From positions 30,876,001 through 30,940,000 of the forward strand of contig NC_043006.1 of assembly GCF_006345805.1 (NCBI RefSeq): a DNA stretch of 64,000 nucleotides, given 5' to 3'. This document shows positions 1-64,000 of this stretch, piece after piece. The stretch's first letter is position 1. Each line of letters begins with the position of its first letter. The DNA is from Octopus sinensis (Eukaryota). Below the pieces are notes generated by a model. The model saw only the letters and a list, made by a program, of their open reading frames with translations, did not search any database and was not told where the DNA came from. A program made the position numbers and the translations under genes.

Positions 1-1049
1 ATGGAGACTTCTGCACTGTAATAGAGGAAGAAAATTACTTATCTATGTTGTTATTGGAAGGACCACAAGATGAAATTGAGGACCTACAAGTAATGATGGG
101 GGTGAGTTTAGGGTGCAATGTTGGTGCAACACATCTCAGTTGTGGCCAATAATTTAAAATGTGTTATTGTTTGTTGTGACATAGGCAGAGGGGAAACTGA
201 AATGATAAATGGAGAAGGAGTGAATGGCAGTTGAAGATGTTAAATGTAGGTGAGGGGAAAGTAAAAGCATTGTGATTACCATGAGATGTAGTGAGAGGTG
301 TTGCAATGGCTGGAATAGCAAGTAAAAGAATTGGAAGCAATACATACCTCATGTTGATTTTAAAGTATAGAAGTTCACACATGAGCACATACACTTTTAC
401 ATATGCACATGTGCACACACACACACAAGTGATATAGATTTTTGTTTTCCCCACTGAATCTCATATATGACTATTGTTAAGACAGCATTTAAGTAGAAAG
501 AGTTCCATGGCTATAAACAAAGTTTGGTTTGATTTTATAACTTTGTCCACAACACTGTTGTTAAAGAGGGTTGATCCAAGTGTGCTGTTATTAATAACTA
601 CACTGCAATGGGGTACAAATTGAAACCAGCCTATTTCAAAAGTGTTATTGTCAAAGCCTTTTCTCTTGTAAGATTTTTATGGAACAAATATCACAACAAT
701 ATTGGTACCATTGAATTGTTGCTTCCGTACAAACACTGTTCCTTGACACAGAACAAAGCACAACGTCTTCATATACAAGTCTAAGACTATTTGAAGTATG
801 ACAGGCATTGCCAATTTAGATTTTCCAAGAAATGCAGTGGTTTGTATAGAAAATGTTTCTTTTTTATTCTTTGATTATTTCCAAATAACACCATCATGAT
901 TCCTTTGAGATTGCTGTTAACATATTGTGATCTCTCTCTCTCACATACACAGAGTTTGTCATTGGCAATAATAAAGTATGAATTTGTATTTGTTTTCTCA
1001 TTTTGTCTTTTATCTAATTGTGTATGTACAAAGGAATCATTTGCATGTG

Positions 1050-1190
1050 TATACAATATAAACCGTGTGTGTGTGTGTTTATATAGTATAAATCATTTGT
1101 GTGTGTGTGTTTATATAGTATAAATCATTTGTGTGTGTATGTATATATAGTACAAATCATATGTGTTTATATAGTACAAATAATTTGTGC
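1050..1190. repeat. Short minisatellite, about 30-bp unit (GTGTGTTTATATAGTATAAATCATTT), 4-5 degenerate copies
   Basis: Direct repetition of atatagtataaatcatttgtgtgtg visible in the sequence. Confidence 0.75.
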
Positions 1191-1899
1191 ACGTGTATAT
1201 GTTATAGTTCGTTTGCTTGCTTTCGAGTCGATCATGTCATCAATAACTTTATTGTTGTTCAGCTCCCATTCATTTCCGCTTTACTGATTTCCCTTATTGA
1301 TTCAACATCAATATTTTCCATCAATCATTTCTGTAGGTTCCGTTAAATCATAGGATGTTAAACGACCTTTAAATATCGTTACTTTGATCCTTGAAGTTAT
1401 TTCATTAACATCATCATCATCATCATTATTATTACTATTATTGAAGGAGCTCGGAAAACAAACTCAGCTCTCTTGCATAACTTTTAAAGGATCATATGAG
1501 CAACACCTGTTTGTTGTCCCCTGTCACTGGTGGTGTTGGATGGATTTCTTTCCATAGCTATTCCACTTTCACATAAGTCTCTTGTTCTAGTTTTCTTTTA
1601 CCATTCTTCATGCTCTTTTTCACTGTTTCATCATTATTTGATGCCCCCAGTTCCCACTCTCTCAGAATCCTTCTGCTGTGACGATTCTAAAATACAACTG
1701 CATATCATTTTTCTATCTCTCTGAAGAGATTTTACCTAATATAATGATTTTGATAATTGCTATTTAATCTGTTAGGCTTAATTGAAACAGCTGTAAGGGA
1801 CTGTTTGATTTTTGCAGATAATAAATTTTTATTAAATGCTATATCTCCATTTTCCTACTTTCTTTTGAAGGATTATAAACCATGTTTTATATATATATA

Positions 1900-2255
1900 G
1901 CAAATGAAAGACGGAAGATGGAATATATGAGAATTTATAATAAATCACAACAATTGTTCCAACACATCTAGCATCTAAGTGTAATTATTTATTATTTTTT
2001 TATAATAATAATAATATAGGCTCCAATTAAAGTGACTAATCTAAACAAATGACTGAAAAAAGATGGGCTGAACCACTGGGAATTGAACACAACATCATAA
2101 TGGAGCCCATATTATTATACAAAAACAATGTATAATTACATTTATTATAAAAAGTCGTATGTGGTTGCTTTTCTCCGAAATTTAACAGCCTTTGGGTTTG
2201 TTTACAAATTTATAAATATATATACTATACACCCTCCTCTTTGTTTCCGATTATA
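1900..2255. mobile_element. Degenerate fold-back element between (TA)n tracts, possibly Penelope-like
   Basis: Internal inverted repeat ataatataggctcca ... tggagcccatattattat; loosely complementary ends; TA-rich flanks. Confidence 0.35.
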
Positions 2256-2884
2256 CTATATATATATAATATAAGTGGTAACTAAGGAGAGTGGAGATTT
2301 ATTGACATCTGAAACTTTTTTATTAAAAAGTTTTTCTACAGCATATCTAACACTGACCTACATATGTTTCTACTGCAGCAACTGCATATTGCTCTGTATG
2401 CAATTATGCATCCTATTTGCTGCAATTTCATCAAAGATCCATCATGATGTTTTCAAAGTGAACTAATTCAAACAAACATCCTGTGTTAATTTTTAAATTG
2501 AATTGAATTCTGGTCTTTTAATCACCGGTGCTGGTATTACAGTTGAATCGTGGTTTTAAAATGTTTATTTATATTGCAATTAATTGTAGCAGAAACAGTG
2601 TGTATAAACAGGGGTGGTGGTGGTGGTGGTGATGGTGTGCAAGAAGGTAAACTGAAAAATGTCCTTTTTGTGAAGCTAAGACACATAGTTATATGAAACA
2701 AGCGAGAGTGTTTCTAGCCATTTAGATTTCTTTAATTTATTGTTTGGGTTTTTGTTGTTTTTGTCTTTGTTGTAAATACTTTATTCTGTGTGTGTGTGTA
2801 TATAATAAATATATATATATATATATATACACATATATATTTTTTCCCTCTGTCTTCCCTTCTCTGGATCTTTCCTTCTCCTAT

Positions 2885-2919
2885 GTTTCCGACGAAGAGC
2901 TCCGCTTGAAACGTTAAAC
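2885..2919 (+). ncRNA. Minimal type I hammerhead-ribozyme-like motif (Penelope-type) in a short element between (TA)n tracts (about 2840-3008)
   Basis: GTTT-CCGACGA-A-GAGC-TCC-GCTT-GAAA-CG-TT-AAAC: stem I GTTT/AAAC, stem II GAGC/GCTT, palindromic AACGTT at stem III. U4 is replaced by C. Confidence 0.55.
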
Positions 2920-3005
2920 CTTCCTTCTTCCCCTCCTTCCTGAGCGTCCAATAATACTATATTTGTTCCACGTCCTCGTGTTGTTTTGTTTTCATGTTTG
3001 GATTA

Positions 3006-3067
<62 letters not shown>

Positions 3068-3244
3068 GATATAGGAGTGGCTGTGTGGTAAGTAGCTTGC
3101 TTCCCAATCACATGGTTTGGGGTTCAGTCCCACTGCATGGCACCTTGGGCAAGTGTCTTCTACTATAGCCTTGGGCCAACCAAAGCCTTGTGATTGGATT
3201 TGGCAGATGGAAACTGAAAGAAGCCCGTCATGTGTGTGTATATG

Positions 3245-3279
<35 letters not shown>

Positions 3280-3283
<4 letters not shown>

Positions 3284-3617
3284 AAATTAACAGAATGAGA
3301 TAAAAATCTAAAGCTGTGAAAGATTTCAGAACATTTATGAATAGAAAATCTTACAACTGTTTCCGGGATGTTTTTTATATATCCCTTCATCGGAGACAGT
3401 GTGAAAAAATGTTTAAGCAATAGTTATTCTAGAAAAGATATGAAATAGAAAGTGAAGTGGAGGAATGAAAATAGACGTGTGATATACGCATGCTGATATA
3501 TGACCTACGTTGGATTCCTCATTCGCATAATCACCGAACCTATAGTCTGTCCATAGCACTTACTCAGCATTACCTGACACCTTTGGGTCTTCTTGACACC
3601 ATTACCTCTCATAACCT
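3280..3617 (-). mobile_element. Penelope-like terminal fragment inserted into the (TA)n tract of a family A SINE
   Basis: Unique sequence flanked by TA repeats on both sides and containing a hammerhead-like motif at 3348-3397 on the minus strand. Confidence 0.5.
3348..3397 (-). ncRNA. Minimal type I hammerhead-ribozyme-like motif
   Basis: Minus strand reads GTCT-CCGATGA-A-GGGAT-(ATATAAAAAAC)-ATCCC-G-GAAA-C-AGTT-G-TA-AGAT: stem I GTCT/AGAT, stem II GGGAT/ATCCC, short stem III with a tetraloop, GUA cleavage triplet. Confidence 0.6.
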
Positions 3618-3799
3618 ATATATATATATTTATATATGTATGTATGTGTGTGTCTGTGTTTGTCCCCCCTCTATCGCTTGACAACCGATGTTGGTGAGTT
3701 TAGTCCCTGTAACTTAACGGTTCAGCAAAAGAGGCCAATAGAATAAGATCTGGGGTCAATTGACTGAAACAAGTAAAAGAATAAAAGAATATATATATC

Positions 3800-4340
3800 T
3801 CATCATCGTCATCATTGTTGTCGTTTAACGTCTGCTTTCCATGCTGGCATGGGTTGGACGGTTCGACCGGAGTCTGGGAAGTCAGGAGGCTGCACCAGGC
3901 TCCAGTCTGATCTGACAGTGTTTCTACAGCTTGGTGCCCTTCCTAATGCCAACCACTCCGTGAGTGTATTGGGTGCATTTTACGTGCCACTGGCACAGGA
4001 GCCAGATGAGGCTGACATCGTCCACGTTCGGATGGTGCTTTTTATGTGCCACCAGCATGGGTATAACAACTACAATTTCCATTTGATTTCTATTTTGATG
4101 TTGATGTACTTGACTCAATAGGTCTCCTCAAGCACAGCATGTTGCCCTATGATCCAAAGTAAGCACAGCAGGTTGCCCTACATCCAAGGTACTTTTGAAT
4201 GGGCTGGGGCTGGTTATGCGAAACTGGTGTAGGATACAGCCGTGAACTCACTTTATTTGCCAGATCTTCGCAGTCACAGCATATATCCAGAGGTCTCGGT
4301 CTTTCGTCATTGCCTCTGTGAGGCCCAACGTTCGAAGGTC
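3800..4340 (-). mobile_element. 5'-truncated RTE-type LINE 3' end (family C) with (GAT)n tail
   Basis: Minus strand at about 4260-4340 encodes DLRTLGLTEAMTKDRDLWIYAV, an RTE ORF C-terminus, followed by the shared UTR (AGGAAGGGCA.CCAGCTGTAGAAAC ... CCAACCCATGCCAGCATGGAAA) and GAT repeats. Confidence 0.8.
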
Positions 4341-5562
4341 ATAACGATGGACAACATTCTGCTAAGAATTTTATCTGGCACACTAACAATTCTGCCAGCT
4401 CACTGTCTTGTAAATTACCAATTCTTATTGATTGGCACTTGAATGCTGAGGATCAAAGTTAGCTGTTATAAAAAGAAGAGGAACAAAATTATTTCTGTAT
4501 TTCATAAATAATTTAAAAATAATTTTTGGATCAGTTACAATCAAACCTCCACTCACTAATAACGGCTTAAAATAAACGTATTTCTTTTGTCAGAAACATT
4601 CTGTCGGTTTTTAAGCAACAAAAGTGTACCAAAAAGGGAAGGGGGTGGGAGAAATGTAATGTTTTTATTTTGTCTGTAATTTACTCTGTTTAATAACGAT
4701 TTCTTAAAAAGGTAAAAATAGAGATGGAATGTGGTTGATTAAATAAACCATAATATAGTTCTTGTACTTAATTAGAACCAGCAAGAGAGTATCTATATGG
4801 TTGCTCACTCTGCTAGAAAGAGCTGTTAAATCTCTCTCAGATCACACCTTTATAGTGTTCCAATAGATAATACAGTCTGAGTAAAAGACAAATAACTGCA
4901 GCTGAAATGTCTTTCCATTATTCATTTGCTGGATCAAGGGCTGACCTAGAGTTAAACACCACCACCACCACCGCCATTGACAGCAACAACAACAGCTTGT
5001 ACTTCTTTTCTCTTCTCTTGTGGAGGAAACGTGAAGCTGACTATTTTCAGCTCCTTTATTTCTATATTTTTCACTTCTTGTAATTCTTTTTTTCTGCTTC
5101 AATATGTCTGTCTTACTTTATTTAAAAACATTTCCTTGCTATTGAAAATAACATTTGTTGTTGGGCAAACTGCTTTACAAGAGCCATCTTGTCTATTTTT
5201 ATTCCAGTGTCATCTTTATTGCCATCATTTACCAAGTTCTTTGTTGAGAATAAAATTGTGTCACAGTCAGATTGATATTTCCTATGCAACACACTTTCTC
5301 GACACCCATTTTTGGAATGTATTGTGCACCCCACCCAGATCGGTTTTTGTTTTTAAGCTATTTAGTGTTGTTAGTCGTCACACCGAAATAGTTCTTTATA
5401 TCTTTTTTATGAATTATTATCAAAACTTGCATCTTGTGTGAATTCTTTTCAATTCAATATCTTTCTATTTATATATTTTGGCATTTGTAATACGTGCAGT
5501 CTCTCTCGGCTCATTGGTATCAGGATTAAAACAGTTAACAACACACACACACATTTATATAT

Positions 5563-5957
5563 TAGGTGCAGATGTGGCTGTTTGGTAGGAAACTTGCTTC
5601 CCTATCACATGGTTCCGGGTTCAGTCCCACTGCATGGTACCTTGGGCAAATATTTTCTGCTGTAGTCTTGAGTTAACCAAAGCCTTGTCAGTGGATTTGG
5701 CAGATGGAAATTGAGAGAAGCTGGTCGAATGTGTGTGTGTCTCTCTCCAGTGTTGGTGTGTTTATGTTCCTGTAACTTGGTGATTCAGTGTAAGAGACCA
5801 ATAAAATACACACCTGGCTTAATAAAGTAAAAGTAAAAGTACTGGTGTCAATTCATTTGACTAAAAAAAACTGAGGCTATAATAAAACACACTTGCCCAA
5901 GCGGGACTGAACCTGGAACAGTGTACTTTGGAAACAAGCTTCTTAACCACACAGCCA
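5563..5957. mobile_element. SINE family A (+, 5563-5862) abutting an inverted head fragment (-, about 5873-5957)
   Basis: Similarity to other family A copies. Confidence 0.8.
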
Positions 5958-6482
5958 TTAAGGAAAAGTTAATGAGGCTTGGTATTGCTGAGGAGGCAGC
6001 GGTATGTTGTCACTGGCCATGACACCCGTCAGCACTGCCTGGCTGTAAATGTGCACCAAGGAGTAAATATTTCTTTTTTTTTTTTTGATGATATTAAATA
6101 TTGTAATCACCAATTTGAGACAGAAAAACGTAATAAGTCACTAATGAGACACAAACCATGTCTGTACTGTTTGTTGTGTGTGTTATGAATGAAGCTACAA
6201 AGGTTCTGTCACTTCCCTCTCTCTCTCTCAAATTAAGTCCATAAATCAATTCTCTTATATTACTTTTTACCTTACTATTTTATGCCTACAAAACAATTGA
6301 TCAGTTGCTTAGTACTTATAGGTTAGACAAGGTGTTGCATGTCTGTTTGATGTGTGGGGACAAGAAATAACTTCATGGACTTAATTATGAATGAATTAAA
6401 TGCTGAGACTTTTAATCATCATCATCATCATCATCATCACATGACATTACTCTTAATAGCATCAAATCTCATTTGTTGTATA

Positions 6483-6838
6483 TCTTTTACTTGTTTCAGA
6501 CATTAGATTGTGGCCATGCTGGGGCACCACCTTAAAGAGGTTTTAGTTGAATCAGTCAATCCAAATACCCCTTTTTTTTAAAGTTTTGTACTTATTCTAT
6601 CAACCTCCTTTTGCTGATCTGCTAAGTTATGAGAACATAAATGCATGAACACAAGTTGTCAAGTGATGGGGAGATAAACACAGACATAAAGACACACACA
6701 CACACACACATAATGTATATGAGGGTTTCTTTCAGTTTCCCTCTACCAAATCCACTCACAAGGCTTTGGTTGGCCCAGGACTATAGTAGAAGACATTTGT
6801 CCAAGGTGCCATGTATTGCGACTGAATCTGGAACCATA
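6483..6838 (-). mobile_element. SINE family A
   Basis: Reverse complement of the tail (cttttacttgtttcag) and body. Confidence 0.8.
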
Positions 6839-7204
6839 TAAAACAAAACTGGAAAATGATGTGTACGATGACTATGTACATATAATTAACCATTATTACC
6901 ACACAGTTCTTTTTTGCAGAGAGATTAAGTGGCTTGGGTAGGACTAGTGTTAAAGTTTTGATGTTTTGGACAGGATATAGCTTGGCAGGAAGTAGCATCA
7001 TCAGACTGTACTATGGTGCCATGGAGGCTGAGCAACCAGAAGAAAGGAGTATTAAAACCAAACTCACAACAGATTTTTCTCGTTATGTCTGTGAGGTCCC
7101 CATTCATTTACCAGGCATCTATTTCCTAGATAAGTGCAGTCATTGTCACATACTGACCAGGGTCCACTGCATGCTTATGCCATTTATTTTCATGTCCTTG
7201 GCTA

Positions 7205-7640
7205 GCAAAAGTGCAGTTTTCAGTTTTGTTACCTGACATTTTGAGTTCAAAACCCATTGACATCAGCATTGCATTTCATCCTTCTGGTATCAATAAAAAC
7301 AAATTAGCTTGCTTCATGGTCTCGAGTTCAGTCCCATTACATGGCTCCTTGAGCAAGTGTGTTGCCTCAGGCCAACCAAAGACTTGGGAGTGGATTTGGT
7401 AGACAAACTGAAAGAAGCTCAGCATATATATTGTGTGTATGTGTGTGTGTATGTTCTACCACAGCTTGACAACCAGTGTTGGTGTGTTTATGTCCCTGTA
7501 ACTTAGCAGTTTGATGAAAATGACCAAATAGAATAAATACCAGGTTTTAAAAAAATGATTAAGTATTGGGGTTGATTCAACTAAAAATTATTCAAGTATG
7601 GCCACAGCCTAATGACTGAATCAAGTAAAAGAGTAAAAGA
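7205..7640 (+). mobile_element. Degenerate SINE family B fragment followed by SINE family A
   Basis: gagttcaaa...gcatttcatcctt (family B), then gttcagtcccattacatggctccttgagcaagtg...gactgaatcaagtaaaagag (family A). Confidence 0.7.
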
Positions 7641-8455
7641 TGTTCATCTCCTGAAGTCGCTATTTCACAGTCAGATAGACTGGTCCACTTGAGAGCAAAG
7701 TGTTTTGGCAACAATAAATGCAACACTTTCAGTGTTTGCATATAAACTACCAATATCTTGGCATTTGGTATGATACTCTCTTTTGATGAGGTCATCTGCT
7801 CTCAGGTCACTTGATTTACAGACCTTTTGGGTGGCTCCTTCTGACAGGTGGCCAGCCTTGTTATCCTTTTAACTCAGAAGTAGAGAATAAAGTCACCTGT
7901 GCAAAAATACCCAGGTATCCCTTCAGGTGATTTGAACCCACTATCTGTGTTGTTAAACATATACTTTCTTTAGTCATTCTGTTTATACAATTACAACAAT
8001 AATTGAATACTGCTTTTTTTTTATTTGCATTTTCTGGGTCACAGGGTTGTATGCTTCACATGCCCACAGCTCCCTACCCCTCTCTCTCTCATCATAACAG
8101 TACATTTACGTTGTTACTGATAGCAGAAACCAACCAACAAACAAACATTGAGTCACACACATCCTGCAGACAGAACAGGTTGATTCTCCTGCTGGTGGCT
8201 GTTGAAGCTACCCACAACCACCTAATCTTTACAAGTGTGAATTTAATGCTACACCTAACATCTACCCTTCTCTGACCACCCTCTGTGTCACTTTGACCAG
8301 ATTCCTTTTACATTGCATTCAACAGACAGCACACTGATTGCAAGGCTAGAGTCAGCTTTTCTTATCTCTCACCCATACTTTGCTTCCTTCATGACAATCT
8401 GCTCAGCTGGCTCAGCATTAAATTAACAGAACTCTTCTAAGCCCCTCTTCCTAAT

Positions 8456-8471
8456 CTCTCTCTCTCTCTCT

Positions 8472-8501
<30 letters not shown>
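8456..8501. repeat. Inverted microsatellite (CT)n-ACA-(GA)n
   Basis: Directly visible and self-complementary. Confidence 0.9.
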
Positions 8502-8505
<4 letters not shown>

Positions 8506-10292
8506 TCTCTTGTTTATTTAACCTTGGTATCTGTCACTTTTCATTCCTTTCTACTTTTATCTCTTCTCTTCTTTGTTCTTTCATTTTCGCCTCCTTCCCC
8601 TCTCTCTCTTTCTTTCTTTCCTTTCTCTTCCCACTTTCACCCCTTCCCTTTACTTTCCTCCCTTTCACTACCAATCTTATCTTTTTCTTTCTTCCTTTTC
8701 TTTCATATCCTCTGCTCCCTCTTTCCTCCCTTTCATACCAGCTGTGGGTACACACAGGTGTTGGTTTGTGTTTGGGGAGACAGAACTGATTTTTTTTTTT
8801 GTAAGGGTTATGAGAGGGGATTTAGGAAAACGCAGGATTGAATGAATATTGAAGAAGAAGAAAGTAAGTAAAGGTATTTGGTTTTTTTGGAGCAGACTTG
8901 TGATAAAATGTTCCAGCTGTGACGATTTTGTCTTGTTTTTAGTCATAGTACATCTTGAACTACATCATCTAATATGTCCAGTCTTTATTTTATGACATTT
9001 GAAGAAGATTTGGCTGCTACTTCATGCAAGTCAAGTGAACACAATAGATTAATGATAATCTATTTATATGAACGTAGACTTGATTAATATTTCTTTCACC
9101 TCTGTATTTCTAAGTGAGATCCTGCTTACCATGGTCTTTTTACTGAGGATCCAACTAGGTTGAAGGCTTGTGTTGGTTGACCACATACCACATGGTCATG
9201 CCACATGAAGAGTTATCTCACAGAGATGGGAGACTGACTGGGACTCTGCTTGATGGTTTCCCCAGGAGGGCCCTTAGAATATACTGGTGAATGCAACATG
9301 CTTTAAGGGTGCATACTTTGCCCCCCCCTCCCACACCTGATGTGACCTATATTTCCTAATCCTGAGTCCAGGTTTTCATATGAGCCAAGTAACCCTTTAT
9401 TTTAGGGATCAAAGTCATGTCCCTTATGCCAATGTTACTAATTTTATCATTTACTTGTGGATGGTAGACTCACCTACAATACCTTGTGGTATTTGCTTAC
9501 ATCCCTTTTTATACTTTCCTGCCAAGGTCAACTTTGCCTTTCATCCTTTTGCAGTTGTTAAAAATAAAGTACCAGTTACGTACTGAGATTGGTTTAATTC
9601 ACTAATCTCTTTCCTCTATAGCTGGCTTTGTGCTTAAATCAGAAATTCACTATTATTGAAACTTTGTGCTGCATCATGAGATGCAGCACAAAGTGATGAA
9701 AATATTTGAACACAAATTAAATTTAAATGTTGAAGTGAAAATAACAATTTTTGTGTGTCCTCCAATGGCTTACAAACATCTTCCATGCTGCAATTGTTTT
9801 TATTTCAGCACATGATCTCAGATCAAGTCACTTGCTATGCAAGTACATCTCTGTAATTTACTGTTATTATTATTATTATATAATAGTGAAATCACCTTCA
9901 AATCAAACCCAGCTAGCTTAAAACTTGTGATTGGTAAACACTGATTGGGCCTCAGAGTTCATTACAGGGACAGACAGGTGTCCACATTAACGAGAGAAAT
10001 TCCCATGGCCAGGTGTGTTAACTAAATGCTTTGTTTCATTTCCATGCCATGAGTTTCTGATAATTGGAGAGAAATAAGTTGAGGATGGTCTATTAACTGG
10101 GTGGTATGAATATATTGATAGGGATGTATGATGTCTTGTGGGATGGTCATGGCTGGAATTCCTTTAACTATGATTACAGTTGTTGTTATTGTTTAGTTCC
10201 ACCATCACAACTGCAGAAACAACAAACATGTGAAGAACACCTCTGCATTACAAAGTAATGGAAAAAGCAGACAATAGTGTTGTCATTTCAGT

Positions 10293-10675
10293 TATCTTTC
10301 ACTTGGTTCGGTTGTTAGACTGTGGCCATGCTGGGGCACCACCTTGAAGTAATTTTTAATTGATTCAATCAATCCCAGTGGAATTTTTTTTTCTTTAAGC
10401 CTGATACTTATTCTATCAGTCCCTTTTGCTGAACTGCTAAATTACAGGGATGTAAACACACCAACACTGGTTGTCAAGCAGTAGTGGGAACAAAGACACA
10501 CACATAACATGTACACACACACACACATGACAGGCTTCTTTCAGTTTCCATCTACCAAATCCACTCACAAGAATTTGGTCAACTACAGCAGTAGACCCCC
10601 AAGGTGCCACACTGTGGGACTGAACCTGGAACCATGTGGTTGGGAAGTAAACTTCTTACCACACAGCCACGCCTA
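10293..10675 (-). mobile_element. SINE family A
   Basis: Full-length reverse copy ending in ccacacagccacgccta. Confidence 0.85.
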
Positions 10676-11465
10676 TGAAAGAAAGAGAGATGGTCATGGT
10701 TGGATTGTCCTTGATCACACAGACCGTTGATCATATATATCACTGAAACTACAACAGAATGCCCCCCTCCCAAGAAGCAGAGTAACTGCTGCAAAAAAAG
10801 CTTTAAATGGGAACAAAAACCAGAGCAAAATCACATTGACAACAACCACCACCACCACCACCATCTAAAATGGGTTCTATTAAAATGTGGAGCACAACAT
10901 GTCTATTTTTAGATTTAAAACTTGTAAATAGCATATTTATTTCACATGTCAGTACCACATAACATGTAATCTCTCTCTCTCTCTCTCTCTCCTTCTCTCC
11001 CTCTCTCCTGTCTCTTCTCCTTCTTCTCAACTCCCCAACCTCTTTATGTCTGGGCTGTCAAGACACAAACTTAATTTTAATTAAGGTGTTTTACATGGAT
11101 TAACAACAGGCTGTGAAAGCAAGAAAATATAAAAACAAAAGCAAAACTTGTACACACCTCATTAAAGGAGGAGGAGGGGGGGCAACCAAATAATGAAATA
11201 AAAACAAATGAAAATGGAAATTTTTTTGCCAAAATTAGTTTTGTTGTTGTTCAGAGCATTTATTAATGTTGATATTATTGCTAAGAGTCCTTCATACCTC
11301 CTCCTCCTCCTCCTGTTGATAATGATGGGGAAGCTATTTGAGGTTAGTTTATAGCAGTAAATATCTCATAAATATTCAATTAACAAAGGTCAGAGGTCGG
11401 TTGTTAATAGATTTAATGGAAAGACCATTTAAAAGAAGCTAATTAGAAATGTAGATATCGCTTAT

Positions 11466-11817
11466 CATTTACTTGTTTCATTAATTAAACTGTGGCCATG
11501 CTGGGGGCACTGTCTTGAATTTTTTAGTTGAATGAGTTGACTACAGCACTTAAGCCTGGGACTTATTTTATCAATCTCCTTCTGCTGAACTGCTAACTTA
11601 TAAGGATGTAAACACACCAACACTGGACAGACACGAACATGAAAACAAAGACACATACACAACAGGCTTCTTTCAGTTTCCGTTTACAAAATCCACTCAC
11701 AAGGTTTTGGTTGGCCTGAGGCATTAGTAGAATACATTTGCCCAAGGTGCCATGCAGTGGGACTGAACCTGGCACCATGAGGTTGGGAAGCAAACTTCTT
11801 ACCACACATCCATGCCT
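11466..11817 (-). mobile_element. SINE family A
   Basis: Full-length reverse copy. Confidence 0.85.
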
Positions 11818-11989
11818 ACCCCCAAATATATGTGGAGTGAATGTCAAAAAAAAAACACTGCCATCTATCCGTAACTAATATCATTTTTATTAGATCATAA
11901 ATGACTGATGTATTTTGGGGGTTATGTAAGTGGGGGTGGGGGGAAACAACCTTAATTGGTGTTTGCTTTGTATTTCATTTATTTCTCAT

Positions 11990-12302
11990 ACTGGTGGCAC
12001 GTAAAAAGCACTATCCGAATGTGATCAATGCCAGGTCCGTTGATTGGCTCCTGTGCCGGTGGCATTGTAAAAAGCACCATCTGAACGTGATCAATACCAG
12101 TCTCGCCTGACTGGTTCCTGTGCCAGTGGCACATAAAAAGCACCCACTATACTCTCAGAATGGTTGGCGCTAGGAAGGACATCCAGCTGTAGAAACGTTG
12201 TCAGGTCAGATTAGAGCCTGGTGCAGCTGCTGGTTTTCCAGACCTCAATTAAACCATCCAACCCATGCCAGCATCGAAAACAGACGTTAAATGATGATGA
12301 TG
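11990..12302 (+). mobile_element. RTE-type LINE 3' UTR fragment (family C)
   Basis: Repeated TGGCACGTAAAAAGCAC units, the AGGAAGGACATCCAGCTGTAGAAAC motif, and an ending of GACGTTAAATGATGATGATG. Confidence 0.8.
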
Positions 12303-13106
12303 TGATGATACTTGACTATTATCAATAAATTGCTGTGTGAGTGAATGTGGGTGGTGGTGGTAGGCAAATGAGCTGCACTGGTCTGACTGAACACTCAATA
12401 CAGGAAGGCAATCTTTGACTGTGTTATCTGAAGCAACCTTGAGACTCCCTGAATGTGCAAATGATACAGAGTTGAATAGATGGGGTCTGGGGGTCACCAT
12501 ATTGAAGGAAGTTGAACGTTGATGGGTTGATGGTTTACACCTGTGAGCAGCTCAACCAATTTCTATTGGTTGAGTGAATTAACGACAGGGATGGTAGATT
12601 GGCTCTGCCAGGAGTGAGACAAAAGAATATTTCCCTTTTGAAATTATATGAAGAACATTTATATAATCTCTCAAGGCTGCTGGTCTTCAAAGATGTAATC
12701 CAATGAAGACATGTGGAAAGATGCTGCGTGCTTCCGTATTGAAATAGGAGATTGATGTTGTTCCAATGTTTCTGGAAACAACCTTTATTTTCAGCATTTT
12801 TTTTCTCACATACTCTTTGGTGTTAGCCATGGGTGGTGATGTTTTTTGTAAAATTGGCTCTTTACATATGAATTATGGAAATGAATATTTTTTAAAAACT
12901 AGAAGCCCTTCTTCTCCCACTTTTTATTGTTGTGGCTTCGTCTGGAGAGGCAGGGGCTGTGCTTATCCAGTCCAGCTTGATAGAACTGAAGCAATTAAAG
13001 TCATGTCTTATAAAAGATACAGCTTATGAATTAAAAATACCAAATAAAGTTTTCTTAGAAAATTACTATTTTTTAAATCTCACAATGCGAGATATTCAGC
13101 AACAAT

Positions 13107-13359
13107 ACTTTGTAGTAAAGATTGTTTGCCAACATAACATGGCAGTCTTGATTTAGGACGAATTATTCTTTGCTGATGAAGGGAAATAACCTGGAAATTG
13201 TGATACACAGATATTGTTTTGAGCTGAGTGGGGGTGCTAGATTCCCTTGTTCAAAAATATAAGGACACAGATCGATGTCTCCTGGGGCTAAATTACAGCA
13301 ACATTCATCCTAAACCAGGACTGCCATGTTATGTTGGCAAACAATTTTTACTATGAAGT
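13107..13359. mobile_element. About 250-bp fold-back element with about 57-bp terminal inverted repeats and an internal hammerhead-like core (13173-13197)
   Basis: Arms 13107-13163 and 13303-13359 are reverse complements with about 6 mismatches; internal CTGATGA-AGG-GAAATAA-CCT-G-GAAA. Confidence 0.7.
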
Positions 13360-13579
13360 TTTCTTGTTATTCATTTTAAACGTTCTTTCAGCTGCATCTT
13401 AAATATATTACTGTTGTTCCAGTTACTAACACCCTAAAATTGTGGAAATGGAAATAGAAAACTAGGACCCTTTTAATAATTAAAGGAGATCTGGGCATGA
13501 AGTCATGGAATCGGGGTGGGGGTCAGCTGGGGAAGTCTAGAAACTACTTAGATTGGTTTTATGGATTGTTGGAAATGAA

Positions 13580-13804
13580 ACCATTCAACATTTAAACCAG
13601 CTTGATCTGGTCCAAATATATAACCTGTTTTATGTTCAGACTGGCTAGATCCAGTTTCTCACGCATGACCAACAATGTCATTCAAAAATAAACAGTCAGA
13701 TCATTGAAATCTCAAGGCTACAAGTCAATGCAGGATTAATTCAAAACAATGTGAATAAATAATGCACTGCATTTAACAAAGTTATCTAAATACTAAGGGG
13801 TTAA
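13580..13804 (-). mobile_element. piggyBac-type MITE (same family as 39072-39260)
   Basis: Ends in aatactaagggg-TTAA; internal sequence is the reverse complement of the 39 kb copy. Confidence 0.6.
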
Positions 13805-14249
13805 TTGATTGTTGTGTGCATTAACCTCAGTATATTACTGGTACTCCTTTTTTTTACCAACATTAGACTGATGAAGTGCAAAAGGAACATTGGTGAGATT
13901 TTAATTCAATAACTTTTATATATTAGTTGCTGTTTTTAAAAGTTGGAGATGTCAGAAATGTAACTCCTTGATTCCAGGAAAATTTAAATAATTATGTTAG
14001 ACATCTTGAGTGATGTGATAGCTGTGGATCTATTTTGCTTAATTCTCACCCACCCTTTTATAATGTCGGGTAGCCACGTATCTCCTCTATAGTAAGACAC
14101 ATATTCTTGTCTCTCTAACATACTTTAGCCTCTCAACTTCTAGCATAAAGCCATCCTTCCCCCTCTGCCTCCCAAATACCGTCCCCCACTTAGTAGTGGA
14201 GGCATTTTTGTTTTTGTTTTCCTTATTCTTTTCTGTTTTGCAACCTATG

Positions 14250-14452
14250 TGGTGACCTCACTCGTGCTGGTGCCATGAAAAAAAGCACCCAGTATATTGT
14301 GTAAGGTGGCTGGCACTAGGAAGGGCCTCCAGCCATAGAAACCATTGCCAAAGCTGACATTGGAACTCTATACAGTCTTAGGACACATTGGGTCTTGTCA
14401 AAGCATCCAACCCATGCCAGCAAGGAACCCAGATGCTAAATGATGATGACAA
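14250..14452 (+). mobile_element. RTE-type LINE 3' UTR fragment (family C)
   Basis: aggaagggcctccagccatagaaacc ... ccaacccatgccagca ... gatgatgac. Confidence 0.75.
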
Positions 14453-15572
14453 TAATGGTGATGAAGATGCTAGAAGAAGAAATATAACCTTGAGTTCAGC
14501 CTCTCTTTTGTTAACACCCACACTTTGTCATTTTATTCCATTTATCCTGTTAATTCTACCAGGAAAGACATGAATATCACAACACACCACTTGCCCACTT
14601 CTCTTGCAATTCTGATACCACATGCCTAGTGACAAGAAATCAATATTGTATTAAGGCTGCAAACATTGTTCTTTGTTGGTTTAAGCAGCCATTCTTTGGA
14701 ATTGTTAGAAAATTGGAAAGTCAGCTAAATCAAACAATGTGATGATGCCAGGTTTATTGTTGGCAAGAAGATCAATGTCTTTTCTCTAGAGTCAGAATAT
14801 TTATAGAGAGGGCGGAGGGATGTGGGATTGTATGGGAGGGAGAAGGAGAGAGAGAGAGAAATAAGAAAGTGAAAGTGAAAGAGAGTAGCTGTGGGAGGAG
14901 GGAGGTTATGAGGAGACTGAGGCAGTTGTTAAAAGTCTTCCTCTTCTTGCTAGAGAGATAGAATTAGTGTTTCTTTGAGTGAAGAAGATACAAACATTAG
15001 GTTTTCAGGAAAGAAATGTTGTGATGTTCATGCTTTCCCTAAGGACAGTTGCCAAGTGTTGGAATAATAATAGTAATGATAACATTTAATAATAATAGTG
15101 ATAATAATAATAATAATAACATTTAATAATAATAGTAATCATAATAATAATAATAATAATCTTAAATTTATTTTGAGATATGTGCTTCTTTCTTTCTTTC
15201 TTTCTCTGCTCTCCACCTTTTCCTCTCTTTCACCATTTGTCTCACCCCTTACCATCTTTCCTTCATTCACTCTTTTCCTCTTTTTCTCCTGTTGCTGTTT
15301 TTTTCTTTCTTTCTTTTCACTTCTTCTGCCTCCTCCTCTTCCTCCTCCATATTGAACTAAAATTGATGTTTTCTAGACAAGATGATTTTGATCAGATCCG
15401 TTTGTCTTGATTGCTTCATGTTTTTTCGTTTTCTTTACCATTCCTATTTTATTTATTAACATGGTTTTTTTCCTTTTATAGATTTATTAACTATTTTTTT
15501 CCCCCATTTCTTTTATTTATTTTGTTGTTGCCATCAAGTAAACACCGTTGGTTAATGATTGCAGCATTTAGT

Positions 15573-15586
15573 GCCGGCGCCATCTT
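15573..15586 (-). promoter_or_regulatory. YY1-like motif (AAGATGGCGCCGGC) in a repeat-poor island; second motif AAAATGGCGC at 16041-16050
   Basis: Matches the YY1/Pho consensus (CGCCATNTT); CpGs are retained in a CpG-poor background. Motif match only. Confidence 0.3.
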
Positions 15587-16124
15587 TTAGGTTTGCTTCA
15601 CTACACCAAAATTAATCAATATCTTCCATTCTGATAGAAGATGTTGTTTATTTTTGTTTTTGCTCTGTTTTTTTGTTCCTATTTTACTTTTCCATTCACA
15701 ACAAGTAAGCTTTTGTTTAGAGGGAGAATAAAAAGAGGAATGTTTATGATGATGATGATGATGATTGTTGTTTGTGTTGCTGTTGTTATTGTCTGTCATT
15801 GGCAGATGCCGATATCGGTAACGTTGCAGCCACCATTGAAAATCACTGAAGAATTATATTTTCCAGAAAACACTAAACACTATTTTTTCTTTACTTTTTT
15901 TTTCTCCCTTTTCATGTAAATCCTTTTGTTACAGGAGTTAACTGCTTACCATTTATAGAGCGAATGTATGCGTGCACACACACACACACAGACACACACA
16001 CACACACACACACACACGTGCAAATGAGTAAAGTGCATATGCGCCATTTTGGGTGTTCCAGATTGTATTTCAAAGGTACAAACTGGGTCTGTAAATCATG
16101 ACTTATGTCTTATCATCATCATCA

Positions 16125-16292
16125 CTTGACAACTGATGCTGGTGTGTTTATGTCCCCGTAACTTAGCGGTTCAGTAAAAGAGTCCGATAGAATAAGTACT
16201 AGGCTTACAAAGAATAAGCTCTGGGGTTGATTTGCTCGACTAAAGGCAATGCTGCAGCATGGCTACAGTTAAATGACTGAAACAAGTAAGAG
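16125..16292 (+). mobile_element. SINE family A, 3' half
   Basis: gacaactgatgctggtgtgtttatgtccccgtaacttagcggttcag ... gactgaaacaagtaagag. Confidence 0.85.
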
Positions 16293-16621
16293 TAAAAGAA
16301 AAAAAAAAGAGTACTTACAATCCTTATATTATTATTATTAATCTTTTTTTTCCTTTCTATATTTCTGTCTTTTGATCTTTTCCATATTTGTTGTTGTTAA
16401 GCATACTGTCACTCCGGCCTTGCTTGCTGTATTGAGCATTGATAAAAACTTATAGATTTGTTTTAGATGTGCTGAGCTATGAAGCAACTTTTAAATCACT
16501 AACATGATAACGCATATGTAAAGAGATATTAATACTTTCTAAGGAGATTAAAATCTGTGTTGTGGATCTAGTTGTGATGGTGGTTGTAGTGATGTAATGG
16601 CTGGAAGCAGATTATCTTGAC

Positions 16622-16835
16622 GTATATTTGTCACCTAAATGTGGCTAACCCTCAAGGATTGATGCTACTGTAGCTTGTAGCCCCAGGAAGATATCTCATC
16701 CAACTGGCTATTGACACACTGTGCCCTATCAGTATTTGCAAAGGGAAGTCATCGTTCCCATCTCCATGTGTATCACATCAGGCTGGAGATGGGAATGGCC
16801 CTTAAGGATTAGCCACATTTAGGTGACAAATATAC
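16622..16835. mobile_element. About 215-bp fold-back element with 36-bp inverted arms and an internal 12-bp hairpin
   Basis: 16622-16657 and 16800-16835 are reverse complements with 2 mismatches; ttcccatctcca/tggagatgggaa at 16755-16795. Confidence 0.75.
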
Positions 16836-16929
16836 TTCATGATGTCATGTGGCTACTGTTTATACCTTGCTCAGAGGCAGATTATCTTACACAACAACAT
16901 GAGATGATGAGTTCAATGTTAAGGAGATC

Positions 16930-18120
16930 CCCACTAGCAGTCTATCTGAAAATGTGAGTTTCATATGCAGTAGATGCACTGAAGTAGTACATACAAGCCC
17001 ATCAAGAACTGAGTCTCTTAAATGCACAATAGTTGATAGCTCTTGTTACTTGGGAGATGTAATTGGCAAGGAAAGTTGTTGCTCTGAAAATATAGTCTCT
17101 AGAAGGAGAACTGAGTGGAGAAAGTACTACTGTTGCGAACAACAAAGATTTTTGCCTTAGGAGTGATGGGCAGATTGTAGGATGCTTGTGTTAGAACCGC
17201 AGTGCTGTATAGGAGTGAGAGATGGGCCTTGAATGCAGAGAAGTTGAGAAAACTGGAAAGAAATGAAGCGAGCATGTTCTGCTGCTGGATGTGCAGTGTG
17301 TGTGTGTGTGTGTGTGACAGAATTAGTAGGAAGGCGCTGAGGGAAAAACTGGACATAAGAGGAATCAGATGCAGTGCACAAGAAAGAAGACTGTGCTAGC
17401 ATGGACATGTAATGCAGATGGATGAGGGCAGCTGTTTAAGGAAGTGCTGACCACCAAATTTTAGCTAGAACTTGCAGAAGAGGAAAGCCCAAGAAGTCAT
17501 GGGATGAAGTGGTTAAGACTGACCGCTGGACCCTGAGCATTATGAAGGAGGTAAAAAAATGGACTGGGATCTCTGGTGTTATGAGATTCTTGAAAAGATT
17601 TGCCTTCCTCAGCAAAGGAACTGAGTTGTGGAAGTTGTGCTCTCCACCTACGTTACAGTGACTCCCATGCATTAAACCTGCCTCTTCTCCTCACTCACCC
17701 TTCAACCCTACCCCTTCAAGCAGCCCACTTCTTCATCCCTTCATTCTCCTTCACATACATTCTTGCAGACCAATTCTTCAACTTACCTTGTAGGGCCTCC
17801 TAGTCATATCCTCACCATTATCTATCTCTGTATGTTCTACAAGAATTTGCACTGCCCCAACCACCCCTCATAATCTAGTCCCTTCTTTAGCAAGAAGCTG
17901 ACTCCCCCATCCCAAGGTTTGTGGCTTTGTGAGCTGTATAGTGAAGGTGCCATGAAAAAAAGCACCCAGTACTTACAGTAAAGTGGTTGGTGTTAGGAAG
18001 AGCATCATCCAACCTTAGAAACCACCCCACAGCTGACATTAGAGCACAATGCAATACTTGGACGCATCAAGTTCTGTCATCATGTCATCATGGATGGATG
18101 TTAAATGATCATAATGATGA
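16930..18120 (+). mobile_element. Degenerate RTE-clade LINE 3' portion (post-RT ORF remnant plus 3' UTR with family C tail)
   Basis: Frameshifted peptides FICSRC..VDSSCYLGDVI, GRL*DACVRTAVLYRSERWAL..LRKLERNEASM, LREKLDIRGIRCSAQERRLC*HGHVMQM, RRGKPKKSWDEVV are typical of RTE C-termini; family C tail at about 17940-18120. Confidence 0.85.
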
Positions 18121-21100
18121 TAATGATTTATTTATAAAACTGACTGATTAATAACTAGTGGGATCCATGAATATTTCATGGAATTAATGGTAAACCTATT
18201 GACTTAAAGTTTGGATAAAGTTCTGAAAACTTTATCCAAAAAAAAACCTTAAAGCGTAGCTTGTATGGAAAGACAGTCCCTCATCTACTAATCATTGAAA
18301 AGTGAAAGAAATTGGAATAAGATGATTATTTAAAACACTTTATAGACTTAATACACAACACTCATAAAATAAATATTCACTCTTATTTTTCCATTTTCCC
18401 CATAAACAAAACAAAAATATCTCTTACATATATGCAATTTAACTATCTGTCATGTAAATAAGCGTGAATATTTCATGGAATTGCACTTATGCGCATGAGT
18501 TAAGTGATAAGTGATATAAAAAATTTAGTTAAATTTTAAAAAAAATATACTTTTCACTATCAAATCACATCCACCACAATCACCATCTCACCCCCTCTCC
18601 CTCCTCATTCTCTCTCTCTCCCCTCTCTGTGCCTTTCTTTAACCTCACCATCAGAACATCACCCCTCTGTTACAATTATATTTTTAATTCTCCTCCTCTA
18701 TATCACGTAATAAATATTAAATTCTCCCTACCTTACGTCATGAATGCTTCTCTCTCCGTCTTTCTCTCCATCATTTTCTCTCTCCGTCATTTTCTCTCTC
18801 TCTGTCTCACTCTTCACCTTATCCTTTTTTCTCTCTCCTTTTTCTTTCTCCTCTCTTTCTGTTCAACTAAATCACATGACAGCATTACAATTACATTACC
18901 TCTACCTCATGTCATGGACGCTTCTCTCTCCTTCTTTTTCTCTTCTTCTCTCTCCTTTTTCTCTCCTTCTCTTTCTGTCCTTCTCTCTCCTTTTTCTCTC
19001 TTTTTTTTTGCCTAATCATGTGAAAGCGTTACCAGCAAGCTAAGTAACAGGATGACAAACAGAATTACTGTAAGATTGTAAAATATAACTTATGTACAAG
19101 GTGATAACTTATAAAATTATTTTGCAAGATTTTCAACTTGATTATGCAAGAAAGACTTGGATTTCTTTTGAAGTCTGATGAAATACAGTACTTTTTTGTG
19201 TGGGATTACCCTGTATTGATATTCAAGTCTGCATTTTTCTAAGCCTAGGCCACTAGTATAGGCTCAGTCACTCTATCCTCACACACATTTAAAGAGAGAT
19301 GTCCATTTTCTACTCGTTTTTGCCCATCAACTTAATTACTTCCTTAAACCTTTCTCAACTTTCAGTTTCTGTTCTCTATCCCAACATAAAACTGATCTTT
19401 CAAACCAGACAAAGACTTGAGTAACCACTTGCCCAGGAGCTCCTTTCCCCCTCTCACTTACATCCCAGTAGTTTAAAACACTCATCCTCTTGATATCACT
19501 TTTGTTTCTTTCTCTCCAACAGTTTCTCCTAACTGCACTCCTCCTCCCTCAACCCTGATCACTCTGCCTCCCCCATCATCACCAACCTTATTTGTTGTAT
19601 AATCTGGAGTAAATGAGACTTTAAATCTGTTTAAACTCAATCTGTTAGAAATAGAAACTAAATCTTCTTTGAATCACAGCCTGCCATTACAGATAAAGTA
19701 TATATTGGACAACGTAGTTCCTGATCTACAAAAAGATGGGATGATCATGGCTTTGTTCATGCCCAACCTTATTAACAACAACAATAGCCGTATCACCATG
19801 TGTAAATGCTGCTGGTTTCTATAGATGTGTGAAGCTGGTTGTTGTTGTGAAGATCTTGTTGGCAAGCGCCACTTTCATATCCGGAACAACATCCAATTCC
19901 TCTTAAAACCTACAACCTGCCAGGCTGCCATAGCCTCTTTTGCCAAAGATGCTAGATAGAGGAATTCTCCCTGGCCTTCTTAGTTAAAGGAGCAAGTGCA
20001 ATGTTTACAATAGCTGGATCTGTCTTACACAAGACAATAAATGTTTTACATAACTCTACAAGTCTACAAGAACACTGAATATGTGTGTGTGTGTGTGTGT
20101 GTGTGCAATTCAGTTTCATTGTTCTATGCCTATCTAGGATGGGCCTGCTTGATGACACTTCCATAGCTTTAGATTTATCTTCAACCGGCAACGCTTCCCA
20201 GTAGCATTGCTAATCATTTCTGGAAGTTATCTGTAATCTTTGGCCTGGAAATCCTCCAGAATTGACCAGGCAGTTCATCTTTGTTGATGTCCATAGCTTC
20301 CCTGACAATATCATTGTTGTTCCCTACCATAAATTGACTCTGCTCTTATGAAACTTCAACTGAGTAGACTGATTGACCAGTAGAGGGGGATGAGCACTTG
20401 ATAGTACTGCTTTATAGCTCCATCATTAGAGACAATTTTCAGAAAGACCTGACTTACAAATGGAGACCACATCTGCTCACCATCCAGGAATCTTTGTAGT
20501 TTCAGTGCATGTTGGTGTATCAACAACCAAGGCATGCCAATCTGCTCTGTGTAGAAAGTGTTAAGTGTAAGCATAAAGATGTTAGGAGAAATCTGAACCA
20601 ACAGAGAGGAGTTCCAACTCGTTGAAAAGCACAAATCTCTGATGTCCAAGTGGCTAAACAGTGTCAGCAGAAGGGCGCCCAGGAGTCATGATCTGAATGC
20701 GGCCTGGACCCTTGAGAGTGTAAGAAATTAAGGGCTGAAAAACTTGCCTAAGGGTGGGGTTTTCATCTCTGAAGGCCTATTGTTTGGCTCTTTTGAGAGT
20801 TCCTAATTACTGCTGATGACAAACCTTCATACAGGCATATGTATGTTTATATGTAGCCTAATATTCAACGAACCTGACATTGACCATTGTTGGACTCTCT
20901 TAAGCTGGTGCTGGTGGTGGGGGGTAGAATCAACTTGTTCTGAAACCTAATCTAATGTTGTTGATTAGTTCGTTAGAGGCAGTGTGAGATTATACCTCCT
21001 TACTTATGCATATAATTCCTTAAACATAAATAGATGATGTATTGATAGACATAGACACATGGAAATACATCAGTGTATTTAAGAATATATATGTACATGT

Positions 21101-21135
21101 GTGTGTGCATGCGTGTGTATATATATATATATATA

Positions 21136-21169
<34 letters not shown>

Positions 21170-21202
21170 GCGTGTAATATATATATATATATATATATAT
21201 AG

Positions 21203-21344
21203 TATACTTATTGAAAAGCAGAAAAAAATATGTCACAAAAACTTTTACTCAGTTTCATGTTCCCATTTGTCACACAATGGGAACGTGAAACTTTGAGTAA
21301 CAGTTTTTGTGATAAATTTTTTGCTGCTTTTTAATAAAGTATAT
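21203..21344. mobile_element. Fold-back Penelope-like remnant with a degenerate hammerhead-like core on both arms
   Basis: Arms of about 65 bp around a tgtcacac loop. The plus arm reads ATG-GGAA-CGT-GAAAC; the minus arm reads GTGACAA-ATG-GGAA-CAT-GAAAC. Flanked by (TA)n. Confidence 0.55.
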
Positions 21345-21420
21345 AACTCTACCTCTGGTATTCGTGTACTATTTTTTCCACCTTGTTTCGCATATATCTG
21401 CTTACTCTGGTGTGTGTATA

Positions 21421-21455
<35 letters not shown>

Positions 21456-21689
21456 GTTGGGGTGATAGGTACCTTATCGGAGGTAGTCAATAAGTTATAA
21501 TGGCTACCTCTGAAGAGTGCAGGGTTACACAACCAGATTGTTACCCAACGCTCTGTTGAATCCCTAGCATAAAACATTGGTAAGATGAGCCATAAGGGCT
21601 ATATAATACTGTACACTTCGATTAATACACCCACTCTGTTGACAGATATATGAGTGCAATTTTTCCTGACTTATGGACTCTTAGACAGC

Positions 21690-21725
<36 letters not shown>

Positions 21726-21847
21726 TGTTTATATGTATATAAAAACAAACATGCTTTGTGTGTCATTATATATTTACATATGAGTTTGTGAGAAAAGAGA
21801 GAAAGTAGGTTTTGTGTGTGAAATGTTATTTGCACAAGAGTGAATGA

Positions 21848-21890
<43 letters not shown>

Positions 21891-22331
21891 GGAGAGTAAA
21901 TAAGTGTAAGTAGATCAGTTGAAAGAGAGGCTGGGAAAGAGGGATGGAGGGCATGCAAGAGTGCAGATTTGCAACAGCAGCCATTCTTTCACAATGACAA
22001 CAGAGCTAAACAGTAACATAACAGGAAATCTAAACGTTTTAAGTCACCAAGTCTTTCCTGAGTCTACGTAAGCAATGATGAAGACAACTGATGGTTTCAA
22101 CCAGCATCACAACAACAACAACAACAGCAACAGCAACACATGAAAAGCTATTGTCACTTTTGAATAGGCTGATGTTTCCATGGCTGACATACAGACTCGA
22201 CATCAATTGACGAGAAGCTAACAATGTCAACACCAAACCTTACAAAAGTTGTTTGTTTTTGTTGGTTTTGTAATTATTATTATTTTAACGAAGAAATTAT
22301 TGTTATGTTGATGATTATTATTATTATTATG

Positions 22332-22888
22332 ACAAGCTGGCAGTATTGTTCGCATGCTGGGCGAAATCCTTAGCGGTATTTCGGCTGCTGCTACGTTCTG
22401 AGTTCAAATTCCTCCAAGGTTGACTTTGCCTTTCATCCTCTTGGGGGTTGATAAATTAAGTACAAGTGAAAAACTGGGGTTGATGTAATCGACTAGTCCC
22501 CGCCCTGCAAATTTCAGGCCTTGTACCTAGAGTAGAAAAGATTATTATTATTACTATTTTTATGACTACTACTACTACTACTACTACTACCGCCACCACC
22601 ACCACCACCATTACTACTACTACGACTACTATTATTATTACTACTACTATTATTACTACTGCTACTGCTACTACTATTATTATTATTATTATTACTATTA
22701 TTATTACTAATATAAGAGCAGTGAGTGGCATTTCATCCACCTTTACAGTTTGAGTTCAAATTCTGCTGAGGTTGACTTTGCCTTTCATCCTTCTGGGGCT
22801 GATAAAATAGGCACCAATTGAGTACTAGGGTAGATGTATTCAACTCACTCCCTCCCCCAAACTGCTGGCCTTGTGCCAAAATTTGAAA
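22332..22888 (+). mobile_element. Two SINE family B copies separated by an (ACT/ATT/ACC)n microsatellite
   Basis: GCTGGCAG A-box-like start, GAGTTCAAATTC B-box, and the central GACTTTGCCTTTCATCCT domain. Confidence 0.85.
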
Positions 22889-24074
22889 TCTTTATTATTA
22901 TTATTATTATTATGGCCACTATACTGTAAAGTCATGGAAATTTGGTGCTCTGTAAGTTGAAAAAGTGTTTGTGATCTTTTTGGCCCTCTAAGTCCCCTTG
23001 TTTTCATTTTTATTGTTACCATTGCATTTCTGAGATTGTGTGCACTGTGCAGATAGTATTATTGCATAGAAACACTTCCTGTTTTGCAGGGGGTGCACAT
23101 CAATAATTTTTGAATCTGCATTTTCAGCAAAGCAAATATTTTGCAATTTTCTTTAATTATTTAAAGATGACTTATAAAGAAGCCATCATAATGCTTGACA
23201 AAGGAACATGTTCCTTGTTGGAAGAAATTGAGAATAAGAATATCAAATGGCCTAAACTTAATGACATTACCAAGGTGAATAATGTTTTATCTCTGAGCAA
23301 CTTCAAAACTTTCAGTGTCCGCAGTGAGAACAACAGCAACAGCAGTGACAACACCACCACCACCAATGACAACAGCAACAAAAATATAAAAGAAATAAAT
23401 TAAATACCAGTGGTGCACTGTGGTCAGTGCAATTGACTAGTCTCCCCACCAAATTTAGGCTTCGTGCCATTAATAGAAAGAATTATTCATCATCATCATC
23501 GTTCGCTTTCCATGCTAGCATGGGTTGGACGGTTATTATTATTATTATTATTATTGGGTGGTTGATTAGCAGTATTGTTACATTGTAGGGGTTTGTTCCA
23601 GGTTTTTGATTCAGAGTTCAGATGCTTCTGAGCTTGACTTTGCTTTACCTGCTTTGCACCCCTCCAGAGTTGATAAGGTAAAGGACCAGCCAAGCTGAAA
23701 GGGTTGACAGCATCAACTAATAGACTTTCCCCTCAAGTTTGCAGTCCTTGTGCCTAATTAGAGCCAATTCTTATTGCAGTGGAATGTAAGAAATAATTAG
23801 CACTACATACCTCACAGTCATTGCTGTTGTTTGGCCAGAGTTCAGCTCTGATCAAGCAGATCTTGGATCCAGCCATGAGCATCTCATCTGTATCTTATGG
23901 GCAGGACCACATTATTCTATGGATTTTGTTCTAAGATGGTGGGGGTATGATTTGAGGAAGATTTGGTCAATATTTCTGTGTTCTGAATTCAAATTCTATT
24001 GTTGTTGAATTTGCCTTCTTTCTCTTCAGGATTACTAGAATTAATACCAGTTATATATTAAGTTTTTCCAATCA

Positions 24075-24480
24075 TCATAACTGGCACCTGTGCCAGCGGC
24101 ACATAAAATGCACCTTTTGAGTGTTGGGCCTCACAGAGGCAATATGGCTGATGCCGGTGTCATGTAACTAGCACCTGTGCCAGTTGTACGTAAAAAGCAC
24201 CTTTCAAGCGTTGGGCCAAGACCTTTGGCAATATGTTGTGCTTGAGTAGAAGAGCCATCTAGCCAAATAAAATCGTAGTTGTGACAGATTTTGGTGCCAG
24301 TGACGTGTATAAGCACCCATTACACTCTTGGAGTGGTTGGCATTAGGAAGGGCATCCAGCTGTAGAAACCATACCAAATCAGACTGGAGTCTGGTGCAGC
24401 CACTCAGCTTGCCAGCCCTGGTCAGGCTGTCCAACCCATGCCAGCATGGACAACAGATGTTAAATGATGATGATGATGAT
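24075..24480 (+). mobile_element. RTE-type LINE 3' end (family C)
   Basis: gttgggcctcacagaggcaat and gacctttggcaatatg ORF-end remnants, shared UTR, (GAT)n tail. Confidence 0.8.
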
Positions 24481-26061
24481 ACACAAACTGCTCCCCCACC
24501 TCGTATTTGCTCCAAAGTTAGAGATCATCCTGTTGGAAAAGATATGAATGTCACTAACATATGAAGCTCTTCTTGTGAACTTGGGCTATGATATTGGAGA
24601 ATTCTGTGAAAATGGTAAAGGGTCCTTGAGGTGGAACATGACTTACACACTGGTTTCAAGTCAAAGCTTATCTTAGTTTGCTTCCCTTACTTGCAGTGGT
24701 CTCCCTCTCTCACTATTTATGCTTCTATCTATATAAAGAAACAGTAAGTATACATACATGTACACAACAGATACGAGAGACAGGATGAGTATGTAACCAG
24801 AGCTAATGTAACCACCCAACAAACAGGAGATGCTTTTAACATGAGCCAGCATTCCCACTGAAAGGAACTAGCTTGAAGAGTAGTGTGTGTGTGTGTGTAT
24901 GTGTGTAGGTAGGTAGATACGAAGAAGTGGTTGCAATTAACAAGTACATGATTGCTTGTTAGCCATGAAATTCTGTTAAAGCCTTCACAAAAAACATGAA
25001 TGAGTTTTGTGAGTCATGTGAGTGCAGGAATAGTTACGTAAACACAACCAGCTGCAAATGTGCACATAATGTGTTTGTGTGTGTATGTGTGTATTATGTA
25101 AATGTGCACATAACGTGTGTGTGTGTGTGATTATGTAAATGTGCACATAATGTGTGTGTGTGTGTTATGTGGTTCAACTGAAGAAATACTACTGAGAATC
25201 GTATTGAAGAAAGGACTAACCGTCTCCAAGACAGGATGGATATATTCCTGATATTTGTGTGCTTGCTTAATGTAGTTTAACCATGTAACCTTGTTATATA
25301 ATCCTGCTGCTAATTCTTATTTAGGTAACAGTTAGGTGTGTCTATATATATATATGTATATATAATAATAATATGGATTCTTGATAGAATCAGGTACTTA
25401 GAAGAATATGCACCAGGTAGGGTTGGATAAAGCTGTGGTCACCACCTGTGGTTGATTAAATATCCAGTAGGATATTCAGGTCGTGTACATACAGAAAACC
25501 ACCCCTATGAGTATCAAGTACCTAGGAGCTGGTCCAAAGTACACACCGTGTTGATCATATGTTGTTTGGTATACTCTGGGTGTCTGACGTGTCGTGAATC
25601 CCTATGACTGTAAAATGCATTTCACGGTCAGCTTCGGCTGGTTTCAAGCATGTTCCTACTGTGTTCTTGGAATCTCCTATTGTTTTGAAAGTACGTTTCA
25701 TTGATGATAATGGTTTTTTGGAGTGATATAATGTAATCATTCTTCTATTAAAAAATGCATAAAAAACAGTTGTAATGAGCTGACATTTACCTGTCATCTG
25801 TTATTATTCATTTGCTTATATATATGTGTGTGTGTGTGTGTATACAAATAAAATGTTTGTTTTTCTCTCCAGTTATAATAAAAACAATTTAACATTAACC
25901 TGGAAGATTATTTAATACTTTTTGTAGATTACAAATTTCTTCTTAAACAAGAAAAGTACTGACAGTGGTATCAAAGTTTCAGCCTAGTAAGGTATCATTG
26001 GACAGGCTTGGCAGATCAAAATGTTGAAGTCACTGTCAATACCATCCTTGTTAAAGAACAA

Positions 26062-26157
<96 letters not shown>

Positions 26158-26173
26158 GTTTATGTATGCATGC

Positions 26174-27204
26174 ACAGGCGTGGCTGTGTGGTAAGAGGTT
26201 TGCTTCCTAACCACATGGTTCCTAGTTTGGTCCCACTGTGTGGCACCTTGGGCTAGTGTCTTTTTCTATAGCCTTAGGCTGACCAAAGTCTTGAGATTGG
26301 ATTTGTTAGATGGAAACTGAAAGAAACCCATCATATGTGTGTTTGTGTCTTTGCTAATCCACCACTAACACTGGTGATACTGGTATCGGTTTGTTTACAT
26401 CCCCATAACTTAGCAGTTCAGCAAAAGAGATCAATAGAATAAGTGCCAAGCTTAAAAAAATCAAATACTAGGGTTGAATCATTCGACTAAAAATTCATTG
26501 AGGTTGTGCCCCAGCATAGCCGCAGTCTAACGACTGAAACAGGTAAGAGATAATGATAATGATATCCCTCATTCACTCTCACCATTTATCCATCATCTCT
26601 GCTCTTTGAAAGGTTGGTGCTACAATAAAATATACCCAGTTCCGTAAAGTGGTTAGCATTAAGGAAGAACAATCAACTGAAGAAACCAAGCTAAAAATAA
26701 AACTTATGAGCAACATGTCCCCCCCTCTCCATCTTAAAAGGCAGAAACGATCTGTTCAGCCCATACCAGCAATGGTGATGATATCCTTTGTCCATTATCT
26801 TCTACTAGTTTCAGCCATTGGATAGTGGCTATGCTGGGGCACCATCTTGAAGGGTTTTAGGTGGAAAATAGACCCCAATACTTATTTTTTAAAAGTCTGA
26901 TACTTATACTGTTTATCTCCTTTGCCAAACTTCTAAGTTATAGGGACATAGACAAGTTGACACTGATTGTCATGCTGTTGGGGGGTGGTGGTGGACAACA
27001 CAGACGCGTGCATGCGCACTTACACACACTCTCACTCACACACACACACGACAAACTTCCATACAGTTTCCATCTTCCAAATTCACTCATAAGGCCTTAG
27101 TTAGCCTGGGGCTATACATGAACACTCTCATGGTATAACTCAGTGGGACTGAACCTAAAACCATGTGGGTGCAAAGCAAGTTTCTGAACCACATCACCAT
27201 GCCT
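26174..27204. mobile_element. Convergent SINE family A pair (+ 26174-26551; - about 26797-27204)
   Basis: Similarity to the family A consensus seen in the window. Confidence 0.8.
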
Positions 27205-27477
27205 ATATAATCATGTGTGTGTGTGTATGTGTTTCAGATGGCCTGCTAATAAAATAATTCTTTCTTATTTCCATTTCACATTTTACTTTTCTTTCTTCTA
27301 TTCTTTCTAACCCCAGTAAATTGACATTTAAACATGTGGTAGTGGTGGTGGGGGGTTATTTCATAAACTGTTACTTTCAATAATAATGTTCTATGCTTGC
27401 AGACTTTTTAACTATGTGTGGTACCTGTTGAATGTGGTGGAACAACCACGCTTTCAACATTAAATCTTGCTTTCTCA

Positions 27478-27998
27478 GGATGTGGCAGTGTTGTAAGAAG
27501 CTTGCTTCCCAACCATATAGTTCTGGGTTCAGTCCCACTGCGTGGCACCTTGAGCAAGTGTCTTCTACTATAGCCTCGGGCTGACCAAAGCCTTGTAAGT
27601 GGATTTTGGTAGATGAAAACTGAAAGAAGCCCATCATATATATATATTTGTCCTTCCACTATCGCTTGACAACCGATGCTGGTGTGTTTACGTCCCTGTA
27701 ACTTAGCGGTTCAGCAAAAGAGGCCAATAGAATAGGTACCAGGCTTACAAAGAATAAGTCCTGGGATTGATTTGTTAGACTGAAACAAGTAAAAGAATAT
27801 ATACATATTCTTTTATTTGTTTCAGTCATTTGACTGCGGCCATACTGGAGCACCACCTTTAATTGAACAAATCAACCCTAGGACTTATTCTTTGTAAGCT
27901 TAGTACTTATTCTATTGATCTCTTTTGCTGAACCACTAAGTTATGGGGACATAAACACCAGCATTGCTTGTCAAATGAAAGTGTGTTGGGAGACACAG

Positions 27999-28032
<34 letters not shown>

Positions 28033-28178
28033 GACAGGCTTCTTTCAGTTTCCATCTTCCAAATCCACTCACATGGCTTTGGTCTGCCCGAGGCTATAGT
28101 TGGAGACACTTACCCAAGATGCCATGCAGTGGGACTGAACCCAGAACCATGTGGTTGGTAAGCAGGCTACTTACCCCA
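27478..28178. mobile_element. Tail-to-tail inverted SINE family A pair (+ 27478-27797; - 27810-28178)
   Basis: Two near-full copies in opposite orientation separated by only about 12 nt. Confidence 0.9.
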
Positions 28179-29023
28179 TAGATAGATTGACAGATAGTAG
28201 AAAATGAATTGAATGACCTTTTTTATTTACAATATCTCTACAATAATTTTCATACATTTTTACACTTGTATTGCATTGGTGAAATGATTTAATTAACATA
28301 TTGTGTAATCACTATAATTATCGTTATAATCCATCAAAGGTGTAAGATGCAGTTCTTCTGGTGATTGTTTTAAATAAGACGTTCGGTGGAGCATATTGTC
28401 ATTTCACTTAGTGTGAGAATGAACATCCAAAGCAAGTGTGCTATTTTCAACAATTTGCAGATACAAATGTGTGCACATGCACACATGTGCACACACATGC
28501 ACAGACATGCACATACATGCACACACATGCACACTCATAATTTTATGTTCATTTTCCATGCTAGAATGGATTGGTTGTATTGTCACAGTCCAAGTCAATT
28601 CTGATTTGAAATTCCTGCTCTTATATGTGGCTCAGAAGACATAGGAAATGCTTGCACATTTAATATTTGACCTGTCTTTAACAACTAAATATTCTTCCTG
28701 TCACCAGCCACTGTACAAAGTGTACAGGCTATATTTTATATTTGCACCAGCACTAGGCAGGTTGCTCTGTCTTTGGCGAGACCAAATACTTTAACTGACT
28801 CCATGTCATAGCTACCGCCTTACACAGTGTAGTAAATAATTTAATTTTGGCATAAGGACTAGTGAGTGATGTTGCCTACTGTGTGATGGGTTTGATGGAC
28901 CTGGAATGTGAAGAACCAGGTTGAGTGTGTGTGATGGAGAAAAAATATGATGGATGGAACCAAGTGATTTGTTTTGAAGGTGTTAAAGGGAAAGAGAGAG
29001 AGTCCTTTTCATGAATATATATA

Positions 29024-29087
<64 letters not shown>

Positions 29088-29099
29088 TATATATAATCT

Positions 29100-29348
29100 C
29101 ACCTTGGGCAAGTGTCTTCTTCTGTAGCCCTTATGTGTGTGTGTTGTTCCCCCTCTTCCACTGCTGACAACCGGTGTTGGTTAGTTTACGTCTTCATAAC
29201 TTAGTGGTTCATCAAAAGTGACTGGTTTAAATAAGAACCTATTTAAAGAAAAAAAAAGTATTGGGGGTGAATTGTTCAACTAGGAATTCCACAGGTTGGT
29301 GCCCTAGCATGGTTGCAGTCCAATGACTGAAACAAATAAAAGATAAAA
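29100..29348 (+). mobile_element. SINE family A, head-truncated, next to a long (TA)n
   Basis: accttgggcaagtgtcttc ... gactgaaacaaataaaaga. Confidence 0.8.
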
Positions 29349-30193
29349 GATTGTGTGTGTGTGTGTCTTTTAGGGATGTCTTTGATATTGTATAAACTGC
29401 TAAGTGGCATGCCAAGTTTTTTATGGGTTGGTTTCTCTCATTCAGTCCAAGTAGAAAGAAAGAAAAACACAAACTAACAAAACATTTGGTTGTATTGAGG
29501 TGAAAGAGGAAGTGTGGTAGATTATCAGAGGGTTAGATGAATAAATATTTGGGAAATTGGGGGATAAGAGTTAGTGGGTTTGTGAGACAGGCAGTAGTGA
29601 GTAGATAATTGAATATTGAGAGGAATGATGGAGGTGGTGGTGGTGAGAATGTGAATGACAGGGGAAGAGAAGAAAGGACACAGTGCTATAACAGAAGGTG
29701 GGGGAAGAGAAGTTGTGTTGAAATGAGAGAGAGAGAGATTTGTGTTGTGGAAACTGAAATTAGTTGAAAGGAAAAAAATGTATCCACAGAGTAGAAAAGA
29801 GTAAGTAATGGAGTGTATGCGAGTGAGAAGAATGAAAGAGAGTGAGTGGAGGTAAAAAGAATAAATGAAAGAAAACAAAACAACCAAACCTGAAGAATTA
29901 CAGAAAGGGGGCTGAAATATTTAAACCCCATCAATTTTGATGGGCACTACTCTAGTGTGTGTGTGTGTGTGTGTAGTGAGTGTGAAAGAAATCCAACACA
30001 CTTAGTATGTGTATATAGAAATCTTTTGCATGTGTACATAGAAATCTAAACCGATTCAGTTCTTTCTTAGCTTCCCTTCTCTCTCACCCCTGTCCTCCAT
30101 TTTTCCTCCTCTATCCATTGCTACCAATGCCGGTTTTCAATATTTTTCCTTGGTAAACATTCATGAGGAATTTGTGTCATTTTTCACTTATAA

Positions 30194-30235
<42 letters not shown>

Positions 30236-30732
30236 TAATATGTATTTCTGTGACTGAAAATATTGAAGTAGGTTTGTGTAACTGTTTGTATTTCTGAGTG
30301 AGTGTGGAAGTGTATATATGTATATTATTACATCCACAACATTCCTCTTGTTTTATTTTTACACTTCTGTGTGTGTGTGTGTGTGTACAAATTTGAGCCA
30401 GATGAGATTGTCCCCCCCCCCCTCCTGTGTCTAGCAACATTGGATTGTGTGACTGGGTTGCTTTGAAAATATTTGTTGTGTTGATTTAGTTTGATTTTTC
30501 ACAGGAGTAAATACCCAAACGGCCCCTTCAAATTCTTCCTCTCACTCCGCTAACAATAACTCCATTGGATATCATCTGGCTTTTCTTTACTTCTAATTTT
30601 CTTTCAAAGAAATTCTTGCTTAAGAAATTTTGTTTGCAGATTTTTATTTATTTATTTATTTATTCATTCTTAAATTTGTTTCCTTCTTTGAGAAGAGCCA
30701 TTTTGAAATGAGATTTTGAGAATTTGCCTTGC

Positions 30733-31152
30733 AAGCATGGCTGTGTGGTAAGAAATTTGCTTCCCAAGCATGTGGCTTTGAGTTCAGTCCCACTGCTATT
30801 TCAGGCAAAGGCCTTCTACCATAGCCTTCGGCTACCTAAAGCTTTGCAAATGGATTTGGTAGATGGAAACTGAAAGAAATCCATTGTGTTTGTGTGTGTA
30901 CACATGGACACACATAAACACACGTGTGTGTGTGTGTGCGTGTGTGTTCTTTCCTTGTCTTGACTTTGCATGGTAGTTGTAAATGAGTATCACTGTTATG
31001 CAAGCGGTGTCGTTTGTTTCCAATCTTCTGTGGAAACATGTCTGACCAAGGAGAAATATTATCTTACTTGGTAACAGGTGAGGATTGGCAACAGAAAAAG
31101 CCTCCAGCTGTAGAAAACCCGTCTGAATGAATCCTGTCTGACCCATGCAAAA
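30733..31152 (+). mobile_element. Chimeric SINE: family A head with a different body ending in a family C (RTE)-like tail
   Basis: Head matches family A to gaaactgaaagaa; the 3' part has ttggcaacagaaaaagcctccagctgtagaaaa ... acccatgcaa. Confidence 0.6.
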
Positions 31153-31274
31153 CCTTGAAGCTAGTGTGTCAACGATATGTGGGGGTTCCATAATCACTGC
31201 TGTTTGGTTGTTTGCATTTAAGATGCTGCTAGGTATGTAGTCTTTTAGGTATTGGTATTGGTTTATCTGCTCAA

Positions 31275-31685
31275 GGTGATGAGCTAGCAGAATCGTTAGC
31301 AAAGTGCTTAGTAGCATTTCATCCATCTTTGCATTGTGAGTTGCAATTCTGACAAGGTTGACTTGGCCTTTCATCCTTTTAAATTAAATTAAATACCAGT
31401 TGAGCACTGGGGTCAATGTAATTGATTTACCCTCTCTCCCAGTGTTGCTGGCCTTGTGCCAAAATTTGAAACCATTATTATTATTGTTGAAGGTAGTGAG
31501 CTGGCAGAATCATTAGCACACTAGATGAAATGCTTAGCTGTATTTCACCTGTTGCTACATTCTGAGTTCAAATTCCGCTGAGGTCAACATTGCCTATCGT
31601 CCTTTCAAGAGCCAATAAATTATCAGTTGAGAACTTGATTTACCCCCCTCCCCAAAATTGCTGGCCTTGCGCCAAAATTTGAAAC
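31275..31685 (+). mobile_element. Tandem SINE family B dimer
   Basis: Two head-to-tail copies joined by (ATT)n. Confidence 0.85.
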
Positions 31686-31879
31686 AAATATTAGTTTCTT
31701 ACATTTGAAAAAGATCTTTAAGGTGTTTCTGACACTGTGCGAAACTGCAGAATAGTGGATCTAATATAGTTGTGGAGTTAGGGCATTCACTTGTCAATCG
31801 TGGGATCCTGGACTTGATGCCTTGGGCTGACCATTACCTTGAGAAAGGAACTTGGTTGAAAATGTGTGGAATACCATTT

Positions 31880-31927
<48 letters not shown>

Positions 31928-32940
31928 CATCTTTGAAGATGAATACTGTACACCATTTCTATGAATCAGGGATCGATCCATTAGAGACTAATAATGGCTT
32001 TGTATACAAACAACAATATATAAAATAAGTATATAAGAAAATGCCTGTGATGGACTTGAACTCATGGTCTTTGACTTCTTGGTGGTCTATTATCCTATTC
32101 ACTCTGCTATTTTATTTATTCAGAGTCTGCTTTCCAAATTGATACAACTTAAAAAGGATTAGTTTCCCATGCTAGATGCTGTACTATCAGTCATTAGTCA
32201 TGTTGTTCCAGTCGTTATTTGCTCCAGCTTGGCTTCTTGCTTTATCTATTGACATGTTTATTCTTTTGGTGTTTTATTTATTGATTATCTGTTATAGAAT
32301 TGCTTTGACCCAGTTTTCATTCCCAGTTGAAACTGAATCAGGTTTCAAATACCCCTGGGGAAAGGCCTGGATAGCAGTGTTAAGTATACAGCTACTATTG
32401 GACTTGATGTTCCCTTCGATTGGTTGTTGATGTGGAATCTGTGTAAAGCAAATTTGAGTTTTGTAATAGGGTCAGATGTAGAAGCAATAAAATCTTTTCA
32501 CTACAGCCATATTGAATATATAAAAGAATTGATCTAAGCCAGGAATCTAAGCAAGCTGATTGTTGCTAGGAGCATCCATCCTCTTCATGATGTAACTTGG
32601 GTCACTGTTCAGTCTTGAACCCTTTACTGTTTTTTTCTTTCTTTTTTTCAGTTATATTTACAATTTCCCATTTTCCCCTTTCCGTGAATTTGAGATTTTA
32701 TGCTTCTGTAAGAAAAATAAGTCATTAGAGAGAGAAAAGAAAAAAGAGGAAATGATTGTTAGAAAATTGAAAATTCCAGTAACAATAATATGCGTCACCT
32801 TTCGAAATGGAGTTTGTTAAAAATAATGTAAAAGTTGTTTGATTGAATTCTGATCTTGGACCCTTGATCTCAGAAGATAATAGGATTTCTCTGATGTTTC
32901 AATAAAACATTAAGTAAATAACATTAAATAGATACAGAAA

Positions 32941-33105
32941 TAGGTGCAGGTGGGGCTGTGTGTTGAGAATTTTGCTTTTCAACCCCATGGTTCTGGGTTT
33001 AGTTCCACTGCGTGGAACCTTGGACAGGTGTTTTCTTCTATAGCCTCAGGTTGATCAAAGCTTTGTGAGTGGATTTGGTAGATGGAAACTGAAAGAAGCC
33101 CATCA
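32941..33105 (+). mobile_element. SINE family A head
   Basis: Family A head up to gaaagaagcccatc. Confidence 0.8.
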
Positions 33106-33107
33106 TA

Positions 33108-33700
33108 TACAAGGTCTGATCAATAAGTATCCAGACTGTTGCTATAGTAACGAAGCTAAAGCATGCAGAGTGAAGCCACCTGGTACAGATTGACCTTGAA
33201 CTCTGCTGTGCATGCACACTGAGTTTTAATGTTCTAGCTCACTTCTGCTATTTACAGCAGTGCCTGGAAGGAATGTGTGTAGCGTGTGATCAATGCATTG
33301 ACCATGACAGAGAAAGTTGTCATGGTGATACCTGCTCAGAAGCCTATGCAAAGTTGCAGAAAGTGTATGGAGAGGAATGTATGATCCACACAAGTGTACC
33401 ATTGGTTCAGAAATTACCAAGATGGCCAAAAAATGTCAATATGATGAATGTTTTAGAAGACCTACAACCAGCAGAACTGAGAAAAATATAACAGATGTGT
33501 GTGCAGCTGTGAGGCGAAATCATTGAATCACCATCCATGAGTTATCAGAGGATGTGCAGATTGGTTACAGTTCCGTTCAGTCCATTATCACTGAAGATTT
33601 GGGTACGAGACGCGTGTCTGCCAAGTTTGTTCCAAAACTGCTTTCAGCTGACCAAAATGACACTTGAGTTTCAGTTGCACAAGATCTCCTTGATTGTGTC
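33108..33700 (+). mobile_element. Mariner transposon relic: left TIR plus N-terminal transposase pseudogene
   Basis: Starts TA-CAAGGTCTGATCAATAAGTATCCAGACT; peptides GDTCSEAYAKLQKVYGEECM, RPTTSRTEKNI, ITIHELSEDVQIGYSSVQSIITEDLGTRRVSAKFVPKLL (WVPHEL-equivalent motif). Confidence 0.9.
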
Positions 33701-33704
33701 AAGG

Positions 33705-33957
33705 TCTATTGGTATCTTTTGTTGAATCGCTAAGTTACCAGTTATCAAGTAGTGGTGGGGGGACAAACACGTTGACAAAGACAAACACATGTTATATATA
33801 CAATGGGCTTCATTTAGTTTCCATCTACCAAATCCTCTCAGAAGGCTTTGATTGGCCTAACACTATGGTAGAAGACACTTGTCCAAGGTGTCAAGCATTA
33901 GGTCTGAACCTGGAACCATGTGGTTGGGAAGCAAACTTCTTACCACACAGCTATGCC
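33705..33957 (-). mobile_element. SINE family A
   Basis: Reverse copy ending in ccacacagctatgcc. Confidence 0.8.
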
Positions 33958-34004
33958 TAATATTTGGTATTTCTGTTATTTCTTTAATGTCTCTAATACT
34001 CTTC

Positions 34005-34305
34005 AATCATCATCACTTAACATCTATTTTCCATGCTGGCATGGGTTGGACGGTTTGACTGAAAACTGGTAAGCTGGACCAAGTTGCAATCTGATTTGGT
34101 GTGGTTTCTACAGCTGGATGCCCTTCCTAATGCCAACCACGCCGAGAGTGTAGTGGGTGTTTTTTATGTGCCGCCAGCACAGGTGCCATTGACCTGACAT
34201 TGGCATTGGCCATGGCTATGGTCTCGCTTGGCTTGACATGTCTACACAGCACAGTATATTGCCAAAGGTCTCGGTCACCTGTCACTGCCTGCATGAGGCC
34301 CAACT
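34005..34305 (-). mobile_element. RTE-type LINE 3' end (family C)
   Basis: Encodes ELGLMQAVTGDRDLWQYTVL, then the shared UTR and GAT tail. Confidence 0.8.
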
Positions 34306-34337
34306 CTTTGGTATTCCCAACAATAATATCAGGTGTA

Positions 34338-34552
34338 AGGCAGTGAGCTGACAGAATCACTGCCATGTTTGGTAAAATTGCTCATCGGCATTTCTTCTGA
34401 CTTTACATTCTGAGTTCAAGTGCCAATGAGATTCACTTTGCATTTCATCCTTTCAGGGTCAATAAAGTAAGTCCTATTTGAATATTGGGGGTCAATGTCA
34501 TTGACCTACCCATGTCCCTGAAATTACTGGCCTTGTGCCAAAATTTGAAACC
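34338..34552 (+). mobile_element. SINE family B
   Basis: ggcagtgagctgacagaatc ... ggccttgtgccaaaatttgaaacc. Confidence 0.8.
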
Positions 34553-34584
34553 AATATCTGTGGTGAGTGTAATGAAATAGTGAT

Positions 34585-34624
<40 letters not shown>

Positions 34625-34778
34625 CACCACCACCACCACCACTACTACTACTAAATGTTTTCCCATCACTCTACAAACTTTGTACTCCAATAACATCTTC
34701 TCGTCTCCTTCATCTATTATGGATGAATCATCATCGTTGGCTTTTCATTTGTTTAGACTTCTCTGCTGACATGTTTAA

Positions 34779-35005
34779 CCCATTAAGTCTCAGAGTACTT
34801 AAATTTCTGAATATTACTTTTAAATTTTTACAAATGATTGAAAATAGGTTAGAGTTAGGGTAAAAAATTATTATTAAAATTCCTTTACTTCAAGTAGAAA
34901 TGGAAATACTCAATGTCCTATAAATAGGACATTGAGACAATGTGATATAGCTTATTTAATGTTTTCGTTTAGTGTCCTATTTATAGGATAGTGGGACTTA
35001 ATGGG
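34779..35005. mobile_element. piggyBac-type MITE, 227 bp
   Basis: TTAA at 34775-34778 and 35006-35009; TIR CCCATTAAGTC...GACTTAATGGG; internal palindrome TGTCCTATAAATAGGACA repeated subterminally. Confidence 0.85.
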
Positions 35006-35479
35006 TTAATGGGTTCCTATTATTTCCTGTGTCTTCACTAATCCCATTATACATTGTTGAACCTCTTAATGGCCCTTAATTATATGATACTAATCATAGA
35101 TTATTTATATTTTATTTAACATATATAAACTACAATGTGAATGATCTGCCAAGGTAACCTGTGTGTAGTCATTAGGCTACCCAGAGGTTGCCTTGTTGAA
35201 ATAGCAGGCTCAAAATCACATCCTTAATGTCTTAAATATAGAAAGGATAGATATCCCTTGGAAGACAGGATGGCCACGACTGGAATGCCTTGTCATTTGT
35301 TTACTTGACCAGGGTTGACAAGTGGGGTTGGTGGAATTACAACTACTACTACTTGGAGGTAAAATCCTGCAAGTCTCACCTCTAATTATTGATCTGCTGC
35401 CCATTGAACTTAACAACTGCACAAAGTCTAAACCAATGAAAATATTCTCTTCATATTGCTGCTGTTGTTGTTGTTAAGC

Positions 35480-36560
35480 AACAAGACGGGGGCTCTTTGT
35501 TGATGCCTGACACCACTGGGAGGTGGCCGTCGAAGTTGCTGGAAATGGAGATCTCCAGGTCCAAATTCTTGAACGGTTGCTGCTGCCAATCAGCCTCTTG
35601 AAATCTGTCCTTCCAAACTGTGCTGCTTTTATGTTATTGGTGTAACAGATAAGCAGTTGAAACATTTTAGGAATGAGGTTGGATGGCCATGTCTTTGCCA
35701 TTGTTTTTCGGAGTATTTTCTTGGTATTACAAAGTCTTTGAGGTTTGACAGACCCCAAAACAAAGTACCTTTGCATGTAACAAGATTCTACTCCCCCTAT
35801 CTTTGGCAGAACTCTTGTTCAAAGCTGCTTAACTTATGCATTAATTCTTTCGGTTGCTTGTCTTTTTTCATTTTCTCTTTTATTTTATAAGTTACACTTT
35901 TTCAGTTAAAATCAGTTTGTGAAGCAGTGGCTTTTGAAGAGTCAAGTCTATTCATGAAAACATATAGCACAGCCTCAGTGGTTTAATTTTTAAATATAGC
36001 CTAATGGTGATATCTCATCTAATATTTTAGAACACTTCTCAAGTACCAGATATTACTTATGTTTGTCTTGAAATCATGCTATTGACTCCATCTTGACTCT
36101 GGAGATTATATGGTATAACAATCAAGGCATGCTGTGTCGTCCTCTCATCTATTCTACTCTTTAATAATTGAACACTCTGGTAGTAACTACAATGGAATTT
36201 CTATATAATTACTTGATTGATAAGATGTAGTGGCCAACGTCAGAGTTTCTGTTGCCATTGTGATGTTAAGAGAAGTTTTAAGTAATTCTTCAAGTTATAT
36301 TCCATGCAGCTTTAACAATGGAAGGGAATCACAAGAGGAAAGCTTGATCAGTAAACTAACAAAGGAATTACTAAGTAGCCATTTCATTGACTTGGCAATC
36401 AAAGTAATTTCAAATAGCTCCTTATTGTCCCTTAAAAGAGATTCTTAAGAGATATTAGTCACAGTTATAACACCAATTAAATAATAAACTTGCTCCAAAC
36501 TGTTGATGTTGCTGTCTAAACTAAACTGTTAATTGGTTTAAATGTTCAAAGTTGCAATAC
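35480..36560 (-). mobile_element. Highly degenerate BEL/Pao-like gag relic
   Basis: Broken minus-strand reading SNINSLEQVYYL..DNKELFEITL..SFVSLLIKL followed by Cys-rich pieces (ESCYM, KCFNCLSV), reminiscent of DUF1759 plus zinc knuckles; many stops. Confidence 0.35.
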
Positions 36561-36750
36561 AATGGCCTCTGCTAAGACCAAGTAATACAGAAGTAGGTAA
36601 TAATCTAATACATTAACTACATATTAACAGATTATCATGCCTCATGGCCAGGTTTTGTTTCCTTTGAAAGTTTGTAAATTTTTGATGCACATTTTCTCTT
36701 AATAAGCCTAACCTTTCCATATATCTGTTGTTTGTTCTGTCACGATTATG

Positions 36751-36800
<50 letters not shown>

Positions 36801-37566
36801 GGTATATTTTATATATAATCTGGGGATTAATAATGTCTGTCTGACAATGGCCTTCATTTCTGTCACAAATGGTGAAATAATTTCCTCTCCTTAGCTCCCC
36901 TGCTCTATCTAATAAAGCAATCATCATTACAGATTATTATATTTATGGCCTAGTTTTCTTTCTTTTAGACTGAATAGACAACAATTCTGTGCTGTACAAT
37001 GACAGTGCGCATGCGTGCACACACACACACATTCTGTATTCAGTTGAAATACTGTGGTTAGGGAAAAAAAGATTGGGGAAATAAGATTGCATAATTATGA
37101 TAGTATCCTTTTACACTACAATCAGATCCATTTATTTTTGTTTGGTCATCCTCATTGGCCTTATTTCATTGCGTATGCCTCCTATTCAGACTTGCTGTCT
37201 ACAAGTTAAGAATCACTCTACAGCTAGGCTTTCCTGGGATAAACACAGCTTGGTGCCTTGTTAATCTTGTAAGTTTGGATTATCATACACTTGTTTTCTA
37301 ACATTTTTGAGTTATAAAAAGAATTACTAATCAACTGCTATCCTTTTGGCTATTAAAGTTTTAATTATGGTGGCTGGGAAACCCTAACTGATTCTCTGCC
37401 ATTGAATCTACCAGTTGACAGTTTTCTAACCTCCTAGCTGGGTGAGAAGAGTAAGCTTTTTTTTTTATAATGTCAGTCATTTCAATATTAAAACAGAGTT
37501 TTGATTACAAAATCACTGCATTCATTAGTTCAGCTTTAAAAAAAAAATTTATTAATTAATTTGAGA

Positions 37567-37602
<36 letters not shown>

Positions 37603-38109
37603 TGATCTGTGGACTTTTAAAATCTTTCTGAGTAAGAAGTAAAGATAACTGGTTCCAGTGTGATTCTTAGCTAGATTGCAATTTTAGGGAAAATGTTGGG
37701 TGGAAAACATGAGGAAGGAGTGAGTTGTAGAGTTACAGATGTGACGAGGAAGGCTCAAGTATATCTTGAGGAGGAGATGGGGGTTTAAGGTATGGAGTTT
37801 TTATTGTTGTTCAGCTCCAGCTCGGTCCTGATACTGAGCAGACTAGTTATGATCAAAGGGGTTCTAGTCATCTTGATAATCCTGTCTTTGATTCAGTTCT
37901 ACTGTCTCTAAGAGAAATAGCTTGTTCCTTTTTCAGACAGTTAGGTCTGATTTGAGGGAGATTACACTACTATTTTTCACAAAGGACGAAAGGGTTCTTT
38001 CTGTGCCATAATGTACAATATTGAGTGGATTTAATTAGTAACAATAGAGGGCTACATTTTCAAAGAAGCAGAGGTCATTATAGGAAAGATGGAAGATAGA
38101 TATATGTAT

Positions 38110-38540
38110 AGGCACAGGTGTGGCCGGGTGGTAAGGAGTTTGCCTCCCAACCACATGTTCTTGGGTTTGATCCTACTGCATGGCACCTTGGGCAAGTATC
38201 TTTCACTATAGCCTTGGGCCAAGCAAAGCCTTGAGAGTGGATTTGGTAAATGGAAACTGAAAGAAGCCTGTCATGTGTGTTTGTGTATATGTCTATGTGT
38301 GTGTGTGTGTCTGTGTCTCCGTTTGTCCCCCCCCCCCACCACTTGATAACTGTGTTGGTTTGGTTATGTCCTCATGACTTAGTGATTTGGCAAAAGAAAC
38401 TAATAGGATAAGTATCAGGCTTAAAAAGAAAAAAAAAGGAAGAAAATTACTGGAATTGATTCATTTGTCTAAAACTTCTCCAAGGTGGTGCCCCAGCTTG
38501 GCTGCAGTCTGATAACTGAAACAAGTAAAAAATATAAGAA
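38110..38540 (+). mobile_element. SINE family A, full length
   Basis: Head, body, microsatellite and tail all present. Confidence 0.85.
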
Positions 38541-39071
38541 TGGTGGATCCAAGGTTGTGGAGCAGAATGAATGAAGATCCATCAGAGTGACTTAGTTTTG
38601 ATATGTAGTCCAGAATGTCTTGTTGCAGAGTCACAGAGGTTGCTGCAAGAATTATGTTGAATTCTTTGGATCTGAAGCAAATTATGTCTCAGCCAGGGAT
38701 TCATACCAACTGTGTCACTCTCAGCCCCTTCCACCAACCTACCCATTATCTCCAAACTATTAACATGTTTGGAAAGCAATTTTGTTCAGTCACACAATTT
38801 TACAAAAAGATAATTACTAAATGATTTCTCATTTTTCTGCTTCTTTTACTGACTGGACACAGGTTTTTTTTTCTTTGTTTATGGCAGTTATATGTGACCT
38901 TTCATAGAAATGGTGCTGCTGCTTAGTAGAAAGAAATCCAACTTGTACAAGAGGCAGCGGCTATTACTCATTTGAAACACATGTCAATCATTGTCATGTA
39001 TACAGACCTGTGCATGTCATGTCTTCTTTTTCTAGGGTGGTAGTCATGGCTGAAGGGGTTGAGGACTCAGT

Positions 39072-39260
39072 TTAACCCTTTAGCATTCAGATTTAATACT
39101 TATGAATTCACTTTGTTTTAAATTAATCCCACATAACCTCATAGCCCTGAGATTTCAATGATGTGATTGTATATTTTTAGAATGACATTCTAGTGGTCAG
39201 ATCTTGACATTTTGAACATAAAACCGGTCGAATGACCGGCTGTGGCCAGTTTAAATGTGA
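39072..39260 (+). mobile_element. piggyBac-type MITE
   Basis: Starts TTAA-CCCTTTAGCATTCAG; homologous to 13580-13804; right end degenerate. Confidence 0.6.
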
Positions 39261-40051
39261 AACAATCAATATTTTACTTGATTTAGTTTCATACCTTTCA
39301 TATTTGAGATCAAATCTTACCAAAGTTAGTTTTGCTTTTCTTACTTCCAGCATTGCTAAAATCATTAGAAAAAACAAAATGGAACAAAACTGTCCCATGT
39401 CAAAATGAACTCTGATTCCCCCTCCCCCACCTCTCTTTTGACTGAACTACTAACAAAAGCATTTCAATCACGACCATCCCATTATGTTGATAATGAAAGT
39501 AAAATGAAATCTGATAGAAATTTGGCTGCTATCTCTATCAAGCAACCATGTAGAGATTTTCTTGTATGACATTCAGTAGAGATTTGACTGTGATTTCTGG
39601 CAGGTCAAGCTACAACCATGTAATGTTTGATTAGTGGAATGAAGCATAGCTGTTTAGTGTTGGTCCTTAAAAACGAGAAATCTCTGTCCATAGAAGTAGG
39701 CTTTTGTTGTGAAATATATCTCAGTTGAATGTGAGAAGTTTCCACACTTAGCAACTGTTTGTGCCATGATAGTGAGATAGGTGGAATGGAGAACTGGGGT
39801 TTGGGAGGAGTTTTGTGTGTTGGAAATAAAGTGGTCAGCAGGACTAGCAGCAGTAGATTCTGTAAATTTGTAGAGCTAGTCTTGGCAAAGAGCCAAAATG
39901 TTGTAATGTGTTGAAGTTATCAAAAAATAATCAAGTTTCCTGTATTGGGGTTTTTTTTTTTAGTATTTCAACTTTCCTTGTATTAATAAAGTTCTGCATG
40001 TGTATGCTGGGACCTATGAATTATATTTCTATATGCTGTGTGTGTGTGTGT

Positions 40052-40274
40052 TTTACCTTGTTTCAGTCATTAGACTGCGGCCATGCTGGGACACCACCTT
40101 GAAAAGTTGGTAGTCAAATGGTTTGACTCCAGGACTTTGTTTTTAATTATTTTTTAAAGCCTCGTACTTATCCTGTAGGTCTCTTTTACCAAACTGCAGA
40201 GTTACAGGGATGTAAACACACTAACACCAGTTATCAAGCAATGGTGGGACACATGCATACACAGACGTATGCAT

Positions 40275-40324
<50 letters not shown>

Positions 40325-40478
40325 GCATGTGCACACACGCACATACACACAATGGACTTCTTTCGGTTTGTTTTGCACATCCACTCACAAGGCTTTGGTT
40401 GGTCCCAAGCTATAGTAGAAGACACTTGCCCGTGGTGTCACACAATGGAACTGAACCCGGAATCATTTGGTTGGGAAG
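40052..40478 (-). mobile_element. SINE family A with an expanded (CA)n
   Basis: Reverse copy. Confidence 0.85.
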
Positions 40479-40759
40479 TAGGCAGTGGATTAGCAGAATT
40501 GGTAGAGCAGTAAACAAAATGCTTTGTAGTATTATTATGTGTCCATTACATTGTGAATTTAAATCCCTCAAAGTTAAAAAAATTGTTAACGCAGATTATG
40601 AAGCTAGATCTAACATGTATAAAATGAAAAGTAAATACAAACCTGACCCTGGGGCCCCTACAACATACTGACCAGTAACACTGAACCAGGGAAGACCTGG
40701 AAAGAAGTGATTCATTGTTTTTTCCATAAATTTTTTTAGTATTTTTTTAGGCCAATCAA

Positions 40760-41760
40760 ACAATATTGCCCATGATAAATATGCGGTAAAGTGGGGTTGG
40801 TTCCTGATGTCCCTGAATTCCAAAAGGTTCTTCTCTCAGTATTATACACCATTTAGTGAGTGCAGAAGGGGTCAGTCAGATTGGTGGAGCAAGGCAGAAA
40901 GCCCAGTTGCTACACGTGTGTTAGTAAAGGCTACTTAAGGGCATTCTGTCCAGAAGAAGATTAGAAAGAGGGGAGATGATATTGATGCAGCTGACAGCAA
41001 TCCAAGGTTCCTGGTGAAGGTGTGCGAGGAGGGTACCATGGGTGTTGCAAAGCAGATTTGCCTCTTAGAAGCAAGACAGATTTGCCTCATTCTTGGTGAC
41101 CCTAGCACTAGGGGCCAATGTGTTTAGGATACCAAAGAGTTGGGGGTCCTCCATCACAGAGCCATCTACAGGCACTAAGCAACAAGTTTCATCATATTGT
41201 ATTGCAATTATGGCAAGAGATGGTGGCTGGAGGAAGATCTAAGGAAGGAATTACAACCATGTTTCGTGGTCTGCTACCACAACAGCTCCTTTATAGGATC
41301 CAGTTAGCTCAATACATCATCAGGAGGAACCACGTCCGGTTTCGGCCCCTACTCCCTTGTTGTAGGCAACAAACAAAAGAAAGAAGAGGCAAAGAGAAAG
41401 AGTGAGCTGAGGATTAGAGACGAGTGGCAACAAGTACCAACAATGTCCTTTTGAGTACCTGAGTTTCATGGTTGTCTGAATTAGTAGCAAGAACCCTACA
41501 GACCTGCTGGATGACCTGAATGGTCTCAAAAGGAATAATTGAGGAGGAAGGAAGGAAGGAAAAAGTAGGAAAGATTAGGGATGATTGCATAGGGTACTAA
41601 AATGGTAGACAATTGTGAATGAAAACTATGGCAGTCATCGATCAGCAGCTAAAAGGACGCTGGGGGTCTTCTTATCGAAACTAAAACTGAAGGTGCTGAG
41701 GAAGTGATTGAAGCAGAAGATGACTAGGGTTGTGGGTTGTCCTTATCCTACTTTGAGGAC
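40760..41760 (+). mobile_element. Degenerate LINE ORF1 relic (Tx1/L1-like) with a zinc knuckle
   Basis: 40875-40960 encodes VRLVEQGRKPSCYTCVSKGYLRAFCPEE, which has exact C-x2-C-x4-(H to Y)-x4-C spacing. Confidence 0.5.
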
Positions 41761-41841
41761 AATTGCTCACTTTTTTGCCCTTGTTTGTTTTACTAAATTT
41801 TAAACCTATTTCAACCATCATCATCATCATCATCATTATTA

Positions 41842-42436
41842 AGGAGGCAAGCTTGCAGAATCATTAGCCCACTGGGCAAAATGCTTAGCAGTATTTTTCC
41901 CATCGCTACATTCTGAGTTCAAATTTTGTTGAGGTTGACTTTGCCTTTCATCCTTTCGGGGCCTATAAATTAAGTACCAGTGAAACACTGGGGTTGATGT
42001 AATTGACTGGTCTCCTCCCCCCCAAATTTCAGGCCTTGTGCCTTTAGTAGAAAGGATTATTATTATTATTCCACCAAGGTTGACTTGGCCTTTCATCCTT
42101 TCAGGGTCAATAAATTAAATAACAGTTGAGCACTGGGGTCAATGTAATTGATTTACCCTCTCCCCCAAACTTGCTGGCCTTGTGCCGAAATTTGAAACCA
42201 TTATTATTATTGTTGTTGTTGAAGGCAGTGAGCTGGCAGAATCATTAGTACACTAGATGAAATGCTTAGCTGTATTTTGCCTGTTGTTACATTCTGAGTT
42301 CAAATTCCGCTGAGGTTGACATTGCCTATCATCCTTTCAGGGCCAATAAATTAAGTACCAGTTGAGAACTGAGGTCGATGTAATTGATTTACCCCACTCC
42401 CCAAAATTGCTGGCCTTGTGCCAAAATTTGAAACCA
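41842..42436 (+). mobile_element. Tandem array of three SINE family B units
   Basis: Units at 41842-42056, 42075-42198 (5' truncated) and 42222-42436. Confidence 0.9.
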
Positions 42437-42829
42437 TTATTATTATTAATAATGTTATTTTATTATTTTTTTGCAGTGGTTTTACTGTGTGCTTTCACTG
42501 CATAATTGAGCCCAGCTCTGTGCACCTGGGGTAAGTACAGTGTTTTCATTTGTCTTTGTCCTTCTAGTTACTCTGTAGAATGTGTTGTGGTGCCCCTCTC
42601 TGTTTCATGAATATACAAGACCTGGAATCTTGCTTACATGTCTGTTTCTTTCTTTGTTAACTTTTCTATTCTTTCATTATAGTTGCTATTTACTTTCTGG
42701 ATATTTGTATTTTCACATCTTTAATATTTATCATATTTCACCACTTCCTCTTGGAGATATCGTCTCATCTGTTGAGATTAGTACTCTTTTATCAAGAAAC
42801 TTTTTTGTTTTCATGAGCCCTTAAGAATC

Positions 42830-43060
42830 ACCTTGGCTTTGTGAATGAAGGTGTGTAAAAGGAACCTAAGAATAAGGTCTTTCATTTCTCAGTCCTTGAA
42901 AACTGGATTATCTCAAAATATCACCACATTTGGCCAAGCTCTCATCAATTTCTTCAAATATCATTTGAAGAGGAAGTTGATGGTGGAGAGGGAGGTGCTG
43001 CCTTCTCGTGTGTTTATCAAGAACTGGATGAGAGTGCAAAACTGGTGGGGCTAAATAGAT
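42830..43060 (+). mobile_element. Possible Tx1/L1-like ORF2 C-terminal relic
   Basis: GQALINFFKYHLKRKLMVEREVLPSRVFIKNW resembles L1/Tx1 ORF2 ends; same strand as the ORF1 relic upstream. Recognised by eye only. Confidence 0.35.
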
Positions 43061-43352
43061 CTACTCCAATTAGATCTATTTCCTAAGTAGGAGGAAAGAA
43101 ACTGGAATATGGCACTTCTCGTTTTTTGTTGGGATTTACCCCAAATTACTCTAAGTGGACTGTTCTGTTATTGGGAGTTCAACATATTTATTAAATATTT
43201 CTCTAATTTTTATTTATATATCCTTTTGTTATCTTCTTTAATGCTGTAGTGTCTTTCCTTGATTGATATAAACCTCACCTATTTTTATGTGTTGTATCTT
43301 GTCCTTTGATATTGTCCTCTATATCTTGGGCCCTTGCGGCCGATAGAAGAAA

Positions 43353-45152
43353 TTGTTGTTGTTATTGTTTTACTTCTCAGAATGTTCGGTCTTGTTTGTT
43401 CTGGTAGATTCTGTGAGAGCAGACAATAGCCTGCTGTCAGAGGCCTCACAGGGTCTCTTTCTGCACATTATAGGCTTTGATACTTGGTTTTTAATTATTG
43501 TGGGAGACATTCAACATCCAAGTACCAATCTCAAAATCCTAGCTGTCCCTAACAGAGCAGTTTTTTGGGGCTTGCTCTTCTCTCATGTCAATTCCAATTT
43601 CTTTGACATATTTTTCAAACTTGGTTCCTAGTGCTCCGAGTGTCCCCACAAAAACTGGAATGACAGACACTTTCCTCATAGTCCACATTCTTGCAATTTC
43701 GTCTTTTAGTATTCTCTGTACTTTTCAATCTTTTCTAGTTCTTTGTCATTTAGGCATGCATCTCCAGGTATTGCAATCTCTATGATTTTGTCTTCCTTTT
43801 TTCCTTTATCTACCACAACAATATCTCGTCTCTGAGCCTTGATTAGGGAGTCATATTGGATTGTAAAATCCCACAGAATCTTATGTTCCCTGTCTTGGTG
43901 ACTTTTGGATCATGTTCGTACCATTTTCAAGCTCTGTTCAGACTGCACTTTTCACATAGCCTCCAGTGGTGGAACTTAGCCACGTTATCATACCTCCTTT
44001 TGTAGTACTTTTGGGCCAAAGGGGTGATTGCTATTCTCATCTATTTGGAACTTGGTGTAATTAGTTCTCAAAGATTGTTCCTGGGCTCTGCATGTCAATG
44101 TTTCAGTGCATCCTTTCAGATCACTTTTTCTTAACCATCTCCAAGTATTGATCTTGTCTTTTCCTTCAATTTCTCTGAGGTATTGCCCATGCAGTGGTTT
44201 CATTTTCCAGATGTTTACTCTTTCTTCATTTTGTTTCTTAAATGTTTGAGGGTGCATTACATTTTCGGTAGGCATTATATTGTTAATTCTAACAGCGGCA
44301 AGCAAAGATTCACCCTGCTGTTTGATGTACCATCCCAGACTGTTCTTCCCGTTGACAACGCAGATCTTGCATCCCATGTGACCTCTTTCACCCCTCTTTC
44401 TAGACACATACAGTCTGTCAGTATCACTTTTGGGGTGTAGTTCCTTGTTCATTGTCATTACTTTTCTAGTTTACCTGTCCATTTCCTCAAGCTTGTTCTT
44501 TGTCCACCTAACAATACCTGCGTCATATTGCATTAAAGAAACAGCCCATGTGTTCATTGCTCTGATTCTGTTTTATTCCATTGAGTCTACTTCCTATAAT
44601 AAACTTGGTTCAGGTGGCGAGCTGGCAGAAACGTTAGCACACCGGGCGAAATGCTTTGCGGTATTTCGTCTGCCGCTACGTTCTGGGTTCAAATTCCGCC
44701 GAGGTCGACTTTGCCTTTCATCCTTTTGGGGTCGATTAAATAAGTACCAGTTATGCACTGGGGTCGATGTAATCGACTTACTCCGTTTGTCTGTCCTTGT
44801 TTGTCCCTTCTGTGTGTAGCCCCTTGTGGGTAGTAAAGAAATATATAATAAACTTGGTTCTTCTGAGATATTCTCACCTAAATCTTACCTTCATTTCACT
44901 TTCCTTGATTTTGTTGTATTCTAAAATCCCCAGATATTTATATCCATTAGTCTCAATATCCTTGTTTTTCTTGCCGTTGAGTAGCTCTACACCATCCGAC
45001 GACTCTACTTTGCCTCCTTGTATTATAAGCATACCACACTTTTGAGTCCCAAATTCCATTCTGATGTCTTCACTGAATATCTGCACTGTTGAAACTAGGC
45101 CATTTATGTCATTTTTTGTCTTTCCAAAGATCTTTAAATCATTCATATATAA
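43353..45152 (-). mobile_element. R4/Dong-clade non-LTR retrotransposon fragment (RT C-terminal part plus restriction-like endonuclease), pseudogenised and split by a SINE
   Basis: LLYMNDLKIF (YMDD to YMND), MEFGTQKC, YKYLGILE, HPKSDTDRLYVSRKRG, LHGQYLR, AQEQSLRTNY, HKILWDFTIQ, DIVVVDK, IEIAIPGD, TALLGTARILR; (AAC/AAT)n tail at about 43353-43370. Confidence 0.9.
44612..44843 (+). mobile_element. Young full-length SINE family B with a 17-bp target-site duplication
   Basis: TATAATAAACTTGGTTC at 44595-44611 and 44844-44860; CpGs intact. Confidence 0.95.
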
Positions 45153-45259
45153 CAAGTTGTTGTTGTTATTATTATTCTGTGAAATATTTTGTTACATTAT
45201 ATGTACTTCTGTATTATTTTTATCACAATCCTTTAATATTGACATTAAAGAAGCTTTTC

Positions 45260-45290
<31 letters not shown>

Positions 45291-46017
45291 GTAGTTGCTG
45301 AAACAAAATATGAATTAAGATCCAGCTAAAGTGCATAAAATATTTAAGAGGGTGGAAAAGTAAAAACAAAAATGAGTTTAAAGCTAAACTAAAACAATAG
45401 AAATAAAATGTGTGGTTGTAATAAAAGAAGGATTGTTCTTTTTGTTGGTTGTTTTGGCGATATTAATTTTTTTTCTATTTTATTTACCGCCCCCTTCCCT
45501 AACTTCCTATTTGTGAATTACCATTCTCAGCCCTGTCATGTTTATGATAATTCTCAATAATAATAATTTCTGAAATCAACTTGAAGAATAACAACAATTA
45601 TTTTCTTCAATTTTTTTTTCCTCGCCCTCTGCTGCTGCAATTTCTAAGCAGCCCCTTTTTTTTTTATTTTTCTTGCCTGCTTTCAATCCCTACCCAAGGC
45701 AAGGCTCAGTCTGCTGTGGCTATGTGCAGTGTTTTTTTCTTGTTTTATTTTGTGTATATTTGTAAGTCCTGGGCTTTGCTTAATATATTTGTCTTCCTGT
45801 TCATTAATCATTCCCAAGACACCTATTATCAAAGAGATTGTTTGTTTCCATTTCCCTCTTCCTCCAATTCATTTCCAGATCTTTTTATTTGGACAATTTA
45901 CCAATTTCTACGTTGCTGTTTGAGATTCATTATCATCTTTTTGGGAACCATAGTTTAATTTGCAGGCCCTTTCTTACTCCCTTGACCCTTAACAAAATAC
46001 TCCAGCAAATTAACCTT

Positions 46018-46154
46018 CATTATTTACATTTGACGGATATTTGTCCTCATCTTGTTTGTTGTTAACACGTTTTGGCTGATATACCCTCCAGCCTTCATCA
46101 GGTATCTTGGGGGAAATTTCGAACCTGGGTTCTTATTCCTAAGGTATTTTTTGA

Positions 46155-46192
<38 letters not shown>

Positions 46193-46486
46193 TCAATGCC
46201 TGGAATCGAACTTGGAATCTTAGGGTTAGTAGTCCGCGCTCTTAGCCACTACACCATACACCCATGGGCATATGGTGTAGTGGTTCTGAGTTTGATTCCA
46301 GGCATAATAATAATAATAACATTGAAAAATACCTTAGGAATGAGAACCCAGGTTTGAAATTTCCCCAAGACACCTGATGAATGCTGGAGGGTATATCAGC
46401 CGAAACGTGTTAACAACAAAGTTGAGGACAAATATCTGTCAAATGTAAATAATGTACATAATTCCTCATCTCTTAAATATAGAACT
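46018..46486. mobile_element. Head-to-head palindromic element: tRNA-like head, (AAT)n, hammerhead-like core and fixed tail; 14-bp TSD
   Basis: Arms 46018-46263 (-) and 46266-46486 (+); A-box TGGTGTAGTGG; B-box GTTCGATTCC (46202-46211, minus); CTGATGA at 46374-46380 and GAAA at 46402-46405; flanks AAATTAACCTTCAT / AAATTAATCTTCAT. Confidence 0.9.
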
Positions 46487-46848
46487 AAATTAATCTTCAT
46501 CTCCTGGTTTGTGTGGATTGTCCTATGCTAGAGGACGGTCACTCTACAGTCTCCAAAGACATTTCTGGTCTATCTTTAGACTCCCTCTTTTCAGTTGAAC
46601 TTGACATAACTTTCAGTGTATGAAGTCAGGTGGGATTGATAACAGCATTGGCATGGTTGGATTGCCTTTGATCAACTGTCAGCTTGGTCAGAACCAACTG
46701 GAGGCTGAACAACAACATGAGCTGTCTGTCTTTCTTACACATCGATTCATCCCCTCTTTCTGTGCCATTCGCAAATGCATACATATACTATCTCACACAC
46801 ATGTGCACACACTGTCTGACATAGACCTACTGTCTCTTTGTCTTCTCT

Positions 46849-46886
<38 letters not shown>

Positions 46887-47595
46887 GTGCATGTGTGTGT
46901 GTGTGTGAGTATATATATCTTTATGTTTGAGTGTATCTCTGTCTATGTTTGTGTGTATATGTTTAGCTGTTTGTTAGTCTTTTGAGTATTTTTCTTTCTC
47001 TCCGTTTGTTTCGGTGAATCTCTCTTTCTCTCTCTCCCCCACTTCATACACACAGCTCTAATCAAGAAGATCCAGCTTCTGTAGTTCTAATGTGTCTACC
47101 TGTGCTGTGTGAATTTAAAATAACAAATATGCAAATCAAAAGGAAGTCTTTAACTCGGCAAGTGTTAAATTGACACATGCACTAAATCTGCACTTAATTA
47201 ACCTTTTAGGGTTACTGAGTGTGGTGTTGGATGTGAATGTTGTGCATGTGTGAATGCATGTATGCAACTACTTGTATATATGTGTACACACACATGCACA
47301 CATGTGGGTACACATGGAGCACACTTGAGTAGAAATACATACAGACTCTTAAACAGAGGCTTACATATGACACATAGGTAGACAGATAGGCACAAAGGTT
47401 GACAGATAAATACCAATGGACATACAGACAGTTATGGTCTCACTGACATTCAGACATAAAAGCAGTGACACTTATAGACACACATGCGACAAACAAACAG
47501 ACATGGGCATAGAGACATATTGGACACATAACCATTCACATGAACACACACGCACATGCATGATAAGTTGACAGACAAGAGCATAGAGATCAGTT

Positions 47596-47800
47596 GACAT
47601 GAGACATACTGGATAACAGATTTTGGCATACAGGAAGACCAGATTTTGACATACAGGATGACAGATTTTGATATACAGGATGACTGACGTTGACATACAA
47701 ACTGACTGACATTGACATACAAGCTGACTGACATTGACATACAAGCTGATTGGCATTGACATATAAGTTGACTGACATTGGCATACAAGCTGACAGATGT
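47596..47800. repeat. 22-bp minisatellite (TGACATACAAGCTGACTGACAT), about 9 degenerate copies
   Basis: Direct repetition visible. Confidence 0.8.
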
Positions 47801-47924
47801 TGTCATATGGACACAAGCAGTCACATGAATACCTAAGCAGATAGATTTATGGATATTCAGGCAGACATTCAGATATGCAGCCATGTGAGTGGGTAGACAA
47901 AGAAACAAAACTATACCTCTGGTG

Positions 47925-48228
47925 GTCATGATGACAAGGGTTCCAGTTAATTTGATCAATGGATCAGCCTGTTCAGGAAATTTAACGTGCAAGTGGCTGA
48001 TACTCCATAGACATGTCTACCCTTAATATTGTTCTGAGGGAGATTCAGTGTGACACAGAATGTGATGAGGCTGTCCCTTTGAAGTACTCATTTCTGCCAG
48101 GTGAGTGGACTGGAGTAATGGGAAATAAAGCGTCTTCTTGCTCAACGACATAATCCTATGCTAAGTATCACACTCATGATCTTATGATCATCAGCCAAAT
48201 AACCTAACCACTCAGCCATGCACCTTCA
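47925..48228 (-). mobile_element. SINE family D (distinct tRNA-headed SINE)
   Basis: Minus strand begins AGGTGCATGGCTGAGTGGTTAGG (A-box), then GTCGTTGAGCAAG...CTCCAGTCCACTCA, a typical SINE central domain. Confidence 0.6.
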
Positions 48229-48289
48229 CCGCATACAGACGAGCAGTGAAATAACTGGAAATAAAGTTTGGATAAACAGACGCAATATT

Positions 48290-48720
48290 GGCTTCAAATT
48301 TTGGCACAAGGCTAGCAATTGTGGGGGAGGTGGGGTTGGGGTTAAGTTGATTACATCAGCCCCATTATATGACTGGTACTTATTTTATCTACCCTGAAAA
48401 GATGAAAAGTAAAGTGAGCTGTGGTGGAATTTGAAATGTTAAGCATTTTGCCTGGTATGCTAATGATTCTGCCAGCAAACTGCCTCAAGACTATTCAGTA
48501 TTATTAGTTTCCAATTTTGGCACAAGGCCAGCATTTTTGGAGGCAGCGGAGTAAATTGATCCCATTGACCCCAGTATTCAACTGGTACTTGCTTTATTGA
48601 CCCTGAGAGGATGAAAGGCAAAATCAACTGCAGTGAAATTTGAACTCAGAACATGAAGACAACTAAAATACTGCTAAGCATTTAGCACAGTCTGCTAATA
48701 ACCACGTCTGTTCACTGCTT
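48290..48720 (-). mobile_element. Two SINE family B copies
   Basis: tttggcacaaggc ... gatgaaaggcaaa ... tttgaactcagaac. Confidence 0.8.
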
Positions 48721-48959
48721 TAAACAGACACAAAATTTTAGAAGAAAATATTGGAATTTGAAAAACAGAAACCAATTTTAAAAAGGATAATGAGAAACTG
48801 TTTAATTTCTGGTTAATTAGTTGACAGGAGATATGGAGGAGATAGGGTTGGAAGTGGATGGTTCCAATTTTTCATTGGAGACAAGTTAAAGAATTTGTTT
48901 TTATGTTTTTTTTGTTTTCTAATCTTGTTTCCCATTTCTGTAGTGGTGTTCATCTTTTA

Positions 48960-49447
48960 TCTTTTGGCCTTTACTCGTTTCAGTCGTTAGACCACAGCCA
49001 TGCTGGGGCACTGCCTTGAAGGATCTTTGGTCGAATGGACTGACCCCAGTACTTTCTTTTAAAGCAGTGTACTTATTCTGTCAGTCCCTTTTGCAGAACT
49101 GCTAAGTTATGAAATGTAAAGACATCAACATCAGTTATCAAGTGGTGGTGATGGGGGGACAAACACACACACACACGCACGCACACACACATGCACACCC
49201 ACACGCACACACACGCACACACACACACACACACACGCACACACGCACACACACACACACACACCACACACACACACACACACACACTTGGGATGGGTTT
49301 CTTTCAGTTTCTGTCTACCAAAATCCATTCATAAATCTTTGGCTGGCTTGAGGCTATAGTAGAAGACACTTACCCATGGTACCACACTGTGGGACTGAAC
49401 CCTAAAGCATGTGGTTGGCAAGCAAGCTTCTTACCACACAACCACGT
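48960..49447 (-). mobile_element. SINE family A with a long imperfect (CA)n
   Basis: Reverse copy. Confidence 0.85.
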
Positions 49448-50974
49448 TTACACCCCATTCTTAGCCTTTTCTTTTTAACAGTCAATGGTGATGGTGTTGG
49501 TAGTAAGAGTGTAGCGGTGTGGGGGGATGAATGTTGTTTTAGTGGTGGTTGGGGGAGTGGGGACAAAGGTGTGGTGGTGGTGAATATGAGAATTCTTCAA
49601 AGATTATTAGTGGCTGAGGAAACTTCCTTTGTTTCATTTAGATTTTTGGGTTTTCTTCATATTTTGTGGTTCTATCTGTGTGTGTGTGTATGTGTGTGTG
49701 TGAGAGAGAGAGAGATATGAATATGTTATTAAGTGGATATGTGTATTTGTTGGTGGTGTGGTCCACATGTGGAGTGTGTGAGAGACTGTTTATGTTCATA
49801 CATGAAACTGTGTGAATGTGCGTTTGTGTGTGTGTGTGTGTGTGACTGTATGAGAAGATGTGTGTGTTTTATGATGTGTTAATGTCTGTAATTAACTACC
49901 TGTCCTCTCTTAGTGATTAATGATACTGCCAAACAAAAACCAAAAAAAAAAAAAATGTTAAAATAATAAAATCAAACAAACAATCAACTAATCAACTGTT
50001 TTCTTCCAGAACTGTGAATTGAATTGGAAGCCTGGCAACTGTTTCCTCTTGGTGACAATATGTGGATATATGGATGTGTAGCTATATACACACACACATT
50101 GTTATAGTGTCTCTGTTGTTTGTCTGTGTGTCTATATAGACGTATGGAAGGACTTTTTAACGAGTGTGTGTGTTTCTGTGCTGAAGAAAAATATTCTCTA
50201 TAAGTAGGAGTGGAGGAGGCGATGGTGGTGGTGGTAGTGATGGTGGCAATGGTGGTTTGATATTTGATTTGTGGAAAGGTGCTGAGGTGGATTTAATAAG
50301 GTGTTTGTTTAATTAATGCTGGGTTATTGAGTGTTCGTTAAGTAAAGATACATTTATTACACTTGATTTGAAATCTGTGCTTGGAATGGTAAAGCACAGA
50401 GAAAGATAACGCAAGAATTACTTGCAAAATGTGAACTTTATTTTGGAAATGAAACTGAAGAGATTGGAATTTTGAAGCAGAACAAAAGATTTTATAATAT
50501 TTTTGGTGTCTTGTAATAATTCAAATTCCAAGCCATTAAAGAATCAATGATGATGGCTACTACAAACCAAAAAATCTGCCAATTAACTGTCTTGAAGTAA
50601 TTGATTCTAATTTAAAAACAAAGCGAACAATTTTTGAGAGGAGGGGAACAGTTTATTACATGGATCCCAGTATGTGACCCAAAAATGTCAAAAGGCAAAT
50701 TTTCTCTCAAGTGGTTGTGGGGGAAGCTTCAGTTCATTGTTCTTGTATACAAGTTGTATGAAAATCCTCTTGAAATGGTTATTCAATGATGCTTTTCTCA
50801 ATGGCTTTTTCAAAGTGGATGGTTTACAATTAAAACCGGATTATCTTCATCCTGGTTGCTTATGAGTTGGTTTTAGTTTGGAATTAGTGTGACAGCCAGT
50901 TTTCCTGATGGTGGTTTTTGATATTGTCTCTATGTTTTACTAATGAGGTATTTACAAATAATTATGTATTTTCA

Positions 50975-51520
50975 TCTTCATCATCATCATTGTTTAACAT
51001 CTGTTTTCCATGCTGGTATGGGTTGGATGGTTTGACTGAGGTCTGGAAAGCCAGCGGCTGCACCAGGCTCCAATTTGATCTGGCAATGTTTCTACAGCTG
51101 GATGCCCTTCCTAACGCCAACCACTCTGAGAGTGTAGTGGGTACTTTTTATGTGTCACTGACACAGGAGCCAGTCAGGCGGGCCTAACATTGATCATGTT
51201 TGGATAGTGCTTTTTACATGTCATCAGCTTGGGGGCCAGTCAGTGGGTACTGGCATCGGCTACATTCAGATGGTGCTTCTTACATGCCACCTCTAATTAA
51301 TAAGAATCCTTTCTATTATAAGCAGAAGGCCTGAAATATTTGGGGCGATGGCTCAGCAGTTACTTTGATCCCAGTGCTCATTTGGTACTTATTTTGTTGA
51401 CCCCATAAGGATGAGAGACAAAGTCTGTCTATGGTGGTATTTGAAATGAGAATGGATGAAGTGCTGCTAAGATGGACAAAATACCATTAAACATTTTGTC
51501 TGCTGTGTTAATGATTTTAT
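50975..51520 (-). mobile_element. Family C RTE end (50975-51290) followed by SINE family B (51305-51520)
   Basis: Shared diagnostic motifs. Confidence 0.75.
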
Positions 51521-52899
51521 ATTTAAATAACAATCAAGTGATAATGAAGACAAGTCAACCAGTTTATATTTGTAAGTATTGTACTCTGATTGTGAGATGA
51601 AGTTAACCTCAGGCCAGCCTTGAACCCCAAACTATTTAATGTAAACCATTAACACAAACATGTTAAACTGGTCTTCTTTTTTGCTAGTTCAGCGTCTCTA
51701 CATTTACAATTTTCTTTCATACTTACAGGTGTAGCTTCCTTCTTAGAAATCTGAATAATAGAAGGGCAGCACATTTTTCTTGTCTGTTTGTGTTATTGAA
51801 GGCCTTACACTAAATAATGTAGATGTATTCCTTCTTTTAAAAAATATATCTCTTTGGAAATAACTTTTCTGCTGATGTTATTATTGCCAGTTGTGTGTGT
51901 GAGAGAGAAAGGAAGGGAGAGAAAGAGAGAGTAGTAAAAAGAATAAAGAAAAAGAAATTGTTTTTCTTTTTTGTTTTTGTTAATTGCTGTTGAATGACCA
52001 CTTAAATGTTTTTGGTACTTCATTTATTGATCGTAGAAGGATGAAAATGCCAAGACAGCTTTGGCAGGGTTCCATTTTGGAACCGTATATTGCCAAGTGA
52101 TTATAAATGATGTAGTCTAGTCTTGTCTTGTATTTCCAGCCCTCAGCCATTTCGAACAGTGTCTAGAATTGCTTTTGGTTGTCTGTTGTGTAATCCTGTT
52201 AAGACCTGATTCAACCTCATTTTGTCAAGATTTATCAGAGGAAATATTTGACAATTATCAAATTCCACTACAATCAACTTAGCCCTTTTAATGCCTGATT
52301 ATTGATAAACAACTAATTAAACACTGGAACATAATTCTACCATTTCACATTGTGTTCTCATATAACTCTTCATAGTATTGTGTCACATTGAAAATCGTTA
52401 TAGAATCTTTCTGTCTTCTTGGTCTAGGAGTCTTCTTGTTCCTCCTCCTCCTCCTCCTTGATTCCATTATGGATATCAGTTTGGTATTTATTTTATTGAT
52501 CTCTATTTTATTGAATAGCTAACTTAAGCATTTTGTTCTTGTTAGAGTCATTGCCATTTATGGTTATTAGAAGGAGAAAGAAGATACCTTGTGGTATTAA
52601 ATTATATCTGGTAAATTCCCAGTTCAAATCTCGCTGTAAGTCGCTTTGCCTTTCTTCTTTCCAGGGTCATTGAAATAAGTGCTAAGACTGGGGTTGATAT
52701 AATCAGCTGTTTCCCTTCTCCTTTTGTCTGTGGTAAAAATCTTAACCCCCTGCTAATGCCAATAATGGGAGTTGGGGTGGGATACCATGAACCCTAATAC
52801 TTGGTTGATATTTTATCAACCTCAGAAGAATGAAAGGCAAAGTTGACTTTGGAGGGATTTGAACTCAGAACATGAAAACTGCAATGTGGAAGAATGTCC

Positions 52900-53257
52900 C
52901 TGGAAGACCTGCCACAAGCATCACCCCTAGAAATGTTTGAAGGCTGTCAATTGAGAGCCCTTCTGTGAAGTTTTGAAACATTTGAGGGAGGACATTTGGT
53001 GAAAGCAACCAGATCTGTGGAGTGCAAAGAATAAAAGGTCGCCATTTTAACACTGTTGTACAACCCAGAGTAAATCACAGAAGGTCCTTGACTCACTTAT
53101 GGAAAAGGACTTCCAGGCCGGATTCCAAAAGTGGCAGGGACAATGGGACCAGTGTATTGCTGTGCAAGGTGACTCTTTTGAAGGAGATGATGTTATGTTT
53201 AATAAAGAATAACTTATTTACCTAACGAGTCCAGGAACTTTTTGATATCACCCTGTA
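52900..53257 (+). mobile_element. Mariner relic: C-terminal transposase piece plus right TIR
   Basis: KGRHFNTV then QKVLDSLMEKDFQAGFQKWQGQWDQCIAVQGDSFEGD; ends GTCCAGGAACTTTTTGATATCACCCTG-TA, similar to the reverse complement of the TIR at 33108. Confidence 0.85.
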
Positions 53258-53792
53258 AGATTCCAGGGCCATGTATTTCTTTGTTGTCCTCCTTTTCTCT
53301 TCAATATTCTCTGTTGATGTTTAAGTCTAGTGATGTCAGACTCATGGAGTGTGTGACCAATCCTCTTTTAAAACTATGAAGGAACTGAAAAGAATTTCAT
53401 CTTCAAAGGTCAACTCCACACACACACCATTTAAATATTTGAGAAAGTAGTGGGGTAAGTGGGAAGGGGTAAAGTCTCTAACCAAAGGAATTTCTGTTTT
53501 ATACTTTCATTTTGTTACATTTTGTTACTAAGCAACAGCTTTCGTTTATTTTTCTTTTTTTTTTACGTTACTCAAAACTGTTTTGCGTCTTTAAGGTCTA
53601 GTTTAAAAATAAATATAAAATAAATACAAGCCTGGGCAAAGATTAAATATTTAAATATTTTTTTCTGTTGAACACTGGAGTATTTGTAGACAGAAATATC
53701 ATTAACATGTGAGTGTGTGTGTGTGTGAATTGTAAGTGCATTTAAATGTGTGCATAGTGTGTGTTATAAGTATATGTAAACAAGTTTGTGAG

Positions 53793-53825
<33 letters not shown>

Positions 53826-53828
<3 letters not shown>

Positions 53829-55078
53829 TCATCATCATCATCATCATCATTTAACGTCCGCTTTCCATGCTAGCATGGGTTGGACGGTTCAACTGGGGTC
53901 TGGGGAGCCCGAAAGCTGCACCAGTCCAGTCAGATCTGGCAGTGTTTCTACAACTGGATGCCCTTCCTAACGCCAACCACTCTGAGAGTATAGTGGGTGA
54001 TTTTTATGTGCCACCGACACAGGTGCCAGACGAGGCTGGCAAACGGCCACACTCGGATGGTGTTTTTTATGTGCCACCGACACAGGTGCCAGACGAGGCT
54101 GGCAGACGGCCATGCTCGGATGGTGTTTTTTATGTGCCACCGACACAGGTGCCAGACGAGGCTGGCAGACGGCCATGCTCGGATGGTGTTTTTATGTGCC
54201 ACCGACACAGGTGCCAGATGAGGCTGGAAAACGGCCACGATCGGATGGTGTTTGTTACGTGCCCACAGCACGGAGGCCAGTCGATGCGGTACTGGCTATG
54301 GCCACGTTCGGATGGTTTTCTTGTGTGCCATGTGCCACCGGCACTGGTACCACAAAGATACAAATTCCATTGATGTTCATCTATTTTGATTTGTTTTGGT
54401 TTTCACTTGCCTCAACAGGTCTTCACAAGTGTCACAAGAAGGAAGGTATGCACAGGTGGACTGACTACGTCCCAGGTAGGGGCCACAGGTTATGGCCTGA
54501 CTAGTCTTGCTGGGTCTTCGGATGGTGTTTTTATGTGCCACCGACACAGGTGCCAGATGAGGCTGGCGAACGGCCACGATCGGATGGTGTTTGTTATGTG
54601 CCCACAGCACGGAGGCCAGTCGGTGCGGTACTGGCTACGGCCACGTTCGGATGGTTTTCTTGTGTGCCACCGGCACTGGTACCACAAAGATACAATTCCA
54701 TTAATGTTCATCTATTTTGATTTGTTTTGATTTGATTTGATTTGATTTGTTTTGATTTCATTTTGATTTTCACTTGCCTCAACAGGCCTTCACAAGTATC
54801 ACAAGGAGGAAGGTATGCACAGGTGGACTGACTACGTCCCAGGTAGGGGCCATGGGATATGGCCTGACTAGTCTTGCCGGGTCTTCGGATGGTGTTTTTA
54901 TGTGCCACCGACACAGGTGCTAGATGAGGCTGGCGAACGGCCATGATCGGATGGTGTTTGTTATGTGCCCACAGCACGATGGCCAGTCGATGCGGTACTG
55001 ACTACGGCCACGTTCGGATGGATTTCTTGTGTGCCACAGGCACTGGTACCACAAAGATACAAATTCCATTGATGTTCA
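53826..55078 (-). repeat. Family C RTE 3' end with nested tandem amplification (63-bp units and about 340-370-bp higher-order units)
   Basis: Unit starts at 54055, 54118 and 54181 (period 63); larger blocks start at 54181, 54520 and 54887. Confidence 0.9.
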
Positions 55079-55445
55079 TATATATATATATATATATATA
55101 TATAATGTGTGTGTATGTGTATATATGTGTATATATGTATATGTGTGTGTATGTGTATATATGTATATAATGTGTGTGTATGTGTATATATGTATATAAT
55201 GTGTGTGTATATATACGTATATAATGTGTGTGTATGTGTATATATATGTATATAATGTGTGTGTATGTGTATATGTGTATATATATGTATATAATGTGTG
55301 TATGTGTATATATATGTATATAATGTGTGTGTATGTGTATATGTGTATATATATGTATATAATGTGTGTGTATGTGCATATATATATATATATGTATGTA
55401 ATGTATGTGTATGTATATAATGTGTGTGTGTATATGTATATGCTA
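55079..55445. repeat. Compound (TA)/(TG) minisatellite
   Basis: Repeated tataatgtgtgtgtatgtgtatatatg units. Confidence 0.9.
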
Positions 55446-56520
55446 TGTGATGTAAGTTTACTTATGTAAGTGTATGTCTGTGTCTTTTTTCAGTATCTAG
55501 AAACCTCTCAGCCTCCACCCTACCTAGACTACACCTTGTCCTACATTACCAACCTGTTGTTGCTATTTAGTTCCAGGTCACTTGTCCCAGAGGAGCAAAT
55601 CTATAATTAAAAAAACAAAAAGGAAAAACGCATTCCAGATATGACTGGATTTTTTTCAAAGCAAAGTTTATCTAAGTGTACATTATCTAATATGTACATT
55701 TGAAGCAGTAGGGTTTGATTTGAGGAAGAGTTGGTTACTGTTTCTAGGAAGTTGTGCCACTCATTGGCTCATTGCTCACCTATTGAGTATAGTGCTGCTG
55801 TAAGTATATACTTTAACGAACTGGTTGTGTAGTTGAGCAGGGTATATAGAGATGTGTCAGTGAGTGTGTGTATATGCTTGTGCTTATGTGTGTATGTTTC
55901 TACAGGATCTTAATAACTCTATAAAGCTTAGGAAAGGTTTCCTTAGTCTTATGGAGTTAACCAGATCCTGTCTTACACAGCTCTCTTTTCAGGATATTAA
56001 GCATTCCAGACCATTTAGCAAGTTCTGACACCTGAGCAAGATTTATTTCCTGCCTGATTAACTCCATAAAACTGGAGCTAAACATCAGAAATAAACCCCC
56101 AATTCCCAGACTCTAATGCATCTCTCTCTCTCTCTCTCTTGCCAAAATTTTGACATTTTAAAATCTTGTTAGTAATGGTAATAACAATCCTTTCCACTCG
56201 AGGCATGAAGCCTTAAGTTTTTGGTGGGTTGGGCTTGTTCATTACACTGACCCCAGTACATGGCTGGTACTTATTTTATCAACCCCAAAAGGATGAAAGC
56301 AAAGTCAATCTCGGAGTAATGATGATAATAATAATAATAATAATAATAGTAATAATAATAATAATAATCTTTTCTGCTCTAGGCACAAGGCCCGAAATTT
56401 TTGGAGAGAGGGCCAGTCGATTAGATCAACCCCAGTACACGACTGGTACTTAATTTATCGACTCCAAAACTTTTTTATAAACCTCAAAAACCAGTGATTA
56501 CAAATAGTTATCATAAATAC

Positions 56521-56808
56521 AGTTCTATATTTAAGAGATGAGGAATTATGTACATTATTTACATTATTTACGGGCATATGGCGTAGTGGTTAAGAGCATG
56601 GGCTACTAACCCTGAGATTCCGACTTCGATTCCACGAATTGACCTGAATAATAAAAATTTATAACATTGAAAAATACCTTAGGAATGAGAACCCTGGTTT
56701 GAAATTTCCCCAAGACACCAGATGAAGGCTGGAGGGTATATTGGCCGAAACGTGTTAACAGCAAACAAGATGAGGTCAAATATCCATCAAATGTAAATAA
56801 GGTAAATA
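56521..56808 (+). mobile_element. Second copy of the tRNA-head/hammerhead-like element, with an inverted tail at the 5' side; 12-bp TSD
   Basis: 56521-56565 is the reverse complement of the tail; head GGGCATATGGCGTAGTGGTTAAG at 56572; core CAGATGA...GAAA at 56719-56750; AGTTATCATAAA at 56506-56517 and 56809-56820. Confidence 0.9.
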
Positions 56809-57199
56809 AGTTATCATAAAGTGCTCCGTAATTAAATGTCTGGGTTGTTGTTGTTATTAAGATTAGTCTTTGAACTCTCTCTCTCATTGGTAGGGTGTCC
56901 ATTTGCAGTATTTATACCTACTCGTCTTTACATTTCATGGATAAGTCAATAGATATTCCTGGAAATGTCCATTTTAATCTGTTATTATTTCTATTTGATT
57001 TGGTTGGAGATAATGAAATGAGATGCAAACCAACATTCCTCAGTATGAAGATTATTGGTTTATTGTTGAGCAGTGGTTTGTATCTTATTTAATGTGCTAT
57101 TGCATTGCTCTTGAGAGGACTGAACTCAGCCCGATATCCAGAGCCAATACCAGATAATTTTCTTTTGGACTTGTGCTTTTAGTATATGGAATGAACCAC

Positions 57200-57410
57200 T
57201 GCAATGAGTTAGCAGAATCGGTCGCTGGACAAAATGCTTCCTGGCATTTCTTCTGGCTTTATGTTCTGAGTTCAAAATGCCACCAAAGTTGACTTTGCTT
57301 GTCACCCTTTCAGAGTCGCTGAAATAAGTACCAGTTGAGAGCCTGGGGGTCAATGCAATGAACTTGCAGCCTCAGCCCCAAATTTCAGGCCTTCTGTCTT
57401 TAATAGAAAG
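57200..57410 (+). mobile_element. SINE family B
   Basis: gagttagcagaatc ... ctgagttcaaa ... gactttgc ... aaatttcaggcc. Confidence 0.8.
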
Positions 57411-57552
57411 GTTTTTTCAAAACGCTTTACTTTTATGTTGTGTTTTGTTGCATAACAAAACAAATGGAATGTCTCCAGCTTATTTGGTTAACTTGGTTAT
57501 GTCAAGTTCTTCTTACCAAGAATATATTTCCAGAATAGAGTTGTTTGTTTTA

Positions 57553-58075
57553 ATCATCATCATCATCCTCATCCTCATTTAATGTCCGCTTTCCATGCTG
57601 GCATGGGTTGGACAGTTTGACATGGAGCTGACCAGCCAGGAAGACGTCCAGACTCCAATTGTCTGTTGTGGCATGGTTTCTATGGCTGGATGCCCTTCCT
57701 AATGCCATCCACTTAACAGAGTTTGCTGGGTACTTTTTATGTGCCACTGGCATGGGTGCATTTACGCAGCACCGGTGCAAGTCTATTTTATGTGGCACTG
57801 GCACCTGTAAAGGACAAGCCTGTATGTAAAGCAATTCACCACAGCTCTCTGTCCCTTGTCATTCTGTCAGTGAGGCTCAGTGTCTGAAGGTCCCTTAGGA
57901 CTCTGTCCCACACCTTTCTTGGTTGACCCCTTCCACTTGTTCCCTCCATAATGAGAGCTCAGCACTTCTTTACACAGCAGTCTCCTTCTATATGCATCAC
58001 ATGACCAAACCAGTGCAGTCTTCTCTCTTGCACACAACATCTGATGCCTCTTATACCCAGTTTTCCTCTTGATGT
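57553..58075 (-). mobile_element. RTE-clade LINE 3' end: ORF C-terminus contiguous with the family C UTR
   Basis: GKLGIRGIRCCVQERRLHWFGHVM ... GRGQPRKVWDRVLRDLQTLSLTE, followed directly by the family C sequence and a GAT tail. Confidence 0.85.
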
Positions 58076-58571
58076 TTGCAAAACCTGCCCCCAAAATACT
58101 CAAACAAAAGAATCCTGCACGTGGCTCCTTCATTGTGTCAGTAAGAGAAACTAGAACTATAATGATGATGATGATGGTAGTGGTGACCATGAATGGCATT
58201 GTGAAATTATTTGTCACAGAAATGTGTCATATTCTGTGAATAAACTTAAAATTCCATTAGAAACATTTTGGATTTCATGTTATTTATAAACATCTCTAAA
58301 TTTAACCAGGAATTGGAATAAAATGTTGGGTGGAGTTAAAAATAATAATAATGATGATGATGATGATATTGATGATGATGATTTCTCACACTGGCATAAG
58401 GCCAAGGATGTTTGGCAAATTGAACCAAGCACGGCGCATAACTGGTGCTAAATTTATGTACTCCAGTTGGATGAATGATAAAGTTGATCCTGTAGAAGTG
58501 TTGAGGAATGAAACTAAACCCTATATGACCTGAAGTCTGGCATTTTAATGTTTCTCCCAAGTTACTACCTC

Positions 58572-58587
58572 AGTCATCACCACCACC

Positions 58588-58621
<34 letters not shown>

Positions 58622-59030
58622 CCATCATCATCATCACCACCATCACCAACACCACTATCATCATCATCATTTAATGTCTGTTTTCCATGCTGGCATGGGT
58701 TAGACAGATTGACTGGAACTGGTAAGGCTGGGAACAGCACCAAGCACCATTGTTTTGGCATGATTTCTAAAACTGGATGCTCTTCTTAATGCCAACCACT
58801 TTACTGAGTGTACTGGGTTCTTTTTACATGACATCAGCACCATTGCTTTTTACCTGGCATGCAGTCAATTACATTGATCCCCAGTGCATAACTGGTACTT
58901 ATTTCATTGAACCTGAAACGATGAAAGGCAAAGATGACCTTGGTGGAATTTGAACTTGGGATGTAAAGATGAACAAAATGTTGCTAAGTGTCCTTAGCCA
59001 GTGTGCTGGCAAATTTGCCATCCTGCTACC
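58572..59030 (-). mobile_element. (CAC/CAT)n tail plus family C fragment, then SINE family B
   Basis: Shared motifs. Confidence 0.75.
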
Positions 59031-59129
59031 TTAGTAACAATCAATACCAATAACGTGGGACATGTTCTCACATCATAATCTGAATTGGAATCACTGTATA
59101 ATTTTAGTCTTTTTAGCAATAAATTGAAT

Positions 59130-59504
59130 AACAAGAGCACTCAGAGAGTGCAAACCTCCATCAAAGCAACACCAATGTCCTCTCAATGATTAGCCAGAGG
59201 TAATTTTTAAAATGAGAATATCTGAAATAAACTTGACTGCTTTCACAAACAAGAATACTAAAAATGAACCCGACCACTCTCAGAAATTAAGTAAAAAATC
59301 CCAGAAAGATAATCCAGAATCCTTGTCCGGTACCGGATTGTTCCCAAAATCTAATCAGTTCATGCCAGTCACAAGGCCAAACATCCCTGAAAGTTTCATC
59401 TGAATCCATCCAGCGGTTCTTGAGATATCTTGTCCATGGACAAACAAACTAACAAACAAACACGACTGAAAACAATATCTCTGCCTTTGCTAAGGCAGAG
59501 GTAA
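59130..59504 (+). mobile_element. Non-autonomous Helentron/DINE-like element
   Basis: 5' AACAAGAGCACTCAGAGAGTGCAAACCTCC; subterminal (AAAC)n; 3' 9-bp hairpin CTCTGCCTT-TGCT-AAGGCAGAG (59479-59500), then GTAA; the 5' ACCTC is complementary to the 3' GAGGT. Confidence 0.6.
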
Positions 59505-61358
59505 CAAGTGTGTACACGTTTCAAAAAGCAATGTGAAGTATGGAACATTATCCTGTGTAAAGACTTGATTATGTTATTGAGTGTTCTTTAATAAGTCTTA
59601 TTAATTAGCCAGTGGCTATTGATGTATCTCATTAGTAATAAATAGATTTGTGTAATTTGTTTTCTTACTATATATATGAATTAATTGTATTAATTTTAGC
59701 TGAGTGCCTCTGTAAAGTTGGCTTATGGTAGAATTTGAATTCAGCTCTGCAAGTCACTAAAACACTTTTCAGTTGAAAGTGCTGGGCCAATGAGAATCAA
59801 CTGTTCCATATGCATTGCTGAAAAGTCAGGATGGTCATGCCTAAAGGGTCTTTCATCAGAAGTGTGTGGTTCTGAGATGCTTCATGGGTTTTCTTTATAG
59901 ATATGGAGCTATCTCCCTTGGCAGGCAACACATGATGAGAAACTGGGAGGATAAAAATGGTGGTCTCCTGGGATGTTTTGGGGAGGAGAGGTCTATGCTT
60001 TGAGGTTCCCTGTGATACAGCAGAACCCAGAAATTGATTTATGATGTTTATTGTGGTACCCTTTCATCAATGAATAATATTACCTGGATAACACTCTAGC
60101 AGGTCATTACTCTTTGATTTGAATATACTCCCACCAGCTAAGAAGGCATTCCAATAAGTCTCCTGATTCAGGATGACCTGGGGTTAAACAACAGCCAAGA
60201 ATTCTCACACAAAATCCTGTGTTTCTTAACTGGATACATTTAAAGTTCCAATCTGAATTTCCCCCACCTCCCACTGACCTCTTCTTGATATTCATTTCTT
60301 CCAGTGATTCAAAGCCAGTTGAATCCAATATGTTGTTGGTTGTTGTTTTATTAATCATGGAAGGCTTGAAAGGCCAATGAAATATTAAAACCAAAGAAGC
60401 CATAATAGAGTCACTCAACCTGCTAGGAATAGTAGCTAAATCCCCCTCAGATCATACCATAACAGGTTTTGAACTCAGAATATAGCAGGATCTAATTAAA
60501 TATTGTAACAGGTTTTATTGCTTTGATTTTGTTTGAAGTATAAGAGTACTTTGAACAGGTCAATAGGTACAACTGATTGGCTTGCCACCAGTTTATAACT
60601 GGTATTTAGTTTAATCAATGAATGGTTGAGTTACTGCTGGTGAGATTATAATCACAAAAGCAAAGAGGAGGAACATGGGTTAAAAGGATTCCCAGTCATG
60701 AGACCCCAAATTGTAAGGGCAATAAGTAATTCACCCAAAGTTCAGTTGAAGGAAATCAATAACATTCATTAGATCAATAATTCCCTTAGGAGTGATAGGT
60801 GAAGATGAGATTTGATTTTGTAATTAAAATTGCGTAGCGGCACTGACTTTAATACTGTGAATGATCTAATCTGTCTCTCTTATGTCTGCATCCAACAACA
60901 ACAGCAGCAACAATGAATATGTTGTAATGTCTCTGCTAGGTGATCAAGTACATACAATTAACCCTTTGCATCACCTCTACCAGCAGCAGCAGCAGCAGCA
61001 TGTTGGAAACTAATTTGTTATATACATATGCCCCTCCCCCCTGCCATTCTTTGCTAATCTGTGTTCTGGCTTTAGAACTGTTTCTCTTTACCTCTCCCCC
61101 CTCCCACCTTTCCGGGCTGCTTCTATTTCAACAGAATGTCTGAAAACCACTTAGACCAGTTCTGAATAGGTCTGTAGCTGGTCTCACTGTATCTATGTAC
61201 TTATCTCTTAGCAACAAAACATTCGGTTACCATAATACCATAATGCACTGGTTTGCAATTGACAAAATATTGAATGTGCTTCAGTGGAATGTTTACATAC
61301 ATCATCATCATCGTCATCTAATGTCTGTTATTCATGCTGGCATGGGTTGGACTAATGT

Positions 61359-61416
<58 letters not shown>

Positions 61417-61733
61417 ACACACATGTATACACACACACACACACACATACACACACACACACACACCTGTATATATTATCTGTTGACTGACTTCATGAAT
61501 CCAATAGTTTTTCTTTTTGTTTTCTTGTGTTGTTGTTGTTGCTTGTCAAACTGCTTTTTGATTAAAACTGAAACACAAAAGAAACAAGAAGTGGGTTTAG
61601 AAGTCTTTGCTATTTCTAGATATTTCCTGTATGGAATGGGGAAGTGAGAGACGTTTCAAGAAGGACATTGAGAAGTAGTTGGTGCCAGCTGAGTTGCTTG
61701 TTATTTCTACTTTAAAAACAGTTGACTAGCTCA

Positions 61734-61766
<33 letters not shown>

Positions 61767-62089
61767 GGGGTATGTGCTATAACAGTGTAACCCTGCATTC
61801 ACTATTTGTTGGTGGTTCCCTACCCCTGGTGGATGATATCATTGCACCACTCGAGTGACAACCCTCCAGCCCATGGGTCTGTCTGGGCAGTGAGGGTTTT
61901 ACGAGTTCAGAGTGCAACCACTTCAACCACTTTTAGTCCCCCTTTACAGCATGCAGAGGAAACTTTGGGTCTCTTCTTTGACATGCTGGTTCCCTACACA
62001 GCTTAGGGAAGATTTTTTGTCTTCCATTCAGTTAGTGCCATAAAACCCTGAAAGGGTTCAATCAGCAATGGAAATCTGTATCCCAAATT

Positions 62090-62350
62090 TCAATTATTCA
62101 TTCGGTTTTCATTGTGCCTTGTGGCACTTGAGGCAACAGCAAGATCATTCCACCTTCTAACACTGAGGGCGTCCTTGACAGCTTGTTCCATTGTTAACCC
62201 TCTCCACCACATTTCCTTTGGTTGGCCATGTCTGCTTTTACCTTGTGGAAGCCATTGCAAAGTGATGTTGACAATTGAATTTGGTTTATAGTGACAAACT
62301 CGATGCAGCCATTTCCATTTCCTTGTTTCAAAGAATAGAATGCAATACAC
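62090..62350 (-). mobile_element. RTE-clade LINE C-terminal relic (different family)
   Basis: RKWKWLHRV..PNSIVNITLQWLPQGKSRHGQPKEMWWR..RWNDLAVASSATRHNEN matches the pattern of RTE ORF ends (RWxGHV..W.P.GKR.RGRP..TW). Confidence 0.75.
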
Positions 62351-62484
62351 AAGTTTTTCATTATGGGATCCATATTTTAATGCTGCCCCTCTTTTTCCAC
62401 TTTCAAGCTCTATTAAATAACAATGGCCTAATTAAACTAGATCCCTTTAAGCATTCACTGAAGCAAGGAAATTATCTTTAGGGA

Positions 62485-62662
62485 TTTGTTGTTATTTAAC
62501 CCCTGGTAATTGTGGTCAGTAACTTATGATTAAAAGCGTTCCAGCTATGACCATCCTGTCATTTTAAGGGAATGTAAGACTGTTATGTGTCATCTTATTT
62601 AAGCCTCTAAGATATGATTTGAGGGAGATTTAGCTACTCTTCCTAGCCAGTTGAGTGACTCA
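62485..62662 (+). mobile_element. Old dispersed repeat family E (also about 23825-23975, 37805-37975, 55555-55760; reverse copies near 4770-4950, 19625-19790, 35150-35330)
   Basis: Shared motifs ...tatgat(c/t)aaa..ttccag.(t/c)atgaccatc... and ...gatttgagg(g)agattt.gct.ct.tt(t)ctag. Confidence 0.55.
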
Positions 62663-63088
62663 GTTATGGCTTTTTTAGTTTTTGTGTTTGTTTTAAGACA
62701 AAGACCAGCGGCCAAAGACGTGTGGAATTAGCCAAAGACTTGGATTCATTGAACTCTTAACGACTATTTTAACTCTTCAGTTTGGCCACTTGTATCTCTC
62801 AGCATGAAATGAAGAATTTGCTGATGAGAATTACTGTTGCATCTCTGAAGAATTGGTGGAGAGGAATGATGGTGGTGGTGGTGGTGGTGGAGAGTAAATA
62901 AATGAATAATTCCCGTGACTCTTCTCTGAAACCAGTTTATTGTTCATTTGTCCTGTTTGTTGCGTTTGTGTGTTTGTGGAGATGTAAGATTTAGTCCTGC
63001 GGCATGGCAGTATATGTCTCCTGAAGTGCTGAACACATCATCACTCGCCTGCATTCAATGCACATCTCTTCTCATTTATGTTATCATG

Positions 63089-63119
<31 letters not shown>

Positions 63120-64000
63120 CTTCCCCCCTCTCTTTTTGTTTTGTCTTTTAAAGGAAATAACTTTTGGCTTCAGGTTACTTTTCTATAACTCTCCTTTTTC
63201 TCTCACTCCCTCTCCCTTTCTCTCCTTCCTCACTCCTTCTGTCTGTCTTATCCTTCCTCCTCCTCCTCCCCCTTCTTTGAATGTCATTTTTCTCCTTATT
63301 TTCTTGTTTCCATTTTGAATATTCTTGCTTTTTTCAATCTTTCTGTCTGCCTGCCTGTCTGTATATCTGTAAACTTCTCTCTCTCTTCACCTCCCTTCTT
63401 TCCCTCTCTGCACATTTGCATGTATCTCCTCTCTTTCATCCTCTCTTAGTGTGTGTGTGTCTTCTCCTCCTCCCACTGTGCCTCACTGCCCACTCTAAGT
63501 TTCACTAATTACTCCACCAAGACCAGTTGCTATGCTGTTGCTACACACTGTTGTTGTTGTTATTATTAAGAAATCAGGTGAGCATTGTCACCATTATTCT
63601 CTTCTTTCCTGTCAGTTTTGTTTTTCTCCATTTTCTATTAAATAATTTCTTTCTTTTTGTTCCCATTTGACTCACTCTGTCACTTTATGGAGAAGACAAC
63701 ATCACAGAAATGTTTCACTGACACAAAATGAAATATCTCCATTACATCATGTTGTCTTTTGTAATTGAGTAAGACGTCCAGCTGGTGGTGGTGGTGGCAG
63801 TGCTGGTCATAAAGGTGATGGTGACAATGGTGGAGGGGTTTGATGGTGGTAGTGGCAGCAGCCGTGGCAGTGGTTTGTATAGATTGAATTTGAAGTAACC
63901 TCCACTATTTCTCACAAGTCATTGCTAGTAACCGTTACAAGGACTAATTTCGCTGATTAGTTTCACTGTGACAATTAGTGGTCGGAGACTGAGGCTGAGC

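Follow-up and report, generated by a model that had tools for sequence, protein, structure and literature searches.

The window analysed here, a stretch of 64,000 nt from the genome of Octopus sinensis, carries a palindromic insertion, the parts of which are listed in Table 1. Its two inverted arms (46018-46172 and 46304-46454) are 91-94% complementary, with a weaker pairing at the centre, and the target site duplication (TSD) around them is identical at 13 of 14 positions. The initial annotation had placed an A-box on both arms, an intact B-box on the minus arm and a degenerate one on the plus arm, a terminal tail on one arm only and a 14-bp near-perfect TSD around a unit inserted in a single event, and all of these features were borne out by the present analysis. 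The plus-arm head is reduced by deletions of 28 nt and ~9 nt, and its B-box carries a C>T change. The annotation had also described the arms as separated by a 2-nt spacer. The arms were confirmed, and the spacer proved to be the loop of a hairpin, GCCC-AC-GGGC, that the parent element itself possesses. Rfam returned neither a hammerhead nor a tRNA match at this locus or in three loci of the family, and ARAGORN called no tRNA at the locus.

Table 1. Features of the palindromic insertion and of a second insertion of the same family in the window
Feature	Positions	Strand	Remarks
Left TSD, 14 bp	46007..46020	+	last 3 nt overlap the minus-arm end
Tail-less arm body (ORF N-terminal codons)	46018..46156	-	ATA in place of the start codon; extends to the inner putative RT-start cluster
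Minimal hammerhead, minus arm	46064..46106	-	3-nt cut-site deletion variant, with G12>A
(AAT)n spacer, minus arm	46157..46188	-	
tRNA-derived head, minus arm	46189..46263	-	A-box 46246-46256; B-box 46202-46213, core intact
Palindrome centre	46260..46269		remnant of the native hairpin at the putative transcription start
tRNA-derived head with internal deletions, plus arm	46265..46303	+	A-box 46273-46283; mutated B-box 46288-46299
(AAT)n spacer, plus arm	46304..46320	+	
Penelope ORF start, containing hammerhead and tail	46340..46486	+	ATG 46340-46342; one premature stop
Minimal hammerhead, plus arm	46369..46411	+	3-nt cut-site deletion variant
Stem I 5' strand, plus-arm hammerhead	46369..46373	+	
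CTGATGA, plus-arm hammerhead	46374..46380	+	
Stem II, plus-arm hammerhead	46382..46401	+	G10.1>T
GAAA, plus-arm hammerhead	46402..46405	+	
Penelope tail, 32 nt	46455..46486	+	plus arm only; lies between the two 3'-end clusters
Right TSD	46487..46500	+	
Second insertion, same Penelope family	56506..56820	+	12-bp TSD 56506-56517 / 56809-56820

The second insertion has a different layout, in which a 45-nt inverted piece bearing the tail is followed by a head and a long tail-less body, and it is likewise a variant with the 3-nt cut-site deletion.

The hammerhead core that had been proposed was substantiated in the family as a whole. The majority form consists of a stem I of 5 bp, CUGAUGA, one extra base, a stem II of 5-6 bp, GAAA, a palindromic CGU and U17, and the majority junction, GAAA-CGTT-GTGTT, is that of a standard minimal type I hammerhead. 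The same anatomy with varied pair types was found in 11 relatives that had been selected for such a motif, and when hammerhead and head were folded, their minimum-free-energy z-scores (-1.3 to +1.0) did not reach significance. In its intact form the junction was matched exactly 7,703 times in the genome, and in the version of the window 1,473 times, against 0 for reversed controls, so it is not a product of chance. The window arms belong to the 16% class lacking 3 nt (G16.2-U16.1-H17) at the cut site, and each has a private change at a further conserved position, G10.1>T on the plus arm and G12>A on the minus arm. Because of this double damage, the hammerheads of the window would not be expected to self-cleave and are most likely dead. 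The earlier caution that these copies may be inactive is thereby upheld, and its statement that no stem III follows GAAA holds for the 16% variant and not for the family majority.

As 35 of 120 arms match exactly, the 9,176 matches scale to an estimate of ~31,000 arms genome-wide, with which the lack of any copy in twenty blind 10-kb stretches is compatible. Divergence from the column majority was 4.2% outside CpG and 5.5-6% overall. On the octopus calibration given in the accessible text of one report (JC 0.065 = 18 My; PMC13282606), the family would be roughly 12-17 My old, if that calibration fits the host. No relatives of the family were found in viral contigs.

The source of these arms was traced through a copy (L004) with a GIY-YIG-like coding scrap immediately upstream of its head. 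A search with this scrap gave 20 loci, most of them ordered as ORF end, stop, ~25 nt, hairpin, head, (AAT)n and body. The complete unit order runs from the ORF stop through ~25 nt, the hairpin, the tRNA-like head, (AAT)n and the ATG to the hammerhead, which lies in the coding sequence, and then to the tail and the ORF. The reverse transcriptase (RT) encoded upstream matches Pfam RVT_1 (E 2.8e-10), and its relatives, among them an Anolis protein that is 45% identical, carry PF00078 and PF26215. Alignment of near-full-length copies with a relative of 847 aa covers residues ~55 to 846 of the latter, and tblastn matches to the relatives P0039, P0004 and P0066 are collinear over residues ~45-846. 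A natural stop-free piece of 551 aa spanning RT and GIY-YIG is 68% identical to P0004, 56% to P0039 and 36% to P0066, the Anolis Penelope-like element (PLE) protein, whose identity to the family protein is 36-45% over the comparisons made; the GIY-YIG part was assigned by alignment to P0066 and by its motif, with no Pfam call for that piece. The closest relatives are ~70% identical. In a quick, midpoint-rooted tree, built without named Neptune, Nematis or Naiad references, the family is nested among P0004, P0039 and P0066; it groups with P0039 and adjoins the clade with the Anolis protein.

Colinearity extends through the whole unit. The arm body translates as the ORF N-terminus (13/20 identical to P0039 across the hammerhead, E 2e-6), the tail of one copy (L155) passes straight into the ORF, and 12 of 60 heads lie colinear behind the ORF and run on into the UTR. 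The unit was therefore identified as the pLTR and ORF start of an autonomous Penelope/Poseidon-type element, and it is very probable that the palindrome consists of Penelope pLTR fragments, that is, the two-armed insertion scar of a protein-coding element. The Penelope link of the initial annotation was thus confirmed, and the tail runs on into the ORF in L155 and into the ORF continuation in short copies. The proposal of a separate SINE-like parasite or retrozyme was not borne out, since the unit is colinear behind the RT/GIY-YIG ORF and its body is N-terminal coding sequence of that ORF. No copy intact at full length from head to stop was seen, and there were only 5 exact matches to the pLTR-to-ORF junction, 3 of which represent one duplicated locus. 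These three (L155, L156 and L157, on C9724, C9459 and C8464) are the sole near-full-length copy with that junction, present in triplicate at 99.6-100% identity including the flanks, and are probably assembly or segmental duplicates.

The manner of insertion was analysed in 52 head-to-head pairs from which duplicates had been removed. Exactly one arm was tailed in 48 of them, neither in 4 and both in none. In reference positions the 3' ends of the arms were bimodal (50/104 at 136-150 and 48/104 at 167-171), and TSDs, mostly of 10-17 bp, were found at 41/47 palindromes versus 5/25 mismatched controls. Of 98 tail ends (the reference L155 being counted among them), 32 agreed with the ORF continuation over 4 nt or more, against 0.7 by chance, and the agreement extended to 12, 7 and 6 nt in the short copies L177, L005 and L002. 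Since tail ends follow the ORF continuation, the short copies were probably templated from RNA extending into the ORF. A duplication of 8-9 nt at the inner tail boundary (e.g. L042, L088) was present in 13/25 intact-type and 2/13 deletion-type tailed arms, which may point to a template jump at the junction with the tail.

Exact head-to-head centres on the native hairpin numbered 469. Among the 50 centres listed, the spacer read AC/GT in 36, AT in 13 and GC in 1; heteroduplex repair at the centre was considered and is unsupported, with GC at a single centre of the 50. Non-CpG changes common to both arms of a locus numbered 22, compared with 6.9 +/- 2.5 for random pairs, an excess that agrees with a common source of the two arms. 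Pairs in which both arms bear the 3-nt deletion also exceeded the 16% expectation (p about 0.02), and given these two excesses, fully independent templates for the arms are not established. An intact partner was found in 15 of the 23 palindromes with a deletion arm, on which ground fold-back self-copying as the sole origin of the palindromes was rejected, provided that the deletion is inherited.

A mechanism for such insertions is suggested by the Poseidon element of Anolis carolinensis (PAc). According to the accessible part of its report, a protein predicted to form a dimer cleaves both strands and extends them, and reverse transcription begins at two internal sites in the first ~150 nt of the ORF, the tail being the stretch between them (PMC11167929). 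By extension from that biochemistry, a dimeric RT-GIY-YIG protein may nick both strands here, and priming of cDNA at two points inside the ORF, ~120-130 and ~150 nt from its start, would give one tail-less and one tailed arm (PMC11167929). When sites near the RNA 5' end were used, cDNA synthesis would end at the start site, after which the self-complementary GCCC-AC-GGGC leader could join both cDNA ends.

The 3-nt deletion at the cut site is in frame and is present in tailed and tail-less arms alike. A marked subfamily was rejected as its explanation, as neither the body nor 600 nt of the ORF, for which the sample was small, showed a diagnostic change linked to it, and ordinary slippage was rejected as well, the neighbouring AAC repeat having slipped in only 2 of 90 arms. 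An RT jump from the 3' to the 5' cleavage product by way of a 2-nt GU microhomology would yield exactly this deletion; an unmarked subfamily combined with two-template insertions accounts for it equally well. The counterpart of the deletion, an insertion of 3 nt at that cut site, is rare and was observed in L049 and L026.

In the head, the A-box, the B-box and their spacing are canonical and the anticodon-like loop measures 7 nt, while the cloverleaf is decayed. The head outscored all 200 shuffles against 13 of the 17 host tRNAs compared (out of 30), the best match being a TTT-anticodon tRNA, and neither ARAGORN nor Rfam called it a tRNA. In the relatives, 237-502 nt separate the ORF end from the hammerhead; in this family the head begins ~25 nt after the stop and replaces almost the whole UTR. 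No A-box was found in 74 relative segments within 700 nt downstream of the matched part of the ORF, a minority of these segments reaching into the UTR, and a B-box-like match alone was present in 3 of the 74. ARAGORN found nothing in 36 relative loci, and the sole Rfam tRNA hit (L184) lay upstream of a truncated ORF. In the literature searched, with Repbase and Dfam outside its scope, no tRNA-like or Pol III promoter has been reported in a PLE pLTR. A different and abundant tRNA-derived SINE head occurs in the same genome (L014:2907-2961, L054:9876-9930, L063:8961-9015, L086, L166, L069); it is ~65% like the head of the Penelope family and is not its source.

The 5' ends of the copies are concentrated at the head. 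Exact-pattern counts were 9,176 for the hammerhead, 3,221 for the head, 912 for the UTR 39 nt upstream and 779 at ~160 nt further, a drop of 3.5-fold over 39 nt versus 1.17-fold over the next ~160 nt. The sample of 60 heads was taken from the first 69 of the listing after removal of 9 that the set already included; in 46 of them no more than 7 nt of leader remain, and the dominant 5' end lies 7-14 nt before the A-box. In type 2 promoters, Pol III is expected to start at about that distance before the A-box. By eye, ~12 of the 60 heads end 1-9 nt upstream directly on unrelated flank, without an inverted arm. Many other 5' ends abut an inverted arm, which makes the native hairpin a confounder of the pile-up.

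The unit was also compared with its relatives for T4 runs, the terminators of Pol III. Over 2,427 covered columns of the sense strand, no T4 run was common to the majority of copies, and the top share anywhere was 10%. The 28 family segments held 15 T4 runs versus 60 expected, in contrast to 406 versus 384 in 74 relative segments and 43 versus 43 in nine other retroelement-like ORF groups of the host (12 groups minus three non-coding ones); T4 runs were present in 11 of 12 relatives with both ORF and UTR visible. As the copies derive from about one master, the test amounts to one observation, and the probability of finding no T4 run was ~0.03 by synonymous shuffle, ~0.05 by the T4/T3 ratio and 0.04-0.12 by Markov models. 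The absence of T4 from this one master lineage was therefore taken as moderate support (P about 0.01-0.05). G4 runs are absent too (0 of 13 G3 runs), and 6 of 48 T-poor relative segments are T4-free. In a related Penelope family (L195:2501-4406 and L213:2501-4623) there is no T4 in ~2 kb of ORF and there are six in the UTR, from which it follows that an absence confined to the ORF can arise without a tRNA head.

The 5' pile-up together with the lack of a common T4 run suggests Pol III transcription, with moderate support, and the odds that the head would work as a Pol III promoter were put at about even. Transcription may start ~13 nt before the A-box and continue across the 2.6-kb unit, which is free of terminators. 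The need to translate an uncapped Pol III RNA counts against this possibility. RNA reads from a related organism (three runs of one study, 5,183-7,401 reads) were alike in both directions, ran into unlike flanks in 65-69% and gave no defined transcript start or end in these three runs; RNA libraries of that type bear neither for nor against Pol III starts or cleavage.

Taken together, these data favour, with a probability of about 0.5, an autonomous Penelope element whose end is a tRNA-derived promoter and of which the palindrome is the insertion product. The same autonomous element could instead have captured the tRNA-like piece passively, its RNA being made by Pol II or by host read-through and its pile-up by fold-back or annealing of cDNA at the native hairpin, and we regard this as a possibility to be taken seriously, doubtful though it is. 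The 469 exact centres on the hairpin speak for passive capture, as do the moderate strength of the T4 statistic, RNA reads that resemble read-through of old copies and the Penelope element of D. virilis, whose internal promoter, in the available portion of its report, is LINE-like, lacks a TATA box and includes a DPE-type element (PMC2377424). It is harder to reconcile with the ~12 heads that abut unrelated flank and lack an inverted arm, with the near-complete replacement of the UTR and with a T4 depletion specific to the family; moreover, an RT stalled at an RNA hairpin would be expected to halt before the stem and not past the loop. A further-reaching version of the preferred reading, which we consider unlikely, holds jointly that the Pol II promoter and UTR were swapped for a tRNA-derived Pol III promoter, with every T4 run purged from a 2.6-kb unit now present as ~30,000 arms, and that the 3-nt deletion is the scar of an RT jump across ribozyme-cleaved RNA and hence a record of cleavage in vivo.

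A Pol III SINE in its own right, either descended from Penelope or parasitizing it and maintained by short master copies of its own, would explain why ~80% of heads have no upstream UTR, and some solo copies, having both boxes and no internal terminator, could be secondary sources. The sequence is nonetheless that of the parent's pLTR and ORF start, and instead of a non-autonomous unit sharing only its 3' end with a partner, the whole unit, head included, was found in the autonomous element. The short copies, furthermore, run on into the ORF continuation, and no diagnostic position splits them from ORF-linked copies (11 and 8 copies only) or intact from deletion copies, so that such a SINE seems improbable. 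Still further from the data is a non-LTR retrozyme with circular RNA made from head-to-tail tandem hammerhead repeats. The hammerhead is of type I, and animal retrozymes are related to pLTRs according to the accessible part of one preprint (bioRxiv 10.64898/2026.07.22.740005). Against this, the arms stand head-to-head on opposite strands, which would give a transcript with one sense hammerhead and a ~190-bp hairpin; the loci examined were dominated by head-to-head pairs and contained no tandem arrays and only occasional direct duplicates (e.g. L006, L015, L089), and the window copies have lost the cut site. A retrozyme is thus very improbable.

The palindrome, the tail and the hammerhead are already known as PLE features; the tRNA-derived module in the pLTR of an autonomous PLE is new with respect to the literature searched, Repbase and Dfam lying outside that scope. 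Pol III promoters in retroelements are regarded as a mark of short non-autonomous passengers such as SINEs and TRIMp3. Schistosoma SM-alpha repeats are transcribed by Pol III. SM-alpha shares a SINE-like head and a type I hammerhead with the present family and, in the passages available, is non-coding, whereas the minimal hammerhead here lies within the coding start of an RT ORF (PMC8490949). The TRIMp3 elements Cassandra, Helenus and Ajax resemble it in having a small-RNA-derived Pol III promoter in the terminal repeat; as described in the accessible text, they belong to the non-autonomous LTR elements and measure 311-1,263 bp, in contrast to an autonomous 2.6-kb non-LTR element, and their autonomous partners are expected by the author to use Pol II (PMC10886601).

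Among PLEs, the passages available describe the inverted-plus-tail layout as general (PMC8557442), and PAc agrees with this family in its ORF of RT and C-terminal GIY-YIG, in the overlap of hammerhead and ORF start and in the two arm-end sites that bound the tail (PMC11167929). PAc differs in that the same passages describe no tRNA-like module or Pol III promoter, and the ATG, ~35 nt upstream of the core here, is at stem II in PAc (PMC11167929). Insertion of PAc in vitro did not require hammerhead cleavage, and RNA-seq revealed no cleaved ends (PMC11167929). Penelope of D. virilis likewise forms partial tandems and inverted 5'-truncated copies, with a 30-40-bp tail at one end and a promoter within the pLTR; where it has, in the text available, a TATA-less LINE-like DPE-type promoter and an intron, this family has an A/B-box module (PMC2377424, PMC8557442). 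The minimal hammerhead is the same as that of other metazoan PLEs, which is predicted to act as a dimer, and the frequent (16%) in-frame 3-nt cut-site deletion, window copies included, sets this family apart from what the accessible part of that report describes (PMC4209133).

If the Pol III reading is correct, a self-sufficient RT-endonuclease element on a Pol III promoter would be a missing link for the origin of SINE heads, and cap-independent translation would be required. The role of the Penelope hammerhead in vivo is a separate question, which the thousands of copies with a deletion precisely at the cut site make testable. If neither holds, this is a Penelope family of the usual kind, and fragments of it can be mistaken for a SINE in annotation.

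The palindrome (46018-46486), if transcribed, was predicted by folding to form a hairpin of ~190 bp (-290 kcal/mol), and thousands of such loci could serve as dsRNA substrates for editing or silencing. Other repeats were observed in the window as well. Tandem units of 63 and 66 bp at 53996-54284 and 11994-12144 are part of another abundant interspersed repeat, and a stop-free stretch of 160 aa on the minus strand (43988-44470) is presumably a fragment of an R4/Dong-type non-LTR element, which it resembles.
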